Made by a program: the position numbers and the translations under genes | Source of the DNA: Escherichia phage SSBS18_WS_10_728 | Sequence record: MT322327.1 | Reading direction: 5' to 3' (one strand) | Length of the DNA: 64,000 nt | Notes under the pieces: generated by a model | Databases searched by the model: none | What the model was told of the DNA's origin: nothing | What the model saw: the letters and a program-made list of their open reading frames with translations, nothing else | Shown: positions 1-64,000 of the stretch, in pieces | Layout: each line of letters starts with the position of its first letter | Numbering within the stretch: position 1 is the first letter of the stretch

Positions 1-1466
1 ACACCATCTGCATTCTGCTCTGTGCCATTCCCTGTAGAACCTGCAAGCATGAATCTCTGATTAGCTGCTGTCTGAGTGAAGTATCTAGCATCTAAGTTAG
101 ACCAATCAGAAGGTTTTACCTGTCCATTAATCTGTAAAGATTTAGACAGAAGGACTTCATCAGACAAATCAATTCTTGCACCAGTCAAGTAGTTATGGAA
201 AGATGCAATACCAGAACCATTTGTCCCACAACCAATGTACCACTTATTAGTTTTATCAGTATTCTTACCAACAATGTAAGAAGCATTGTTCTGGACTTTG
301 CTGTAAATTCTTAATGCTTCACCGTCAGACTGGATATTCTGTGGTAGTGTGAAGGAGTTTGCTTCGTTCTTCTTAGCAAGGTTAGTATAAGTACCAACAA
401 GAACATAACGAGAGTCAATGTTAGTCCAATCAGAAGGTTGAACTTGACCAGTGATTTTTACAGACTTGTTGAATGTAGCACCAGACGAGTCTAAGACAAT
501 CGAGGTGTTACCTTTGTAATCGTGTAATGTGATATTAGAGTTTGCACTACCCTTCCCAATATACCACAAGTTATTATTTTCACTGTCTTTTGCTAGGATG
601 AATAAAGATTCATTTGTAGATTTATTTTGCAGCATGATAGCAGCAGCATTAGAGCTAATGTTAACAGCGTTGCTGAATGTATTTAAACCACTAAAAGTAT
701 TATTAGCAGTCAACTGTGCAAATCTCTGATTAGCTGCTGTCTGAGTAAAATATCTAGCATCTAAGTTAGAGAAGTCAGAGGGTTGAACTTGACCAGTAAT
801 AGCAAGGGTTTTATTAATAGCAACACTTGTGCCTAGAGTAATGGTTGAACCTTGTTCACTCTCAATTTGAACATCACGGCTGCCTTTAATTAGGTTCCCG
901 ATAGCCCAAACTTTTTCACTACTAGCATCCCTAGCTACAACAGCAGTGTATGCCTCACTAGCACTTGCAGGGTTTCTTAGTGTTAGAATCTCTCCATTTG
1001 CTGCAATAGTCTGCTTGACGTTAAACGTGTTTGAGTTAGCCAACCTTGCATACCTTGCATCATTCTCTTCATTAGTTCTCATCCCAAGTTCATTAGGGCT
1101 TGGCTTATTCAAAGTATGGTAAACAGTTGCTGACCTTGAAGCATCTGCAATAGTTAGTTTAAGGCCATTTGCGTTGATTTTAAAAGTCTTTAAAACATCC
1201 CCAATATTAATCTCAGAAGAGCCTGTTGGGTCAAAGACTGCCTTGCCACCATAAAGTAACTTAACAATCCCTAAGTCACCCGTCATAGTACTGCCAGCAA
1301 TCTGGACAAATCTTTCTAGTTTAAAAGATGCTAAGAAGTCTTGATAGGTCATTCGACGGTCTTCATCACCTAGCATTTCAGGTCTCTTTTTAACCCTGAC
1401 ATGAAGAAGGTCGTCTGAACGGATTGTGTCGATTGAGTTTAATTCACTCAACTTGTAATCTGCCAT
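1..1466 (-). CDS. tail fiber protein, partial (3' end lies beyond window start)
   Basis: Minus-strand ORF starting at ATG 1466 (MADYKLSELNS...) with GAGG RBS; open to window edge; repeated motif ITGQVQPSDxxNLDxRY typical of phage fiber repeats. Confidence 0.6.
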   Translation of the reverse strand, partial: MADYKLSELNSIDTIRSDDLLHVRVKKRPEMLGDEDRRMTYQDFLASFKLERFVQIAGSTMTGDLGIVKLLYGGKAVFDPTGSSEINIGDVLKTFKINANGLKLTIADASRSATVYHTLNKPSPNELGMRTNEENDARYARLANSNTFNVKQTIAANGEILTLRNPASASEAYTAVVARDASSEKVWAIGNLIKGSRDVQIESEQGSTITLGTSVAINKTLAITGQVQPSDFSNLDARYFTQTAANQRFAQLTANNTFSGLNTFSNAVNISSNAAAIMLQNKSTNESLFILAKDSENNNLWYIGKGSANSNITLHDYKGNTSIVLDSSGATFNKSVKITGQVQPSDWTNIDSRYVLVGTYTNLAKKNEANSFTLPQNIQSDGEALRIYSKVQNNASYIVGKNTDKTNKWYIGCGTNGSGIASFHNYLTGARIDLSDEVLLSKSLQINGQVKPSDWSNLDARYFTQTAANQRFMLAGSTGNGTEQNADG

Positions 1467-1481
1467 TATAAATTTTCCTCT

Positions 1482-1502
1482 TAAAAGGGGCTTTATAGCC
1501 CC
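1482..1502 (-). terminator. putative intrinsic terminator/attenuator
   Basis: Hairpin GGGGCTTTATAGCCCC followed on minus strand by U-run. Confidence 0.4.
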
Positions 1503-1512
1503 TGTAAAGAAA

Positions 1513-2661
1513 TTAAGCTGTTCTCTGCCATACATATAGTACGAAGGATGGCTGTTCAACACTAAATGCTTGACCAGAACCAGTTGGACCAGTTGTGCCA
1601 GAGTGTGAATGTTCACCTGCTCCGGTTACTGTTACTGTTGCTGAGTGGTTGTGGGAACCAATTGCAACAGAATGGCTGTGAGCACCAATACCAACCGTAT
1701 GATTATGCGCACCAATTGCTACAGAGTGAGTGTGGTTGTTAGCTGTTGTCAGCGTAGCTCTTGGGTCATAGCTTGCCCCCTCAACTGATAAACCTCTCCA
1801 ACCACCATCAGCATAACCACGATTAATGAATGTTGTTTGTGTTAAGCCAGCGGCACTTGTTGTTCTGTTACCATAGTCATATGTAGAGACAGTCTTTGTT
1901 CCATAGTCAAACGTTGTAGTCCCTTTAGTACCGTAGTCAAAAGCACTGATAGAGGCCGTTGCACCATGAGTGTGACCACCACCAGTGACATACACTGAGT
2001 GGGTATGCGCAGGGATGTTATTAACCGTCAGTGCAGTAGTCTGCGAACCAAACGTTGAACCAACTGGCCTAGAAGCACTATCATAACCTACAAGTGCTCT
2101 TCCTTTTGAAACTAACTCCCAAGTACCTCCACAAATTAAATACGTAGAAGGGTTTGCAGGATTCATAGAGAGATGAATAGTACCCACTGGATAAGAAGCC
2201 TGAACAGCCTTGTACAAGTTATTTACTGCTCTTGCTGTAGCATACTTATCTGCATCTTCATTATAAAGGTTAGATGTTGTCCAGTTCTGGACATTACTTA
2301 AACCAACCTGCGCCTTAGTTGTATTGTGTGGGTTGCTCTTGTCATTAATATGCTGTTGAATAAGGTTATTAACCTCTTCTGAAGACATAATCTGTAGATT
2401 TGCTCTTGCCTCAGCTACATTAACAATATCTGATAAGTTATTTGCAGCAACTAACTGAAGAGCATTAATAACGTTATCTAAACCAATTTGTGTCTTAGTA
2501 ACACCATGAGGGTTATTTCTTAGGCTTGAGTGTGGAGCAAGTAATTGCTCAAGAGTACATCTCTTATCCTCGATACCCTGTTTAAGATGGAAGATATCAC
2601 TAAGGTCAATTGGTAAGGCTGCTTGAGGCAAGGCACTAATTTGAATTTCACCTACTGCCAT
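1513..2661 (-). CDS. tail fiber protein with His-rich repeats
   Basis: 382 aa; N-terminal NPHxxTKxQ(I/V)GLxNV repeats typical of phage tail fibers; C-terminal HxHS(V)AIGxH repeats. Confidence 0.6.
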   Translation of the reverse strand: MAVGEIQISALPQAALPIDLSDIFHLKQGIEDKRCTLEQLLAPHSSLRNNPHGVTKTQIGLDNVINALQLVAANNLSDIVNVAEARANLQIMSSEEVNNLIQQHINDKSNPHNTTKAQVGLSNVQNWTTSNLYNEDADKYATARAVNNLYKAVQASYPVGTIHLSMNPANPSTYLICGGTWELVSKGRALVGYDSASRPVGSTFGSQTTALTVNNIPAHTHSVYVTGGGHTHGATASISAFDYGTKGTTTFDYGTKTVSTYDYGNRTTSAAGLTQTTFINRGYADGGWRGLSVEGASYDPRATLTTANNHTHSVAIGAHNHTVGIGAHSHSVAIGSHNHSATVTVTGAGEHSHSGTTGPTGSGQAFSVEQPSFVLYVWQRTA

Positions 2662-2663
2662 TA

Positions 2664-10679
<8,016 letters not shown>

Positions 10680-10680
<1 letters not shown>

Positions 10681-10919
10681 TACATTTTTCCTGCTCTTCT
10701 AAGTTCGTTGTAAGCAATTTCCTCTTTATACGACCTCTGAATTTCAAGAAATTGTCTCAATGATAATAAATCAGAGAATGTCATAGCAAAGAGTTGGTCA
10801 AGTGTTTCTTTACACCCTTCCATACCATAAATAGCAAGCACAAATTTCATCTCGTCTGCTTCTTCATAGGTTGCCTCTACAGCAGCATCAGTTAGTGGTG
10901 TCTGTAGAGTGTTACCCAT
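10680..10919 (-). CDS. tail assembly chaperone, downstream frame (possible frameshift extension)
   Basis: 79 aa ORF abutting upstream chaperone ORF in a different frame, directly before tape measure. Confidence 0.4.
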
Positions 10920-10921
10920 GT

Positions 10922-11320
10922 TTACTGAGAAGTTAGGCTTTTGAAAATGCTTGCTTCGAAAAAACTTCCGAAGTTTGCCTCCAGCGCAAATGCTAAGTAA
11001 TCAATAAACTCACCGTAGTTTGCTTGGAAGTACGTATCAATATTAAGTGGGAAGTCATCAACAGTTGCCCCTTGAAATAATAAGGTAGCCATCTCTTCAA
11101 GGTTAATTTCTTCAATTCTGTCAAAACAAGCTTCAACAAGCTCTTTAAATGGAACCATTGGAGCTTCCTTCTTACCCTTGTCAGTCAGACTTGATAGCAT
11201 CTGTGCAAAGGTTGGAACAACAATTTTACCCAACTTCATAGACATCTTAATACCATCTCTTGCCCCAAGCAGAACGATATTTACTTTCTTACCATTAATT
11301 ACTCTAGATTCTGTTTTCAT
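10922..11320 (-). CDS. tail assembly chaperone (putative)
   Basis: 132 aa ORF between tube and tape measure genes. Confidence 0.45.
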   Translation of the reverse strand: MKTESRVINGKKVNIVLLGARDGIKMSMKLGKIVVPTFAQMLSSLTDKGKKEAPMVPFKELVEACFDRIEEINLEEMATLLFQGATVDDFPLNIDTYFQANYGEFIDYLAFALEANFGSFFEASIFKSLTSQ

Positions 11321-11345
11321 TGTGATTCCTTAATACTTTTAAAAG

Positions 11346-11381
11346 AAACAAAAAAGGGGAAGACCTTTTAAAGTCTCCCCC
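11346..11381 (-). terminator. putative intrinsic terminator
   Basis: GC hairpin (GGGGAGAC.../GTCTTCCCC) followed by U-run on minus strand, after tube gene. Confidence 0.45.
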
Positions 11382-11393
11382 TTATAGGATTTA

Positions 11394-11840
11394 TTAAACA
11401 CTTGACGCTGGAATTGTAGAAGTGTAGTCTAGCTTCTCACAACCAAAAATCCAAGTTTTAGAGTTCTGGTCACGACCAAGTTCAATCTGTGGCAATTCCT
11501 GCAACCAAGCATTAATACCAGTTGCCAGAACAGAGCCTGATGGGTCGTAGATTACGAAGTTAGAAGAGATATCTTCTTCAAGTTCCATATTGTCTTGTTT
11601 AGCTTGAATTGCAGAAAGCATCTGGTTAGAGAGAGAAGTCTGCATTAGCTCAATCTCAATAGTACCTGTCTTGTCTGCATTTCTTGTCAGAGCAACTTGA
11701 CCACCTGCACCAACAACTGGTGTAATAAGTGGTGATGTTCTCTGTAGACGTAAAAATGAGTCTGGGGCAAAGCCTTCAATGGCGATACCATTCCAGCTAC
11801 ATACAACGTCTTTAGGGGAATATTGCTGATACATAGCCAT
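11394..11840 (-). CDS. tail tube protein (putative)
   Basis: 148 aa ORF directly downstream of sheath-like gene; size and position match small myovirus tube proteins. Confidence 0.5.
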   Translation of the reverse strand: MAMYQQYSPKDVVCSWNGIAIEGFAPDSFLRLQRTSPLITPVVGAGGQVALTRNADKTGTIEIELMQTSLSNQMLSAIQAKQDNMELEEDISSNFVIYDPSGSVLATGINAWLQELPQIELGRDQNSKTWIFGCEKLDYTSTIPASSV

Positions 11841-11855
11841 TCCAATTTACCTCTA

Positions 11856-13208
11856 TTATTCGTAAGCCACTGTACCTTTCAAGTCAACATCCAAGATAGC
11901 GCCTGCTAAGATACCTGCGAAGGTAACGTCTTTCAGGATACGAGCTTTCTTGTCTGCTAAAGCAACTTGAGAGGCTTTAGGAACATTAACTGTGTAAGAT
12001 GACAGGAAGTTTCTGTTGACTGCTCTTTGTAGTGAGGTTTCAATGACTTGACGAATACGGGTAATACCAGTATCATCATAAGTAATCTTACCACCCTTCT
12101 GGTTAATTAGCAAGTCTCTCAGAGAAGTTTTCAGGTCTGATTCTAACCAGTCAACACCACGGATGATATCAATCCATTCCCCACCAGAAGTAATCCCTCT
12201 ACGAACCACTGGAACACCGCCGTCAAGGTCAATAAAGTTACAGTGACGTGTATCTAAAGCAGACTTCTGAATACTTGTCAGAGGTCTCTGATTAGATGGC
12301 TGTAGAGAAGCAGTTACACCAGTTAACTGTGCATTACCCCAAGCAATTGAACCTGCATCATATGGAGCACCATAAGCAATGTATGCCATCTCTGGATAAT
12401 CTTCTGCTGCTGTGTGATGCCACAAACAAACTGTACGAGTGTACATATTCTTAGCAAGCTGTGCTGGGACATCATTTGCGCTAGCCAATTCTGTGCCTTG
12501 TAGTGCTGCTACATCAGAGTTAGCCGTGAAGAAGACTTTCTTACGAGCCTGAATCTCGGAAGCCATTGCTAAGACAAACTGTTGAGTTCTATCTTCTGCT
12601 GCAATGAAATACCAGTCGGTAGAGTAAGTTTCGATGGCTGCAAGAGCAGTTGATGCTGTATCAGCAGTTGTGCTTGCAACATATACAGTCTGTGCTGTAG
12701 TTGTTACTTTCACAAAGTCATTATCACCAGCTTTGGTAATAATCATTGTGGCAGAACCATTGCTACCAGTTACGTTCACAGAAACCTTATCTTTGATTGT
12801 TGGGTCAGCTTCAATCTGTGTTTTAAACTGTTGCAACACGTTTTCAGCAGTGTCTTCAGCTTGTGCTGTATACTGATATGGTTGAGAAATTCCACCGCCA
12901 GCAGCTACAGTAATTGAGTAGTCTGTACTTTCAGTAACGGCATTAGGAATTGATACAGTGTACTGCATAGCACGTCTACCAATATAAAGCTGAGTTACTT
13001 TAGGAGTCTGACTCCAAAGTTGTTTAGCAGCCTTATATGCAGCAGTATTCTCATCGAAATCTTCAGCAACTTCAGTTAAGGAAGTGTAACCACGAACTCT
13101 TTCTTCAAAGTTATCTGTTGAAGCTAAGAATAGTGGTAAGCCAAAACCTTCTCTTGTAGTTCCTGCGGTGTTCAATGTAATATCTACATTAACAATTGGA
13201 TTCCACAT
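11856..13208 (-). CDS. tail sheath-like protein (putative)
   Basis: 450 aa ORF preceding tube, chaperones and tape measure; order matches contractile-tail modules. Confidence 0.5.
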   Translation of the reverse strand: MWNPIVNVDITLNTAGTTREGFGLPLFLASTDNFEERVRGYTSLTEVAEDFDENTAAYKAAKQLWSQTPKVTQLYIGRRAMQYTVSIPNAVTESTDYSITVAAGGGISQPYQYTAQAEDTAENVLQQFKTQIEADPTIKDKVSVNVTGSNGSATMIITKAGDNDFVKVTTTAQTVYVASTTADTASTALAAIETYSTDWYFIAAEDRTQQFVLAMASEIQARKKVFFTANSDVAALQGTELASANDVPAQLAKNMYTRTVCLWHHTAAEDYPEMAYIAYGAPYDAGSIAWGNAQLTGVTASLQPSNQRPLTSIQKSALDTRHCNFIDLDGGVPVVRRGITSGGEWIDIIRGVDWLESDLKTSLRDLLINQKGGKITYDDTGITRIRQVIETSLQRAVNRNFLSSYTVNVPKASQVALADKKARILKDVTFAGILAGAILDVDLKGTVAYE

Positions 13209-13808
13209 TTATTTTACCCCTTTGGAGTCTACATCTAGATGGATAGTATATTCTGGTGGCTCTTGTCCTTCTTCATAAACTAACTCACCATCAACAATGA
13301 CACGCTCAATAATACTTCCACGTTCATCTTTCAGGACTGAGTTTTTTACAAGTGTTACAACAAGAGGTGCAGAATTTTCGAAATCTGTATTGAGATAAGT
13401 GTAATCATTTGGGATAGCTCCAGTGTCTAAAACTGTTGCTCCTGTCTCTTCAAGAATTAAATCTCTAACTGAACTCATCTCTAATCTTTGTTTAAGCTCA
13501 AGCATAATACTGTGAGCACCTTTACCATTTACCGTAATCAATACAGGAATCTGAAAAGCAATTCTGTAACAAACTACATCATCTTCAACAAATTTATCAA
13601 GAACCCAACCATAAGGTGTTGCAGCATCTTGACAATATACGGTAATAAATGGCTGGTCAGGTTTTAAACCTTTGTCATTTGAGTTATCAGAAGGGTAAGC
13701 TCTAATTACGTTTGGTCTATTATTTTTATCACGAGCTAATCTGTGACCAATAACATCCACTAAGGTTCTAACTAGACCTTTTTCAAGTTCTGCTGTTTCT
13801 AACTGCAT
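13209..13808 (-). CDS. putative neck/tail completion protein
   Basis: 199 aa ORF between capsid and sheath genes. Confidence 0.35.
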   Translation of the reverse strand: MQLETAELEKGLVRTLVDVIGHRLARDKNNRPNVIRAYPSDNSNDKGLKPDQPFITVYCQDAATPYGWVLDKFVEDDVVCYRIAFQIPVLITVNGKGAHSIMLELKQRLEMSSVRDLILEETGATVLDTGAIPNDYTYLNTDFENSAPLVVTLVKNSVLKDERGSIIERVIVDGELVYEEGQEPPEYTIHLDVDSKGVK

Positions 13809-14184
13809 TCATTTTATCCCTTCTAATAATGATATATTCATAATGGGATGTATGGGCTAATTGCTGTGACCAATCCATAGTCATAAATACTTCATACTCA
13901 TGACCATCAATCATAACAATATCAGACTCATTCCACTCTACATCATCTGAAGTTCTAAGTTTATATGTGGTATACAGGATTCTTGTATCGGTTAGCCTAA
14001 TACCTTCCGGTAAAGCAATCTGTGTACCGTTCTTTACAGAACCTTTGATGTATGGCTGGATATTACCTTTACAGTTAACCTCAACAACATCTTGTGAAGC
14101 TACCCAATCACCATCATCATTATAATAACCATCTTCAGAGACTTTACGCTTTACTACAAAGCTGTGCCTGTTTAAGAGCCTCAT
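13783..14184 (-). CDS. putative neck protein
   Basis: 133 aa ORF; synteny. Confidence 0.35.
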   Translation of the reverse strand: MRLLNRHSFVVKRKVSEDGYYNDDGDWVASQDVVEVNCKGNIQPYIKGSVKNGTQIALPEGIRLTDTRILYTTYKLRTSDDVEWNESDIVMIDGHEYEVFMTMDWSQQLAHTSHYEYIIIRRDKMNAVRNSRT

Positions 14185-14663
14185 TTTTTAATACCCTTCT
14201 TAGTAGAAATTTTATAAGCAAGGTTATCCCTTAAGTCACCTGTTTCAACAAGAGGTGCGTTAAAACCTTTTTTCTTGACTGTGGAAGGTGCGTTAGGAGG
14301 GAGTATAGCAGAATTACCAAAACCTCTTTTAATTGCCTTCTGAGCATTCTTTGCAAATGCTTCTAAGGTATCTGAAGGGTCTGTGTTGAGACTGCTAAGT
14401 TGCTTATATAGATTCTTCTTAGTCTGCTCTAACAAGGTCTGTCTGTTTAGCATCATAGTGATTTCAAACAACCTACGATATACTTTACCAGAAGCTGAGG
14501 GAACCCCAATAACTTCTTGTAAATACATTAAAGCAGGATAAGAAAAACCAGAGCTATGTTGACCTTGTTCTTGAAAATACCCAACTTGAGCATTAGCCGT
14601 TTGCAAGTTCTTCATAGCCCCGACTAATTTTGCTCTAGCGGGGTGAATAACCCTTTTAACCAT
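14181..14663 (-). CDS. putative head-tail connector protein
   Basis: 160 aa ORF; synteny. Confidence 0.35.
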   Translation of the reverse strand: MVKRVIHPARAKLVGAMKNLQTANAQVGYFQEQGQHSSGFSYPALMYLQEVIGVPSASGKVYRRLFEITMMLNRQTLLEQTKKNLYKQLSSLNTDPSDTLEAFAKNAQKAIKRGFGNSAILPPNAPSTVKKKGFNAPLVETGDLRDNLAYKISTKKGIKK

Positions 14664-15112
14664 TATTCATCTCGCTCGATAATAAATACGCCATTAACAC
14701 GGTTGCAGTAATCTCTGCCTTCGTATCTGGCAGCATCACCATATTCTGTGTATTTCTTGACAGAGCAAGGATTATGACGACGCATGTCAATATCACACTG
14801 ACTGATACCACCCGCATAGGGTAGTCCTGAAACAGAGCTTTTAACAAGGTCGTCATAAACAGCTTTCAGAGATTTGAATCTGGAAGAGTTACGTAAGTAA
14901 ACACCACCAACTTTCTCATCTCCCATCTTGGCTACTTGAAAGAGTAAATATTTAAGAGCTTTGATGGCTGCTTTCTTTTCATCCTTTCCAGATTCTAGAT
15001 AGAACCACTCTAGCACAGACTGCTCAATAAGAATTTCATCATTATTGGTGTCTGTGCAGAGGATTCTTACTCTATCAAGAGGGTTATTGGCTGGGTCGCC
15101 TGTATAACACAT
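14663..15112 (-). CDS. putative head-tail adaptor protein
   Basis: 149 aa ORF immediately downstream of major capsid gene. Confidence 0.35.
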   Translation of the reverse strand: MCYTGDPANNPLDRVRILCTDTNNDEILIEQSVLEWFYLESGKDEKKAAIKALKYLLFQVAKMGDEKVGGVYLRNSSRFKSLKAVYDDLVKSSVSGLPYAGGISQCDIDMRRHNPCSVKKYTEYGDAARYEGRDYCNRVNGVFIIERDE

Positions 15113-15133
15113 TCATAACCCTCCTTAAGAATA

Positions 15134-16243
15134 TTATTCTTGAGCGTCAGAACGAACGTCTACCAGCAACTGAGGACGAGTACAGTATGGCAGCATGTAA
15201 GAGTGAGCTTCGAAGTCAATACCCTCGTCACGGTCTTTTTCGTATTCGAATACGTACAGTTCCTGACCAAGTGTATTTGCATAACCCATCTTAGGGCATG
15301 GGCCATATGCCACTTCGAAGATGTTGTTTGCTTCACCCAGCATAGAAACGTTAGGGAAAGCGTGTCCTACACCTACAGTTCCATCCTGAGTAACACCATC
15401 AATGCTAACCAGAGTATGAACCTTACCACGCTTGTCTTTGAACTTACCGTTGTACTGGACAAACTTAACCCCACCGTAGTAGAAAGTGTTCATGTGAGCC
15501 TGAACGCCGTCAGTACCACCAGTTCTCAGAGAACCAGTAATCTGTTGCCAAGCCAGCGGAGTCTGTTGTGCAAGATAAGCGTCACGAATCTTAGGGTGTT
15601 TAGTCAGCTTGCTGAAGAATACACGGTCAACAACTACGTGAATTTCTTCACCGTTGATTACAGTGCCAGTCTTAGCTTCATCTTCCATGTGCATACGCAG
15701 TTCTTCAATAGAAGCGTCGATGTCAGCATTAGGGTTGTCAAGGTCGAAGTAAACAGTCTTCTTCTCAACGTCGAACTGCTTGTACAGGTCAGCGTACAGA
15801 GTACCACGAGCATCAACAACTTTACCCTTCAGAGCTTGCATAAACAGGAACTCACGAGTAATATCGAACTTGGTACGAATCTTCATCAGCTTCTTAGCAC
15901 GTACTACAGCTTCAGTAGTCAGTTCGTTTGCAGTGCCTGGCTGACGTACACCCTGAATTTCATCAGGAGTGATGCTTTCAACTTCTTTGAAGTACATCAT
16001 TGGGAAGCTGATTTGACGAACACGCTCAGGTGCGCTAGTCTCTGCTTTACGGCTGTCACGGTCTACCGCATCAAGCAAGCTAACATCCCAATCAGTCAAG
16101 TCCATAAGGAAAGTAGTTTGGGTGATTGGTGCTGAACGGAACAGACCTAAGTTGGAAATATACCCATAAGTATTTGGGATAGACTGGACTTCACCAGTCA
16201 GGTCAGCAAGGAAAAATCTGCTTTTTTCAGAATTAGTCAACAT
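15134..16243 (-). CDS. major capsid protein (HK97-fold type)
   Basis: 369 aa ORF downstream of protease/scaffold; size and sequence character of HK97-like MCP. Confidence 0.7.
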   Translation of the reverse strand: MLTNSEKSRFFLADLTGEVQSIPNTYGYISNLGLFRSAPITQTTFLMDLTDWDVSLLDAVDRDSRKAETSAPERVRQISFPMMYFKEVESITPDEIQGVRQPGTANELTTEAVVRAKKLMKIRTKFDITREFLFMQALKGKVVDARGTLYADLYKQFDVEKKTVYFDLDNPNADIDASIEELRMHMEDEAKTGTVINGEEIHVVVDRVFFSKLTKHPKIRDAYLAQQTPLAWQQITGSLRTGGTDGVQAHMNTFYYGGVKFVQYNGKFKDKRGKVHTLVSIDGVTQDGTVGVGHAFPNVSMLGEANNIFEVAYGPCPKMGYANTLGQELYVFEYEKDRDEGIDFEAHSYMLPYCTRPQLLVDVRSDAQE

Positions 16244-16276
16244 TGTAAAATTCTCCAGAATGTCTTATTATTGTTA

Positions 16277-16654
16277 TTACAGGCCAGTTGGTACGAAATC
16301 AATACCTTTAGCAGCCAGAGCTGCCTTGACGCTCTCGGCATTAACACTTGATTCAAGAGTCAGCATGTCTTTCAGTTCTGCGTCACGGTGAATACCGACA
16401 ACTTTCAACTGACCATGATAAGACAGTTGCAGGTCTGCGTAGAAATTAACGATACATACAGAGTCTGCTTGGGCTTCTTCTCCAGCTTGTACCTTAGTAC
16501 CGTCTGCTTTCAGAACTTCACCTACACGGTATTCTGTTGAAGCAACTGGGGTGTACTCTTTACGAGAGTGGCCTGTTGGGGTAACCTGTTCCCAAAGAAT
16601 GATATCATTCAGAGGTTCTCTTTTACCTAACTTAGTAAAACCTTGATATGCCAT
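16277..16654 (-). CDS. putative capsid decoration/accessory protein
   Basis: 125 aa ORF between protease and major capsid genes. Confidence 0.35.
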   Translation of the reverse strand: MAYQGFTKLGKREPLNDIILWEQVTPTGHSRKEYTPVASTEYRVGEVLKADGTKVQAGEEAQADSVCIVNFYADLQLSYHGQLKVVGIHRDAELKDMLTLESSVNAESVKAALAAKGIDFVPTGL

Positions 16655-16665
16655 TATTGTGTTCC

Positions 16666-18012
16666 TTATTTGATAAGAGATTTTAGAGCATTCTGGAGAG
16701 CCAGTTTGCGTTGTTCAGCGGTGTCTTCGGAAGCATTCTTAGCTGGTTCTTTTTCTTCTTCAACCAAATCAGCTTCGCCGTCATTACCCATTTCTTCCAT
16801 AGCGTTGGAATGTTCAAGAACAGCACCAGCAGTTTCTTTCAGCTTGGTAATTTCTGATTCTTTTTCTTCCATTGCAGAAGCGTGGGATGTGATAGTTTCA
16901 TTAAGTTTCTGGTTAGCACCTTCCATAGCATTCATAAACAGAACACTTAGAGGGTTATCAAGACCAGCACCTAAAATAGTCGTTGCAGCTTCTTTTGCAT
17001 CAAATCCAAAAGCTTCAGCAGAAGCAGAAATCTTATTAGTCAAATCTGACAAAGCAGCTTCCTGTTCTTTAGCTTTCATTTGAGCAACCTGAAGACGCAA
17101 AGCTTCTAGTTCTTGCTTTTCTTGTTCAGTCATTTCTTCACCTGAATTGTTAACGTTTAAACTTACAGGAGCCTCTTCAGAACCTTGTAAGTAATTTAAG
17201 AAATCATCTTGAGACATGATTGAGTTAATTAAACCAAGTTCAAGAGCTTCCTGAGCAGAATAAACATTCGCCTCAGTATTCTTTACAGCTTCTTCAGAGA
17301 GATTGCGCGATTCAGCCACAAAACCTGTAAAGGTTGCGTAGGTATCATTAATTCTCTTTTGAAGTCTTTCTTTGCTTTCTTCTGAAAGTGCTTGGAATGG
17401 TGAACCCATACCTTTAAACTCACCAGCTTTGATGACGTTAATTGTTACGCCATTCTTTTCAAATGCCTTAGTTAATTCCTGATGAACCATGATTACACCA
17501 ATAGAACCAACATCTGCATCTGGTGATGCAATAATTTCTTCAGCAGAAGATGCAAGAGCATATGCAGCGGAACAAGCGAACTCATCTACATAAGCAATAA
17601 TTTTCTTTTGGCCTCTTGAAGCCATAATGTGACGTGCTAATTCAAAGCAACCTGAAGCTTCACCACCACCAGAATCAATATGCAGAACAATAGTCTTAAT
17701 CGACTCATCTGCTAAAGCTTCGTCAAAGCCTCTGCGTAAACCTTCATAAGAGCTTAAACCACCAGTACACATTGCATCAATGAATGTCATACGATGAGTT
17801 AAACCACCCATAATAGGGATAATAGCAATATCATCTTTTACTTTTAAAAGACTTCTTGCTTCACCTTTGGGTTTATCAAAGTTTACTGCTGCTTGGACAT
17901 CACCCAGCAATCTGTTATTCACATAAGTTGCTGCTGAGTGAGCTAATGATTCAGTGGCTAGTAAAGGTTGGTTGAATAATCTATCAGCAAGTCTGAAGAT
18001 ATTCGAACTCAT
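16666..18012 (-). CDS. prohead protease (S49/SppA-like) fused to scaffold-like coiled coil
   Basis: 448 aa; S49 peptidase region IVLHIDSGGGEASG...SIGVIMVHQ; C-terminal EQEKQELEALRLQVAQMKAKEQEA coiled coil. Confidence 0.75.
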   Translation of the reverse strand: MSSNIFRLADRLFNQPLLATESLAHSAATYVNNRLLGDVQAAVNFDKPKGEARSLLKVKDDIAIIPIMGGLTHRMTFIDAMCTGGLSSYEGLRRGFDEALADESIKTIVLHIDSGGGEASGCFELARHIMASRGQKKIIAYVDEFACSAAYALASSAEEIIASPDADVGSIGVIMVHQELTKAFEKNGVTINVIKAGEFKGMGSPFQALSEESKERLQKRINDTYATFTGFVAESRNLSEEAVKNTEANVYSAQEALELGLINSIMSQDDFLNYLQGSEEAPVSLNVNNSGEEMTEQEKQELEALRLQVAQMKAKEQEAALSDLTNKISASAEAFGFDAKEAATTILGAGLDNPLSVLFMNAMEGANQKLNETITSHASAMEEKESEITKLKETAGAVLEHSNAMEEMGNDGEADLVEEEKEPAKNASEDTAEQRKLALQNALKSLIK

Positions 18013-18023
18013 TTTTACTCACC

Positions 18024-18356
18024 CTATTTGTTTAAATCTACAGAGACTGAAGAGATAACATAGATACCTTCTTCAGCAAAGAATTGAGGTTTGCTAAGAG
18101 CACCAGTTGCCACGCATTTATCGTTAGCATCCCACAAGCTATAGTGTGAGACCGTTGTAGAAGCTGGAACAGTAATATTAACTGTGTCTTCTGAGGCAAT
18201 TAAGCCATTATCCGGTTCAGAAAAATAAATAGCCACTGGCTGAGTAACCTTATTTGCTGTAGGGTCTGCCGTTGGGTCTACATTGTGTAAAATAATAGTC
18301 GTTGGGGTTAGCGTGGCGAGGATTTTATTCTTACCATCAATAGTTAATGTTCCCAT
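18024..18356 (-). CDS. hypothetical head-module protein
   Basis: 110 aa ORF between portal and protease. Confidence 0.35.
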   Translation of the reverse strand: MGTLTIDGKNKILATLTPTTIILHNVDPTADPTANKVTQPVAIYFSEPDNGLIASEDTVNITVPASTTVSHYSLWDANDKCVATGALSKPQFFAEEGIYVISSVSVDLNK

Positions 18357-26583: not shown

Positions 26584-26660
26584 CCAGACCAAGTTTTAAA
26601 TTTTTTCAAAATTAAATTGGCTTGAAAATATCATACGTGCTTGCTGAATTTGGTCTTCTG
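26584..26660 (-). ncRNA. Y-like hairpin element, copy 2 (no tRNA-like domain)
   Basis: Same closing stem with compensatory change (CCAGACCA ... TGGTCTTCTG) and conserved CAGCAA motif next to the stem. Confidence 0.3.
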
Positions 26661-26748
26661 CTCCTTTAAAGAACACTCGTAAGAACCCTTTAAGGGAGGG
26701 GCTAAAATAGCCCTCTCAAAACATCATCTTGAAATACTTATTATAATT

Positions 26749-26826
26749 TGGCGGTTACGAAGGGATTTGAACCCTCATCATCTCCCGTGACAGGGGAGTA
26801 TTTTAACCAGATTAAACTACATAACC
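26749..26826 (-). tRNA. tRNA-Asp (anticodon GTC)
   Basis: Acceptor GGTTATG/CGTAACC, anticodon stem-loop CTCCC-CTGTCAC-GGGAG, T-arm GAGGG-TTCAAAT-CCCTT, G73. Confidence 0.7.
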
Positions 26827-26832
26827 TTTATT

Positions 26833-26920
26833 TGGTGTGCCGTGTAGGAGTCGAACCTACCGAGTCTCAATGACAAGGGATTTACAGTCCCCACCGCTAC
26901 CATCTACGGGATAACGACAC
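26833..26920 (-). tRNA. tRNA-Tyr (anticodon GTA), type II
   Basis: Acceptor GTGTCGT/ACGGCAC, anticodon stem-loop GGGGA-CTGTAAA-TCCCT, long variable arm, T-arm GTAGG-TTCGACT-CCTAC, A73. Confidence 0.65.
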
Positions 26921-26929
26921 ATTTAAATT

Positions 26930-27006
26930 TGGCGGTTAGTCAGGGATTCGAACCCTGTGCCATTCGCTTAACAGGCGACCGCACATACCTTATGTGCTTC
27001 CTAACC
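26930..27006 (-). tRNA. tRNA-Asn (anticodon GTT)
   Basis: D stem GCAC/GTGC, anticodon loop CTGTTAA, T-arm CAGGG-TTCGAAT-CCCTG, G73. Confidence 0.7.
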
Positions 27007-27037
27007 TTAATACATTGCCAGACCGTGTTTTTTCTTT

Positions 27038-27077
27038 TATCCGCAAAAAGTATTTTGTTGCTGAATACGGTCTTCTG
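27038..27077 (-). ncRNA. Y-like hairpin element, copy 3 (short)
   Basis: CCAGACCG ... TTGCTGAATACGGTCTTCTG with AT-rich interior, between tRNA-Asn and the second tRNA-Met. Confidence 0.3.
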
Positions 27078-27083
27078 CAAAAT

Positions 27084-27160
27084 TGGAGGCGGGTGCAGGA
27101 GTCGAACCTGCCGATACCATGCTAATGAGACATGTGAGACGCCCTTTCTCTATACCCGCA
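27084..27160 (-). tRNA. tRNA-Met (anticodon CAT), second copy; unpaired 1-72 hints at initiator
   Basis: Anticodon stem-loop CATGT-CTCATTA-GCATG, D stem GAGA/TCTC, T-arm GCAGG-TTCGACT-CCTGC; first acceptor pair mismatched. Confidence 0.55.
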
Positions 27161-27171
27161 ATTCTTAATGA

Positions 27172-27244
27172 CCAGACCAAATCTCTTCTTTGTCCGATTT
27201 ACCTTCAGATGAATAAGATTAAGTTTGCTGTAATTGGTCTTCTG
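27172..27244 (-). ncRNA. Y-like hairpin element, copy 4
   Basis: CCAGACCA ... TTGCTGTAATTGGTCTTCTG; covariation with copies 1 and 3 preserves pairing. Confidence 0.3.
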
Positions 27245-27251
27245 TCAAAAC

Positions 27252-27329
27252 TGGCGTTCCAGAAGGGATTTGAACCCTCAAATATCCACTTTGAAAGAGT
27301 GGTGACTTTACCATTTTGTCCACTGGAAC
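27252..27329 (-). tRNA. tRNA-Glu (anticodon TTC)
   Basis: Acceptor GTTCCAG/CTGGAAC, anticodon stem-loop CCACT-CTTTCAA-AGTGG, T-arm GAGGG-TTCAAAT-CCCTT, G73. Confidence 0.7.
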
Positions 27330-27336
27330 ATTAATT

Positions 27337-27413
27337 TGGTCTCTGTTGGAGGACTTGAACCTCCGGCCTTACCGCCCCAAACGGAACGCTCTACCAAGCT
27401 GAGCTAAACAGAG
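27337..27413 (-). tRNA. tRNA-Pro (anticodon TGG)
   Basis: Acceptor CTCTGTT/AACAGAG, D-arm GCTCAGCTTGGTAGAGC, anticodon loop TTTGGGG, T-arm GGAGG-TTCAAGT-CCTCC, A73. Confidence 0.7.
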
Positions 27414-27537
27414 ATAAACTTTTCAAACTCTATGTAACCACTTTAACATTATTTTTTAGTGGTTGTCAAGAACTTTTTTAAAATATTTTTCAGTATCTTA
27501 GAAAAGCTCTCATTTCGTTTCTATGTAGAACATATTA

Positions 27538-27572
27538 AAGGGTATCAAACACATTGTCAATACCCTTTTTAA
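27538..27572. terminator. terminator-like hairpin
   Basis: 8 bp stem AAGGGTAT/ATACCCTT followed by TTTTT on plus strand, between tRNA cluster and vWA gene. Confidence 0.35.
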
Positions 27573-27578
27573 AACTTT

Positions 27579-28994
27579 TTACCAGATGTAACGGTCAATC
27601 ATTACTGCTTTGAGCATTACGCTGGTTGGGTCAAACTTCTCACCACCAAGCAGAGCTTTTAAAGTGGCTGGAGAGAACCCTGATACCATTGCTACACCGT
27701 TATCCTTAACAGATACTTCGCAAGTACCATTACGGTTTGCTAAGTACCAGAATACCAGTTGTGGCATTTCGTATCCAGCTTTTTTGTACTTACTACGAAT
27801 TGCTTCAAAGTTTGTACGACCATTTGCACCATCAACCTGATTAAACTCCATATCAGAGAAGATGATAAGCTTACTTGGCATATCTTTCTGAGTCAAGTTG
27901 TTTCTCTTACCTGTCTCAAGAATACGGTCAAAAGCTGCTTGTAAATTAGTTGAACCATACTCAACATGACGCATCACCTGACGATGACGGTTTCGTAAAT
28001 CACCACTCAGTTCGATGAAGTGAGGGTTTGTTGAGTAAACCATTAACTCATTCTTAAAGCAACCAGTATTGCGTTCTGCTACATACAAGGCAAGTGATAC
28101 ACCAATATCAAGTGCAGTGATTGAACCAAGATTCACCCAAGACATTGAGCTTGAAACATCAGTCATACACAAGATGTTCTCACCTTCTGCCATCCAGTTT
28201 GGTAGTGCTTTCCACTGCTCATTGGCAACATCTGCATTACCATGTTTGATAGACTTAATCACATCGTATGGGTAAACAGCACCAGCGTTAATCTTAGCCT
28301 CACCCTTTGAGAGTGACTCGATGTAAGCTTTGTAACGTTCTCCATCTTTACGGTTAAAGAGTTTTTGGTAACGTGCAGCAGCAAGAGAAGGAATCTTACT
28401 GTAGTCGATTTTACCAAACTCATTAGCAGAGATTTTTTGCTCAACTGTATCAGAAAGTGCAGACAACAGTGTGCGGTACTCTTTCTCACTCAAGTTAGCA
28501 AACTTGCAGAAACGTTTTACAAACTGTTTGTGGCGTGGTTTTACTCGTGGTAACCACTTGGCTGCTAAACCTGCTGTTTCAGGGTCTAGTAATGCTGCTT
28601 CTAAGTGCTTAAAGGCATCTGTCTCAAAACGAGTACCTACGAAGATTTTGAAGTCATCAAAACGACCAAGCTCTGCAATCTTATCCATAATGCGAAGAAC
28701 CTGTGTAGGCTCTAAAACTTTATCTTCAATTGCTTGAAGTAAAACAGTTCTGAAGGCTTTACGCTCACCCATACCTTCTCGTACATCTCGCATGTGAAGC
28801 AAAATACGAACTGCAACATCAACATCCTCACGCAAAGCTTTGTAGAACAAATCTGGTAAGATTTCTACATTACTACGGCTGGAACCAGCAGCTTTGTAAA
28901 AGTCCACAAGAGCAGACATTGATGAAGTATGGTTTACAGCACCATTTTCAGTTCGACCTGCATGAAGGTGCGCATGTTTAAATAATTCGCTCAT
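27579..28994 (-). CDS. vWA-domain protein with MIDAS motif; possible Ro60/Rsr-like
   Basis: 471 aa; N-terminal ~260 aa helical region plus C-terminal vWA-like region with DxSxS (CMTDVSSSMS); TROVE/Ro60 relationship is inference only. Confidence 0.55.
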   Translation of the reverse strand: MSELFKHAHLHAGRTENGAVNHTSSMSALVDFYKAAGSSRSNVEILPDLFYKALREDVDVAVRILLHMRDVREGMGERKAFRTVLLQAIEDKVLEPTQVLRIMDKIAELGRFDDFKIFVGTRFETDAFKHLEAALLDPETAGLAAKWLPRVKPRHKQFVKRFCKFANLSEKEYRTLLSALSDTVEQKISANEFGKIDYSKIPSLAAARYQKLFNRKDGERYKAYIESLSKGEAKINAGAVYPYDVIKSIKHGNADVANEQWKALPNWMAEGENILCMTDVSSSMSWVNLGSITALDIGVSLALYVAERNTGCFKNELMVYSTNPHFIELSGDLRNRHRQVMRHVEYGSTNLQAAFDRILETGKRNNLTQKDMPSKLIIFSDMEFNQVDGANGRTNFEAIRSKYKKAGYEMPQLVFWYLANRNGTCEVSVKDNGVAMVSGFSPATLKALLGGEKFDPTSVMLKAVMIDRYIW

Positions 28995-29075
28995 ATTTTA
29001 CTCTCTTCTCTCATTTGTTGTTTGATGTGACAGACTTTAGAGCAACTTTGTAGAGTCTGTCAACACCTTTTAAAA

Positions 29076-29447
29076 TTATTTTTTGAGAGTCGCTACAGCA
29101 GAGAACGTTGGTTTGTTATCTGTCTGAGGTTGACCAGCACTATCAGGGGTCTTCTTAGTGTCTGCTGCAAGTGCTTTCATCTCACCTGCTGAGTGAGTAA
29201 AGATGGTCTTACCGACCTCAATCATACTCTTGATGTTTACGTCATCTGTGTTTAACCCGAACTCTGCAAGCTTAGCAGCATCCCTTGTAACAATCGCCTC
29301 AAACAGCTTTGCAGCAAACTCAGCAGAATTATCAATGGTCAGTTGAGCTTTTACAAGTGAACTTTTGTTACGAGAGCCTTTTGGTCTTCCAGATGGGTTT
29401 CCAGATTGGCCTTTTTTAAACTGGCCTTTGTTTGTTCTGTTTTTCAT
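29076..29447 (-). CDS. small basic protein with KGQSGNPSGRPKG motif (DUF5681-like)
   Basis: 123 aa; N-terminal FKKGQSGNPSGRPKGSRNK motif common in small phage DNA-binding or terminase-small-like proteins. Confidence 0.5.
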   Translation of the reverse strand: MKNRTNKGQFKKGQSGNPSGRPKGSRNKSSLVKAQLTIDNSAEFAAKLFEAIVTRDAAKLAEFGLNTDDVNIKSMIEVGKTIFTHSAGEMKALAADTKKTPDSAGQPQTDNKPTFSAVATLKK

Positions 29448-29696
29448 TGGTATGCCTCTTATAAGACCTCTTAAAAGGCTTTTAAGATAAAAGATAGATA
29501 TCCAGAAAGATATCTGTTTAAATAGCCTTTTTAGAGGAACCTTTTAAGTTATCTTCTAAGTATTTATAAGCCTACACCTTGTCAAGTCCTTTGTCAACAA
29601 CTTTTTTAACTTGCAATAGTTCTTGACTTGTTGTATGGATTACTGTACCATCTTACTTAAAGCTGTAGGTCTGCCTTGTTCTACAAAGGAGACTTA

Positions 29697-29858
29697 ATGA
29701 GAAAATCAAATAACCCGAAGAAAGGTAAAAATACCAATCACTGTAAGGAATCAAAAAGGGTAGAGTTACTCTACTATTCATCCTCTGAAATTGGTCTGTA
29801 CCTGTTCTTTCAAAATTACAGAAGACAAGAGGATTATCTATGTGTAGTTCCCAATTAG
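29697..29858 (+). CDS. hypothetical small protein
   Basis: 53 aa ORF with strong RBS AAGGAGACTTA before ATG at 29697; first gene of plus operon. Confidence 0.3.
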   Translation: MRKSNNPKKGKNTNHCKESKRVELLYYSSSEIGLYLFFQNYRRQEDYLCVVPN

Positions 29859-30073
29859 AAATCGCAGATATTATAGATTTATATCAAACTGCAAAGAGTC
29901 ATGGCTATATAACCTCAATTGGAAAGAATAGTCACTATGATGCTTTGACTGGAATGTATTTCAGGGCAATGGCTCAATCTAGTGAACAACACTTAGTGGT
30001 TTCTTCCAGTGAGTTTACTTCGTTTCTCTATTGCAGCAAAATCATAAATCGCAGGAGAACTGAAAAATGTTAA
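29840..30073 (+). CDS. hypothetical protein
   Basis: 77 aa ORF with GAGG RBS; overlaps neighbours by a few nt. Confidence 0.35.
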   Translation: MCSSQLEIADIIDLYQTAKSHGYITSIGKNSHYDALTGMYFRAMAQSSEQHLVVSSSEFTSFLYCSKIINRRRTEKC

Positions 30074-30657
30074 CAGTAAGTTTTAATTACAATAGTGATG
30101 GCTCTGTATCAATTAATTCACCGTATGCAAATGACCTATTGAAAGAGTTAGTTAACCAGTGTGAAAGAGGTCTTCACTATGTTCCAAATTCTTTTAAGCA
30201 GAAGACTATCGCTAACAATCTGATGCGTGTGACGGTTACAACATCAAATCCAAACTATGATATTGATAGTGAAAGCCCTTATTCTTTAGTGGCTCTTGGA
30301 GAGTGTAGTCAATTTAAGCTTGTCTGCCACGACTCAGAAACATTTCTTAAGGTGTTTTCCAACCTTATTCACAATAATAAGTACGGGTATGTTGATGGTA
30401 GTGTAAACTTCTATCCAGCAAACTATACATGCCTATTGATTGATAATATGAGAAGTAGCAAGCAAGAGCCTACAGAAATCTCATTTGATGTGAACTCTAG
30501 TCCAGACGCAGAAACAAGTAATAACTTTGATATGAGTTACGCGCTATCACTTAGTAAGAAATCCGAGTTCATTGATTATGTCAATGGATTTGGTTTTAAG
30601 TTTGACGAGAACATGAATCTCAAAAAACTTAAGAACCTACTTAAGACCAAAGCTTAA
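30067..30657 (+). CDS. hypothetical protein
   Basis: 196 aa ORF with GGAG RBS. Confidence 0.45.
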   Translation: MLTVSFNYNSDGSVSINSPYANDLLKELVNQCERGLHYVPNSFKQKTIANNLMRVTVTTSNPNYDIDSESPYSLVALGECSQFKLVCHDSETFLKVFSNLIHNNKYGYVDGSVNFYPANYTCLLIDNMRSSKQEPTEISFDVNSSPDAETSNNFDMSYALSLSKKSEFIDYVNGFGFKFDENMNLKKLKNLLKTKA

Positions 30658-30704
30658 GTATAAACAGGGGCTAATGCCCCTTTATCTATTTATAAGGATA
30701 TTTA

Positions 30705-31076
30705 ATGAAGGCTAAGAGTGCAAAAGACTTTTATTGCTTCCTACAATCCTATATCAATTCCGTGGAGAAAGGTGATAGATATAATCTTAAAGATGTTATT
30801 ACATCACCTTTAACATGGAGACTTAGCAAATGGCCTGAAGAAGATATCACACCCACTAGTAAACAACCTACCTACATCCCAGATATTAATCTCCCAGATT
30901 CAGATAAGTTATTGTACCCAATGTTCCACATTGTTGGGCTTGGTACATTTCTTATGGATATCCAGTATGTAATTGGTAAGGGTTATAAGGTTGAAGGTAT
31001 TGTTGTTGGTGATGTATCTCCACAACATAAAGGCTATTTTAGATTAAACGCACGTTTAGAGGCTAAAAAGAAATGA
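30705..31076 (+). CDS. hypothetical protein, paralog of N-terminal domain of the Ig-like repeat protein
   Basis: 123 aa; alignable by eye to residues 1-120 of the next ORF (shared YxPDxxxPxSDxLLY and MDxQYxI motifs). Confidence 0.5.
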   Translation: MKAKSAKDFYCFLQSYINSVEKGDRYNLKDVITSPLTWRLSKWPEEDITPTSKQPTYIPDINLPDSDKLLYPMFHIVGLGTFLMDIQYVIGKGYKVEGIVVGDVSPQHKGYFRLNARLEAKKK

Positions 31077-32206
31077 TTAAAGCAAAGACTTACCCAGACT
31101 TCAAAGAATTTGTAAAAGGTTTCGTTGCAAATGTAAAGGCTGGTAAGAGATATGATTTTAGAACATATCAAGAAGCTATTTTACCACTCACCTATAGCTC
31201 ATATTGGCCTGAAGCTGATATTGCAGAGGTTGAGAAGTTTGACTACAAACCAGACTACAAAGTTCCTTTCAGTGATGAACTTCTTTACAGTGTTGGTGCA
31301 CAGATGAGAACTGCTGATTTCTTCATGGATTTACAGTATGCAATCATCAATGGTAAAGATGTTGACACAGTATATTGTGAATGGTTGGCAAGAGTTAAGC
31401 CGTTCTCAATGTTGAATGCTAAGTTGAAGGATGCCATTAAGCCACCAGTAATTACTCAGCAGCCAACAAACCAAACAGTCAATGAGGGTGGAGCACTTAC
31501 CCTAAGTGTTCTCGCAACCAATGCCACTGGGTATCAATGGAAGAAGGATGGTGAGGATATCTCAAGTGCCACTTCTGCAACTTACACAAAACAGTCGGTA
31601 GCTCCTTCTGATGCTGGCTCATACACTTGCGTTGTGTCTGGAGAGGGTGGAACAAGTGTCACCTCAGATGCAGCAACAGTTACTGTTAACGCACTACCTG
31701 TTATTACCAAGCAACCTTCTAGTCAGACTATCAATGAAGGTGGGAACATCAACTTAGCAGTGACTGCAACAGGTGCAACTGGTTACCAATGGAAGAAAGA
31801 TGGTGCTAACATCCCTTCAGCTACGAAGGCCAACTACAGCAAATCTGGTGCGCTTCCAGCAGATGCAGGTTCTTACACATGTGTTGTGACTGGTGCTGGA
31901 GGTTCTGTTACTTCTAGCCCTGCAACAATTACGGTAAAGGCTTTGCCAGTTATCACTCAACAGCCAGCAAATCAAGAAATCACTGAAGGAGAGACCTTAA
32001 CGCTGAATGTTGTGGCTACTGGTGCAACAGGTTATCAGTGGAAGAAAGGTGAGGAAGTCATCCCAGACGCAACTGCTGCAACTTACACCAAAGAAGGTGC
32101 AACCGCTGCTGATGCAGGAAGCTACACCTGTGTAGTGACTGGCGCAGGTGGCTCTGTAACATCTAATGCAGCAACAGTTACAGTTAACCCAACAGGGGAG
32201 GCATAA
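31073..32206 (+). CDS. Ig-like domain repeat protein (three tandem Ig-like domains)
   Basis: 377 aa; three ~80 aa repeats PVITQQPxNQxxNEG...ATGYQWKKDG...DAGSYTCVVTGAGGSVTS...ATVTV. Confidence 0.6.
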   Translation: MIKAKTYPDFKEFVKGFVANVKAGKRYDFRTYQEAILPLTYSSYWPEADIAEVEKFDYKPDYKVPFSDELLYSVGAQMRTADFFMDLQYAIINGKDVDTVYCEWLARVKPFSMLNAKLKDAIKPPVITQQPTNQTVNEGGALTLSVLATNATGYQWKKDGEDISSATSATYTKQSVAPSDAGSYTCVVSGEGGTSVTSDAATVTVNALPVITKQPSSQTINEGGNINLAVTATGATGYQWKKDGANIPSATKANYSKSGALPADAGSYTCVVTGAGGSVTSSPATITVKALPVITQQPANQEITEGETLTLNVVATGATGYQWKKGEEVIPDATAATYTKEGATAADAGSYTCVVTGAGGSVTSNAATVTVNPTGEA

Positions 32207-32670
32207 TGCAACTCTCAAGAAAAGGTTTAGAGGCTATTAAGTTCTTTGAAGGTCTGAAGTTAGAGGCTTACAAAGATTCTGCCGGAATCCCAACAATCGG
32301 GTATGGTACAATCCGTATTGACGGGAAACCTGTTAAGATGGGTATGAAAATCACGGCTGAACAAGCTGAACAGTATCTTCTCGCAGATGTTGAAAAGTTC
32401 GTTGCAGCAGTGAATAAAGCTATCAAGGTTCCAACTTCTCAGAATGAGTTTGACGCACTTGTAAGTGAAACATACAACATCGGTATCACAGCTATGCAGG
32501 ATTCTACATTTATCAAGCGCCACAATGCTGGTAATAAGGTAGGTTGTGCAGAAGCTATGCAGTGGTGGAACAAGGTCACAGTCAAGGGTAAGAAGGTCAC
32601 TTCAAACGGACTGAAAAACAGACGTAGAATGGAAGCTGACATTTATCTTGACAGTGTATACCCAAAGTAA
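32206..32670 (+). CDS. endolysin, GH24 lysozyme family
   Basis: 154 aa; EGLKLEAYKDSAGIPTIGYGT catalytic region typical of T4/lambda-type lysozymes. Confidence 0.85.
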   Translation: MQLSRKGLEAIKFFEGLKLEAYKDSAGIPTIGYGTIRIDGKPVKMGMKITAEQAEQYLLADVEKFVAAVNKAIKVPTSQNEFDALVSETYNIGITAMQDSTFIKRHNAGNKVGCAEAMQWWNKVTVKGKKVTSNGLKNRRRMEADIYLDSVYPK

Positions 32671-32680
32671 TATCTTCATA

Positions 32681-32704
32681 GGCTCCTTCGGGAGCCTTTT
32701 TTAT
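32681..32704 (+). terminator. intrinsic terminator
   Basis: GGCTCCTTCGGGAGCC hairpin followed by TTTTTT, right after endolysin stop. Confidence 0.7.
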
Positions 32705-32721
32705 TTTCTAAGGAGAACACT

Positions 32722-33120
32722 ATGAAGCTTTGGGCTAGTGACTTTGGGACTTTTAAGTACACTCGTAACGGTTCACTTGTACGCATCATTGGAAACAATG
32801 TAGTTTCAAGAGGTGACAAGGTGTATACACGGTTTACTGTAGAGCTTGTTGAACTGTCACCTATTGAGTCTGTGAACAATGGCATGTTCAAGTTTGAGAC
32901 TTACAATGTCAATGAGCATGGACAATTCAATCCTCTTGGTGAAAGTGGACTTGATATTATTTCAGAGCACCCATTGACAAAAGAGCAACTTGCAGGTTAC
33001 TATAAAACTGTTCTGGAAAGGCAGTTAGCAACACATGAACAAGAAGCTAACTACCATTTACAGCATTGCGAAACTTTAAGAGCAAAAATCGAACAAGCAG
33101 AGAGAGGTTTTTATGAATAA
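32722..33120 (+). CDS. hypothetical protein
   Basis: 132 aa ORF with AAGGAGA RBS. Confidence 0.45.
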   Translation: MKLWASDFGTFKYTRNGSLVRIIGNNVVSRGDKVYTRFTVELVELSPIESVNNGMFKFETYNVNEHGQFNPLGESGLDIISEHPLTKEQLAGYYKTVLERQLATHEQEANYHLQHCETLRAKIEQAERGFYE

Positions 33121-33508
33121 TAACAGTCATATCCACGTTAAAGTTGATGTCAGTCGTTACAGCGAAAATGAGGAACTAGACCTGCAAGATGCTCTTCTAT
33201 TTGAGAAGAATGGCAATCTCCATTTGCATTTTGAAGGTACAAATACGTACCTCCACAGATGCCGAGATGATGCAGACGGTTGTCCTGTTTTTGCTTGGTA
33301 TAATTTAGAGTTTCCTCTTTATGCCATCCACTATCCAGATGGTGGAGAAGACTGGACTACCCAATCAATCTTTGATGAACTTAACGGTATTCCTGTTGAG
33401 CAAGAAGAGCAAGAGCCTGTTGAACTCACCTTCACCTTCGTCAAAGAAGAAACGGTTGGTGATTTGTCAGTAACTGAAGCTATTCAGGTAACACAGGTTA
33501 TTCGTTAA
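33113..33508 (+). CDS. hypothetical protein
   Basis: 131 aa ORF, overlapping start-stop coupling. Confidence 0.45.
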   Translation: MNNNSHIHVKVDVSRYSENEELDLQDALLFEKNGNLHLHFEGTNTYLHRCRDDADGCPVFAWYNLEFPLYAIHYPDGGEDWTTQSIFDELNGIPVEQEEQEPVELTFTFVKEETVGDLSVTEAIQVTQVIR

Positions 33509-33801
33509 TGAGTAAAGTACAGGTTATTTTCCCTATTTGTGACTTCTCACTAGAACGTGAACTTGACCTGTACGAAGAAATTACTGACGAAATCATCTGG
33601 TCTGTTGTAGAAGAGGCTATCAAGAAACTGTATGGTGGCCTCTTAAATCCATCAAGTAAAAAGCTTAACACTAAACAAGTAGCTGATACGTACACTTCAT
33701 ACGATGCTTACAACAAACCTTTTGAGAATACCTGCTTTGACCTTATGGTAGGTAATAATAAAGTCAACTATTTCTTCGTCAGAGAGTTTAACGATGAGTA
33801 A
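33508..33801 (+). CDS. hypothetical protein
   Basis: 97 aa ORF, ATGA overlap with upstream gene. Confidence 0.4.
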   Translation: MSKVQVIFPICDFSLERELDLYEEITDEIIWSVVEEAIKKLYGGLLNPSSKKLNTKQVADTYTSYDAYNKPFENTCFDLMVGNNKVNYFFVREFNDE

Positions 33802-34138
33802 GCTCCATGTCACAGTGTACAAAAACTTCTCAGATATCAAAGAGTCTTTAACTAATAAGCTTGACATGCAACGGAAAAGGCTCTTTTTAATGTACGATAT
33901 CGACAACTACAACCACCCTAAAGAGTTCAACTACAAAGATGGTACAAAGGTTGTCGAATTTGAAGATTCTGTAACGGTGTATGTTAAACACGACTTACCA
34001 GCAAAGTACATAGGAATGCTAGAGTACTACATATTCAAACATACAGGTATGCGTGGTGAAGCTGTTAAGATATCTTCTATAGAAGTTTTTGAGAAACCTA
34101 ACACACAACTTAAAAAGTATTTAATGAGGAAACTGTAA
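33794..34138 (+). CDS. hypothetical protein
   Basis: 114 aa ORF. Confidence 0.4.
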   Translation: MSKLHVTVYKNFSDIKESLTNKLDMQRKRLFLMYDIDNYNHPKEFNYKDGTKVVEFEDSVTVYVKHDLPAKYIGMLEYYIFKHTGMRGEAVKISSIEVFEKPNTQLKKYLMRKL

Positions 34139-34728
34139 TGTCTGAAGAGCAACAGGATATTATCCCACAAGTAACACTGGTTCAACATTTTGGAAACATT
34201 GAAGGGTGTGTTGCACTTTTTCAACCAAGTATCAATTCCCCTGCAAAAGTTTGCAAGTTGACTATGAATGTTAATAACATTAGTGTCTGTCTTGTTGATG
34301 AAGTCCAGTACTTCAAGTTTAATGACAGAGAAGTTGACGCTGCACTATTGAAGTACCGAGCAAATCTCGAAAAAGATATTGACCATAAAGAGCTTGTCAC
34401 ATTGTTTGGTGACCTTCACAAGCTTCTTGAAAAGGTTATGAAGCGTACATACTACATGAACAATGGTTCAATTATCACCACCATGATTTCACCATGTATC
34501 TCTGAGCCAATTCTGACCGATGATGGTGGGTACTATGTTGTAGCATCAGCAGATTCTGACTGGTGGATGAAAAATACAGCACTTAAGACGGTTATTGAGG
34601 CTATTCGTGAGCATATCCCTTCATTCAGCCCGTGGAAAGGTAAAGGTGATGACTTTATCGCATTGTTGAGTGAAGAAAGCAGCAAACGTAGTGCATTGAT
34701 GCCTAAGAAATACTCTTGCAGAGTATAA
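34138..34728 (+). CDS. hypothetical protein
   Basis: 196 aa ORF. Confidence 0.45.
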   Translation: MSEEQQDIIPQVTLVQHFGNIEGCVALFQPSINSPAKVCKLTMNVNNISVCLVDEVQYFKFNDREVDAALLKYRANLEKDIDHKELVTLFGDLHKLLEKVMKRTYYMNNGSIITTMISPCISEPILTDDGGYYVVASADSDWWMKNTALKTVIEAIREHIPSFSPWKGKGDDFIALLSEESSKRSALMPKKYSCRV

Positions 34729-34786
34729 AATATTATCTATAATGGGAGCTATCGAGAGGTAGTTCCCTTTTTAGTTTCTTAAGAAG

Positions 34787-35020
34787 ATGCGTGGTGAAAG
34801 AATGAAAAAGCTAACTACAGTTGAAGATTACTACAAACTGTCCCTATTAGAACAATATCGTAGAAGTCAGAATATCAGGAAATGCTATGGCAAACACGCT
34901 GAAGGTGACTTTTACCGTTGCTACGATGCAGATTTAAAAGGTGTAACACCTAGAGGGAAAGTCCTGCAAAGACTTGTTGACCTTGAGTGGGACAAACGAT
35001 TGAGAGGGGTTGGGAAATGA
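34787..35020 (+). CDS. hypothetical protein
   Basis: 77 aa ORF. Confidence 0.35.
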   Translation: MRGERMKKLTTVEDYYKLSLLEQYRRSQNIRKCYGKHAEGDFYRCYDADLKGVTPRGKVLQRLVDLEWDKRLRGVGK

Positions 35021-35520
35021 TTTACGAAGAAAGATATAAGATAGATTATCAGGATACTCGTCATCATACTTCTTTGAGAGTAACCAAACCAAATGGAGAT
35101 ACTGGTATTATAGCACATTTTGGTGGTGATTATTGGTATGGCACAGGTTGCTTTGAAGGTTACAATAAAGAATACTTGAAAGCTTTCTACAGAGACTTTA
35201 CAAATGACTACAACAGGGTTGTTGACGAAAAGAATAAGTGCATTAAGCATGAACACCATGCCAGAGGTTGTTTAAGTACGGTAATGATACTGGCATTTTT
35301 CTTAGCAACATTACTGGCAGTATCAGCAATCAGTTACATAGCTCAAGATTTAACCATTACACAGATTACCGCAAAGGTATATGATGTCTGGTACTTGTAT
35401 GCTGTTCCTTTAGCTGGTATCATCATCTCACTAATGAGATTCAGAGTTCATAAGAAACGACTCAAGGACTCTGAGGTTAAACTTGAAGAGGTAAGTAAAG
35501 AATGCAACCTACAATTATAG
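35017..35520 (+). CDS. hypothetical membrane protein (two C-terminal TM helices)
   Basis: ORF-track ORF 34987..35520 trimmed to ATG at 35017 with GAGGGG RBS; hydrophobic VMILAFFLATLLAVSAISYI and AVPLAGIIISLM segments. Confidence 0.4.
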   Translation: MIYEERYKIDYQDTRHHTSLRVTKPNGDTGIIAHFGGDYWYGTGCFEGYNKEYLKAFYRDFTNDYNRVVDEKNKCIKHEHHARGCLSTVMILAFFLATLLAVSAISYIAQDLTITQITAKVYDVWYLYAVPLAGIIISLMRFRVHKKRLKDSEVKLEEVSKECNLQL

Positions 35521-35596
35521 CTGTATGTATTCGTTTTGCAATCGCTGAAATGATTAACAAGGCAATCTTGAAAGATGCCTATGGAGAAACTAAGTA

Positions 35597-35821
35597 ATGA
35601 TTAAGACACCTGTACCAATTTTTGGATTCCCTTCTATTGAAGAGTTCAAAGTTTATCTTGACAAAAACTTCTACAATGAGCAGCCTGTTACTCTGCTGAA
35701 GAGTGATTTATCAGAGCTTCTTGATATGGTTATCAAGGCAACTTCTGAGAAGGAACCTGAGCAGAAAGCTGAGAAGAAGACTAGTAAGAAATCTGAAAAG
35801 AAAACTGAAAAGTCTGAGTAA
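35597..35821 (+). CDS. hypothetical protein with Lys/Glu-rich tail
   Basis: 74 aa ORF. Confidence 0.35.
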   Translation: MIKTPVPIFGFPSIEEFKVYLDKNFYNEQPVTLLKSDLSELLDMVIKATSEKEPEQKAEKKTSKKSEKKTEKSE

Positions 35822-35874
35822 TAACTTGAGGGGTTACTTGATAGCCCCTTTGTAGAAACTTAGAAGGTAGCGAA

Positions 35875-36339
35875 ATGAAAATTAAAGAAGTTGTTCAAAA
35901 AGCAATGCTTGACAACTCAACTAAAGATGAAATGTACAAAGAGATTTGTGATAAGTTGAATTGTTCAAGACATGCTGCTAAGGCTCTTGTACATTGCTTT
36001 ATCTGGGAATGCTCAGAAGCTTATATGCAATATGTAGCTTTTGAAAGTTCTCATCTTCTAGGTGATGTAGAAGCTGGTGAGAAACTAAAAGAACCTGAGA
36101 TGAAAACAGTCCCTAAAGTTGGAAATGTATACCCACTTAAAGATTTCAAGACTGGAAAGGTTGTTGCAAAAGGTGTAGTAGAGCATGTTTATGATGACGG
36201 TGAATACTTACTTAAAGTATTTGAGTATGATAGCCACCATACACACTTATGTGGGCTTACATTCTTTGTAACAAAAGAAGACCTCATTAAAAACAAAGAC
36301 AACAAGTTTGCAGTCCCAGATTACCAAGTCTTACGATAA
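35875..36339 (+). CDS. hypothetical protein
   Basis: 154 aa ORF with GGTAGCGAA upstream. Confidence 0.4.
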   Translation: MKIKEVVQKAMLDNSTKDEMYKEICDKLNCSRHAAKALVHCFIWECSEAYMQYVAFESSHLLGDVEAGEKLKEPEMKTVPKVGNVYPLKDFKTGKVVAKGVVEHVYDDGEYLLKVFEYDSHHTHLCGLTFFVTKEDLIKNKDNKFAVPDYQVLR

Positions 36340-36352
36340 TGGTGTAATAGAT

Positions 36353-36901
36353 ATGGAAAAAGATAATTTAAAAGATGTTGAAGGTAACTATCTAGTTCTT
36401 GACTGGAGTGATGCTCAAGAAGCACTCTCTGAAGAAAGCCTTGACAGATTAAAACAGATTGTTTTTGCAGTACGGAGTTACAGAGAAGTTAAAAATGGTA
36501 AAGACCCACTTGAAGGAGTCTTTGTAGAGAAGTCTTATCCGTTCTATGAAGACACTTTACAGAAAGTTAAGATGTACTTTAGACAGAAGAACCGTAAAGT
36601 GGTCACTATGGTATCTCTTGGTGGACAGAGTATGTCTGTGATGGAAGATATCAACCCTAAGAGACCGAGTAAAGGTGTTTGTATAAAAATCACAGGTCAT
36701 GAAGAGTATATCTCAGTGGATGACTTTAGTTCATTCTGTAATGGTTCTGCTGTCTTTAATGGGTTCCACTATGATATCCGAGTGTACCCAATCAAGGGAG
36801 ATGATATCATGATGCAGATATTCGATAGTAACAATGGATTTGCTCATTTTTATCAGACAACCAAGTCATCACTGAAGACAGTTCTAGAAACACTGATTTA
36901 A
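36353..36901 (+). CDS. hypothetical protein
   Basis: ORF-track ORF 36308..36901; start placed at internal ATG 36353 to avoid overlap; start uncertain. Confidence 0.35.
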   Translation: MEKDNLKDVEGNYLVLDWSDAQEALSEESLDRLKQIVFAVRSYREVKNGKDPLEGVFVEKSYPFYEDTLQKVKMYFRQKNRKVVTMVSLGGQSMSVMEDINPKRPSKGVCIKITGHEEYISVDDFSSFCNGSAVFNGFHYDIRVYPIKGDDIMMQIFDSNNGFAHFYQTTKSSLKTVLETLI

Positions 36902-36911
36902 AATATTTTAA

Positions 36912-36938
36912 GAGCCTCCTTAATTGGGGGCTTTTTAA
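36912..36938 (+). terminator. putative intrinsic terminator
   Basis: Hairpin AGCCTCC-TTAATT-GGGGGCT followed by TTTTT. Confidence 0.5.
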
Positions 36939-36939
36939 T

Positions 36940-38520
36940 TTTTATAAAATTTTATCGGTTGTCCCAACCTCTGGGTCACCATCATATGTGAATAAAATAT
37001 CTATCCTTCTTAACAGCCTTCTTAATCTTACTCTCTATATAGTTATATAGTACTATATAGTATCTTAGTATCTATCTAGTGGTCTTAATAGCACCTCTGT
37101 ATAGCCCTTCTAAACACTCTTCTAACAAGCCTTCTTAACAGCCTATACAATCACCTTAACCATTCCTCTACACCCTCTTAGAAGCTCCTATACACCTCTT
37201 AATCTCTAGGTTAGCTATGATACTCTCTATAGGTGTTCACTAGGAAATACTAAGCCTCTATATAGACTGTTTTAACAAACTTAACAGGAATATCTTTACA
37301 GACCTTATCTCACAAGGTCTAACACGGTACTAACAAGGTATCTTATAAGCCTGTTTATGCCTGTATTTTTAAAAGACTGTCTAGGTAATTATTCAGAATT
37401 TTAAAATTTTTATAAAATAGGACTATCAAGTCATTTTTTAGGGTCTTTGAAGGAACTGAAAAATATCTGTAGAGTTGATTCGGTAGAGCCTACCTCATGA
37501 TGTATATCTGCTTGGTAGCCCTTAACATCCTTGTAACATCCCCTTTGCAGAATTTTAAAATATCATTAACAATCTCTTAACAGTTGCTACATCTTCTTAA
37601 CATCTCTTCAGAGGTCTTAACAGATTCTTAACAGAACTAACAAGAGCTTAACAGTTTTTTAACAAGTGCTGAATAGTCTTTACAGAGGTTTAACAGATGA
37701 CTAACAAGTCCTAAGAAGTTAATTTTAAAGGGTTATTTTGTAAAGATAATTAACAAGTTCCTAACAAGTGTTTAACCTTTTTAACAAGCTATTAACATGG
37801 TCACTATCTCTTGGTCTATAGTTCCCTCTCCCTCTTAGTGACCCTTTAAACATACCTCTTAAAAGCTCTCCATAGCTCTTTGTAAGCTCTTTTAAGTCTC
37901 TTCCTAGTAGTTACACCCCCAACTATACAGAAAGCTATTTATAGGGCTTTACAGGAGCTTTTAAGGCTATGTCAAAGACTCTTACAAGGCTTTTACGTGG
38001 TTTTAACAGAGATTTAACAAGGGGCTAACAAGTTGCTAACAAGTACCTTAAAAGCATAACTATGTAGGGTTTGTTAAGAAATTGTTAAGAAAATGTTAAG
38101 GGGGCTAGCATTTACGTAACTTTATAGCCTCTTTTACGTAACTTTGAAGTAACTTTATAGCCTCTTTTACGTAACTTTATAGCCCCTATAACATACTTTT
38201 TAGTGACTATCAAGGGGGTTGTTTAGTTATTCACAAGATACTAACGAGATGATAAAGCTTACACCCTTATAAGATTCTTTTAAGGCTCTGGTAAGCTTTA
38301 TAAAGGGATTTTAAGGGTGAAGTAATGCAATCCCTTAAGTTAGGTTAAAAAGGCTGTTATAGGGCTTTATAGAGCGTTTTAGTGGTTGCCCTTCCCTTTC
38401 GGGTTATGGGCTTATATTTAAGTTGATTTGATAAAAGGCTATAGAGTAGACTATAGAGTTATTGCTTTTAAGGTCTAGTAAGATTCTGGAAAGGAAAGGG
38501 AAAGGATTTAATAAGACGTA
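36940..38520. repeat. ORF-free repeat-rich region (YTAACAR heptamer arrays, direct repeats)
   Basis: No ORF of 60 aa or more in any frame over ~1.6 kb; more than 20 copies of TTAACAG/TAACAAG and inverse GTTAAG; three copies of TTTACGTAACTTTATAGCC at 38107-38190. Confidence 0.6.
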
Positions 38521-38541
38521 AAAAAGCCCCATTTAAGGGGC
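38521..38541 (-). terminator. intrinsic terminator
   Basis: Hairpin GCCCC-TTAAAT-GGGGC followed by UUUUUU on minus strand, after last gene of small-gene array; second hairpin at 38554-38569. Confidence 0.55.
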
Positions 38542-38580
38542 TGTAAAGGTATCTGGGGCTATTTAGCCCCGTTGCGGCGT

Positions 38581-38829
38581 TTAGTTAGTGCCTTCTTTGT
38601 CGTAGTACAGGGAGACTATTTTTTCACCCCAATAGTGAAAAGTGTAACCATCTTTAAGAACTTCCTGTTTTGTTTCTTTCCAGAACTCATCAGAAGGATT
38701 ATAGTCTTTGATGGTCTGACTGATAAGACCTTTCACCATTTCAAAGGCGTTATCAGTGCCAACAAGGTCAAATTTAACATCCAGAGAGTAGAAGCCGAAT
38801 TCGTTAACAGTTGCGCGAATAGTTGCCAT
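38581..38829 (-). CDS. hypothetical small protein
   Basis: 82 aa ORF preceded by conserved cassette with AGGAG RBS. Confidence 0.45.
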   Translation of the reverse strand: MATIRATVNEFGFYSLDVKFDLVGTDNAFEMVKGLISQTIKDYNPSDEFWKETKQEVLKDGYTFHYWGEKIVSLYYDKEGTN

Positions 38830-38896
38830 TTTAGAATCTCCTAGTTTAAGGACTTTGTTTAGTGGGGAAGGTCATTCCCTCCCGTTGATTAGTAAT
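38830..38896 (-). promoter_or_regulatory. conserved intergenic cassette (type B: stem-loop plus conserved leader and RBS)
   Basis: Coding-strand GGGAGGGAATGACCTTCCCC hairpin then ACTAAACAAAGTCCTTAAACTAGGAGATTCTAAA-ATG. Confidence 0.5.
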
Positions 38897-39160
38897 TTAC
38901 TGCATGTTGGCGTATGTTGCAAGCCTTTTTTCGTTGTATTTTGTAAGAATCTCACAAGATAAAACATCATATTTTGTAATAGCGTTGCCTTTGTCGAGGT
39001 CAAAGAATCCAAATGTTTTACCATCTTTGAAGCCCACAACCTCGTAAGACTCTTTGATGATTTCACCATTGAACAAATCACTTTCGATACGGTGGAATAA
39101 TGCTACATCCTCTTTATCGGTTGCAATCTGTAACAGTGTGGTCAATTCTACGTGTTCCAT
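38897..39160 (-). CDS. hypothetical small protein
   Basis: 87 aa ORF with cassette upstream. Confidence 0.45.
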   Translation of the reverse strand: MEHVELTTLLQIATDKEDVALFHRIESDLFNGEIIKESYEVVGFKDGKTFGFFDLDKGNAITKYDVLSCEILTKYNEKRLATYANMQ

Positions 39161-39221
39161 TTTGAATCTCCAGTTTAGGATTTTATTTAGTGGGGGAGGT
39201 TATCCCCCGTTAAAAGACACT
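39161..39221 (-). promoter_or_regulatory. conserved intergenic cassette (type B variant)
   Basis: Hairpin GGGGGAGG.../CCCCC plus conserved leader. Confidence 0.45.
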
Positions 39222-39752
39222 TTATAGATTCTTGGTTGTCTCGTCAATATCTTTTTCAATATCTTTTAAAGTTTTTTCTAAGTTCTTGATATTGAACGTT
39301 AAACCTTCACCGAGGGTCTGAGAGTAACCGTTAGGACGATGGTCGTAAAGCTCGATATCTTCCACATCGGATAGGCTTACTCTTTCACCATTTGCAGCGT
39401 AGGCCATTGAAACAGTATTTACAGGGGCTTTATAGAACTTGTTTAAGGACTTGATAGAACGTTCGTAAGCCATTTTATAACCGTTTAAAAGGCTTTTAAC
39501 GTGGTTGTGAACGTTTTTACACTCATCCAAGTAAATCCCTAAGAATAGCGGTAATAATTCTGCTACAGCTTGCATAAAGTGAGAGACTACAACTGTTGCA
39601 ACATTACGACGATGAACGTAATAAGCCCCGTTTTCTGATTTAGTGATGGTTGCAAAGTGTACCCCATTGCAGCGAAATTCATAGGTATCTTTAACAGGCT
39701 TAGACATTACAGCATTTGAGCGAATGTAGTTGATAGCTTGAAATTTGTTCAT
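39222..39752 (-). CDS. hypothetical protein
   Basis: 176 aa ORF. Confidence 0.45.
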   Translation of the reverse strand: MNKFQAINYIRSNAVMSKPVKDTYEFRCNGVHFATITKSENGAYYVHRRNVATVVVSHFMQAVAELLPLFLGIYLDECKNVHNHVKSLLNGYKMAYERSIKSLNKFYKAPVNTVSMAYAANGERVSLSDVEDIELYDHRPNGYSQTLGEGLTFNIKNLEKTLKDIEKDIDETTKNL

Positions 39753-39830
39753 TTTTGAATCTCCTAGTTTAAGGACTTTATTTAGTGAGGAAGTTCATTC
39801 CCTCACCGTTGATTAGTAATTTACTTGTTT
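39753..39830 (-). promoter_or_regulatory. conserved intergenic cassette (type B)
   Basis: Same leader and RBS as other copies; followed by ~145 nt extra spacer with two TTGACA boxes on coding strand. Confidence 0.45.
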
Positions 39831-39975
39831 TGATATCTGATTGCAAGCAATTTTTTAAGTTTATCTATAAAGAATCTTTTAAGTTAATCCCTTTTAGATA
39901 AACCCCCTCGAACAAAGTTACCAATGTCAAGGGGTATTGTCAACACTTTTTTAAAAGTTTTTTGTAAGTTATTGA

Positions 39976-40362
39976 TTAACTGATGAATATTTTTTCAGGT
40001 TTTACATAGCTGATACGCTGACTTTTTAGGAGGTCATCCCAGATTAGCGCGGCAATATGAGAATAACCGGATTCACGTAAGAGCTTCATTGCTTTACTTC
40101 TCGTTTCGAATCTGGTTGCATAGTACTCACTATTCAAAACAGTTTTATTCCCTTCGTTATCTGTATGGATAATCTGCATCACTTGAAAGGGGCTGGTATC
40201 CTCGCCTTTGTTCCATTGCTCAAAGTATTTTAGGCACTGCATAGGTGACAGCTTATCGCTTACTTGAGTTGACCAAGATGAATTCTCTTTATCAGTAATT
40301 ACAGTTACATAAGCCATTTTTGAATCTCCTAGTTTAAGGACTTTATTTAGTAGGGAGGTCAT
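39976..40362 (-). CDS. hypothetical protein
   Basis: 128 aa ORF. Confidence 0.45.
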   Translation of the reverse strand: MTSLLNKVLKLGDSKMAYVTVITDKENSSWSTQVSDKLSPMQCLKYFEQWNKGEDTSPFQVMQIIHTDNEGNKTVLNSEYYATRFETRSKAMKLLRESGYSHIAALIWDDLLKSQRISYVKPEKIFIS

Positions 40363-40405
40363 CCCTCCCGTTGATTGACAATTTACAGACTTTTATCAGG
40401 CTTGT
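40363..40405 (-). promoter_or_regulatory. conserved intergenic cassette (type B)
   Basis: Hairpin GGGAGGGATGACCTCCC plus conserved leader and RBS. Confidence 0.45.
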
Positions 40406-40639
40406 CTAGTCTTTTTCAATGATAATTTCATATTGACCATCTACGCTGTCAAAATAGACACCATCTTCATCTTCTGTCTTAAAGTAACATTGTATATCAT
40501 CACTGGCGGGGTAGTCTTGTCTTGCTATCTGACAGACCTGAACGGCATTTTCTTTACTTCCTGTAAACTCCTCAAGCCCTTTAAAATCACATGAATGACC
40601 ATTACAAATAGAAAGGATAAGATAAACGGTTGTCAGCAT
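40406..40639 (-). CDS. hypothetical small protein (possible signal peptide)
   Basis: 77 aa; hydrophobic N-terminus MLTTVYLILSICNG. Confidence 0.4.
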   Translation of the reverse strand: MLTTVYLILSICNGHSCDFKGLEEFTGSKENAVQVCQIARQDYPASDDIQCYFKTEDEDGVYFDSVDGQYEIIIEKD

Positions 40640-40702
40640 GATTGAAGCCCTCTAAATGGCCCTGTGTGGGCCTTAAGTTAAAAGTTGGTGTCTTTGTACT
40701 GC

Positions 40703-41266
40703 TTATCCTAAAAAGTCCTTTAAATTGCGTTCTGTGAGGTTTTCCGTGATTTTATCCAGTAGGTCACAAAACACGGAACTATCACCGCTATTCTGTACAA
40801 TTTTTGCAATACTCAACAAATCATCATCAATATAGCCCAAATTGCGGTTAGTTGTATCAGGTACAAAGAAAGGTGCATACATCGCACTAAATTTTGTTGA
40901 GTGTATGCTAACAATCCAATTTTTATCAAAGTATCCGGTAAAGCTGGCAATTTCGCTCATGTTGTCACAAGAATAATCATCCTCTAGTTCTTCCTCTGGG
41001 ATATCCATTTCAATAACAATCACGTCCTGCGTTTCCATTTGGAAAGCGGCCGTAATAAGCCCCGACTCTAAGGCACTTTGAATGCAGCGTTCACGGATGT
41101 AAGAGTCTTCCTCATCTTCCATACATTCCATTTTGATAACCTTATCCATTGGGTAAACGTAGAAACAATCGTCCATGTAGGAGCAGTTCCAGATACCTTC
41201 CGGCTTGTCGCCACCATTCAGCAGGTTTACAAAGTTTTTCAGAGTAGTTCCGTGATAGCATTTCAT
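40703..41266 (-). CDS. hypothetical protein
   Basis: 187 aa ORF. Confidence 0.45.
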   Translation of the reverse strand: MKCYHGTTLKNFVNLLNGGDKPEGIWNCSYMDDCFYVYPMDKVIKMECMEDEEDSYIRERCIQSALESGLITAAFQMETQDVIVIEMDIPEEELEDDYSCDNMSEIASFTGYFDKNWIVSIHSTKFSAMYAPFFVPDTTNRNLGYIDDDLLSIAKIVQNSGDSSVFCDLLDKITENLTERNLKDFLG

Positions 41267-41358
41267 TTTTGAATCTCCTAGTTTAAGGACTTTGTTTAGT
41301 GGTAAAGCTCTTTATCTGGGGCTTACTGTACAGACTTATAAGCCCCTTGTAAAGTACT
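41267..41358 (-). promoter_or_regulatory. conserved intergenic cassette (type A: TTTACA box, GGGGCTT-loop-AAGCCCC palindrome, leader, RBS)
   Basis: Coding strand TACTTTACAAGGGGCTTATAAGTCTGTACAGTAAGCCCCAGATAAAGAGCTTTACCACTAAACAAAGTCCTTAAACTAGGAGATTCAAAAATG. Confidence 0.5.
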
Positions 41359-41562
41359 TTATCGGTTATTTTTGACAACTTTTAAAACTGCAAGATAACC
41401 TAAGCAATAAGAGTCGCCGAAGAGAGTCCTACCCATGAAAGAATCCTCTTTAATATCCTTTGCAGTGACAGTTTTTTCTACGCCGTGGGAAAGGACTACA
41501 TCGCCAACTTTGATATCTTTGATATGAGTAGTTTCAATGTTTAAACCGTTGATAATAGCCAT
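41359..41562 (-). CDS. hypothetical small protein
   Basis: 67 aa ORF. Confidence 0.4.
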   Translation of the reverse strand: MAIINGLNIETTHIKDIKVGDVVLSHGVEKTVTAKDIKEDSFMGRTLFGDSYCLGYLAVLKVVKNNR

Positions 41563-41662
41563 TTTTGAATCTCCTAGTTTAAGGACTTTGTTTAGTGGGA
41601 AGGTAATTCCCTCCCCGTTGATGTGTAATTTAATCTATCTGAAAACCAGTGTCAACAGTTTT
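41563..41662 (-). promoter_or_regulatory. conserved intergenic cassette (type B variant)
   Basis: Hairpin GGGGAGGGAATTACCTTCCC plus conserved leader and RBS. Confidence 0.45.
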
Positions 41663-42067
41663 TTAGAGTTCTGCATAAATTGCGTCGCAGATATTACGAA
41701 AATCGTGATTTGTTAAGTTACGTTGCAACCATGTTGCGAAAAAGTCAGCGATTGCAAAATTAGCGTCATACTCAACAGATAGCCACACTTTAACAGCAAA
41801 TCGAAACATTTTCAAGTCTAATTCTTTATTCATAACCTTTGATTTGCCTAACATGTCAGCCATCTCATATTGTGCACCGTCTAGCGTGATACCTGCTGCA
41901 ACGTCAGCCAATGAGTTTTTTACGCTTTCAACGTCTAAGATAACACTTTGAATCTTACCAATAATGTTGTGTAATGTTTCGTCCGGTGCTGATGACGTGA
42001 TAACATTAATCCGGTTGACGGTCAAACGCGCTTTTAAGATTGATAACTCACGATTATTAATAGCCAT
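41663..42067 (-). CDS. hypothetical protein
   Basis: 134 aa ORF. Confidence 0.45.
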   Translation of the reverse strand: MAINNRELSILKARLTVNRINVITSSAPDETLHNIIGKIQSVILDVESVKNSLADVAAGITLDGAQYEMADMLGKSKVMNKELDLKMFRFAVKVWLSVEYDANFAIADFFATWLQRNLTNHDFRNICDAIYAEL

Positions 42068-42153
42068 TTTAGAATCTCCAATTTAGGATTTAGTTAGTAA
42101 AGCTCTTTATCTGGGGCTTACTTTATCGAACTATAAGCCCCTTGTAAAGTACT
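42068..42153 (-). promoter_or_regulatory. conserved intergenic cassette (type A)
   Basis: TTTACA, 17 bp spacer, TAAAGT inside GGGGCTTA...TAAGCCCC palindrome, then leader and RBS. Confidence 0.5.
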
Positions 42154-42426
42154 TTATGCTAAATGCAGCTTTTTACCTTTTACCATGATGTAAGTTGATG
42201 CGCTATTACTATAAACATCCTGATAAATTCTGCGCAAACGGCCTTCGTAGTATACTTTCCAACTGGTTGGAATCTTTTTCCCGTATCCTGTAGCAGTTTT
42301 TTGGAGTCCTGCAACTTGCCAATCTAAGATATGTTGTTCGGCTTGTAAATCCTCGAAGTGCATTACACCGTTCACATAGTGACGAAGGGTTACATTTAAA
42401 GTGCGACCGTTGTTAGTAGTATACAT
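42154..42426 (-). CDS. hypothetical small protein
   Basis: 90 aa ORF. Confidence 0.4.
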   Translation of the reverse strand: MYTTNNGRTLNVTLRHYVNGVMHFEDLQAEQHILDWQVAGLQKTATGYGKKIPTSWKVYYEGRLRRIYQDVYSNSASTYIMVKGKKLHLA

Positions 42427-42514
42427 TTTTGAATCTCCTAGTTTAAGGACTTTACTTAGTGGGGAGGTTATTACCTCCCGTTGATTAGTAATTTACTTGT
42501 TTTAAAAACCAAAA
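42427..42514 (-). promoter_or_regulatory. conserved intergenic cassette (type B)
   Basis: Hairpin GGGAGGTAATAACCTCCCC plus conserved leader and RBS. Confidence 0.45.
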
Positions 42515-42847
42515 TCAAGAGGAATTTTTTCGTTTGTTCAATTCTTGGACAATTACAGCGTAATAGTCTTTTAAGTCACTAATATTTAAAGCATTTATCA
42601 GAGAGTTATAATCATCCACTAACTGAAAATCATCTTTGAAAATGTCACTTATCTGATAGGTTTTCGCTTTATATCTGAAGCTCATCTCTAGCCGCTTTAT
42701 TTGCTCATCACTGAGGCGCCCTAGAAAGCTTTCTACAAGGTTATTGCTAACCTGCTGTGTGATTGCCTTATTTGCTAGATTATAGGCTTTATATGCCTTA
42801 TATAGCGCGAAAATGGCAATGATTGCAGTGATACCAGTCATTAACAT
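42515..42847 (-). CDS. hypothetical membrane-anchored protein
   Basis: 110 aa; N-terminal TM helix MLMTGITAIIAIFALYKAY. Confidence 0.45.
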   Translation of the reverse strand: MLMTGITAIIAIFALYKAYKAYNLANKAITQQVSNNLVESFLGRLSDEQIKRLEMSFRYKAKTYQISDIFKDDFQLVDDYNSLINALNISDLKDYYAVIVQELNKRKNSS

Positions 42848-43137
42848 GGTGTTTCCTCTTTACGTGATACTTTGCCATTTACAGTTATCTCATAAGAATC
42901 TAGTAAGTCACTTTTAGATTTTACTGGACTTTTAAAAGTATCATCATAGACATTTACTTGCAATACAGGTTTTTTATATTCCCTGCAACTATTCCATAAG
43001 CAAATCACTACACGACGGCCTTTTATTTTGCCGTGTAACCATTCCATAACATCATGACTATTCCTTGATGTCTCTATAAAATCAATTTTGTTGAGTAATT
43101 TGCTGAGGTTTTCCCTAACTTTATTTGATAATTTCAT
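42841..43137 (-). CDS. hypothetical small protein
   Basis: 98 aa ORF overlapping downstream gene by 7 nt. Confidence 0.4.
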   Translation of the reverse strand: MKLSNKVRENLSKLLNKIDFIETSRNSHDVMEWLHGKIKGRRVVICLWNSCREYKKPVLQVNVYDDTFKSPVKSKSDLLDSYEITVNGKVSRKEETPC

Positions 43138-43228
43138 CTTTGAATCTCCTAGTTTAAGGGTTAATTTGATAAATCTCTTTATCTGGGGCTATCATATCCG
43201 CTTGTTAGCCCCGTGTAAAGAAATCTAT
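43138..43228 (-). promoter_or_regulatory. conserved intergenic cassette (type A variant)
   Basis: TTACAC, 16 bp spacer, TATGAT within GGGGCTAACAAGCGGATATGATAGCCCC palindrome. Confidence 0.5.
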
Positions 43229-43741
43229 TTAGTTCTTAAAGATATTCATCACTGAATCTTTTAATGCTTCCAAGCGTTCTAATACTTCAGATTCTGCGTC
43301 TGCGTTGTTCACTTCCTCTTTTAGTCTGTCATCTAAATCATCGCCGTCACTGTAGCACCAATCGAAAGCATAACCAATATAAAAACTCTCTAAAACCGTG
43401 CTACCGTTTGCATCTACAACTTTCGCGGCAATGTTATACTCTGAAGCCTCTAAATCCCTTTCTAGTTCTTTCTGTAAGCTCGTGTAAGCCTCTTTCGATG
43501 GATTCTCACGGCCTTGTTTTGCATAGTCACTTGAAAGCTGCTTAAGGCTGTAATGTAAAGGGATTGCATATTTAAATTCATTACGCTGACAGTTAAGATT
43601 TTTAATAGTTACACCGCCTTGATGGTCATCTGTAAATTTCCAATTATCAAGGTTATGACTTGCTTCGTAGCAATTAACAGCCTCATAAATGATGGAAAAT
43701 TTTTCTTTTACAACTTCAAAGGTAGCGTCTACAGTTTTCAT
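43229..43741 (-). CDS. hypothetical acidic protein
   Basis: 170 aa ORF. Confidence 0.45.
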   Translation of the reverse strand: MKTVDATFEVVKEKFSIIYEAVNCYEASHNLDNWKFTDDHQGGVTIKNLNCQRNEFKYAIPLHYSLKQLSSDYAKQGRENPSKEAYTSLQKELERDLEASEYNIAAKVVDANGSTVLESFYIGYAFDWCYSDGDDLDDRLKEEVNNADAESEVLERLEALKDSVMNIFKN

Positions 43742-43836
43742 TTTTGAATCTCCTAGTTTAAGGACTTGATTTAGTGGTAAAGCTCTTTATCTGGGGCTTA
43801 AGATATCAACTTTTAAGCCCCTTGTAAAGTACTTTA
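43742..43836 (-). promoter_or_regulatory. conserved intergenic cassette (type A)
   Basis: TTTACA, 17 bp spacer, TATCTT within GGGGCTTAAAAGTTGATATCTTAAGCCCC. Confidence 0.5.
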
Positions 43837-44094
43837 TCAGATTAAATTGCCAGTTAATGATAAGTGCATTTTGTAACCTTGTTTAGTAAACACGTTCACT
43901 TTACCGATGGATTTTACACCTTTAAAGAGGTTATTTGAACTGCGTTTTAAGGTTAACTTTTTATCAGCCTTCACGCCCCATCTTACAGCAGTTTGTTTTC
44001 CGTTGTCAACCACTTTCCCGCCTAACTTTTTCGCCATGATGCGAGCGTCATCACGAGTTTTTGCAGGAACTACAACGTTTTTGATAATAGCCAT
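43837..44094 (-). CDS. hypothetical small basic protein
   Basis: 85 aa ORF. Confidence 0.4.
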   Translation of the reverse strand: MAIIKNVVVPAKTRDDARIMAKKLGGKVVDNGKQTAVRWGVKADKKLTLKRSSNNLFKGVKSIGKVNVFTKQGYKMHLSLTGNLI

Positions 44095-44182
44095 TTTAGA
44101 ATCTCCAATTTAGGATTTAGTGGTAAAGCTCTTTATCTGGGGCTTACTTTATCTAACTATAAGCCCCTTGTAAAGTACTTTA
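44095..44182 (-). promoter_or_regulatory. conserved intergenic cassette (type A)
   Basis: Near-identical to the 42068-42153 copy. Confidence 0.5.
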
Positions 44183-44563
44183 TCAGTTAATTTTGAAAAT
44201 TGTCACATAGCCGTCACTGCCGATTATTTGAGACACTCCAGCTTTTTCCACTGAATAGCCCATATTTTCAAGATGATAAACAGCATCATCATAACCATAT
44301 GCGCCACCCTGATAACGTCTCTTATCGCATCTTATCAGGTTTTTACCACGTCCTGCAAGTGCATTCAGTACGGCTTTTTCACTTGATAGCGTACCATCTA
44401 ACATGGTTGCCGTGTAATGGTTGATTTTATTCCCGTTAATATCATACTTAAAATTGAATGCGTGAACAACAATCAATTTGCCGTTAAATTTTTCATCAAG
44501 TGACTTCTCCAGTGCGTTGCGGAAGTTGTCTTTGTTGATGAATTTCGGTGCACGATAAGCCAT
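44183..44563 (-). CDS. hypothetical protein
   Basis: 126 aa ORF. Confidence 0.45.
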   Translation of the reverse strand: MAYRAPKFINKDNFRNALEKSLDEKFNGKLIVVHAFNFKYDINGNKINHYTATMLDGTLSSEKAVLNALAGRGKNLIRCDKRRYQGGAYGYDDAVYHLENMGYSVEKAGVSQIIGSDGYVTIFKIN

Positions 44564-44651
44564 TTTTGAATCTCCTAGTTTAAGGTTAATGTAGTAAAGC
44601 TCTTTATCTGGGGCTTAAGATATCAGCTTTTAAGCCCCCTGTAAAGTACTT
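44564..44651 (-). promoter_or_regulatory. conserved intergenic cassette (type A)
   Basis: TTTACAGGGGGCTTAAAAGCTGATATCTTAAGCCCC plus leader and RBS. Confidence 0.5.
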
Positions 44652-44858
44652 TTATTTATCGTAGTAGTAAATTGCTGTCTGTCTTGTAAACTTCTTAGTG
44701 TTTCTTGTAAGGTAGCAATTAGAATTAATAGCCGTTTCTACATAGTTGCAATAGTCGGCTTCTGATATTCTGGACCATACGCCACAGATTTTCATGTAAA
44801 AACGTTTTGCCTTTGTGTTAACGTTAGTTGTAACCATTAATTCACGATAGTAAGTCAT
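44652..44858 (-). CDS. hypothetical small protein (first gene of array)
   Basis: 68 aa ORF. Confidence 0.4.
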   Translation of the reverse strand: MTYYRELMVTTNVNTKAKRFYMKICGVWSRISEADYCNYVETAINSNCYLTRNTKKFTRQTAIYYYDK

Positions 44859-45374
44859 TTTTGGATTCTCCAGTTTAGGAAGTGGGCTGGCTTGCCCGTC
44901 TGATGCAAATATTAAATAACCATAGTCAAAGAGTCAATAGGAATTTTAAAAATATTTTTGCAAAAAAAAAAAAAACTGTAATGAAACGGGCGCACGCGAC
45001 TACCACAAAACAGAACTACAATCAAGAATTATTTTTCAATCCGCTACAAATTTTTCTGTTGACTTTTATTTTCAGATGTGGTAGCCTTGTGAGAAATGGC
45101 GACATCCCCACCTGCACCCACCTACCTGCACAATTCTAAAATGATTTTTCTTGCCCGACCTGAGCGGGGTCTGCACGTTTTGAAAATAAAAAAGCTCTTT
45201 GGAGATTATCTGCACAGTTTGAAAATGAATTTTCTCTTTGGAGTTCAAAATTTTCTCTACAGATTTCTCTACAGAACTCTACCTGCACAATTCTAAAATG
45301 AAAAAGCCCTCCTTACCTGAAAAATTTACCAGATAAGAAAGGCTTAGTCTATTGTGAATATTATACAGATTTTC
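44859..45374. promoter_or_regulatory. repeat-rich intergenic control region
   Basis: A14 homopolymer at 44962-44975; 21 bp direct repeat ACCTGCACAATTCTAAAATGA at ~45124 and ~45280; CTGCAC, TTTGAAAAT, CTCTTTGGAG, TTCTCTACAGA short repeats. Confidence 0.45.
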
Positions 45375-46160
45375 TTAGTTCTTTGCGCCTAAAAAGGTAA
45401 CTTCTGGTGAAGAGAAAATTTCCTCAACATTCTCATCAGTTCTTGCATAGATATATGTGTCTGCATCACTGCCAAATGTTACTGCAATTCTGTGATTGCT
45501 CTTCGACAGGTGGGTAACTAGAGCGTTACTTAGAGACATCTTTTCAACCGGAGGGTTACTTTGATGTATCTCGCCTTTTCTTCGTCTGAAGAGGGTAACT
45601 GCATCATCAGTGAACGTTACTACACCTGCAAAGTATTCTGGTTCACAGTAGTTCTTCCAACCTGAGCGTAACTTGTGGTACATCTCCCCTTCGTAGACAT
45701 ACAGATACACATCTACACTCTTCATCACCTGATTAATGATAACGGTAACGGCTTGAGGGTCCAGTCCACCGATACCTGCACCAATCATAGGTAACCCAAC
45801 TTTCTTCAACTGATTCACTTCACAGTATCTGTTAAACTGTTTCAAAGATGACTCTAAAGCACTGTATCGAGCATCTTTACCAGTCTTAAGCTGAGTGTAA
45901 AGGTTAGCTATACGGCCTTGTTTTAAACGTGCTACAGAGAAATTGCCTAGTAAATTCTCACAGGGCTTGTGGCCTATTCCACCTGCATACAGATAAACTT
46001 CTGTATCAGTCTCATATGCTTTTGGGTAAAGTTTAGAAATCTTGTCAGCGATACCTGCACCCATTAAGTTCATACAGTTGCAACCGTGACCGATGACGTC
46101 AAACTTACCTTTATCAAATGCTGCAAAGATATCACCATTGATAATTTTTACAATACCCAT
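45375..46160 (-). CDS. macrodomain protein, TARG1/DarG-like
   Basis: 261 aa; N-terminal GDIF...DVIGHGCNCMNLMGAGIA resembles TARG1/OARD1-type macrodomain signature. Confidence 0.55.
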   Translation of the reverse strand: MGIVKIINGDIFAAFDKGKFDVIGHGCNCMNLMGAGIADKISKLYPKAYETDTEVYLYAGGIGHKPCENLLGNFSVARLKQGRIANLYTQLKTGKDARYSALESSLKQFNRYCEVNQLKKVGLPMIGAGIGGLDPQAVTVIINQVMKSVDVYLYVYEGEMYHKLRSGWKNYCEPEYFAGVVTFTDDAVTLFRRRKGEIHQSNPPVEKMSLSNALVTHLSKSNHRIAVTFGSDADTYIYARTDENVEEIFSSPEVTFLGAKN

Positions 46161-46397
46161 TTAGCATCTCTCCCAAGATTCTTTATCTTCTGAAGGTTTT
46201 ACACGTTGCCCTTCGTGGTCTACCCAGATACATCCACAACCTTCACAGATTACTGGCATTGCATAGCCAGCTTTAAAGTCATCTTCAGTGATAAGACCTT
46301 TTAAGTCCCCTGTATCACGTCCGAACATTTCGATAGCACAGTCTTTGCAGAAATCAGCCATGAATAATTGCCTCTTGAGTGATGATACCTTTACCAC
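46161..46397 (-). CDS. small Cys-rich zinc-ribbon-like protein
   Basis: 78 aa; CKDC ... CEGCGC cysteine pairs. Confidence 0.4.
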   Translation of the reverse strand: MVKVSSLKRQLFMADFCKDCAIEMFGRDTGDLKGLITEDDFKAGYAMPVICEGCGCIWVDHEGQRVKPSEDKESWERC

Positions 46398-46587
46398 AGC
46401 GACTTTTAAAATCTTCTAATGGTTCAGATATGAAGCCACGTAAACGGTCACTGAATTTACGTTTTAAACCCTTCTTATAAGTTAACACATCTTCCCCTGC
46501 AAACGGAACGACTTCATCTCTCCCTATGAATACTGCTGAACGTACAATCTTGCGGGTCTTTTTATCTCTGGCTAGTATTACTTTCAT
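46354..46587 (-). CDS. hypothetical small protein
   Basis: 77 aa ORF; overlaps downstream gene by 44 nt, start uncertain. Confidence 0.3.
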   Translation of the reverse strand: MKVILARDKKTRKIVRSAVFIGRDEVVPFAGEDVLTYKKGLKRKFSDRLRGFISEPLEDFKSRCGKGIITQEAIIHG

Positions 46588-46927
46588 AGTTTACCTTCTC
46601 AGTTAGCTCATACAAGTCAACATGCTCAATGCTATCAATGTTGATACCAATCTTTTTGAAGCGTTCTATCACTTCGTTGTCAGTCATCCATATCAGACAC
46701 CAATGATTGTGGATGGATTCTTCAAGGAGGTCAACACAATCTTTAAAAGTTTTTGTATCACTCCTTGTTCCGACTACTGCGATTGTTCCATACAACCACT
46801 TACCATTACCATAAGATACTTGTGCTACGCCAACTTCTTTATCTTTCTCGTAGTAAACGGCTACAAAGTCTCTTCCATTAATCTGCATTTGTAAGTTCCT
46901 CTGTTGGTAATTCACCATTTTCAGCAA
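46562..46927 (-). CDS. hypothetical protein
   Basis: 121 aa ORF. Confidence 0.4.
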   Translation of the reverse strand: MLKMVNYQQRNLQMQINGRDFVAVYYEKDKEVGVAQVSYGNGKWLYGTIAVVGTRSDTKTFKDCVDLLEESIHNHWCLIWMTDNEVIERFKKIGINIDSIEHVDLYELTEKVNYESNTSQR

Positions 46928-47192
46928 AGTACTGAAGGTATGGCAATAACTCTTTCACCTGTTCTTGGCTGAGCTTCATTCTTTGGTTACCTACAAAATC
47001 TTTGCCTACTAATGATGGGATATCAAGTGTTTTCCAGCCACCATCTAGGTACTGAACAGAGACCTCTTTAGCACCTAGCCAAATACATGGTTCATATGAT
47101 GAACTCTCTTGTAAAGTACAAATTTCCCCTTTAGCATCTTTAAATTCTGCATAAGAAAATCCACGATTGGTTGACTGGAATTGCATAATCAT
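46878..47192 (-). CDS. hypothetical protein
   Basis: 104 aa ORF. Confidence 0.4.
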   Translation of the reverse strand: MIMQFQSTNRGFSYAEFKDAKGEICTLQESSSYEPCIWLGAKEVSVQYLDGGWKTLDIPSLVGKDFVGNQRMKLSQEQVKELLPYLQYFAENGELPTEELTNAD

Positions 47193-47458
47193 TTCCTCGT
47201 TTTAAGAACTGCTAAGATTTCTTTAGAATCTGGTAAGAACCATGTGTAGTGATTCTCTTTGATTTCTGGATGAGTGTCAACCTTTATTTTGAACTCTTTA
47301 CCAACATGCTTAAGCTGTGCTGTGACACCTTGCATAAAGATATGACACATCACGTTATCCATAATGGTTGGTGAGAAATCAACCCGCATATAAGTTTCTT
47401 TTGGTCGTGGTAGCAGTAAGTACCCTTCTACATAGAAAGTGTCTTCGCTCTCTGTCAT
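47189..47458 (-). CDS. hypothetical protein
   Basis: 89 aa ORF. Confidence 0.4.
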   Translation of the reverse strand: MTESEDTFYVEGYLLLPRPKETYMRVDFSPTIMDNVMCHIFMQGVTAQLKHVGKEFKIKVDTHPEIKENHYTWFLPDSKEILAVLKTRK

Positions 47459-47724
47459 TGCTGTTTATTCCCTAATAAAATCATGTCAATAAGGTTATTA
47501 GCTTTTATTGTGCACTGATAAAAACCATCACGATAAAACTCAAGGGCTGCTGCCACATCACTACCAGTATTACCTTTGACGGTGAATCTTGATTCTTCTT
47601 GTGTGTACTTATCACTCTCACTTACTTGGGAGTTTTTGAATGTACTGTTCACTTTGTTCGTTGAACACCCTGACATAGTTATCAGTAACACAAACATTAT
47701 AAAACTCTGGCTTAGTTTTTTCAT
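47455..47724 (-). CDS. putative o-spanin (outer-membrane lipoprotein, Rz1-like)
   Basis: 89 aa; lipoprotein signal MKKLSQSFIMFVLLITMSGC; start embedded in 3' end of preceding i-spanin-like gene. Confidence 0.5.
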   Translation of the reverse strand: MKKLSQSFIMFVLLITMSGCSTNKVNSTFKNSQVSESDKYTQEESRFTVKGNTGSDVAAALEFYRDGFYQCTIKANNLIDMILLGNKQQ

Positions 47725-47965
47725 ATGTTAGTACCTCTTTTGTATGCTTATTCTTAGCAAGCACATCTTTCAAATCATTTTTGTAATTGGTGCTGAGTGT
47801 GGCTAAACCTTCCTGATAAGCATCTTTGGCAACACTTATTAGTTTCTCATTATTTAGTTCAGTTTCAGCAACTTGGTAGTCTCTGTAAGAGTATCCTCCC
47901 CAGACACCTGCTCCAACTAAGAAAACAATTATGAAAGTAGCTTGACAGAACTCTTTAAATGTCAT
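47618..47965 (-). CDS. putative i-spanin (Rz-like)
   Basis: 115 aa; N-terminal TM helix FIIVFLVGAGVWGGY then charged helical region; overlaps lipoprotein gene. Confidence 0.5.
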   Translation of the reverse strand: MTFKEFCQATFIIVFLVGAGVWGGYSYRDYQVAETELNNEKLISVAKDAYQEGLATLSTNYKNDLKDVLAKNKHTKEVLTYEKTKPEFYNVCVTDNYVRVFNEQSEQYIQKLPSK

Positions 47966-47983
47966 TTAACAATCTCCTGAAAT

Positions 47984-48005
47984 GAAAAAGGCTCCCGAAG
48001 GAGCC
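47984..48005 (-). terminator. intrinsic terminator
   Basis: Hairpin GGCTCCTTCGGGAGCC followed by UUUUUCAUUUC on minus strand. Confidence 0.65.
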
Positions 48006-48017
48006 TGTATCTTAACC

Positions 48018-48482
48018 TTAACCGAGGACTTTAGCAAGGACATTTGCAGCCATCGAAGAAGCTTTTGCAGCAGCAGCTACCCCAGCTTTAATAGCGTTAT
48101 CCTTGATAGCAGATACCGTTGCAGCATCAGTAAAGAGATAAGTAGTTGTTTTAGAACCACTTGTAAAGGAAAGCATAAGAGCAGTTTCCAGATTGAAAGA
48201 GCGATACGGAGCACCTTCTTTAACGATACCTTCAGCACCTAACTCTGAAGCCATACCCATATCATAGATAGTCATCAGGTTTTCTTTGTGTGCAGTCGTT
48301 GAGCCAGCACCTTTGACGTGTTTCTTAACATTAAGAAGAGCACGGTATTCTCGGATGTTACCATCTGCTTTTACATTGACAGCACGGAAGATTTTACCCT
48401 CAAAGTTGCTTTTGATAATGTTACGAACTACTTCAGATTTGTTTGCCGTAACGTCCAGTGCTACCGTAATGATATTGTTCAT
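48018..48482 (-). CDS. hypothetical protein
   Basis: 154 aa ORF followed by strong terminator; Ala-rich C-terminus. Confidence 0.4.
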   Translation of the reverse strand: MNNIITVALDVTANKSEVVRNIIKSNFEGKIFRAVNVKADGNIREYRALLNVKKHVKGAGSTTAHKENLMTIYDMGMASELGAEGIVKEGAPYRSFNLETALMLSFTSGSKTTTYLFTDAATVSAIKDNAIKAGVAAAAKASSMAANVLAKVLG

Positions 48483-48492
48483 AAGTTTTCTC

Positions 48493-49188
48493 TCAATGTT
48501 TTACTAACATAGTTTTAATGTGCGGAAGGATTCTGTTTACCTTCTGAACATTCTTCTCTGTATCTTCTATAAAACATACTATATTAAAGTAAGGAAGAAT
48601 GCAAGACTGAATCATCCTGACTTTCAAACTTTCTGCATTTATAGAGTTAGTTCCAAAACCACGCATAAAAAGCATGTAATCGTGCTCTATGTTATGCCTT
48701 AAAAACATCTCAGTAGGTATTCTCTGAGATTCACCTCTCGCTGTCAAGAGTCCAATGGCAGCGTGATTAGCAATTGCATCAATAATACTAAAAACATACG
48801 TTGGTTTTGCTCTTACAGAGTCAAGAAGATTAGTGTACTGTGAGAATGACCCATCAGTCAATTCCGTTGAGCAATCTTCGTGATTAAAATTTGTAAGAAC
48901 ACCATCAATATCTGCTAAGATGAGGTTACCTTTTTCTACAAGGTCTTTATTGACTATGACTAAACTGTCACGTCTTACACCTATAGATTGTCCAGTCTCT
49001 TTGTCCACAACGTTCACAATTGGTTCTGATGTGTGGAACTCTTCAAGTGAACATACAACCTCTCTTGCAGTGTCTTCAAAATCCCTGCACTGTTCTGGAG
49101 TCCATATACAGGAATCAAGACCTAACTCATGAGGATGCAAGTCGTAAGCATGACACAGCACTTCATCAGACTTTCTTAATTTTTTCAT
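48493..49188 (-). CDS. HAD-superfamily phosphatase (putative nucleotidase)
   Basis: 231 aa; HAD motif I LILADIDGVLTN. Confidence 0.5.
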   Translation of the reverse strand: MKKLRKSDEVLCHAYDLHPHELGLDSCIWTPEQCRDFEDTAREVVCSLEEFHTSEPIVNVVDKETGQSIGVRRDSLVIVNKDLVEKGNLILADIDGVLTNFNHEDCSTELTDGSFSQYTNLLDSVRAKPTYVFSIIDAIANHAAIGLLTARGESQRIPTEMFLRHNIEHDYMLFMRGFGTNSINAESLKVRMIQSCILPYFNIVCFIEDTEKNVQKVNRILPHIKTMLVKH

Positions 49189-49714
49189 GATTTACCTTAG
49201 AAATGTTTGTTGCAAATTCACATTGAGCGATGACTTTCATATTGTTATAGACATCTTGAGAGTATTTCTTAGCTTTAGGAATTTTGTACGAGTACCCAGC
49301 ATTATATGATGCTAAAACTTTTTGTAAAGTCTTCTTTGACTTTGGTTGACCGTGTACCTTAGTCCAAAATTCAAGCTCTTTGTGTGTTTCCTTTGCAGCA
49401 TAGTCAAAATCTTTTAAGAGTTTCTTTTTAGCCACATTAGGACTAATTTTGTTACGCTTTACAACAGTCTTCAAGTGATTCTGGAAAATACCATAGTCAT
49501 GGGTCTTTTTATTCTCTACCTTCAGACCTAACTCTGACTCTTGTAAGGCTATAGCTGCTAGAGTGATACCCCAGCCTTTGCCCATGTTGTTCTCACCATA
49601 CTGGTAAGCCTTTAACATGTTAACTTTTTGGCTAATTGATAGCTCTGGGCAGTCAACTGCATAAGCTAATTGTGCTGTAAACATTAAGCACAAACCTAGA
49701 ATCAATTTCTTCAT
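49166..49714 (-). CDS. secreted lytic transglycosylase-like protein (putative)
   Basis: 182 aa; signal peptide MKKLILGLCLMFTAQLAYA; SLT-like AAIALQESELG ... YGIFQ. Confidence 0.4.
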   Translation of the reverse strand: MKKLILGLCLMFTAQLAYAVDCPELSISQKVNMLKAYQYGENNMGKGWGITLAAIALQESELGLKVENKKTHDYGIFQNHLKTVVKRNKISPNVAKKKLLKDFDYAAKETHKELEFWTKVHGQPKSKKTLQKVLASYNAGYSYKIPKAKKYSQDVYNNMKVIAQCEFATNISKVNHEKIKKV

Positions 49715-49774
49715 TGGTTCTCCTGTTTAGTTTATCGTGACAACAATTATACAGCACTCTGCACAAAATACAAA

Positions 49775-49803
49775 TAAAAAAGGCCGCCGAAGCAGCCTTT
49801 TAA
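49775..49803. terminator. bidirectional terminator-like hairpin
   Basis: Hairpin AGGCCGC-CGAA-GCAGCCT flanked by A-run and T-run. Confidence 0.45.
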
Positions 49804-49814
49804 GAAATTACTTA

Positions 49815-50924
49815 TTAGATTTCACGTTTACGTTGAGAGATGAGTTCACCAGCAGTACCAACGATGACATGCAAAGCTTCAGTCTTACCATCCCATGCTT
49901 TCAGCACTTTACGTTGATTATCAACGATTGCTGCAACTTCATAACGAGAGGAACGCATCTTCATATCGTTGTAATCAGTTGGAACAGATACAACATCTCG
50001 TGGATGGACACGAACCTTCAGGATGGTATCACCTGAGAAGCAACGAACATAATCCCAAGCACCAACATGAAGACCTTGAGAGCAAGTTACGTTACGGTTG
50101 TTATCAACCATCCAACGTGGCATCTCTACAATGTTACCCAAATCATTAGGTACTTTGTAGGTGTGAGAGTCAACCAGCTTGCCTTCACGAGTAGAGACTT
50201 TCTTCCAACCAATGATATAGCCTTCTTCATCAATTTCAACATCAAGGTGTGATACAAATACCCAAAGTTGTTCTACAGAATCTTTAGATGGGTTTTCCAT
50301 CAGTTTTTCGAAGAACATTACAAGTCGTTCAAAACCTTTATCACCAGTTTTCATCATATGAAGAATACGGTCAACCAGAGTAGAACGCATCTCAACAGCA
50401 CCGTAGAAGAGCTTGTCACCTTTGATTGTGATAGCACCCTGAGTGAAGTTTTCGATAGACTTACGAATGTTCATCAGTTCAAATGCTTTCTTGAACTCAC
50501 CTTTCACAACATGAACTACAATCTCTTGATAGTTCGGATGAGTAGACTCAACAATTTCAGATTCTGAACCGTAAGTCATAATTACAGAGTCACCAGTAAT
50601 CATGTACTCAATCTTGTCATCTTTCTGCATAGCTTCATGCAGTTTATTTACTGGAGCTTTCTGTACAGCATCTTTAACGGCCTTTTCAACTGGTTTGCCA
50701 GCTTTCTTTTTAACTGACTTAGCAACTTGCTTTAAGGTCTTCTTAGCTGGTGTAGAAGTCACCTTCTTCTTACCTTTTAAGGTTGCTTCATGACGCTCTA
50801 CAGCACGACCAACTGAACGGGTTGAAGTATTGAACTTCTGTGCAATAGCTGTTTTAGTCAGCTTACCTTCTTTAACCAGTTCGTAAATTTCTGCGTCAAT
50901 CTGTGCTTTAGTTTTAGTAGTCAT
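49815..50924 (-). CDS. rIIB-like protein (putative)
   Basis: 369 aa ORF immediately downstream of rIIA-like GHKL ATPase gene; N-terminal HTH-like segment; assignment by synteny. Confidence 0.45.
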   Translation of the reverse strand: MTTKTKAQIDAEIYELVKEGKLTKTAIAQKFNTSTRSVGRAVERHEATLKGKKKVTSTPAKKTLKQVAKSVKKKAGKPVEKAVKDAVQKAPVNKLHEAMQKDDKIEYMITGDSVIMTYGSESEIVESTHPNYQEIVVHVVKGEFKKAFELMNIRKSIENFTQGAITIKGDKLFYGAVEMRSTLVDRILHMMKTGDKGFERLVMFFEKLMENPSKDSVEQLWVFVSHLDVEIDEEGYIIGWKKVSTREGKLVDSHTYKVPNDLGNIVEMPRWMVDNNRNVTCSQGLHVGAWDYVRCFSGDTILKVRVHPRDVVSVPTDYNDMKMRSSRYEVAAIVDNQRKVLKAWDGKTEALHVIVGTAGELISQRKREI

Positions 50925-51003
50925 CTTATTACTCTCTCTTGTTAGTTAATAAATCATTTTGTAAGGCTATTCTAAGGGGCTTTGAAGCCCCTTGTCAAAC
51001 ACT

Positions 51004-53370
51004 TTAATCGTAAATTGTAGTCCCTTCTGGAACACACTTCACATCAAAGCCTAAGAACTTACTCACTTCGATGGGTGACACTTTATTCCAATCTAAATGA
51101 GAAAGCAAGAAGTTTTCTTGTTTTCTTTTTGAAAGGTAGTTTGTCACCTTAATGACCATACGGTCACCAGCTTTCTTAATTTTCTTGTACAGCTTTGTAT
51201 CGTTGTCAAGGCAGTCTTTCAAAGTTTGCAATCTACTAATAGTGTAAGTGTATGCAAACGGTGCAGCAACGTATTGGATTTTACCAAACATTGCCTCAAC
51301 AGCGTCTTCATTGCCTTCTAAGAAGATAGTTTTGTTTGTGTCTCGTGAATAGCAATAGCCACGAGAAATCTTCCTGTTATTGAACGTAAAGTTTCTGGCA
51401 ATAATCCAACTGCTTGTAAGGTCAAGGACACCATTCATATAGATACGTGTCATATATCTGTTATGGTTAATCCAGTGAACATCAGTTAAGCTGTCGTTCA
51501 AGAGCTTCTCATCTACTTCAATCCAGTCTTCTGGTATCTTTTTCCAATTTGCTTTTCGGAAAACATAGACTGTCTTTCCAATGACATTGGCAACTGACTT
51601 AGCTACATCATCTGGAGATGAGCAAAAACATTCACCATCAACAGTATCACCTACTGCCTTGATATAAAGTTGAGGCTCTTCAATTGTGTCTAAGTCTTCT
51701 GACACCTCTGTGTATGAGGCTACACCTTCTGCTGGAACAGCTTTCCAGAGTTTTACAACACCTCTTACAGCTTCTTTACGCTGATAATGGTGTTCCTTAT
51801 CAGACATCTTCACAATCTTTAACAAGCTTTTATCAAGTTTGTGCAGATTGATTAAGTCGTCTAACTCTTTCTCAGTAGAGAATACAAAGACAATACCGTT
51901 GTATCTGTGAAACAGATTTGACTCACTGGCATAGTCTCGACATGCACCACGCAAGATTTGATTGCGTCCTACAGTCTTCTCAGTACCATTTTTATTGCGA
52001 CGGTCATTGATAACAAACAAAAACTGTTCAATTTGGCTTTTACGCATTGCGCCAAAGATATTGAACATACTTGCCTCTTGAGTGTAGGAAAGTGATGTTG
52101 CACGAATCTTACTCTCTAAAGAGTTGAACTTGACATAAGCAACTGGGTCATAAAGATAATCTACTTTAGGGATATTGTTCCCGTTCCTATCAACCTTAAT
52201 ATTACCTTTACCGTCACGTTCATAAATGACTGAGCCGTCTTCTGCGTAGATAATTCCACGACGAATGTTTAGTAATTCTTCTTCCAGAGAATCAAGCTTA
52301 ACACCACCCCACTCTAGCTTTGGACACACAGCATTAAACATCTCTCGTGAGTTCAAACGTAACTCAGCATAAGCCTGTGCAGCATCCATGAGTGTAGGTT
52401 GGTTATTAACTTTCTTGATAACATCCTTTGTAATTGCTTCGGTTATCTTTTTAGTAGCCTCAATGATAACATTTTTTGTCGTGTCATTCATCTGCAATGC
52501 TTCACGAGAAGCTGCAATAGCAACTGAACCAATAGGCATGTAGATGTTTACAAGGTCTACGCTCCTACGGAAAAATTCTGGCAAGACTTTGAAGAAATCA
52601 TCACCAAGTAATGCTTCCATATTAACAGGGTATGCAATGTTACCCATCACCACATTAAACTCTGTCCTATTAGCACCAGAACGCCAGCTTTGCTTATGAA
52701 TCATAGCATCGTAAACACCTTCTTCACGGGCAATGACGTTCATATCTGCTAGTACATCGTCATACTCGATATTACTTTCCGGTTTTACAGCAAAGTATGA
52801 GTATACGTGACCAGCTTCTTCAAAGAACTTTGAAATACGGTGGTCAGCAACTGCTACACGTACAGCTAAGCCATTTGGCTCTTTTGTTGGGTTAGTAGTA
52901 AGTTTAGTCACTTGAGGGATACCATTCTCAAGATAAACAGAGTACTTATTAACAACACCTCCAACATAGCTAGACACTGTGAATGACTGCGCAATTGCAA
53001 ATGGGGATTTTGAGCCGATACCCATTGCACCAATGTAGTCATTAGAGTCATTCTTCGTAGAAGCCCCGTAGTTTAGGTACAAACTCATAACTTTATCATG
53101 AGTCAATCCAGTTCCAAAATCACGAACTTCAAAGTAAGGCTCAAAACGAGTAGGTAAATGCACATGGAACGGGATGTTCTCTTTTCCAGCCTCTTTCTGA
53201 GCATCTACTGCGTTACATGACAGTTCACGAATCACTGCCCTTTCTTTAAAGGTATATACACCAGAACTTAAAAGGCTGAACATTTCAGGTGTCATTGTAA
53301 TCTGTGCTTGAGACGTCTCTAAAGAAGTTGAACTCTTAATCACTTCTGCGTGGTCGTTTACCATGCGCAT
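51004..53370 (-). CDS. rIIA-like protein with GHKL-type ATPase domain
   Basis: 788 aa; Bergerat-fold motifs ELSCNAVDA (N box) and DFGTGL (G1 box) at N-terminus. Confidence 0.6.
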   Translation of the reverse strand: MRMVNDHAEVIKSSTSLETSQAQITMTPEMFSLLSSGVYTFKERAVIRELSCNAVDAQKEAGKENIPFHVHLPTRFEPYFEVRDFGTGLTHDKVMSLYLNYGASTKNDSNDYIGAMGIGSKSPFAIAQSFTVSSYVGGVVNKYSVYLENGIPQVTKLTTNPTKEPNGLAVRVAVADHRISKFFEEAGHVYSYFAVKPESNIEYDDVLADMNVIAREEGVYDAMIHKQSWRSGANRTEFNVVMGNIAYPVNMEALLGDDFFKVLPEFFRRSVDLVNIYMPIGSVAIAASREALQMNDTTKNVIIEATKKITEAITKDVIKKVNNQPTLMDAAQAYAELRLNSREMFNAVCPKLEWGGVKLDSLEEELLNIRRGIIYAEDGSVIYERDGKGNIKVDRNGNNIPKVDYLYDPVAYVKFNSLESKIRATSLSYTQEASMFNIFGAMRKSQIEQFLFVINDRRNKNGTEKTVGRNQILRGACRDYASESNLFHRYNGIVFVFSTEKELDDLINLHKLDKSLLKIVKMSDKEHHYQRKEAVRGVVKLWKAVPAEGVASYTEVSEDLDTIEEPQLYIKAVGDTVDGECFCSSPDDVAKSVANVIGKTVYVFRKANWKKIPEDWIEVDEKLLNDSLTDVHWINHNRYMTRIYMNGVLDLTSSWIIARNFTFNNRKISRGYCYSRDTNKTIFLEGNEDAVEAMFGKIQYVAAPFAYTYTISRLQTLKDCLDNDTKLYKKIKKAGDRMVIKVTNYLSKRKQENFLLSHLDWNKVSPIEVSKFLGFDVKCVPEGTTIYD

Positions 53371-53418
53371 AATACTTTCCTCTTAGTTTACTGTTAAGTC
53401 ACTTATTAAACATTTTAC

Positions 53419-53575
53419 CAGAACCGCCACACATAGGGCAACAACCTGCTCTTGTATAACCTTCTCCATTACAGTAGTCACATTTTTTGTGCTCTGCATA
53501 GTACTTGCAAAGAAGGTAAACAAACACTGCTACACTACCAAGTGACAGTAAAATTTCTATCCAATACGCTTGCAT
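53419..53575 (-). CDS. small membrane-anchored zinc-finger protein (not in ORF track, below 60 aa)
   Basis: 52 aa by manual translation: MQAYWIEILLSLGSVAVFVYLLCKYYAEHKKCDYCNGEGYTRAGCCPMCGGSGKMFNK; TM helix plus two CxxCxGxG motifs. Confidence 0.3.
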
Positions 53576-53904
53576 GACTCACCTCTCATATTCTTGTAAA
53601 GGATAAAACTTCTGTCATGAACAATACTTGTAGACACTGCAAAATTACTTTCAAGCATCTGTTTGTTTGGATTGTAGAAGCTTTCTTTAAACTCGTCAAG
53701 TGCAAATTGGTGATTGTCTGGAAGACCTTTTACACAGACCTTTATTGTAATTGCTGCTGCAACCTTGCCAGTCAGTTCTTCTTTGGCTGCTACTAAGATT
53801 TTGTTAAGGAACTTATGACCATTTTCAGGCTTCTTGATGTTCTCCCAACGCTCTTCTAAGACAATATTGATGTTCATTTCTTTGATTTTCATAATTTTTA
53901 CCAA
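53557..53904 (-). CDS. hypothetical protein
   Basis: 115 aa ORF. Confidence 0.35.
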   Translation of the reverse strand: MVKIMKIKEMNINIVLEERWENIKKPENGHKFLNKILVAAKEELTGKVAAAITIKVCVKGLPDNHQFALDEFKESFYNPNKQMLESNFAVSTSIVHDRSFILYKNMRGESCKRIG

Positions 53905-54242
53905 GTCCAGTTAACGAGGATGCCATCGAAACCTTTTGCTAAAGGTACACCCTCGTGTTCATAAAACTCAGGATTAACTTCGAATCCACGATTTTCAATA
54001 TACTCTATCATGTATTTCATTACAAAGCTAATCTCTTCGTAGTCATCTGGGTCTCTGCCAAAGAACTGTTCTATGACAAACATACCTTCTTTTGTAGCAA
54101 ATTGGCAGTGATGATTGTAGACACCTTCACAAAACTTTTCAAACTTTTCTTTACCGAGAACTTCAAGGATGTCTGTATAGGCAACTTGTAAGTATTTCGG
54201 TTGTACAGGTTTCTTGTTAAACCATATGGAAAGGTTGTCCAT
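53898..54242 (-). CDS. hypothetical protein
   Basis: 114 aa ORF. Confidence 0.35.
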   Translation of the reverse strand: MDNLSIWFNKKPVQPKYLQVAYTDILEVLGKEKFEKFCEGVYNHHCQFATKEGMFVIEQFFGRDPDDYEEISFVMKYMIEYIENRGFEVNPEFYEHEGVPLAKGFDGILVNWTW

Positions 54243-54257
54243 AGCATTCTCCAGAAA

Positions 54258-54280
54258 TTAAAAAGGCTCCCGTAGGAGCC
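54258..54280 (-). terminator. intrinsic terminator
   Basis: Hairpin GGCTCCTACGGGAGCC followed by UUUUUAAUUUC on minus strand, after NAMPT-like gene. Confidence 0.65.
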
Positions 54281-54295
54281 TCTTATCATATACTT

Positions 54296-56095
54296 TTAAA
54301 GCTGCTTGTCAATATTATTTCGAATATCACCAAGAGTTGTGTAGCCGAACTGCTCAGAGTCGCTAAAGACCAAGCGTAAAGCACAAGCTGGGTGTTCAAG
54401 TGCATCTGCAAAGCTTTGGAACCCATAGCCATCTACAGCTTTCAGATTTTCACCATCCCACATAGGTGCTACACCACCAAAAGCAGACTTCTTAACACCG
54501 CTGTCTGTTTTAGGGTCTTTTGCAAGCATAATCTCTTTACCACCAATGCTTGCCAGAGTTGCTTTAACAGCAAATGCAAAGGTGTCACGAGTCATGTACT
54601 GGTAAGTGTAAGAACCTACACCAAACACTACGTTAGAGCTTGCAAAACCCATTTCATACAAACGTTTCAGGATTTCGTTTGCACGTTCCAACGTGATAGA
54701 GTCACCATAAATAAGCCCGATATGCTCATCCAGTACTTTAAAGCCTTTAGAGTTGATAGTTCCTCCAAAGATATTATACAGTGTCTTGATAGCTCCATCA
54801 ATCTCCGCTACAGGACGTGTGACAACGTTTGCAGAACCAACCATATAAGCGTTTTTCAACAGCACTGTATCAGCAACTTCAAAGTCTTCTCTGTCAACAA
54901 CCATTTCGTAGCCTTCTGACAGTAGCCACCCAGCAATACCATAGTTGATGTTTTCAAGCTTCATGTTCAGAACAGCATTCAACATTGTGTCGCTGGCTTC
55001 CAGCTTGCTTAGGTGTTCGTAATAAGCCTTTTTAGCACACTCTAAGTGGATTGCTTTATAGCCTGTGACAATATGTACAGGGTCTCCAGAGTCAGGACGA
55101 ATTACCAGTTTGCCATCACGTTCCATAATCTCTTTACGGAGTTCTGGGAGTATCACTGATACAGTTCTCCAGAAGTTATAAGTATCTGAAACAACACTTG
55201 CAATACCAGTTGGGTAAGTTTCTGTTAAGAAACGACGGAAGGTTTGTAACTCACCTTTAAAGCGTCTTTCTTCTTCAATCAACTCATTCCCACCTTCCCA
55301 AGCAATGTTTGCACACATGACAGAGTGCTCGGTGGCTGGTACAGAACTACCAATATCAGAGATTGGGTAGGACTGCCCATAGATGCGTTTAGCTGTATAC
55401 ACAGCAGGGAAGCTATCAGTCCCTTTAAAGCTGGTTAAGTGACCTACAGCGTTAAATGCGTCATCAGTAAAGCCGGACATACCACGCATAGCAAAATCAT
55501 GGCACTGATAAGGTAAATGTAAGTCATTGTCACAAGTAAGGTCAGACCACTTCTTACAGATACGTTTGTAGTGCAATGCAATAGTTGCAATGGTACAAGC
55601 CTTCCAAATCTCAGCAGAGAAAGCATCTTCCAGATACCCCGCTACCCAATGGAAACCTGAAACAGTGTTCTGGAAGACAACCATTGGTACACGCATAGGA
55701 ACAACTGTGCCTTCTTCTACAGCGTATACTTCAACTGGTAGATAACCTAAGTCGTGAAGTGCTTCCCAATGTTCTCGACCAATAGCATCTTTACCCAGAA
55801 CACCGTTCATGACTTCTAAGATTTCGTCAATTGCTTCTTTTTTGTCACGTTCAAAGAAGGTGGCGTTCCAGTGGTCTATCAAGTAATCTTTAACAAAACG
55901 TTGAATACCAAAAGCTACTACACCATCAATTGCTAAAGGGCTGTTAAACCATTTATCACTACGTGGTGTCAGGTTAAACATCAAGTACTCTGTCGCACTA
56001 GGATACTGATAAATATGGCCAGACTTGTAAGCATCCGCGTTTAAACCTGCTGGTACTGCATAAAGTGATTTAGTCATCTTTTTAATCTCTCTCAA
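54296..56095 (-). CDS. nicotinamide phosphoribosyltransferase-like protein (NAMPT/NadV family; possibly Namat)
   Basis: 599 aa; NAMPT-family character along full length; adjacent to Prs-like gene. Confidence 0.75.
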   Translation of the reverse strand: MREIKKMTKSLYAVPAGLNADAYKSGHIYQYPSATEYLMFNLTPRSDKWFNSPLAIDGVVAFGIQRFVKDYLIDHWNATFFERDKKEAIDEILEVMNGVLGKDAIGREHWEALHDLGYLPVEVYAVEEGTVVPMRVPMVVFQNTVSGFHWVAGYLEDAFSAEIWKACTIATIALHYKRICKKWSDLTCDNDLHLPYQCHDFAMRGMSGFTDDAFNAVGHLTSFKGTDSFPAVYTAKRIYGQSYPISDIGSSVPATEHSVMCANIAWEGGNELIEEERRFKGELQTFRRFLTETYPTGIASVVSDTYNFWRTVSVILPELRKEIMERDGKLVIRPDSGDPVHIVTGYKAIHLECAKKAYYEHLSKLEASDTMLNAVLNMKLENINYGIAGWLLSEGYEMVVDREDFEVADTVLLKNAYMVGSANVVTRPVAEIDGAIKTLYNIFGGTINSKGFKVLDEHIGLIYGDSITLERANEILKRLYEMGFASSNVVFGVGSYTYQYMTRDTFAFAVKATLASIGGKEIMLAKDPKTDSGVKKSAFGGVAPMWDGENLKAVDGYGFQSFADALEHPACALRLVFSDSEQFGYTTLGDIRNNIDKQL

Positions 56096-56123
56096 AATGG
56101 GGCTTGTAAGCCCCTATAAAGTT

Positions 56124-57026
56124 TCAATCAATGGTTACTACAGTAACTTGTGCATAATGTGTTAAGCCACGGTCTTTAGCTTCCCCTAAAGAGTTTGTAG
56201 TGTAGATATGGTCAATACCATTGTCAAGTAAGTTTTCAACCCCTTTAGAGAAAATGCCATGAGTTACATAGAGTTCCACACGTTTTGCACCTGCTTCACG
56301 AAGATGTTTAGCTGCCTCTATGAAGGTTCGACCACCATCACAAATATCATCCAGAATCATGACGGTTTTATCTGTCAAATCAACATCATCAAGGATTCGC
56401 ATACCAGTAATTTCACCAGTCTTAAGGTTGCGTACTTTAGACATTGTGATATATGGTTTATCCACCTCTTTAGCAGTCTCTTCAGTCTTCTTAGCTGCAC
56501 CTGCATCTGGGGCTACCAAGAAATCAATGCGTGGGTCACTTGCAAAGTGTGCTGCTACATCTTTTTGCTTCATGCTCTGAAAGCACTTAAATAAGTTTTC
56601 TGCAACATTACTGTGAGGGTCAAGAGCACATACTGCATCAAAACCCATTGCATTAACGAGGTTGGAAAAAGCTTTCAGTGCTGCTGAATCACCTTTGAAC
56701 ATATGGCGGTCATATCGAGCATTCGGTAAGAACCCGAAAACAACGGTTTTCATCGCTGATTTGTATGGAACAAGGCTGTCAACGGCATCCTTAGCCAAAG
56801 CTAATGCAAACAGTGTATCTTTATCATATCCCTGCACAGTCAATATAACATTGTCAATCTTACCAGCATTACGCTCAGTAAACTTAACAAAATCTTCAGA
56901 GAAGTTTCCACCAATTTCTCCAGATGGGAATTGGATGATATTAAATTTTTCTGTGTGGAAGAATTTCTCTTGTGCGGTGACAACGGCTTCAATAATAGTT
57001 TTCATAGCTCTCTCTCTCTTAATCAA
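56124..57026 (-). CDS. ribose-phosphate pyrophosphokinase-like protein (Prs family; possibly Adps)
   Basis: 300 aa; PRPP-binding loop VMILDDICDGGRTF. Confidence 0.75.
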   Translation of the reverse strand: MIKRERAMKTIIEAVVTAQEKFFHTEKFNIIQFPSGEIGGNFSEDFVKFTERNAGKIDNVILTVQGYDKDTLFALALAKDAVDSLVPYKSAMKTVVFGFLPNARYDRHMFKGDSAALKAFSNLVNAMGFDAVCALDPHSNVAENLFKCFQSMKQKDVAAHFASDPRIDFLVAPDAGAAKKTEETAKEVDKPYITMSKVRNLKTGEITGMRILDDVDLTDKTVMILDDICDGGRTFIEAAKHLREAGAKRVELYVTHGIFSKGVENLLDNGIDHIYTTNSLGEAKDRGLTHYAQVTVVTID

Positions 57027-57324
57027 AAGTTACGTTTGTTACTGCCATTGCAGATTTGCATTTTGCAGGGTCTACAACGTGATAAAGTACACTACAGTTG
57101 CCTGTGCTGTCTGGTACAGGTTTAACCCATTGTTGCTTGACAGTTGGTTCTCCTAAGTCTTTGTAAGAGCCATCTGTAAAATTGTTTACCATCTCAAGTG
57201 CAATTGGTTCTGGAACATGACCACGAATCATATACATCTCACAACCATTTCCAGCATCACTTATTAGGTCTTTTATTTCCCAATCTGCTTTAGCCATTGT
57301 AAGTTGCCCTATAAACTGTCTCAA
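57019..57324 (-). CDS. hypothetical protein
   Basis: 101 aa ORF. Confidence 0.35.
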   Translation of the reverse strand: MRQFIGQLTMAKADWEIKDLISDAGNGCEMYMIRGHVPEPIALEMVNNFTDGSYKDLGEPTVKQQWVKPVPDSTGNCSVLYHVVDPAKCKSAMAVTNVTFD

Positions 57325-57805
57325 ACTTCAACAGGAGAGATATTGCCAAATCTGTATAGTTGTTGTCAAGCACATCTGGCATATTATTTTTGATATATTT
57401 CTCTTGCTCTTCATAGGTCATCTTAGGAATGCTTAGGAGTCTATCTCCTTGCTTCTGGTTATCAGCTTTAGTTTGGATAAACCAGTTTGCACAGTGATGC
57501 TCGCCACCTTTTGTAACAGGCTTGTGGTGACCTAATGTGAAGGACTGGTTACCTGTGTACCTACAAAGCTTATTGAGCACTGCAATGGTGTTCTTAACAA
57601 CAAAACATTCATACAGGTTGTCTATGGTGTAATATGGATAATAGCGGAATAGTGCTCTTTCACGAGTACTATCACGATTCCAGAGAATCATGTGATTTGA
57701 GTTAGAAGGGTCGTATTGGTGGGAGTCAATGAACTCTTGACGTTCCTCAAAGCTTAGTCTTAGAACTGACATTGCAGCCGAACGTTTTAGATTTGACAGA
57801 TACAT
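57290..57805 (-). CDS. HNH endonuclease
   Basis: 171 aa; HNH motif LGHHKPVTKGGEHHCANWFIQTKADNQKQ. Confidence 0.6.
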   Translation of the reverse strand: MYLSNLKRSAAMSVLRLSFEERQEFIDSHQYDPSNSNHMILWNRDSTRERALFRYYPYYTIDNLYECFVVKNTIAVLNKLCRYTGNQSFTLGHHKPVTKGGEHHCANWFIQTKADNQKQGDRLLSIPKMTYEEQEKYIKNNMPDVLDNNYTDLAISLLLKFETVYRATYNG

Positions 57806-57856
57806 TTTATCTCCAAAATAAAAAGGGAACCTTTACAGTCCCCTTATAGTATCTGT

Positions 57857-58177
57857 TTACTGAGCTACTTTCAAGATGCTTGTGAACGAGATTTCACTCT
57901 CATCCATAAACTCTTTTGCTTCTCCAGTAACTTTTACAAAGTTATCTAGGCAGATAATCTTCTTATCTTTCTTGCTGTAGGTTAGTTTAACCTTTTCAAT
58001 ATCTTTCTTAGAGCTTTCCTCTTCATTGAAGAGTTTTACAGCTTCTTTGAATGGTAGATATGAGCCGTCATCATCACTAATGAACCCTGTACCACAATAG
58101 TAGTAGTTATGTTCTTTAGCCATAAACTGGCACAGTACGAAAATCTGTAATTTACGAGTGTTATAAACTTTGCTCAT
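57857..58177 (-). CDS. hypothetical protein
   Basis: 106 aa ORF. Confidence 0.35.
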   Translation of the reverse strand: MSKVYNTRKLQIFVLCQFMAKEHNYYYCGTGFISDDDGSYLPFKEAVKLFNEEESSKKDIEKVKLTYSKKDKKIICLDNFVKVTGEAKEFMDESEISFTSILKVAQ

Positions 58178-58179
58178 GA

Positions 58180-58464
58180 TTATTTAGCCTTCTTGTTACG
58201 TTTACGGTTACGAGCTTTCTTAGCTGCACGTTTAATTGCTGCTGCACCAGTTGGTCGATGTGCTTGTTTTTTACCACCTTTTCCACGTCCAACGTGGATG
58301 TAAGGCTGCTGTTCAATTTGGCTTGCAAGAACCTGTGCAACTGCTGAAGCATCTACACCAACTTGCTTTCCAGTCATAGAAACAATTGCTGCTGCTTTTG
58401 CCAGTGCCTTCAAGAAGCCAGCTTTCATATTACCTAAAATTCCCATTTTTAGTCTCTCTCTCAT
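58180..58464 (-). CDS. small highly basic protein (possible nucleic-acid binding)
   Basis: 94 aa; Lys/Arg-rich C-terminus GRGKGGKKQAHRP...KKARNRKRNKKAK. Confidence 0.35.
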   Translation of the reverse strand: MRERLKMGILGNMKAGFLKALAKAAAIVSMTGKQVGVDASAVAQVLASQIEQQPYIHVGRGKGGKKQAHRPTGAAAIKRAAKKARNRKRNKKAK

Positions 58465-58820
58465 TAAAGTTTAATACAGAACTTATGAAGTTCTTCTTCA
58501 GTGATACCTATCGGAGTGATACCTTCTCTGATATTTTGAATCCTGTAGAAGTCTCCAAACTTATCTGATTCATGAATGACAAACGTGACATTCTTTACAA
58601 TCGTTGCAAGAGCACATAATGAACGTGAACCAAATTTTTCTCTCGTATAAATCATCCAAGCATCTAACTTGTTGATGTCGTAAGTCCACTTACCAGAATA
58701 ATCATTCTGCTCGCCATTGACAATCACCTTGCCACCCATACTCTTTTCTCCAGAGGTTTTGGTTATCAGAACCACGATATGGTTTAACTGTGGGTTTAGA
58801 TGAATCATACTTACCATCAA
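58464..58820 (-). CDS. hypothetical protein
   Basis: 118 aa ORF; 5' end overlaps NrdG gene, true start probably internal. Confidence 0.3.
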   Translation of the reverse strand: MMVSMIHLNPQLNHIVVLITKTSGEKSMGGKVIVNGEQNDYSGKWTYDINKLDAWMIYTREKFGSRSLCALATIVKNVTFVIHESDKFGDFYRIQNIREGITPIGITEEELHKFCIKL

Positions 58821-59187
58821 TCACCACGTCAACATATTTCATCACATCTAGGTGGATTTTTTCGTGTAACTGAAAACCTGTCCAAAGCCATATAGACTTT
58901 TCTGGATAAACAGTTTTAATACGCTTGCATATGTTGGTGACCTCTTGAATGTTTCTATCATCCAGAGGCTCCCCACCAAGTATTGATAGCCCACTGATGG
59001 CCTTATCATCCATTAACTTAATGATGCCGTAGAGGTTTGCATAAGTAAACTCTTTACCAGCATTAAACTTCCAAGACTCCCTGTTAAAGCAGCCTTCACA
59101 GTGATGTTTACAGCCAGCTACGAAGAGACTTACACGAACCCCTTCACCATTAGCTGTGTCAAATGGTCGAATCTCCATGTAATTCAT
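58702..59187 (-). CDS. nrdG: anaerobic ribonucleotide reductase activating protein (radical SAM)
   Basis: 161 aa; CxxxCxxC cluster GCKHHCEGC near N-terminus; adjacent to NrdD. Confidence 0.7.
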   Translation of the reverse strand: MNYMEIRPFDTANGEGVRVSLFVAGCKHHCEGCFNRESWKFNAGKEFTYANLYGIIKLMDDKAISGLSILGGEPLDDRNIQEVTNICKRIKTVYPEKSIWLWTGFQLHEKIHLDVMKYVDVVIDGKYDSSKPTVKPYRGSDNQNLWRKEYGWQGDCQWRAE

Positions 59188-59218
59188 CTAGTTACCTCAC
59201 CAATACTATTTAATTGTT

Positions 59219-59614
59219 TTACTCATACACTACCTGACAAGGAACATATTTAGTAATAAACTCTTCACAGTGCTCTTTAATGAAGTCTTGTAAGAGCACA
59301 CAGTCTTGTGCACAAGTCATGAGTGCAATATACTCTGGGTTCATAATGTTTTCAATGGTGTAGAAGACAACATTGTCAGATAATTCATGACCGTCTTCTT
59401 CAGACCAAGTTCCAGTGACTACAGCTAGTTTATCAAGTAACTCATTAGTTAATGCTACACCGTCTTCTACGGAATCACTTAGAACGTTGTCACTGATATA
59501 CAATGTGAAGGTTGTATGGAATATTGAATATCTTACGTGACTCTTTTCGCAAGAGCCACACTCTGAGGCGTAATCTTTAATCCACTCTAACTGTTTTTTG
59601 TTCAACTTAATCAT
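59219..59614 (-). CDS. hypothetical Cys-containing protein
   Basis: 131 aa ORF. Confidence 0.35.
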   Translation of the reverse strand: MIKLNKKQLEWIKDYASECGSCEKSHVRYSIFHTTFTLYISDNVLSDSVEDGVALTNELLDKLAVVTGTWSEEDGHELSDNVVFYTIENIMNPEYIALMTCAQDCVLLQDFIKEHCEEFITKYVPCQVVYE

Positions 59615-59811
59615 AATTTCACCTTAGTTGGCAATGCACTGAATGCTATAGCTAACCCTAAAAATGGTTTGAAGCATGACCATAAATCCATCTGACCATG
59701 ATATGCGAAACTCCATTGTGGGTCTGAAAAACCCCATACCATAACACTAACCCCAAAGAAGAAGATTAGTATGTGGAGTATGTATATCAACGTTTTTGGT
59801 GTTTTAAACAT
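59611..59811 (-). CDS. hypothetical small membrane protein
   Basis: 66 aa; two hydrophobic helices. Confidence 0.35.
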   Translation of the reverse strand: MFKTPKTLIYILHILIFFFGVSVMVWGFSDPQWSFAYHGQMDLWSCFKPFLGLAIAFSALPTKVKL

Positions 59812-59965
59812 TTTAACTTATCTCTCAACTCACAATAGGAGAGTCCTAAAAAGAACCCTAGTAAGACAGAACCTATGAAAAACCCAATAATACTCTCTGC
59901 CATATCTAACATCCAATAAAAAAGGTGATGTAAGCCTATCAAGACTCACACCACCTTGTCAAGTT

Positions 59966-62110
59966 TTACATAGAGACTCTATCACGAATCTCAGCAATTT
60001 TTGCATCGTTCATTCGGGATTCACCTTTAATCTTAGTCCACCCAAGATACCCACACACCCTGTTAATCACAGAGATATCATGTGAATGGCAAACCTCACA
60101 TTCTTCAACATCAGCCTTTGGTCTGTTACCACAATGCTCACAGATTGCTAGGTCAAAGTTAAGTCCCTGATAAAAACCTTTCAGCATCCCTCTTGTAATA
60201 CAACTCTTAAGTGCTGTTAAGTTTTCTGGGTTAGCTACCCTGACATACTGGATTCTGCCACCTCTACAGATATGGAAGAATGGCTCTTCTAAGTCCTGCT
60301 TCTCAAATGGTGAGATGTCTGCTGCAACATTCATATGGAAACTATTTGTAAAGTATTCCTTGTCAGAAACACCTTTGATAACACCAAACATTTCTCTGAA
60401 CTGTTTTAGCTGAGTTCCACAAAGTGATTCTGCTGGAGTACCATAGACAGCGTATAAGAAGCCATCTTCATTTTTAAACTCTTCAGTTTTCATGTTGATG
60501 TATGCCAGAACATCGTATGCAAAACTATAGCTTCCAACTTCATGAAGTCGTTTACCTTCAGCGAGAACAGATAACTCATCAAGCGCAGTAACCCCAAAAG
60601 AAGCTGTGAAGGACTTCACGATATCCCAACCAACCTTATCAGTAGGCTTCTTAGTCCCTTTGTACAGACCACCTTGTGTGAACGCAAGAGGGTTAGAGCT
60701 TGCTGGCATGTTAGCAATCATTTCATAGCGTTTCTTGTGGAAGCTGCGAATCATCTCTAGGTACTTATCAAGCTCTTTCCAGAAATCTAAACCATTATCT
60801 TTAGAATACTGGTAAATCATTGGCAAGTTCAAAGATACAGCACCAATGTTAGCACGACCTACATAGAACTCTTCCCCATTCTCGTTAAGATATGGAGATA
60901 AGAAAGCTCTGCAACCCATCGGTGAAATCACCTTACCAGAACGCTTAAAAGCATCTGCTACAGCACCATGACCAGATACACTTAAGAAATCTGGATACAT
61001 CGCTTTAGAGCAACACTCAATAGCTTTTTCAAACAACCTTGCTTGGCATACATCAAGTTTATGTCTTGTCTCTTCATAGATATACACAAGTTTAGGAAAC
61101 ACAACAGGTTTTTTGCTTTTTCCTTGCCCGTTCATCCTTACATTAAGGATTGTATTGGCAATCATAAACTGAAGGCGGTTATCTTCATTGTGCATATCTG
61201 GTTCCAACAGGCCAAATGTCAGAGTAGTAAATGCAAAATCACCGCGACTGCAAGGAACAGTGTTAAGTTTCATTTCAAGAGATTGGAAACCTTGTGTTAA
61301 CTCATTCTGTAATTGCTCCATTACGTAATTATAGTGTTGCTCTTTAGGTATTCCGTACTCTTCAGCTTTCTCTGAGTGGTACACTAAAGATTTTTTAGCA
61401 TACGGTACAAGTACCTTGTCAATCTCTGCTAAAGTAAAGCCACCAAATTGCTGTGCAGTTGCTGAAAGAACTACATCACCAATAACCTGTAAGGCTGACA
61501 GCACAGACTTCGGTTCACAGTATTCAATTCCAGACATTTCAAAGCCACCTTTCAGTACTTTACCAATGTCGAACAGGCAACAGTTGATACCACCAAAAAT
61601 TAGGTCTCTCAAGTCATGGATGTAGATAAACCCTTTTTCAATGGCTTCAAGTTCCTCTGGTGTTAAATGGTACTGTTTAAAGATTTCTTTAGTCAGATAA
61701 CCACGAATAATTGAACCTTTTGTAGAAATTAAACTGCTGTCAAAGTTAGCATTTTCACGGTCACCTAAGAAGAGTGTATCTCTAGTCTTTTGGTAAAGCT
61801 CGTCCCAATTTTGAGCAACCTCTTTACGGTAATTTCTATATGTTGAGTAGGACTCATAAATCTCGTGATTAACTTCTGCCAAAGCACCCTCAACAATACT
61901 GTGAATATCATTTACCGAGATGAGCAAATTATTCTGCTTAGTGGACTTTACCAGAATCCTCATAAATGCTGACTCAAGAGCTTGGGTAACATCTGGTGGA
62001 AGTTCTTTATACCCAACCCTGTTAGCTGACTTAGTTACTGCTGCTAAAACTTTTTTGATATCAGGTTCTTCAAGTGAGCCATTCTTTTTAATAATCTGTA
62101 CTTTGTTCAT
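59966..62110 (-). CDS. nrdD: anaerobic ribonucleoside-triphosphate reductase (class III)
   Basis: 714 aa; N-terminal ATP-cone-like region, C-terminal zinc ribbon CEHCG...CEVCH and glycyl-radical motif RVCGYLG. Confidence 0.85.
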   Translation of the reverse strand: MNKVQIIKKNGSLEEPDIKKVLAAVTKSANRVGYKELPPDVTQALESAFMRILVKSTKQNNLLISVNDIHSIVEGALAEVNHEIYESYSTYRNYRKEVAQNWDELYQKTRDTLFLGDRENANFDSSLISTKGSIIRGYLTKEIFKQYHLTPEELEAIEKGFIYIHDLRDLIFGGINCCLFDIGKVLKGGFEMSGIEYCEPKSVLSALQVIGDVVLSATAQQFGGFTLAEIDKVLVPYAKKSLVYHSEKAEEYGIPKEQHYNYVMEQLQNELTQGFQSLEMKLNTVPCSRGDFAFTTLTFGLLEPDMHNEDNRLQFMIANTILNVRMNGQGKSKKPVVFPKLVYIYEETRHKLDVCQARLFEKAIECCSKAMYPDFLSVSGHGAVADAFKRSGKVISPMGCRAFLSPYLNENGEEFYVGRANIGAVSLNLPMIYQYSKDNGLDFWKELDKYLEMIRSFHKKRYEMIANMPASSNPLAFTQGGLYKGTKKPTDKVGWDIVKSFTASFGVTALDELSVLAEGKRLHEVGSYSFAYDVLAYINMKTEEFKNEDGFLYAVYGTPAESLCGTQLKQFREMFGVIKGVSDKEYFTNSFHMNVAADISPFEKQDLEEPFFHICRGGRIQYVRVANPENLTALKSCITRGMLKGFYQGLNFDLAICEHCGNRPKADVEECEVCHSHDISVINRVCGYLGWTKIKGESRMNDAKIAEIRDRVSM

Positions 62111-62158
62111 TATTGCCCCTTTACATGCTAAAAAGGTCTCCGAAGAGACCCTTTCATT

Positions 62159-62365
62159 TTAAATCTTTTTAGAAAACTTTGAAATGAGTTTTCTTAGTTT
62201 TTTAGTGATGCCTAGCTGTATCTCTAATATTTCAATGATAACCCATAGTAACATGGCTCCAAACAATGAACCTTGTTCAAAATCAGTAAATAGGTTAACA
62301 ACAAGCATACCAATCACAATGGCTGGTGCATCAACAACCAAGCCTTCCCAAAGGCGTTTAAGCAT
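62159..62365 (-). CDS. hypothetical small membrane protein
   Basis: 68 aa; hydrophobic segments. Confidence 0.35.
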   Translation of the reverse strand: MLKRLWEGLVVDAPAIVIGMLVVNLFTDFEQGSLFGAMLLWVIIEILEIQLGITKKLRKLISKFSKKI

Positions 62366-62600
62366 TATTCACCTCTGCCATAAAATTCTGTAGTGTTCCG
62401 ACAGGCTTTAGATTTTGACCATCCGTTTTCATGATGAATGGCATCTGGCGAACTGGCATCTGTGCAATATCTATCAGGTCTGACAGTTCATAATCCTGCC
62501 CTAACATTCTCACAACATGGTCAACACCACGAGCTTTTGCAAAATTCTTTGCAGTCTCACACTGAGGGCATCCAGTTTTGGAGTAAATTACATAAGTCAT
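62358..62600 (-). CDS. glutaredoxin-like protein (NrdH/Grx)
   Basis: 80 aa; CPQC active site in thioredoxin-fold context. Confidence 0.7.
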   Translation of the reverse strand: MTYVIYSKTGCPQCETAKNFAKARGVDHVVRMLGQDYELSDLIDIAQMPVRQMPFIMKTDGQNLKPVGTLQNFMAEVNNA

Positions 62601-63673
62601 TAAGGAACCTCTAAAAATCCACTATTCAAATCATCTACAACAGTATTCAATAAATACGCACCGTTCTGTTGCTCCTGATTAGCATTCTGCTCTTTATCAA
62701 TTTCCATCTTCTTAATCATATACTTCAAAGGTGGTTCTTTAGGAGCTACAAAATCTCTAGGAATGCCAAACATATCATACAGTGGGGCAGCATTATAGTA
62801 AACCCACTCATGAAGAAGCTTTGTATTTAACCCAACTACAGCACGTCCTTCGGAGAAGATATAATACGACCATTTTTCTTCGCTTTCAACTACTTCATCT
62901 AAGATTACTTTAATCTCTGGAAGAATTTGTTGGAAAGCTTTTTGCCACTCATCATCTCTTAAAGTTTCTTTTAAAACTTCAATATCAATTTTAGTGTGAA
63001 GGATTTCATCAAGCATAATTTTCTGGACAGCTTGAGCAATACCCTGAAATTTATCTTGAGCATCAAGTGCAAAAGTACATGCAAAGGATGCCATAAAGGA
63101 TATACCTTCCAGTGCAGTCACTGCAAATAGACCTTTTAGAATCACTTTATGGAAGTGCAAAGGGTCTTTGTCCAGAAGTGAGTCACGGACATAACTCAGC
63201 CGATAGTTGATACCTTCATCCAGCAATTCTTCAAGAACACGATTCACAGTTTTTAATCGGTCTTGTACAGCAATGTTCTGGTTAATCTCATCTAAGATTG
63301 TTTCAGGGTTTTTAATACACTGTCTTACAATCTCCGAGTAAGTAAGAGCATGTAGGTTTTCAATCTCAGACTGCTTCATAATTGCAGTTGCATAAATGTC
63401 ATCAGAGATGAATGGTGCAAAAGCAAACGCTAAACTCTTAGCAACTTGGGTGTCTGCTTCCCACTGCCACTTAAGAATCTCAAGCATTACACCTGACATT
63501 GATGCTGGTACGCTTTCAAAGTCAAGACGTGATTGTTCAAAAGGGAACTCATCTTCTGACCAATCTTGTGCTTTTTGTTGTTTGTACAGTTCAAAGATTT
63601 TTGGGTAGTGTTTATTAAGTGAGTCAAATGTCTTTCTCTCACCACCTAAAAAGATTGGGTGTTGGTTAATCAT
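62600..63673 (-). CDS. ribonucleotide reductase small subunit-like protein (ferritin-like diiron)
   Basis: ORF-track ORF 62600..63733 trimmed to ATG 63673 with AAGGAG RBS; ExxH motifs (ENLH, EILH). Confidence 0.6.
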   Translation of the reverse strand: MINQHPIFLGGERKTFDSLNKHYPKIFELYKQQKAQDWSEDEFPFEQSRLDFESVPASMSGVMLEILKWQWEADTQVAKSLAFAFAPFISDDIYATAIMKQSEIENLHALTYSEIVRQCIKNPETILDEINQNIAVQDRLKTVNRVLEELLDEGINYRLSYVRDSLLDKDPLHFHKVILKGLFAVTALEGISFMASFACTFALDAQDKFQGIAQAVQKIMLDEILHTKIDIEVLKETLRDDEWQKAFQQILPEIKVILDEVVESEEKWSYYIFSEGRAVVGLNTKLLHEWVYYNAAPLYDMFGIPRDFVAPKEPPLKYMIKKMEIDKEQNANQEQQNGAYLLNTVVDDLNSGFLEVP

Positions 63674-63993
63674 AGTGTGATTTCTCCTTTCTTTATCATC
63701 TCTAAGGCTTGTTTTCTGTCTAAAACTTCCCAATTTTCTTTGTTAAACATGTCATAAGGTCTTGCATAGATTTTACCATCTGCTGTAGAGATGTAAGAGA
63801 CACCAGCGACCCATGAGTCATCCTTCTGTTTTATCATCATATCTGTGCTACTCACATAGTACAGCGTTTTCCGAGGTTTGTGGAGCAAGTATATGGGCCA
63901 TTCGTGATTTGCTATTAAGTCTTTCATAGTTTCTCCAAAGTTATTTTTAGAGGGTCTTTTACGACCCTCATAGTTATTAAAACTAAACACCAC
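63670..63993 (-). CDS. hypothetical protein
   Basis: 107 aa ORF at window edge; start uncertain. Confidence 0.3.
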   Translation of the reverse strand: MVFSFNNYEGRKRPSKNNFGETMKDLIANHEWPIYLLHKPRKTLYYVSSTDMMIKQKDDSWVAGVSYISTADGKIYARPYDMFNKENWEVLDRKQALEMIKKGEITL

Positions 63994-64000
63994 AACCCTC

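Follow-up and report, generated by a model that had tools for sequence, protein, structure and literature searches.

On the minus strand of the window, by which we mean the whole 64,000-nucleotide stretch of Escherichia phage SSBS18_WS_10_728 (record MT322327.1) that was analysed, two neighbouring open reading frames are present at 56124-57026 and 54296-56095, in DNA whose source type is a FelixO1-like phage (Felixounavirus). The first matches Pribosyltran, Pribosyl_synth and phrog_619 (E 5e-98) and the second NAPRTase, NAMPT_N and phrog_448 (E 8e-202), and these Pfam and PHROG matches, together with conservation, bear out the preliminary description of a Prs-family gene adjoining a NAMPT-family gene. 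The locus is 90-96% identical in DNA to more than 200 Felixounavirus genomes, which shows that these are conserved genes and not chance ORFs; by DNA, the window comes closest to Felixounaviruses of Salmonella and Escherichia, with which it is 95-96% identical. The pair itself was found in at least 253 records from three genera and is near-universal in the Ounavirinae. While the frames do lie at the coordinates first given for them, both genes, which we call adps and namat, most likely start at internal ATGs (57005 and 56077, respectively) and not at the upstream TTGs. Each ATG agrees over the full length with the annotation of phage Bas63 (JohannRWettstein) and has a GAGAG-type Shine-Dalgarno sequence, with the run GAGAGAGAGAG standing 2 nt upstream of the adps ATG. 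The TTG at 57026 was rejected because it falls within the end of the upstream gene, and the TTG at 56095 because it comes 4 nt past an intergenic hairpin. The features of the locus are collected in the table.

Table. Features of the adps-namat locus and of the unlinked macro-domain gene (positions in the window)
Feature	Position	Strand	Description
adps	56124..57005	-	Predicted ADP-ribose pyrophosphokinase (ADPR-PP synthetase), Prs-family, 293 aa from ATG 57005
namat	54296..56077	-	Predicted nicotinamide ADP-ribose transferase, NAMPT-family, 593 aa from ATG 56077
Selectivity-clamp loop (SCL)	55925..55969	-	Namat residues 37-51, TPRSDKWFNSPLAID, K42-W43
Selectivity-clamp helix (SCH)	54584..54616	-	Namat G488-S-Y-T-Y-Q-Y-M-T-R-D498
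Ounavirinae-specific α/β subdomain in Namat	54797..55060	-	Inserted at residues ~340-427
Intergenic hairpin	56099..56114	-	GGGGCT-TACA-AGCCCC, between adps stop and namat start, then weak T-run ATTTTG
Terminator-like hairpin	54261..54284	-	AAGAGGCTCC-TACG-GGAGCCTTTT, T-rich tail, ends the unit after namat
Promoter-like site	54285..54312	-	TTGACA-16-TATGAT, 11/12, in namat 3' end, abuts terminator
Promoter-like site	57823..57874	-	TTGAAA-17-TACTAT, abuts a terminator-like hairpin
Two conserved genes upstream of adps	57019..57805	-	171 aa, phrog_3500; 92 aa, phrog_4726
Macro-domain protein	45375-46160		phrog_335; ~8 kb from adps-namat, unlinked

On their common strand, 46 nt lie between the stop codon of adps (56124) and the ATG of namat (56077), and this whole spacer folds with -12.6 kcal/mol. 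Its hairpin recurs in Bas63 and EcSzw_1 with the stem kept and the loop varying, the stems being invariant among the only three hairpin-bearing adps-namat spacers compared. An HNH homing endonuclease gene lies between adps and namat in FelixO1, Moogle and phiSUSP1, where it replaces the hairpin; the hairpin is thus dispensable for the pathway, and we rejected it as a required regulatory element. That the pair has its own terminator was correctly recognised: the hairpin after namat is a GC-rich stem of 10 bp followed by a T-run (-16.6 kcal/mol), and it is near-identical in six Ounavirinae genomes (Felixounavirus, Mooglevirus and Suspvirus) whose flanking bases differ. Both hexamers of the promoter-like site abutting it are likewise kept across genera, and this putative promoter would drive the downstream genes. 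At the other end, no terminator-like hairpin was found between the upstream promoter-like site and adps, and the transcription unit carrying adps and namat likely starts at that site. The unit is thereby bordered on either side by a promoter-like site that abuts a terminator hairpin.

The gene preceding adps ends 14 nt ahead of the adps ATG, and the two upstream genes, whose order is kept in FelixO1, Moogle and phiSUSP1, are probably co-transcribed with adps. The 171-aa protein gives a weak HNH-like match and its family extends to Phapecoctavirus and Erwinia phages; the 92-aa family occurs in Ounavirinae only. Neither protein has a function in Pfam or NCBIfam and nothing ties either to NAD+, and on these grounds, together with the family distribution, both were rejected as demonstrable parts of the NAD+ reconstitution pathway NARP1.

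Compared with Bas63, the locus is 93.5% identical in DNA, Adps shares 280 of its 293 residues (96%) with Bas63_0079, and Namat shares 578 of 593 (97%) with Bas63_0080, in both cases over the full length. The gene context also matches, with rIIA downstream and nrdG/nrdD upstream. Osterman et al. recognise NARP1 by an Adps-clade Prs-family gene with a Namat homologue within 10 genes, and here the two are adjacent and orthologous to an experimentally validated pair, Bas63 genes 79-80. Judged by sequence, the pair is a near-identical copy of the one in which NARP1 was discovered. Deletion of genes 79-80 defined NARP1 (Adps plus Namat; Osterman et al.) and renders Bas63 sensitive to SIR2-HerA, while in their presence ADPR-PP appears in infected cells and NAD+ is rescued even in a ΔpncC ΔnadR host (bioRxiv 10.1101/2024.02.11.579819). 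The preliminary description spoke of a candidate module; the idea holds, but the system had been described before, its Bas63 orthologues being the published type case, and because of this our analysis adds no new biology.

Compared with the NCBIfam Prs equivalogs, the Prs-family protein falls below every cut-off (best NF002095, 109.8 bits versus 296), passing solely the broad subfamily model TIGR01251 (133.4 versus a cut-off of 113). At the position where E. coli Prs has the loop DTGGT that binds the phosphate of ribose-5-phosphate, Adps has D223-G-G-R-T227 and the Adps of Vibrio phage IW18 has DGGAS, and this altered loop may have a functional meaning. The catalytic lysine of the Adps from Bacillus phage SpβL1 is K162, the flexible-loop Lys of Prs; when aligned by HMMER to 4twb and human PRPS1, K190 of our Adps (MSKVR) falls opposite the loop Lys of Prs, and in a MAFFT alignment it lies one residue off the E. 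coli Prs loop Lys. No published criterion tells Adps and Prs apart by sequence, and the Adps assignment therefore rests on orthology and synteny.

For Namat, the structure prediction and active-site comparison that had been proposed place the protein closest to SpβL1 Namat with an intact catalytic core. Among PDB sequences, that of SpβL1 Namat matches best (9w5w/9w5x, E 1.7e-127), and the AF2 model (pLDDT 93.3) resembles 9w5x/9w5w (TM 0.95 on the target) more closely than it does NadV or human NAMPT. H251, R327, D329, D221, F195, R198, D15 and Y17 of the NAMPT-type core are invariant in the alignment and align to the SpβL1 catalytic His, R306, D308, D215, F189, R192, D13' and Y15'. The adenine-clamp signature published for Namat, GSYTYQYMTRD (PMC12774641), is present in the 593-aa protein as well, and within it G488, S489, Y492, T496, R497 and D498 do not vary among 38 homologues. 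Its SCL aligns with SpβL1 R37-R40 and is identical in Bas63 (TPRSDK42-W43). Such a loop has either Arg at position 3, or Lys or Tyr followed by a stacking residue, and K42-W43, with W43 as the putative stacking residue, is of the second kind; when the third position is Lys the next residue stacks on adenine, Bas63 being the Lys-type example (PMC12774641). The remark that the protein is unusually long at 599 aa holds in that there is a lineage-specific insertion, but six of those residues are a start-codon artefact. The excess is mainly a folded subdomain of ~77-88 aa at an insertion hot spot, seen as a ~77-aa alignment gap at residues 351-427 against the 491-aa SpβL1 Namat, and a further ~15 aa are inserted after the catalytic His.

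Classical salvage and NARP2 call for a partner such as NadD, NadR, NadM or NatV, and none was found at the sensitivity of Pfam HMMs. The window scan, covering most ORFs of at least 100 aa plus most of at least 80 aa beyond 27.5 kb, detected neither a CTP_transf_like (NMNAT) nor a NUDIX domain; for several large structural genes and for nrdD the annotation was used instead. The initial statement that no NMNAT is visible in the window is thereby upheld, by the scan for most ORFs and by annotation for the genes just named. The search beyond the window that was suggested at the time gave the same answer: the Bas63 hypothetical proteins lying outside it contain no CTP_transf_like or NUDIX domain in a Pfam scan, and no NMNAT is annotated in the Bas63 records 1-58,750.

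Our data thus argue that adps and namat very probably constitute NARP1, which rebuilds NAD+ directly from the products of defence cleavage. Orthology to Bas63, conservation of motifs (among them the Namat clamp) and fold, operon anatomy and the absence of an NMNAT form the direct basis for this, and they support the NAD+ reconstitution reading with which the analysis began. NAD-depleting defences (SIR2-HerA/Nezha, type I Thoeris, DSR1/2, SEFIR and similar) split NAD+ into ADP-ribose and nicotinamide. In the proposed mechanism, Adps would transfer a pyrophosphate from ATP onto the free ribose of this ADP-ribose to give ADPR-PP, and in Namat nicotinamide would displace the pyrophosphate of ADPR-PP to give NAD+, with no need for an NMN intermediate or an NMN adenylyltransferase. 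The earlier wording that the Prs homologue phosphorylates ADP-ribose was slightly loose, as Adps pyrophosphorylates ADPR to ADPR-PP. The adenine selectivity clamp on the NAMPT-type core (SCL K42-W43; SCH Y490/Y494) would make Namat prefer ADPR-PP over PRPP. The conversions of ADPR and ATP to ADPR-PP and of ADPR-PP and nicotinamide to NAD+ were shown for the SpβL1 and DyoEdafos homologues only. Purification of Bas63 Adps failed, which is why the biochemistry is that of the SpβL1 proteins; the crystal structure is also of a SpβL1 homologue. We infer that the proteins of the present phage behave like their Bas63 orthologues.

Two other accounts of the pair were weighed. In classical salvage, the Prs-like protein would make PRPP from ribose-5-phosphate, the NAMPT-like protein would make NMN, and host NadR or PncC/NadD would finish NAD+, so that the pair would be a general NAD+ booster and not a reconstitution pathway. 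The Pfam, PHROG and NCBIfam names, Prs and NAMPT/NAPRTase, speak for this, and SpβL1 Namat does make NMN from PRPP in vitro without ADPR-PP, which leaves room for a side role in NMN synthesis, yet given both substrates the same enzyme produces NAD+ only, and with SpβL1 Adps no PRPP synthesis in the manner of a conventional Prs was detected. The success of Bas63 against SIR2-HerA in cells lacking pncC and nadR, the appearance of ADPR-PP solely when the genes and the defence system are both present, the adenine clamp kept in our Namat and the position of our Adps below the Prs equivalog cut-offs make salvage a very improbable account. A housekeeping role, in which NARP1 chemistry would recycle ADP-ribose and nicotinamide from any NAD+ consumer in infection (ADP-ribosyltransferases, for example) and would not mainly be dedicated to anti-defence, fits the wide occurrence of the pair in Ounavirinae whatever the host and its place in a nucleotide-metabolism region beside nrdDG and nrdAB, but is extremely improbable given that no ADPR-PP was seen in Bas63-infected cells without a defence system and that plating of the Bas63 deletion mutant is reported to be reduced solely on SIR2-HerA cells.

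The preferred reading, NARP1, might be extended by the macro-domain protein. In NARP1-AP of Vibrio phage Gary the order is Adps-Adpp-Namat, Adpp being a validated macro-domain ADPR-1''-phosphate phosphatase. Our protein belongs to phrog_335, as does the macro protein encoded within the operon of Vibrio phage IW18, an orthologue that shares 95% identity with Gary Adpp. The N-terminal domain of our protein reaches 28% identity to this IW18 orthologue, and our protein also has a C-terminal extension of ~100 aa. A phmmer search of the PDB returned OARD1/TARG1 and coronavirus Mac1; Poa1p was not among the matches, and a Poa1p-like assignment on this search was rejected. In NCBIfam there is a sub-threshold DarG-macro match only. 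No gene beside adps and namat or lying between them gives a Macro match, the only Macro protein found being that at 45375-46160, and the supplements of the aRES paper hold no Felixounavirus or Bas63 entries. In the putative in-trans route, the macro protein would dephosphorylate ADPR-1''-phosphate and so feed Adps, and if this is true aRES-type defence would be resisted without an in-operon phosphatase. Separately, the Namat subdomain could serve in regulation or in binding a partner, a role that the characterised enzyme lacks; taken jointly, we regard these two proposals as unlikely. The subdomain and the unlinked Adpp-like protein are small leads on how the pathway is tuned in Felixounaviruses.

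In public records the pair is labelled 'ribose-phosphate pyrophosphokinase' and 'nicotinamide/nicotinate phosphoribosyltransferase', and NCBIfam has Prs and NAPRTase models and no model for Adps or Namat. As a consequence, hundreds of Felixounavirus genomes that are therapeutic candidates under-report an anti-defence system. A reader of sequence alone can recognise NARP1 from the adjacency of the genes and the absence of an NMNAT.

Compared with known systems, Adps shares with E. coli Prs the fold and the core motifs ARxDR, DxH and DDxxD, but it is only 25% identical to it, scores below the equivalog cut-offs and has the altered phosphate loop. Namat shares the fold and core motifs of the human and Xanthomonas NAMPTs, including H251 and RPDSGD, yet is ~24% identical to the human enzyme, which has no aromatic clamp. 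NARP2 of Vibrio phage KVP40 (Nampt/NadV plus Nmnat/NatV) also restores NAD+ with a phage NAMPT-family enzyme, but it works from PRPP and depends on an NMN adenylyltransferase, whereas here no NMNAT was found and the Namat clamp is present. With NARP1-AP the locus has the Adps and Namat core in common, and a phrog_335 macro protein is encoded in the window as well, but no macro gene lies in or beside the operon. NARP1 of SpβL1 is likewise built of two genes and agrees in the catalytic residues and the SCH motif; its Namat is ~38% identical in a structure-based alignment to the one described here, has Arg40 in the SCL instead of K42-W43, and is without the segments at ~258-275 and ~340-427. NARP1 of Bas63 agrees in gene order, in the 46-nt-type spacer with its hairpin, in flanking genes and terminator, and in the Namat insertion and clamp residues, and it differs by a sequence divergence of a few percent only.

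Two adjacent minus-strand genes, one Prs-like and one NAMPT-like, are present in the window as the preliminary description had stated, each with matching Pfam domains and a PHROG family, and our analysis confirms that observation with small corrections to the coordinates. Region 54000-57400 matched 258 phage records by megablast, 218 of them with at least 80% query coverage, and the top matches were at 95-96% identity. As these 218 records are nearly all Felixounavirus or other Ounavirinae of Escherichia, Salmonella, Shigella and Citrobacter, the window belongs to a FelixO1-like myovirus genome, with nrdG/nrdD upstream of the pair and rIIA downstream. GU169904.1 ("Staphylococcus phage SA1") and MG065668.1 ("Campylobacter phage A126") also carry FelixO1-like sequence, with 94-98% protein identity to the window, which suggests mislabelled or contaminated deposits.

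One megablast match, Escherichia phage JohannRWettstein (Bas63, MZ501086.1), shares 93.5% DNA identity, and its bas63_0079 (293 aa) and bas63_0080 (593 aa) show full-length identities of 96% (280/293) and 97% (578/593) with the window Adps and Namat. NARP1, the phage NAD+ reconstitution pathway, was discovered with exactly these two genes by Osterman et al. (bioRxiv 10.1101/2024.02.11.579819). The match supports the NAD+ reconstitution reading first proposed for the pair, and because the locus is essentially the Bas63 NARP1 in a sister phage, the system is already known. Osterman et al. found that Bas63 deleted for genes 79-80 plates about 20-fold less efficiently on SIR2-HerA cells and no longer rescues NAD+, that the rescue is independent of host PncC and NadR, and that ADPR-PP (m/z 720.010) is seen only with the Bas63 genes and the defence system together. 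Because Bas63 Adps failed to purify, their enzymology was done on the SpβL1 homologues: Adps converts ADPR and ATP to ADPR-PP, and Namat joins ADPR-PP, which it favours over PRPP, to nicotinamide, giving NAD+. In the same work type I Thoeris, DSR1, DSR2 and SEFIR were also neutralised by NARP1, whereas type II Thoeris was not; 4.3% of phage genomes carry the pathway, and a Namat adjoins 97% of the genes in the Adps clade (bioRxiv 10.1101/2024.02.11.579819).

Since there is neither a solved Adps structure nor a published sequence rule, we assigned the Prs-like protein by orthology and synteny, which support its identification as an Adps. In NCBIfam the broad subfamily model TIGR01251 is the only one that it passes; it stays below all the Prs equivalog cut-offs (best 109.8 bits against 296). 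It shares 25% identity with E. coli Prs and retains the ARxDR, DxH, PDxG and DDxxD motifs. The ribose-5-phosphate loop, DTGGT in Prs, reads DGGRT in the window protein and DGGAS in the Adps of Vibrio phage IW18.

For Namat, Lan et al. (PMC12774641) solved the SpβL1 structure and described an adenine "selectivity clamp" with two parts, a helix (SCH) and a variable loop (SCL). The window protein carries the SCH motif G488-S-Y-T-Y-Q-Y-M-T-R-D498 and the SCL TPRSDK42-W43, the same as in Bas63, whose loop is cited as the Lys-then-stacking-residue type (PMC12774641). Residues corresponding to those that bind ligand in SpβL1 Namat (D15, Y17, F195, R198, D221, H251, R327 and D329) are kept and are invariant in an alignment of 38 homologues. 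Among PDB sequences, 9w5w and 9w5x, both Namat, match best (E 1.7e-127), with NadV and human NAMPT far behind; an AlphaFold2 model (pLDDT 93.3, pTM 0.91) also superposes most closely on these entries (target-normalised TM 0.95, E 3e-53).

Chromosomes of Klebsiella, Cronobacter, Kosakonia, Phytobacter and Erwinia encode 495-497-aa "nicotinate phosphoribosyltransferase" proteins (homologues P0069-P0120) with the Namat-type clamp motif GS[FY]TYQYNTRD, aligning best at 45-47% identity over ~55% of phage Namat; a single cluster among them holds 1,229 member sequences. These Enterobacterales proteins may represent bacterial copies of NARP1 such as have been reported for Paenibacillus.

The lack of an NMNAT in the window, also part of the preliminary description, was borne out for the ORFs scanned. 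No CTP_transf_like or NUDIX domain was found by Pfam in these, namely most of those of at least 80 aa at 27.5-64 kb and of at least 100 aa in the structural half; the scan did not take in the largest structural genes, nrdD and some ~100-115-aa ORFs. The genome beyond the window was examined through the Bas63 annotation (records 1-58,750), which lists thymidylate synthase, DHFR, ligase, polymerase, primase/helicase, exonuclease and NrdAB; ten Bas63 hypothetical proteins gave only GIY-YIG and MazG-like Pfam matches. The NMNAT gene that, together with canonical Prs and NAMPT active-site residues, was to speak against NAD+ reconstitution was therefore found neither in the scanned ORFs nor in the Bas63 records and proteins examined.

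The ORFs originally described stand, while their starts, placed at the first in-frame TTG (57026 and 56095), were dropped, as the Bas63 annotation and protein alignments begin at downstream ATGs, 57005 for adps and 56077 for namat. Adps is therefore 293 aa and Namat 593 aa. A GAGAGAGAGAG run lies 2 nt before the adps ATG and GAGAGAG 8 nt before that of namat; TTG 57026 falls within the final codons of the upstream gene (TAA at 57021-57019), and TTG 56095 is 4 nt past the intergenic hairpin.

Features of the NARP1 locus, comparison loci and other genes in the window
Feature	Position	Strand	Remarks
adps ORF	56124-57026	minus	Pfam Pribosyltran + Pribosyl_synth; phrog_619 "ribose-phosphate pyrophosphokinase", E 5e-98
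namat ORF	54296-56095	minus	Pfam NAPRTase + NAMPT_N; phrog_448 "nicotinamide phosphoribosyl transferase", E 8e-202
Intergenic hairpin	56114-56099	minus	GGGGCT-TACA-AGCCCC; GC-rich, in 46-nt adps-namat spacer
HNH homing endonuclease, 163 aa	L004 1660-2151; L005 1625-2116; L006 1625-2116		comparison loci; in place of spacer hairpin
Terminator-like hairpin after namat	54284-54261	minus	10 bp + T-run, -16.6 kcal/mol
Promoter-like site	54312-54285	minus	TTGACA-16-TATGAT; strong; directly abuts hairpin after namat
Promoter-like site abutting terminator-like hairpin	57874-57823	minus	design as after namat
171-aa gene	57290-57805	minus	upstream of adps; weak HNH-like match phrog_2214, E 2e-4
92-aa gene	57019-57297	minus	directly upstream of adps; confined to Ounavirinae
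Macro-domain protein, 261 aa	45375-46160	minus	PF01661, 29.5 bits; ~8 kb from pair
DUF2828 + DUF7788 protein, 471 aa	27579-28994	minus	
Three tandem Ig-like domains, 377 aa	31073-32206	plus	immediately upstream of phage lysozyme gene 32206-32670

The pair had been credited with its own terminator, and a 10-bp hairpin with a T-run does follow namat; this hairpin and the promoter-like site abutting it are both kept across three Ounavirinae genera. No terminator-like site lies between the 57874-57823 element and adps, and the preceding gene stops 14 nt before the adps ATG, so that a four-gene transcription unit probably ends with adps and namat. The 171-aa and 92-aa genes keep their order in Ounavirinae, and the 171-aa family reaches Phapecoctavirus and Erwinia phages; PHROG and NCBIfam family and homologue searches assigned neither protein a function. 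The compact promoter-terminator module, a sigma-70-like -10 hexamer 0-5 nt from a terminator-like hairpin, abuts at 54261-54312 and 57823-57874 and recurs near 32680 (plus), 48006 (minus) and 62150 (minus). Transcripts arriving from upstream would terminate at the hairpin; those initiated at the promoter would have their 5' end within the stem and continue past it.

The spacer hairpin shares its stem with Bas63 and EcSzw_1, with differing loops. In FelixO1, Moogle and phiSUSP1 an HNH gene sits exactly at its position, and the hairpin is therefore dispensable for the pathway. Several further megablast records are split likewise between adps and namat; the spacer (56078-56123) is a homing-endonuclease insertion site at which HNH replaces GGGGCT-N4-AGCCCC.

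The unusual length noted for the NAMPT-like protein holds at 593 aa and reflects two insertions relative to SpβL1 Namat: ~15 aa just past the catalytic His (about residues 258-275), and a ~77-aa alignment gap at residues 351-427, which by secondary structure is a subdomain of ~340-427. Both positions are length-variable hot spots among Namat homologues (495 to 610 aa). By tblastn the large insert occurs in 253 records, all FelixO1-like by sequence, a few of them deposited as Campylobacter or Staphylococcus phages, and in annotated records nearly all matches lie inside NAMPT-annotated genes. Its identity exceeds 87% within Felixounavirus and is 43-53%, at unchanged length, in more divergent records including Mooglevirus and Suspvirus. 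This lineage-specific subdomain is one of two residual leads.

The other lead is an unlinked Adpp-like macro protein. Known NARP1 operons can include Adpp, a Macro-domain ADPR-1''-phosphate phosphatase that counters aRES (NARP1-AP, Vibrio phage Gary), or RyDEP, an RyR-domain glycosidase (mycobacteriophage DyoEdafos). Pfam, PHROG and NCBIfam revealed no Macro or RyR domain in the genes flanking adps-namat; a Macro-domain protein is encoded elsewhere in the window. Over its N-terminal ~155 aa it shares 28% identity (pairwise E 1e-14) with the macro protein in the Adps-macro-Namat operon of Vibrio phage IW18, which belongs like it to phrog_335 "phosphatase" and is itself 95% identical to the validated Gary Adpp. 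The phrog_335 family is very broad, with ~2,800 phage records, most of which are Tk.4 proteins of the T4-like kind. Sequence searches with the window protein also touch the OARD1, Mac1 and DarG macro domains, and its C-terminal extension (~100 aa) is found only in FelixO1-like phages/Ounavirinae. It may be an unlinked Adpp serving NARP1, or another ADP-ribose hydrolase.

Follow-up and report, generated by a model that had tools for sequence, protein, structure and literature searches.

The larger part of a Felix O1-type nrdABDG deoxynucleotide-supply module in a Felixounavirus-like Escherichia phage

Close to one end of a 64,000-nucleotide stretch of DNA from Escherichia phage SSBS18_WS_10_728 (sequence record MT322327.1; the whole stretch is referred to as the window), the genes of a class III anaerobic ribonucleotide reductase (RNR) are found together with a gene for a class I small subunit (R2), a redoxin gene and, nearby, an open reading frame (ORF) with HNH-like features. 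The locus raises the question of whether these genes form one system for deoxynucleotide (dNTP) supply, in which an apparently solitary R2 has its large subunit, and whether a homing endonuclease has inserted among them. Here, the segment is considered to hold most of an nrdABDG dNTP-supply module of the Felix O1 type, belonging to a Felixounavirus-like (Ounavirinae) phage, with NrdAB and the redoxin serving oxic and NrdDG anoxic conditions, a reading to which a probability of about 95% is given.

The recognizable RNR and redoxin genes of the block are as follows.

63983..64000, minus strand: 3′ end of nrdA (class I large subunit), the last five codons and the stop, encoding ...EGCGV and cut by the window edge
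62600..63673, minus strand: nrdB, class I (Ia-type by its residues) RNR small subunit, 357 aa
62358..62600, minus strand: glutaredoxin-fold redoxin, 80 aa, with C11-P-Q-C14
59966..62110, minus strand: nrdD, class III anaerobic ribonucleoside-triphosphate reductase, 714 aa, with an N-terminal ATP-cone
58702..59187, minus strand: nrdG, radical-SAM activase of NrdD, 161 aa

The block is the standard deoxynucleotide-synthesis module of Felix O1-like enterobacterial phages and was already published in 2010, when the Felix O1 genome paper described an "nrdABDG cluster" and an 80-aa glutaredoxin-like protein, proposed there as the reductant (Whichard et al. 2010, PMC3185647). Gene identities, residue conservation and gene order are direct observations; on the minus strand the end of nrdA is followed by an 85-aa ORF, nrdB, the glutaredoxin-like gene, a 68-aa ORF, nrdD, small ORFs and nrdG. 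Over 7 kb the block is 93-95% identical at the nucleotide level to more than 200 Felixounavirus genomes (230 or more records with the same genes annotated), and it was found in 259 phage records. Felix O1, wV8, UAB_Phi87, D4 and LinBro, along with those more than 200 genomes, share its genes, their order, their overlaps and the small intervening ORFs. The differences are allelic only: nrdD is without an intron here, and an HNH_3 gene that is found between nadV and prs in D4 and LinBro is missing from the window. The ORFs lie where the initial annotation had placed them, all on the minus strand, and its main interpretation (a class III NrdD and NrdG with a class I R2 and a glutaredoxin) is upheld by Pfam, NCBIfam and PHROG profiles (the last with phrog_ identifiers) and by residues aligned with the sequences of solved structures, namely E. 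coli R2 (1jpr) and T4 NrdD (1h78). The E-values of these family matches lie well outside what chance would give, each catalytic, cofactor or radical residue checked is in place, and no finding speaks against the reading.

NrdD matches the Pfam families NRDD (PF13597, 5.8e-115), ATP-cone (6.6e-12) and Gly_radical (1.6e-4), reaches 487.8 bits against NCBIfam TIGR02487 (cutoff 326) and follows the enterobacterial full-length model PRK09263 from end to end. When aligned with T4 NrdD (1.8e-78), G687 within RVCGYLG falls on T4 Gly580 (Ala in the crystal mutant), C400 within PMGCRAF on the thiyl Cys290 and N421 on Asn311, while the C177/C178 pair aligns with the T4 NCC and the four-Cys site C657/C660/C671/C674 with the T4 Zn cysteines. 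The glycyl-radical motif noted earlier thus belongs to a genuine class III NrdD. The glycyl, thiyl and Zn-site residues are common to both proteins; in contrast to the T4 protein, whose solved chain has 605 aa, the window NrdD carries an N-terminal ATP-cone, like enterobacterial NrdD, and the alignment starts only at its residue 118. The gene is intact, a single uninterrupted frame, and is an intron-less allele. In relatives, a group-I-intron-like insert with an HNH gene is located at the nrdD active-site cysteine codon; this insert is absent from the window, and the intron HNH is patchily distributed (61 of about 259 records). Across the wider family, RNR genes serve as targets both of group I introns and of homing endonucleases.

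The activase gene is located 0.8 kb downstream of nrdD. NrdG scores 197.8 bits against TIGR02491 (cutoff 126), 2.4e-43 against PF13353 and 1.5e-67 against phrog_626, and it has the CX3CX2C motif as C26-x3-C30-x2-C33. The activase reported by the initial annotation is therefore real, but it lies outside the span 59966-63673 to which it had been assigned.

Between and around these genes are several small ORFs and two hairpins.

63950..63969, minus strand: GC-rich hairpin of 7 bp, GAGGGUC-guaaaa-GACCCUC, between the nrdA stop and the 85-aa ORF
63670..63927, minus strand: conserved 85-aa ORF between nrdA and nrdB, phrog_2652 (2.5e-38)
62159..62365, minus strand: small, conserved hydrophobic ORF, 68 aa, between the redoxin gene and nrdD, phrog_4532 (8.1e-41)
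59922..59957, minus strand: candidate terminator-like hairpin, a 16-pair stem followed by TTTTATT
59219..59942, minus strand: three small conserved ORFs between nrdD and nrdG, of which two are short and hydrophobic (59787-59942 and 59611-59811; membrane or hypothetical proteins at the same positions in relatives) and one encodes a 131-aa protein (59219-59614; phrog_4382, 1.5e-61)

The 85-aa ORF is annotated as a hypothetical protein in D4 and LinBro. Its ATG at 63927 is preceded by GGAG, its stop overlaps the nrdB ATG (ATGA), and the phrog_2652 match covers residues 23-107 of a longer, 107-aa reading of the same frame. The 68-aa ORF overlaps the end of the redoxin gene by 8 nt, and the annotations of Felix O1 and UAB_Phi87 call its product a hypothetical membrane protein. 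The terminator-like hairpin, found by a consensus scan, begins 9 nt past the nrdD stop. The hairpin at 63950-63969 folds as RNA at -15.6 kcal/mol (z = -3.6) and is invariant in two aligned relatives; the coding strand shows no T run after it, which sets it apart from a canonical terminator. A scan of the whole window at Rfam gathering thresholds returned tRNAs only, with no RNA element within the nrd block. Promoter-like matches between 57000 and 64000 (17) are no commoner than in shuffled sequence (19.0 ± 4.2), and none of them is put forward as a promoter.

The remaining ORF of interest lies downstream of the nrd block, beside prs.

57290..57805, minus strand: conserved HNH-like (H-N-N) protein, 171 aa, outside the RNR machinery

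This protein belongs to phrog_3500 (8.1e-92), a family of unknown function, and in the family alignment H93, G100, G101 and N107 are invariant and N116 is nearly so. An AF2 model built from a diverse alignment (pLDDT 90.5) predicts a beta-beta-alpha core formed by beta89-93, beta108-112 and alpha113-119; an earlier model from a shallow alignment, confined to relatives of 74% identity or more, had a pLDDT of 38 and was discarded. Foldseek comparison of the model with BFVD returned the protein's own family first and then named matches that are almost all HNH endonucleases, the best being an Aeh1 HNH (E 5e-3), and there is a weak match to the HNH family phrog_2214 (1.9e-4). Comparison of its profile with PDB sequences gave no usable evidence (Gme HNH, 4h9d, only at E 0.79), and a search for homologous proteins recovered close relatives only. 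Matches of the family to Staphylococcus protein A constructs were rejected as spurious, multi-repeat hits arising through the N-terminal 'EERxxFIxS' helix.

A tblastn search recovered the ORF from 428 phage records, which span two subfamilies. Its identity goes down in steps as the phage groups become more distant, being about 90-99% in Felixounavirus, 76% in Mooglevirus, 44-53% in Yersinia and Erwinia phages and about 40% in Stephanstirmvirinae. In all six Ounavirinae-type loci inspected (Felixounavirus, Mooglevirus, Kolesnikvirus and others) the ORF lies upstream of prs. The number of records, the stepwise identity and the fixed site by prs form a pattern of vertical inheritance. To judge from this conservation, the ORF is a syntenic, vertically conserved gene outside the nrd block and no homing-endonuclease insertion.

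One or more of the small, strictly conserved genes within the RNR block or beside it, that is the 85-aa ORF, the 68-aa membrane ORF and the 171-aa protein by prs/nadV as a domesticated HNH-like protein, might be unrecognised accessory factors of dNTP supply, although this is unlikely; if it were so, the HNH-like protein could be a nuclease that degrades host DNA for nucleotide salvage and not a selfish element.

Still less probable is the origin suggested by the initial annotation, in which the 171-aa ORF would be a free-standing HNH homing endonuclease that had invaded the nucleotide-metabolism block. Such an origin would suit the conserved H..N..N motif, the predicted core and the weak phrog_2214 and Aeh1 matches, and relatives do carry mobile HNH genes in the same block. 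Against it stand the stepwise identity over so many records and the constant place upstream of prs, a distribution unlike that of the patchy nrdD intron HNH; moreover, the mobile HNHs of relatives combine HNH_3 with AP2 or NUMOD, an architecture that this protein does not have. What stands of the earlier claim is the HNH-like motif with its predicted core, whereas the position within the block and the mobility do not. The ORF near the nrd block should not be annotated as a homing-endonuclease insertion.

The redoxin gene overlaps the nrdB stop by 1 nt, and its product corresponds to the Felix O1 80-aa glutaredoxin-like protein (PMC3185647). The glutaredoxin fold proposed earlier for the CPQC protein is supported by Pfam Glutaredoxin (PF00462) at 4.1e-7 and 30.5 bits, above the cutoff of 22.9, and the protein matches phrog_22 'thioredoxin domain' at 1.3e-13. 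Against the NCBIfam models for NrdH, Grx3 and YruB it scores 20-25 bits where the cutoffs are 85-99, which gives no subfamily membership, and PDB sequences match it only weakly (E >= 0.026); its type, be it Grx, NrdH or T4-NrdC, cannot be assigned from such scores.

Thioredoxin-like reductants are used by some NrdD subtypes, and the redoxin gene is placed between nrdB and nrdD, so the client of the redoxin might be sought in the class III enzyme, or elsewhere, instead of in NrdAB. This is very doubtful. T4 NrdD is formate-dependent, and the window NrdD agrees with it at the C400 and N421 positions. In addition, the inspected stretch of Erwinia phage Panisse (Kolesnikvirus) keeps nrdA, nrdB and grx together with no nrdD or nrdG, and so links the redoxin with the class I enzyme.

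The class I enzyme itself is represented by NrdB, read as 357 aa from an ATG (an alternative TTG at 63733 would give 377 aa). The protein matches Pfam Ribonuc_red_sm (PF00268) at 4.4e-34, its 118.6 bits far exceeding the cutoff of 33.6, as well as phrog_86 at 1.7e-102, and it aligns over its full length with E. coli R2 (3.4e-27). All metal ligands are kept (D74, E105, H108, E189, E223 and H226 for E. coli D84, E115, H118, E204, E238 and H241), as are the radical tyrosine (Y112 for Y122) and the radical-transfer residues (W38 and Y340 for W48 and Y356). The ferritin-like protein of the initial annotation is accordingly a genuine class I R2. The best NCBIfam model is that of class Ia beta, NF006576, at 131 bits, under the equivalog cutoff of 346; subclass Ia is assigned from residues only, within a divergent phage lineage. 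As NrdB and the E. coli-type NrdD model both fall below NCBIfam equivalog cutoffs, these proteins are regarded as divergent phage versions.

The R2 appears to be an orphan because the window edge cuts inside nrdA. Phages D4 and LinBro, the two relatives compared by annotation, both have a 2235-nt nrdA directly upstream, exactly at this spot, and its 3′ end agrees letter for letter with positions 63983-64000, the final 18 nt of the window. NrdA of D4 has 744 aa, ends in ...AYCEGCGV and contains the Pfam domains Ribonuc_red_lgC (4.7e-91) and Ribonuc_red_lgN (2.7e-14) and a weak ATP-cone; matches to nrdA occur in 259 phage records, the same number as for the block. It is near-certain from these observations that nrdA of this genome, of which the window itself holds only the 18 nt, lies just past position 64000, where the initial annotation had supposed that the large-subunit partner might be. 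That the protein comes from some diiron family other than RNR, or that it is an R2 left alone or decaying in a genome without a large subunit, can hardly be entertained, for although so little of nrdA is visible and the class Ia equivalog score is low, the Pfam R2 score, the seven conserved metal and radical residues with the W48 and Y356 equivalents, the end of the window within nrdA, and the adjacent nrdA of the relatives all speak against it. A non-RNR diiron family combined with a genome lacking nrdA, which would have counted against the initial annotation, is not what was found.

Family knowledge suggests how the module might work, with respect to enzymatic activity, electron donor and the use of formate. 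In the presence of oxygen, NrdB would form the diiron-tyrosyl radical cofactor at Y112 and hand the radical to NrdA, which would then reduce NDPs. The CPQC redoxin encoded alongside is the most plausible candidate for re-reducing the C-terminal Cys pair of NrdA (…YCEGCGV in relatives), and might in turn be reduced by glutathione or by thioredoxin reductase. When oxygen is absent, NrdG, with its [4Fe-4S] cluster and SAM bound through CX3CX2C, would make the glycyl radical on G687 of NrdD, which would reduce NTPs by way of the thiyl at C400, probably with formate as the reductant, as for the T4 and E. coli enzymes. The N-terminal ATP-cone of NrdD may confer ATP/dATP regulation. Both enzymes together could provide phage dNTPs in oxic and anoxic gut hosts, and in this way the block would account for continued dNTP synthesis by Felix O1-like phages in enteric hosts, whether aerobic or anaerobic. 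Its importance is mainly for right annotation.

A comparable set of genes is found in T4 (nrdA, nrdB, the thioredoxin gene nrdC, nrdD/sunY, nrdG and nrdH), which likewise combines class Ia and class III RNR with a small phage redoxin. In contrast to T4, the RNR genes here form one contiguous block, and the CPQC redoxin is not recognisably an orthologue of NrdC or NrdH. The E. coli and Salmonella NrdAB (class Ia) and NrdDG (class III) have domain architectures and catalytic residues in common with the window proteins, yet the latter are divergent, under equivalog cutoffs and phage-encoded, and their genes share a cluster with a redoxin of their own and with small phage-specific ORFs.

The RNR genes at the end of the window belong to a Felix O1-type nrd cluster, and their arrangement is the standard dual-RNR one. 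The initial annotation placed the RNR block at 59966-63673, which corresponds exactly to four ORFs but leaves nrdG outside. Every gene in the final 10 kb of the window is oriented on the minus strand, including the following:

54296-57026, minus strand: two genes immediately downstream of the nrd cluster, encoding a 599-aa nicotinamide phosphoribosyltransferase (nadV) and a 300-aa ribose-phosphate pyrophosphokinase (prs)
57290-57805, minus strand: 171-aa ORF, initially called an HNH endonuclease
58702-59187, minus strand: nrdG activase, outside the 59966-63673 span
59966-62110, minus strand: nrdD, 714-aa ORF
62159-62365, minus strand: 68-aa ORF
62358-62600, minus strand: CPQC redoxin (grx), 80-aa ORF
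62600-63673, minus strand: nrdB, 357-aa ORF counted from ATG (20 residues longer if the TTG at 63733 is the start)

In the annotated Felixounavirus relatives D4 and LinBro the order is nrdA, small ORF, nrdB, redoxin, small ORF, nrdD, small ORFs, nrdG, small ORFs, 171-aa ORF, 92-aa ORF, prs, nadV and rIIA, and a nucleotide search with the 7-kb region matched 259 records in total, of which over 200 from Felixounavirus are 93-95% identical to it. The small ORF/nrdB and nrdB/grx junctions overlap by 4 nt (ATGA) and 1 nt, respectively, which suggests co-translation, and a strong terminator-like hairpin is predicted 3′ of nrdD (59922-59957). Both aerobic and anaerobic RNR subunits are listed in the Felix O1 genome paper (PMC3185647), and a table in the UAB_Phi87 paper holds the same genes in identical order (PMC4837284), so the nrd module was already known. 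Nothing about this textbook phage module, which had been published before, is anomalous; the initial observation is confirmed and its interpretation supported, except for a side remark on the HNH ORF.

The class I large subunit had been thought to lie perhaps just past the window end, and this is almost certainly so. The final 18 bases (63983-64000) encode EGCGV and a stop codon and are identical to the nrdA 3′ end in both D4 and LinBro, where nrdA occupies this position, and an nrdA query retrieves 259 records, the same count as for the block; the "missing" subunit is thus almost certainly an artefact of the window's end. The D4 NrdA (744 aa) has lgN and lgC RNR domains, a weak ATP-cone and a C-terminal cysteine pair (…YCEGCGV). 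Relatives are annotated with a 113-aa ORF at 63670-63993 that overlaps the nrdA end. Because a PHROG profile covers only its last 85 residues and GGAG stands 5′ of the ATG at 63927, the shorter 85-aa version is suggested to be the true ORF. A conserved 7-bp GC hairpin (63950-63969) separates the nrdA stop from this ATG.

The ferritin-like protein noticed upstream of nrdD is, as proposed, a class I R2 (PF00268, 4.4e-34; phrog_86, 1.7e-102). When aligned with E. coli R2 (3.4e-27) it retains D74, E105, H108, Y112, E189, E223 and H226, together with the radical-path residues W38 and Y340. Judged from this alignment, the residue pattern is diiron-tyrosyl (Ia-type), which rules out a non-RNR ferritin-like protein. 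NrdB does not reach the NCBIfam equivalog cutoff for class Ia and hence represents a divergent phage lineage. The CPQC protein, initially called a glutaredoxin, is glutaredoxin-like: it passes the Pfam Glutaredoxin threshold and carries C11PQC14; NCBIfam profiles gave no curated subfamily placement (NrdH, Grx3 or other), and its matches to PDB sequences are weak.

The identification of NrdD and its activase likewise stands. NrdD matches the Pfam models NRDD (5.8e-115), ATP-cone (6.6e-12) and Gly_radical (1.6e-4), and exceeds the cutoff of TIGR02487 (487.8 bits against 326). Alignment with the solved T4 NrdD (1.8e-78) places G687 (RVCGYLG) at Gly580, C400 (PMGCRAF) at Cys290, N421 at Asn311, C177/C178 at the NCC position, and C657/C660/C671/C674 at the four-Cys metal site. 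NrdG (161 aa) passes TIGR02491 (197.8 bits, cutoff 126) and has the CX3CX2C motif C26-x3-C30-x2-C33.

The RNR enzymes of E. coli and T4 are well-characterised families, and the activities proposed here are modelled on them, gene identities and residues having been assigned by sequence. With oxygen present, the NrdB Y112 radical would drive NDP reduction in NrdA; the CPQC redoxin encoded alongside is the most plausible agent to restore the NrdA C-terminal cysteines to their reduced state afterwards. Under anoxic conditions, NrdG and SAM would generate the radical on NrdD G687 for NTP reduction, with formate probably serving as reductant and the ATP-cone of NrdD predicted to exert allosteric on/off control. 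Panisse, an Erwinia-infecting Ounavirinae phage of the genus Kolesnikvirus, keeps nrdA-nrdB-grx as well as the 171-aa, prs and nadV genes (L005 1057-8613, its locus), and nrdD and nrdG are not annotated in this inspected stretch; this associates the redoxin with the class I enzyme. Such a pattern would fit an anaerobic enzyme that is gained or lost as a module according to host lifestyle. The nadV and prs genes make up the NAD/PRPP module known from Felix O1, and relatives encode a MazG-like pyrophosphatase and an NAD synthetase beyond nrdA.

The 171-aa ORF had been described as an HNH homing-endonuclease insertion inside the RNR block. A probable HNH-like nuclease core survives scrutiny, but neither the placement nor the insertion does. 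The protein falls in phrog_3500 (unknown function) with a weak HNH match (phrog_2214, 1.9e-4); the window's own protein is not recognised by the Pfam HNH model, which matches one or two other family members per scan (E 0.0085-0.03). The family is small and phage-only, with 16 matches at E ≤ 0.001 among 1.84 billion representatives of 50% identity clusters, and its members are always near prs/nadV or nrd genes. In a diverse alignment H93, G100, G101 and N107 are invariant and P96, H103, W108, Q111, N116 and D121 nearly so, a motif that reads as the HNH signature in an H-N-N form. An AF2 model from this alignment (pLDDT 90.5) has a beta-beta-alpha unit (89-93, 108-112, 113-119) within a helical scaffold. 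Its non-family matches among viral predicted structures are almost all HNH endonucleases, albeit weak (best E 5e-3), and no significant neighbour was found in the PDB. A mobile insertion is rejected: 428 phage records contain the gene, its identity declines step by step from Felixounavirus to Mooglevirus, then to Yersinia and Erwinia phages and finally to Stephanstirmvirinae, each of the six inspected Ounavirinae-type loci has it at a constant position shortly upstream of prs, and it lies outside the nrd block proper. The protein is possibly a domesticated nuclease.

In this phage family RNR genes are indeed targets for homing endonucleases, although the wrong ORF was implicated. Genuine mobile HNH genes occupy this neighbourhood in relatives, and the window lacks all of them. 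Between nadV and prs, D4 and LinBro carry a 163-aa HNH_3 + AP2-like endonuclease gene (L001 4625-5116, the relatives' locus), where the window has an empty site, a 28-nt spacer (56096-56123). LinBro and others also contain an nrdD insert of ~740 nt with an HNH_3 + NUMOD1 ORF (L002 ~9846-10677, the LinBro locus), the RNA of which is group-I-intron-like in LinBro (RF00028, 33 bits, E 2e-6, below the gathering score). The insert interrupts nrdD precisely where the G399 codon meets that of the catalytic C400 (window 60911-60916), and the window's nrdD is the intron-less allele. Directly downstream of the site, the two alleles differ visibly more over ~40 nt of exon than they do in the flanks. The insert is patchily distributed; at least 80% of it is present in 61 records and about half of it in others, the latter possibly being ORF-less introns. 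Split nrdD genes in this genus have been reported previously (PMC4837284).

Elsewhere in the window, ARAGORN predicts a minus-strand block of 26 tRNA genes (22385-27413), 24 of which pass Rfam gathering; 22 were reported for Felix O1. Two conserved ORFs of unassigned function lie within this block:

22559-23356: DUF7217 ORF
23745-24302: DUF7338 ORF

Among public records, GU169904.1, MG065650.1 and OK283618.1, labelled as Staphylococcus phage SA1, Campylobacter phages and Listeria phage LPML1, show up to 94% nucleotide identity to this enterobacterial lineage, or the same gene order, and are probably host mislabels or contaminants.
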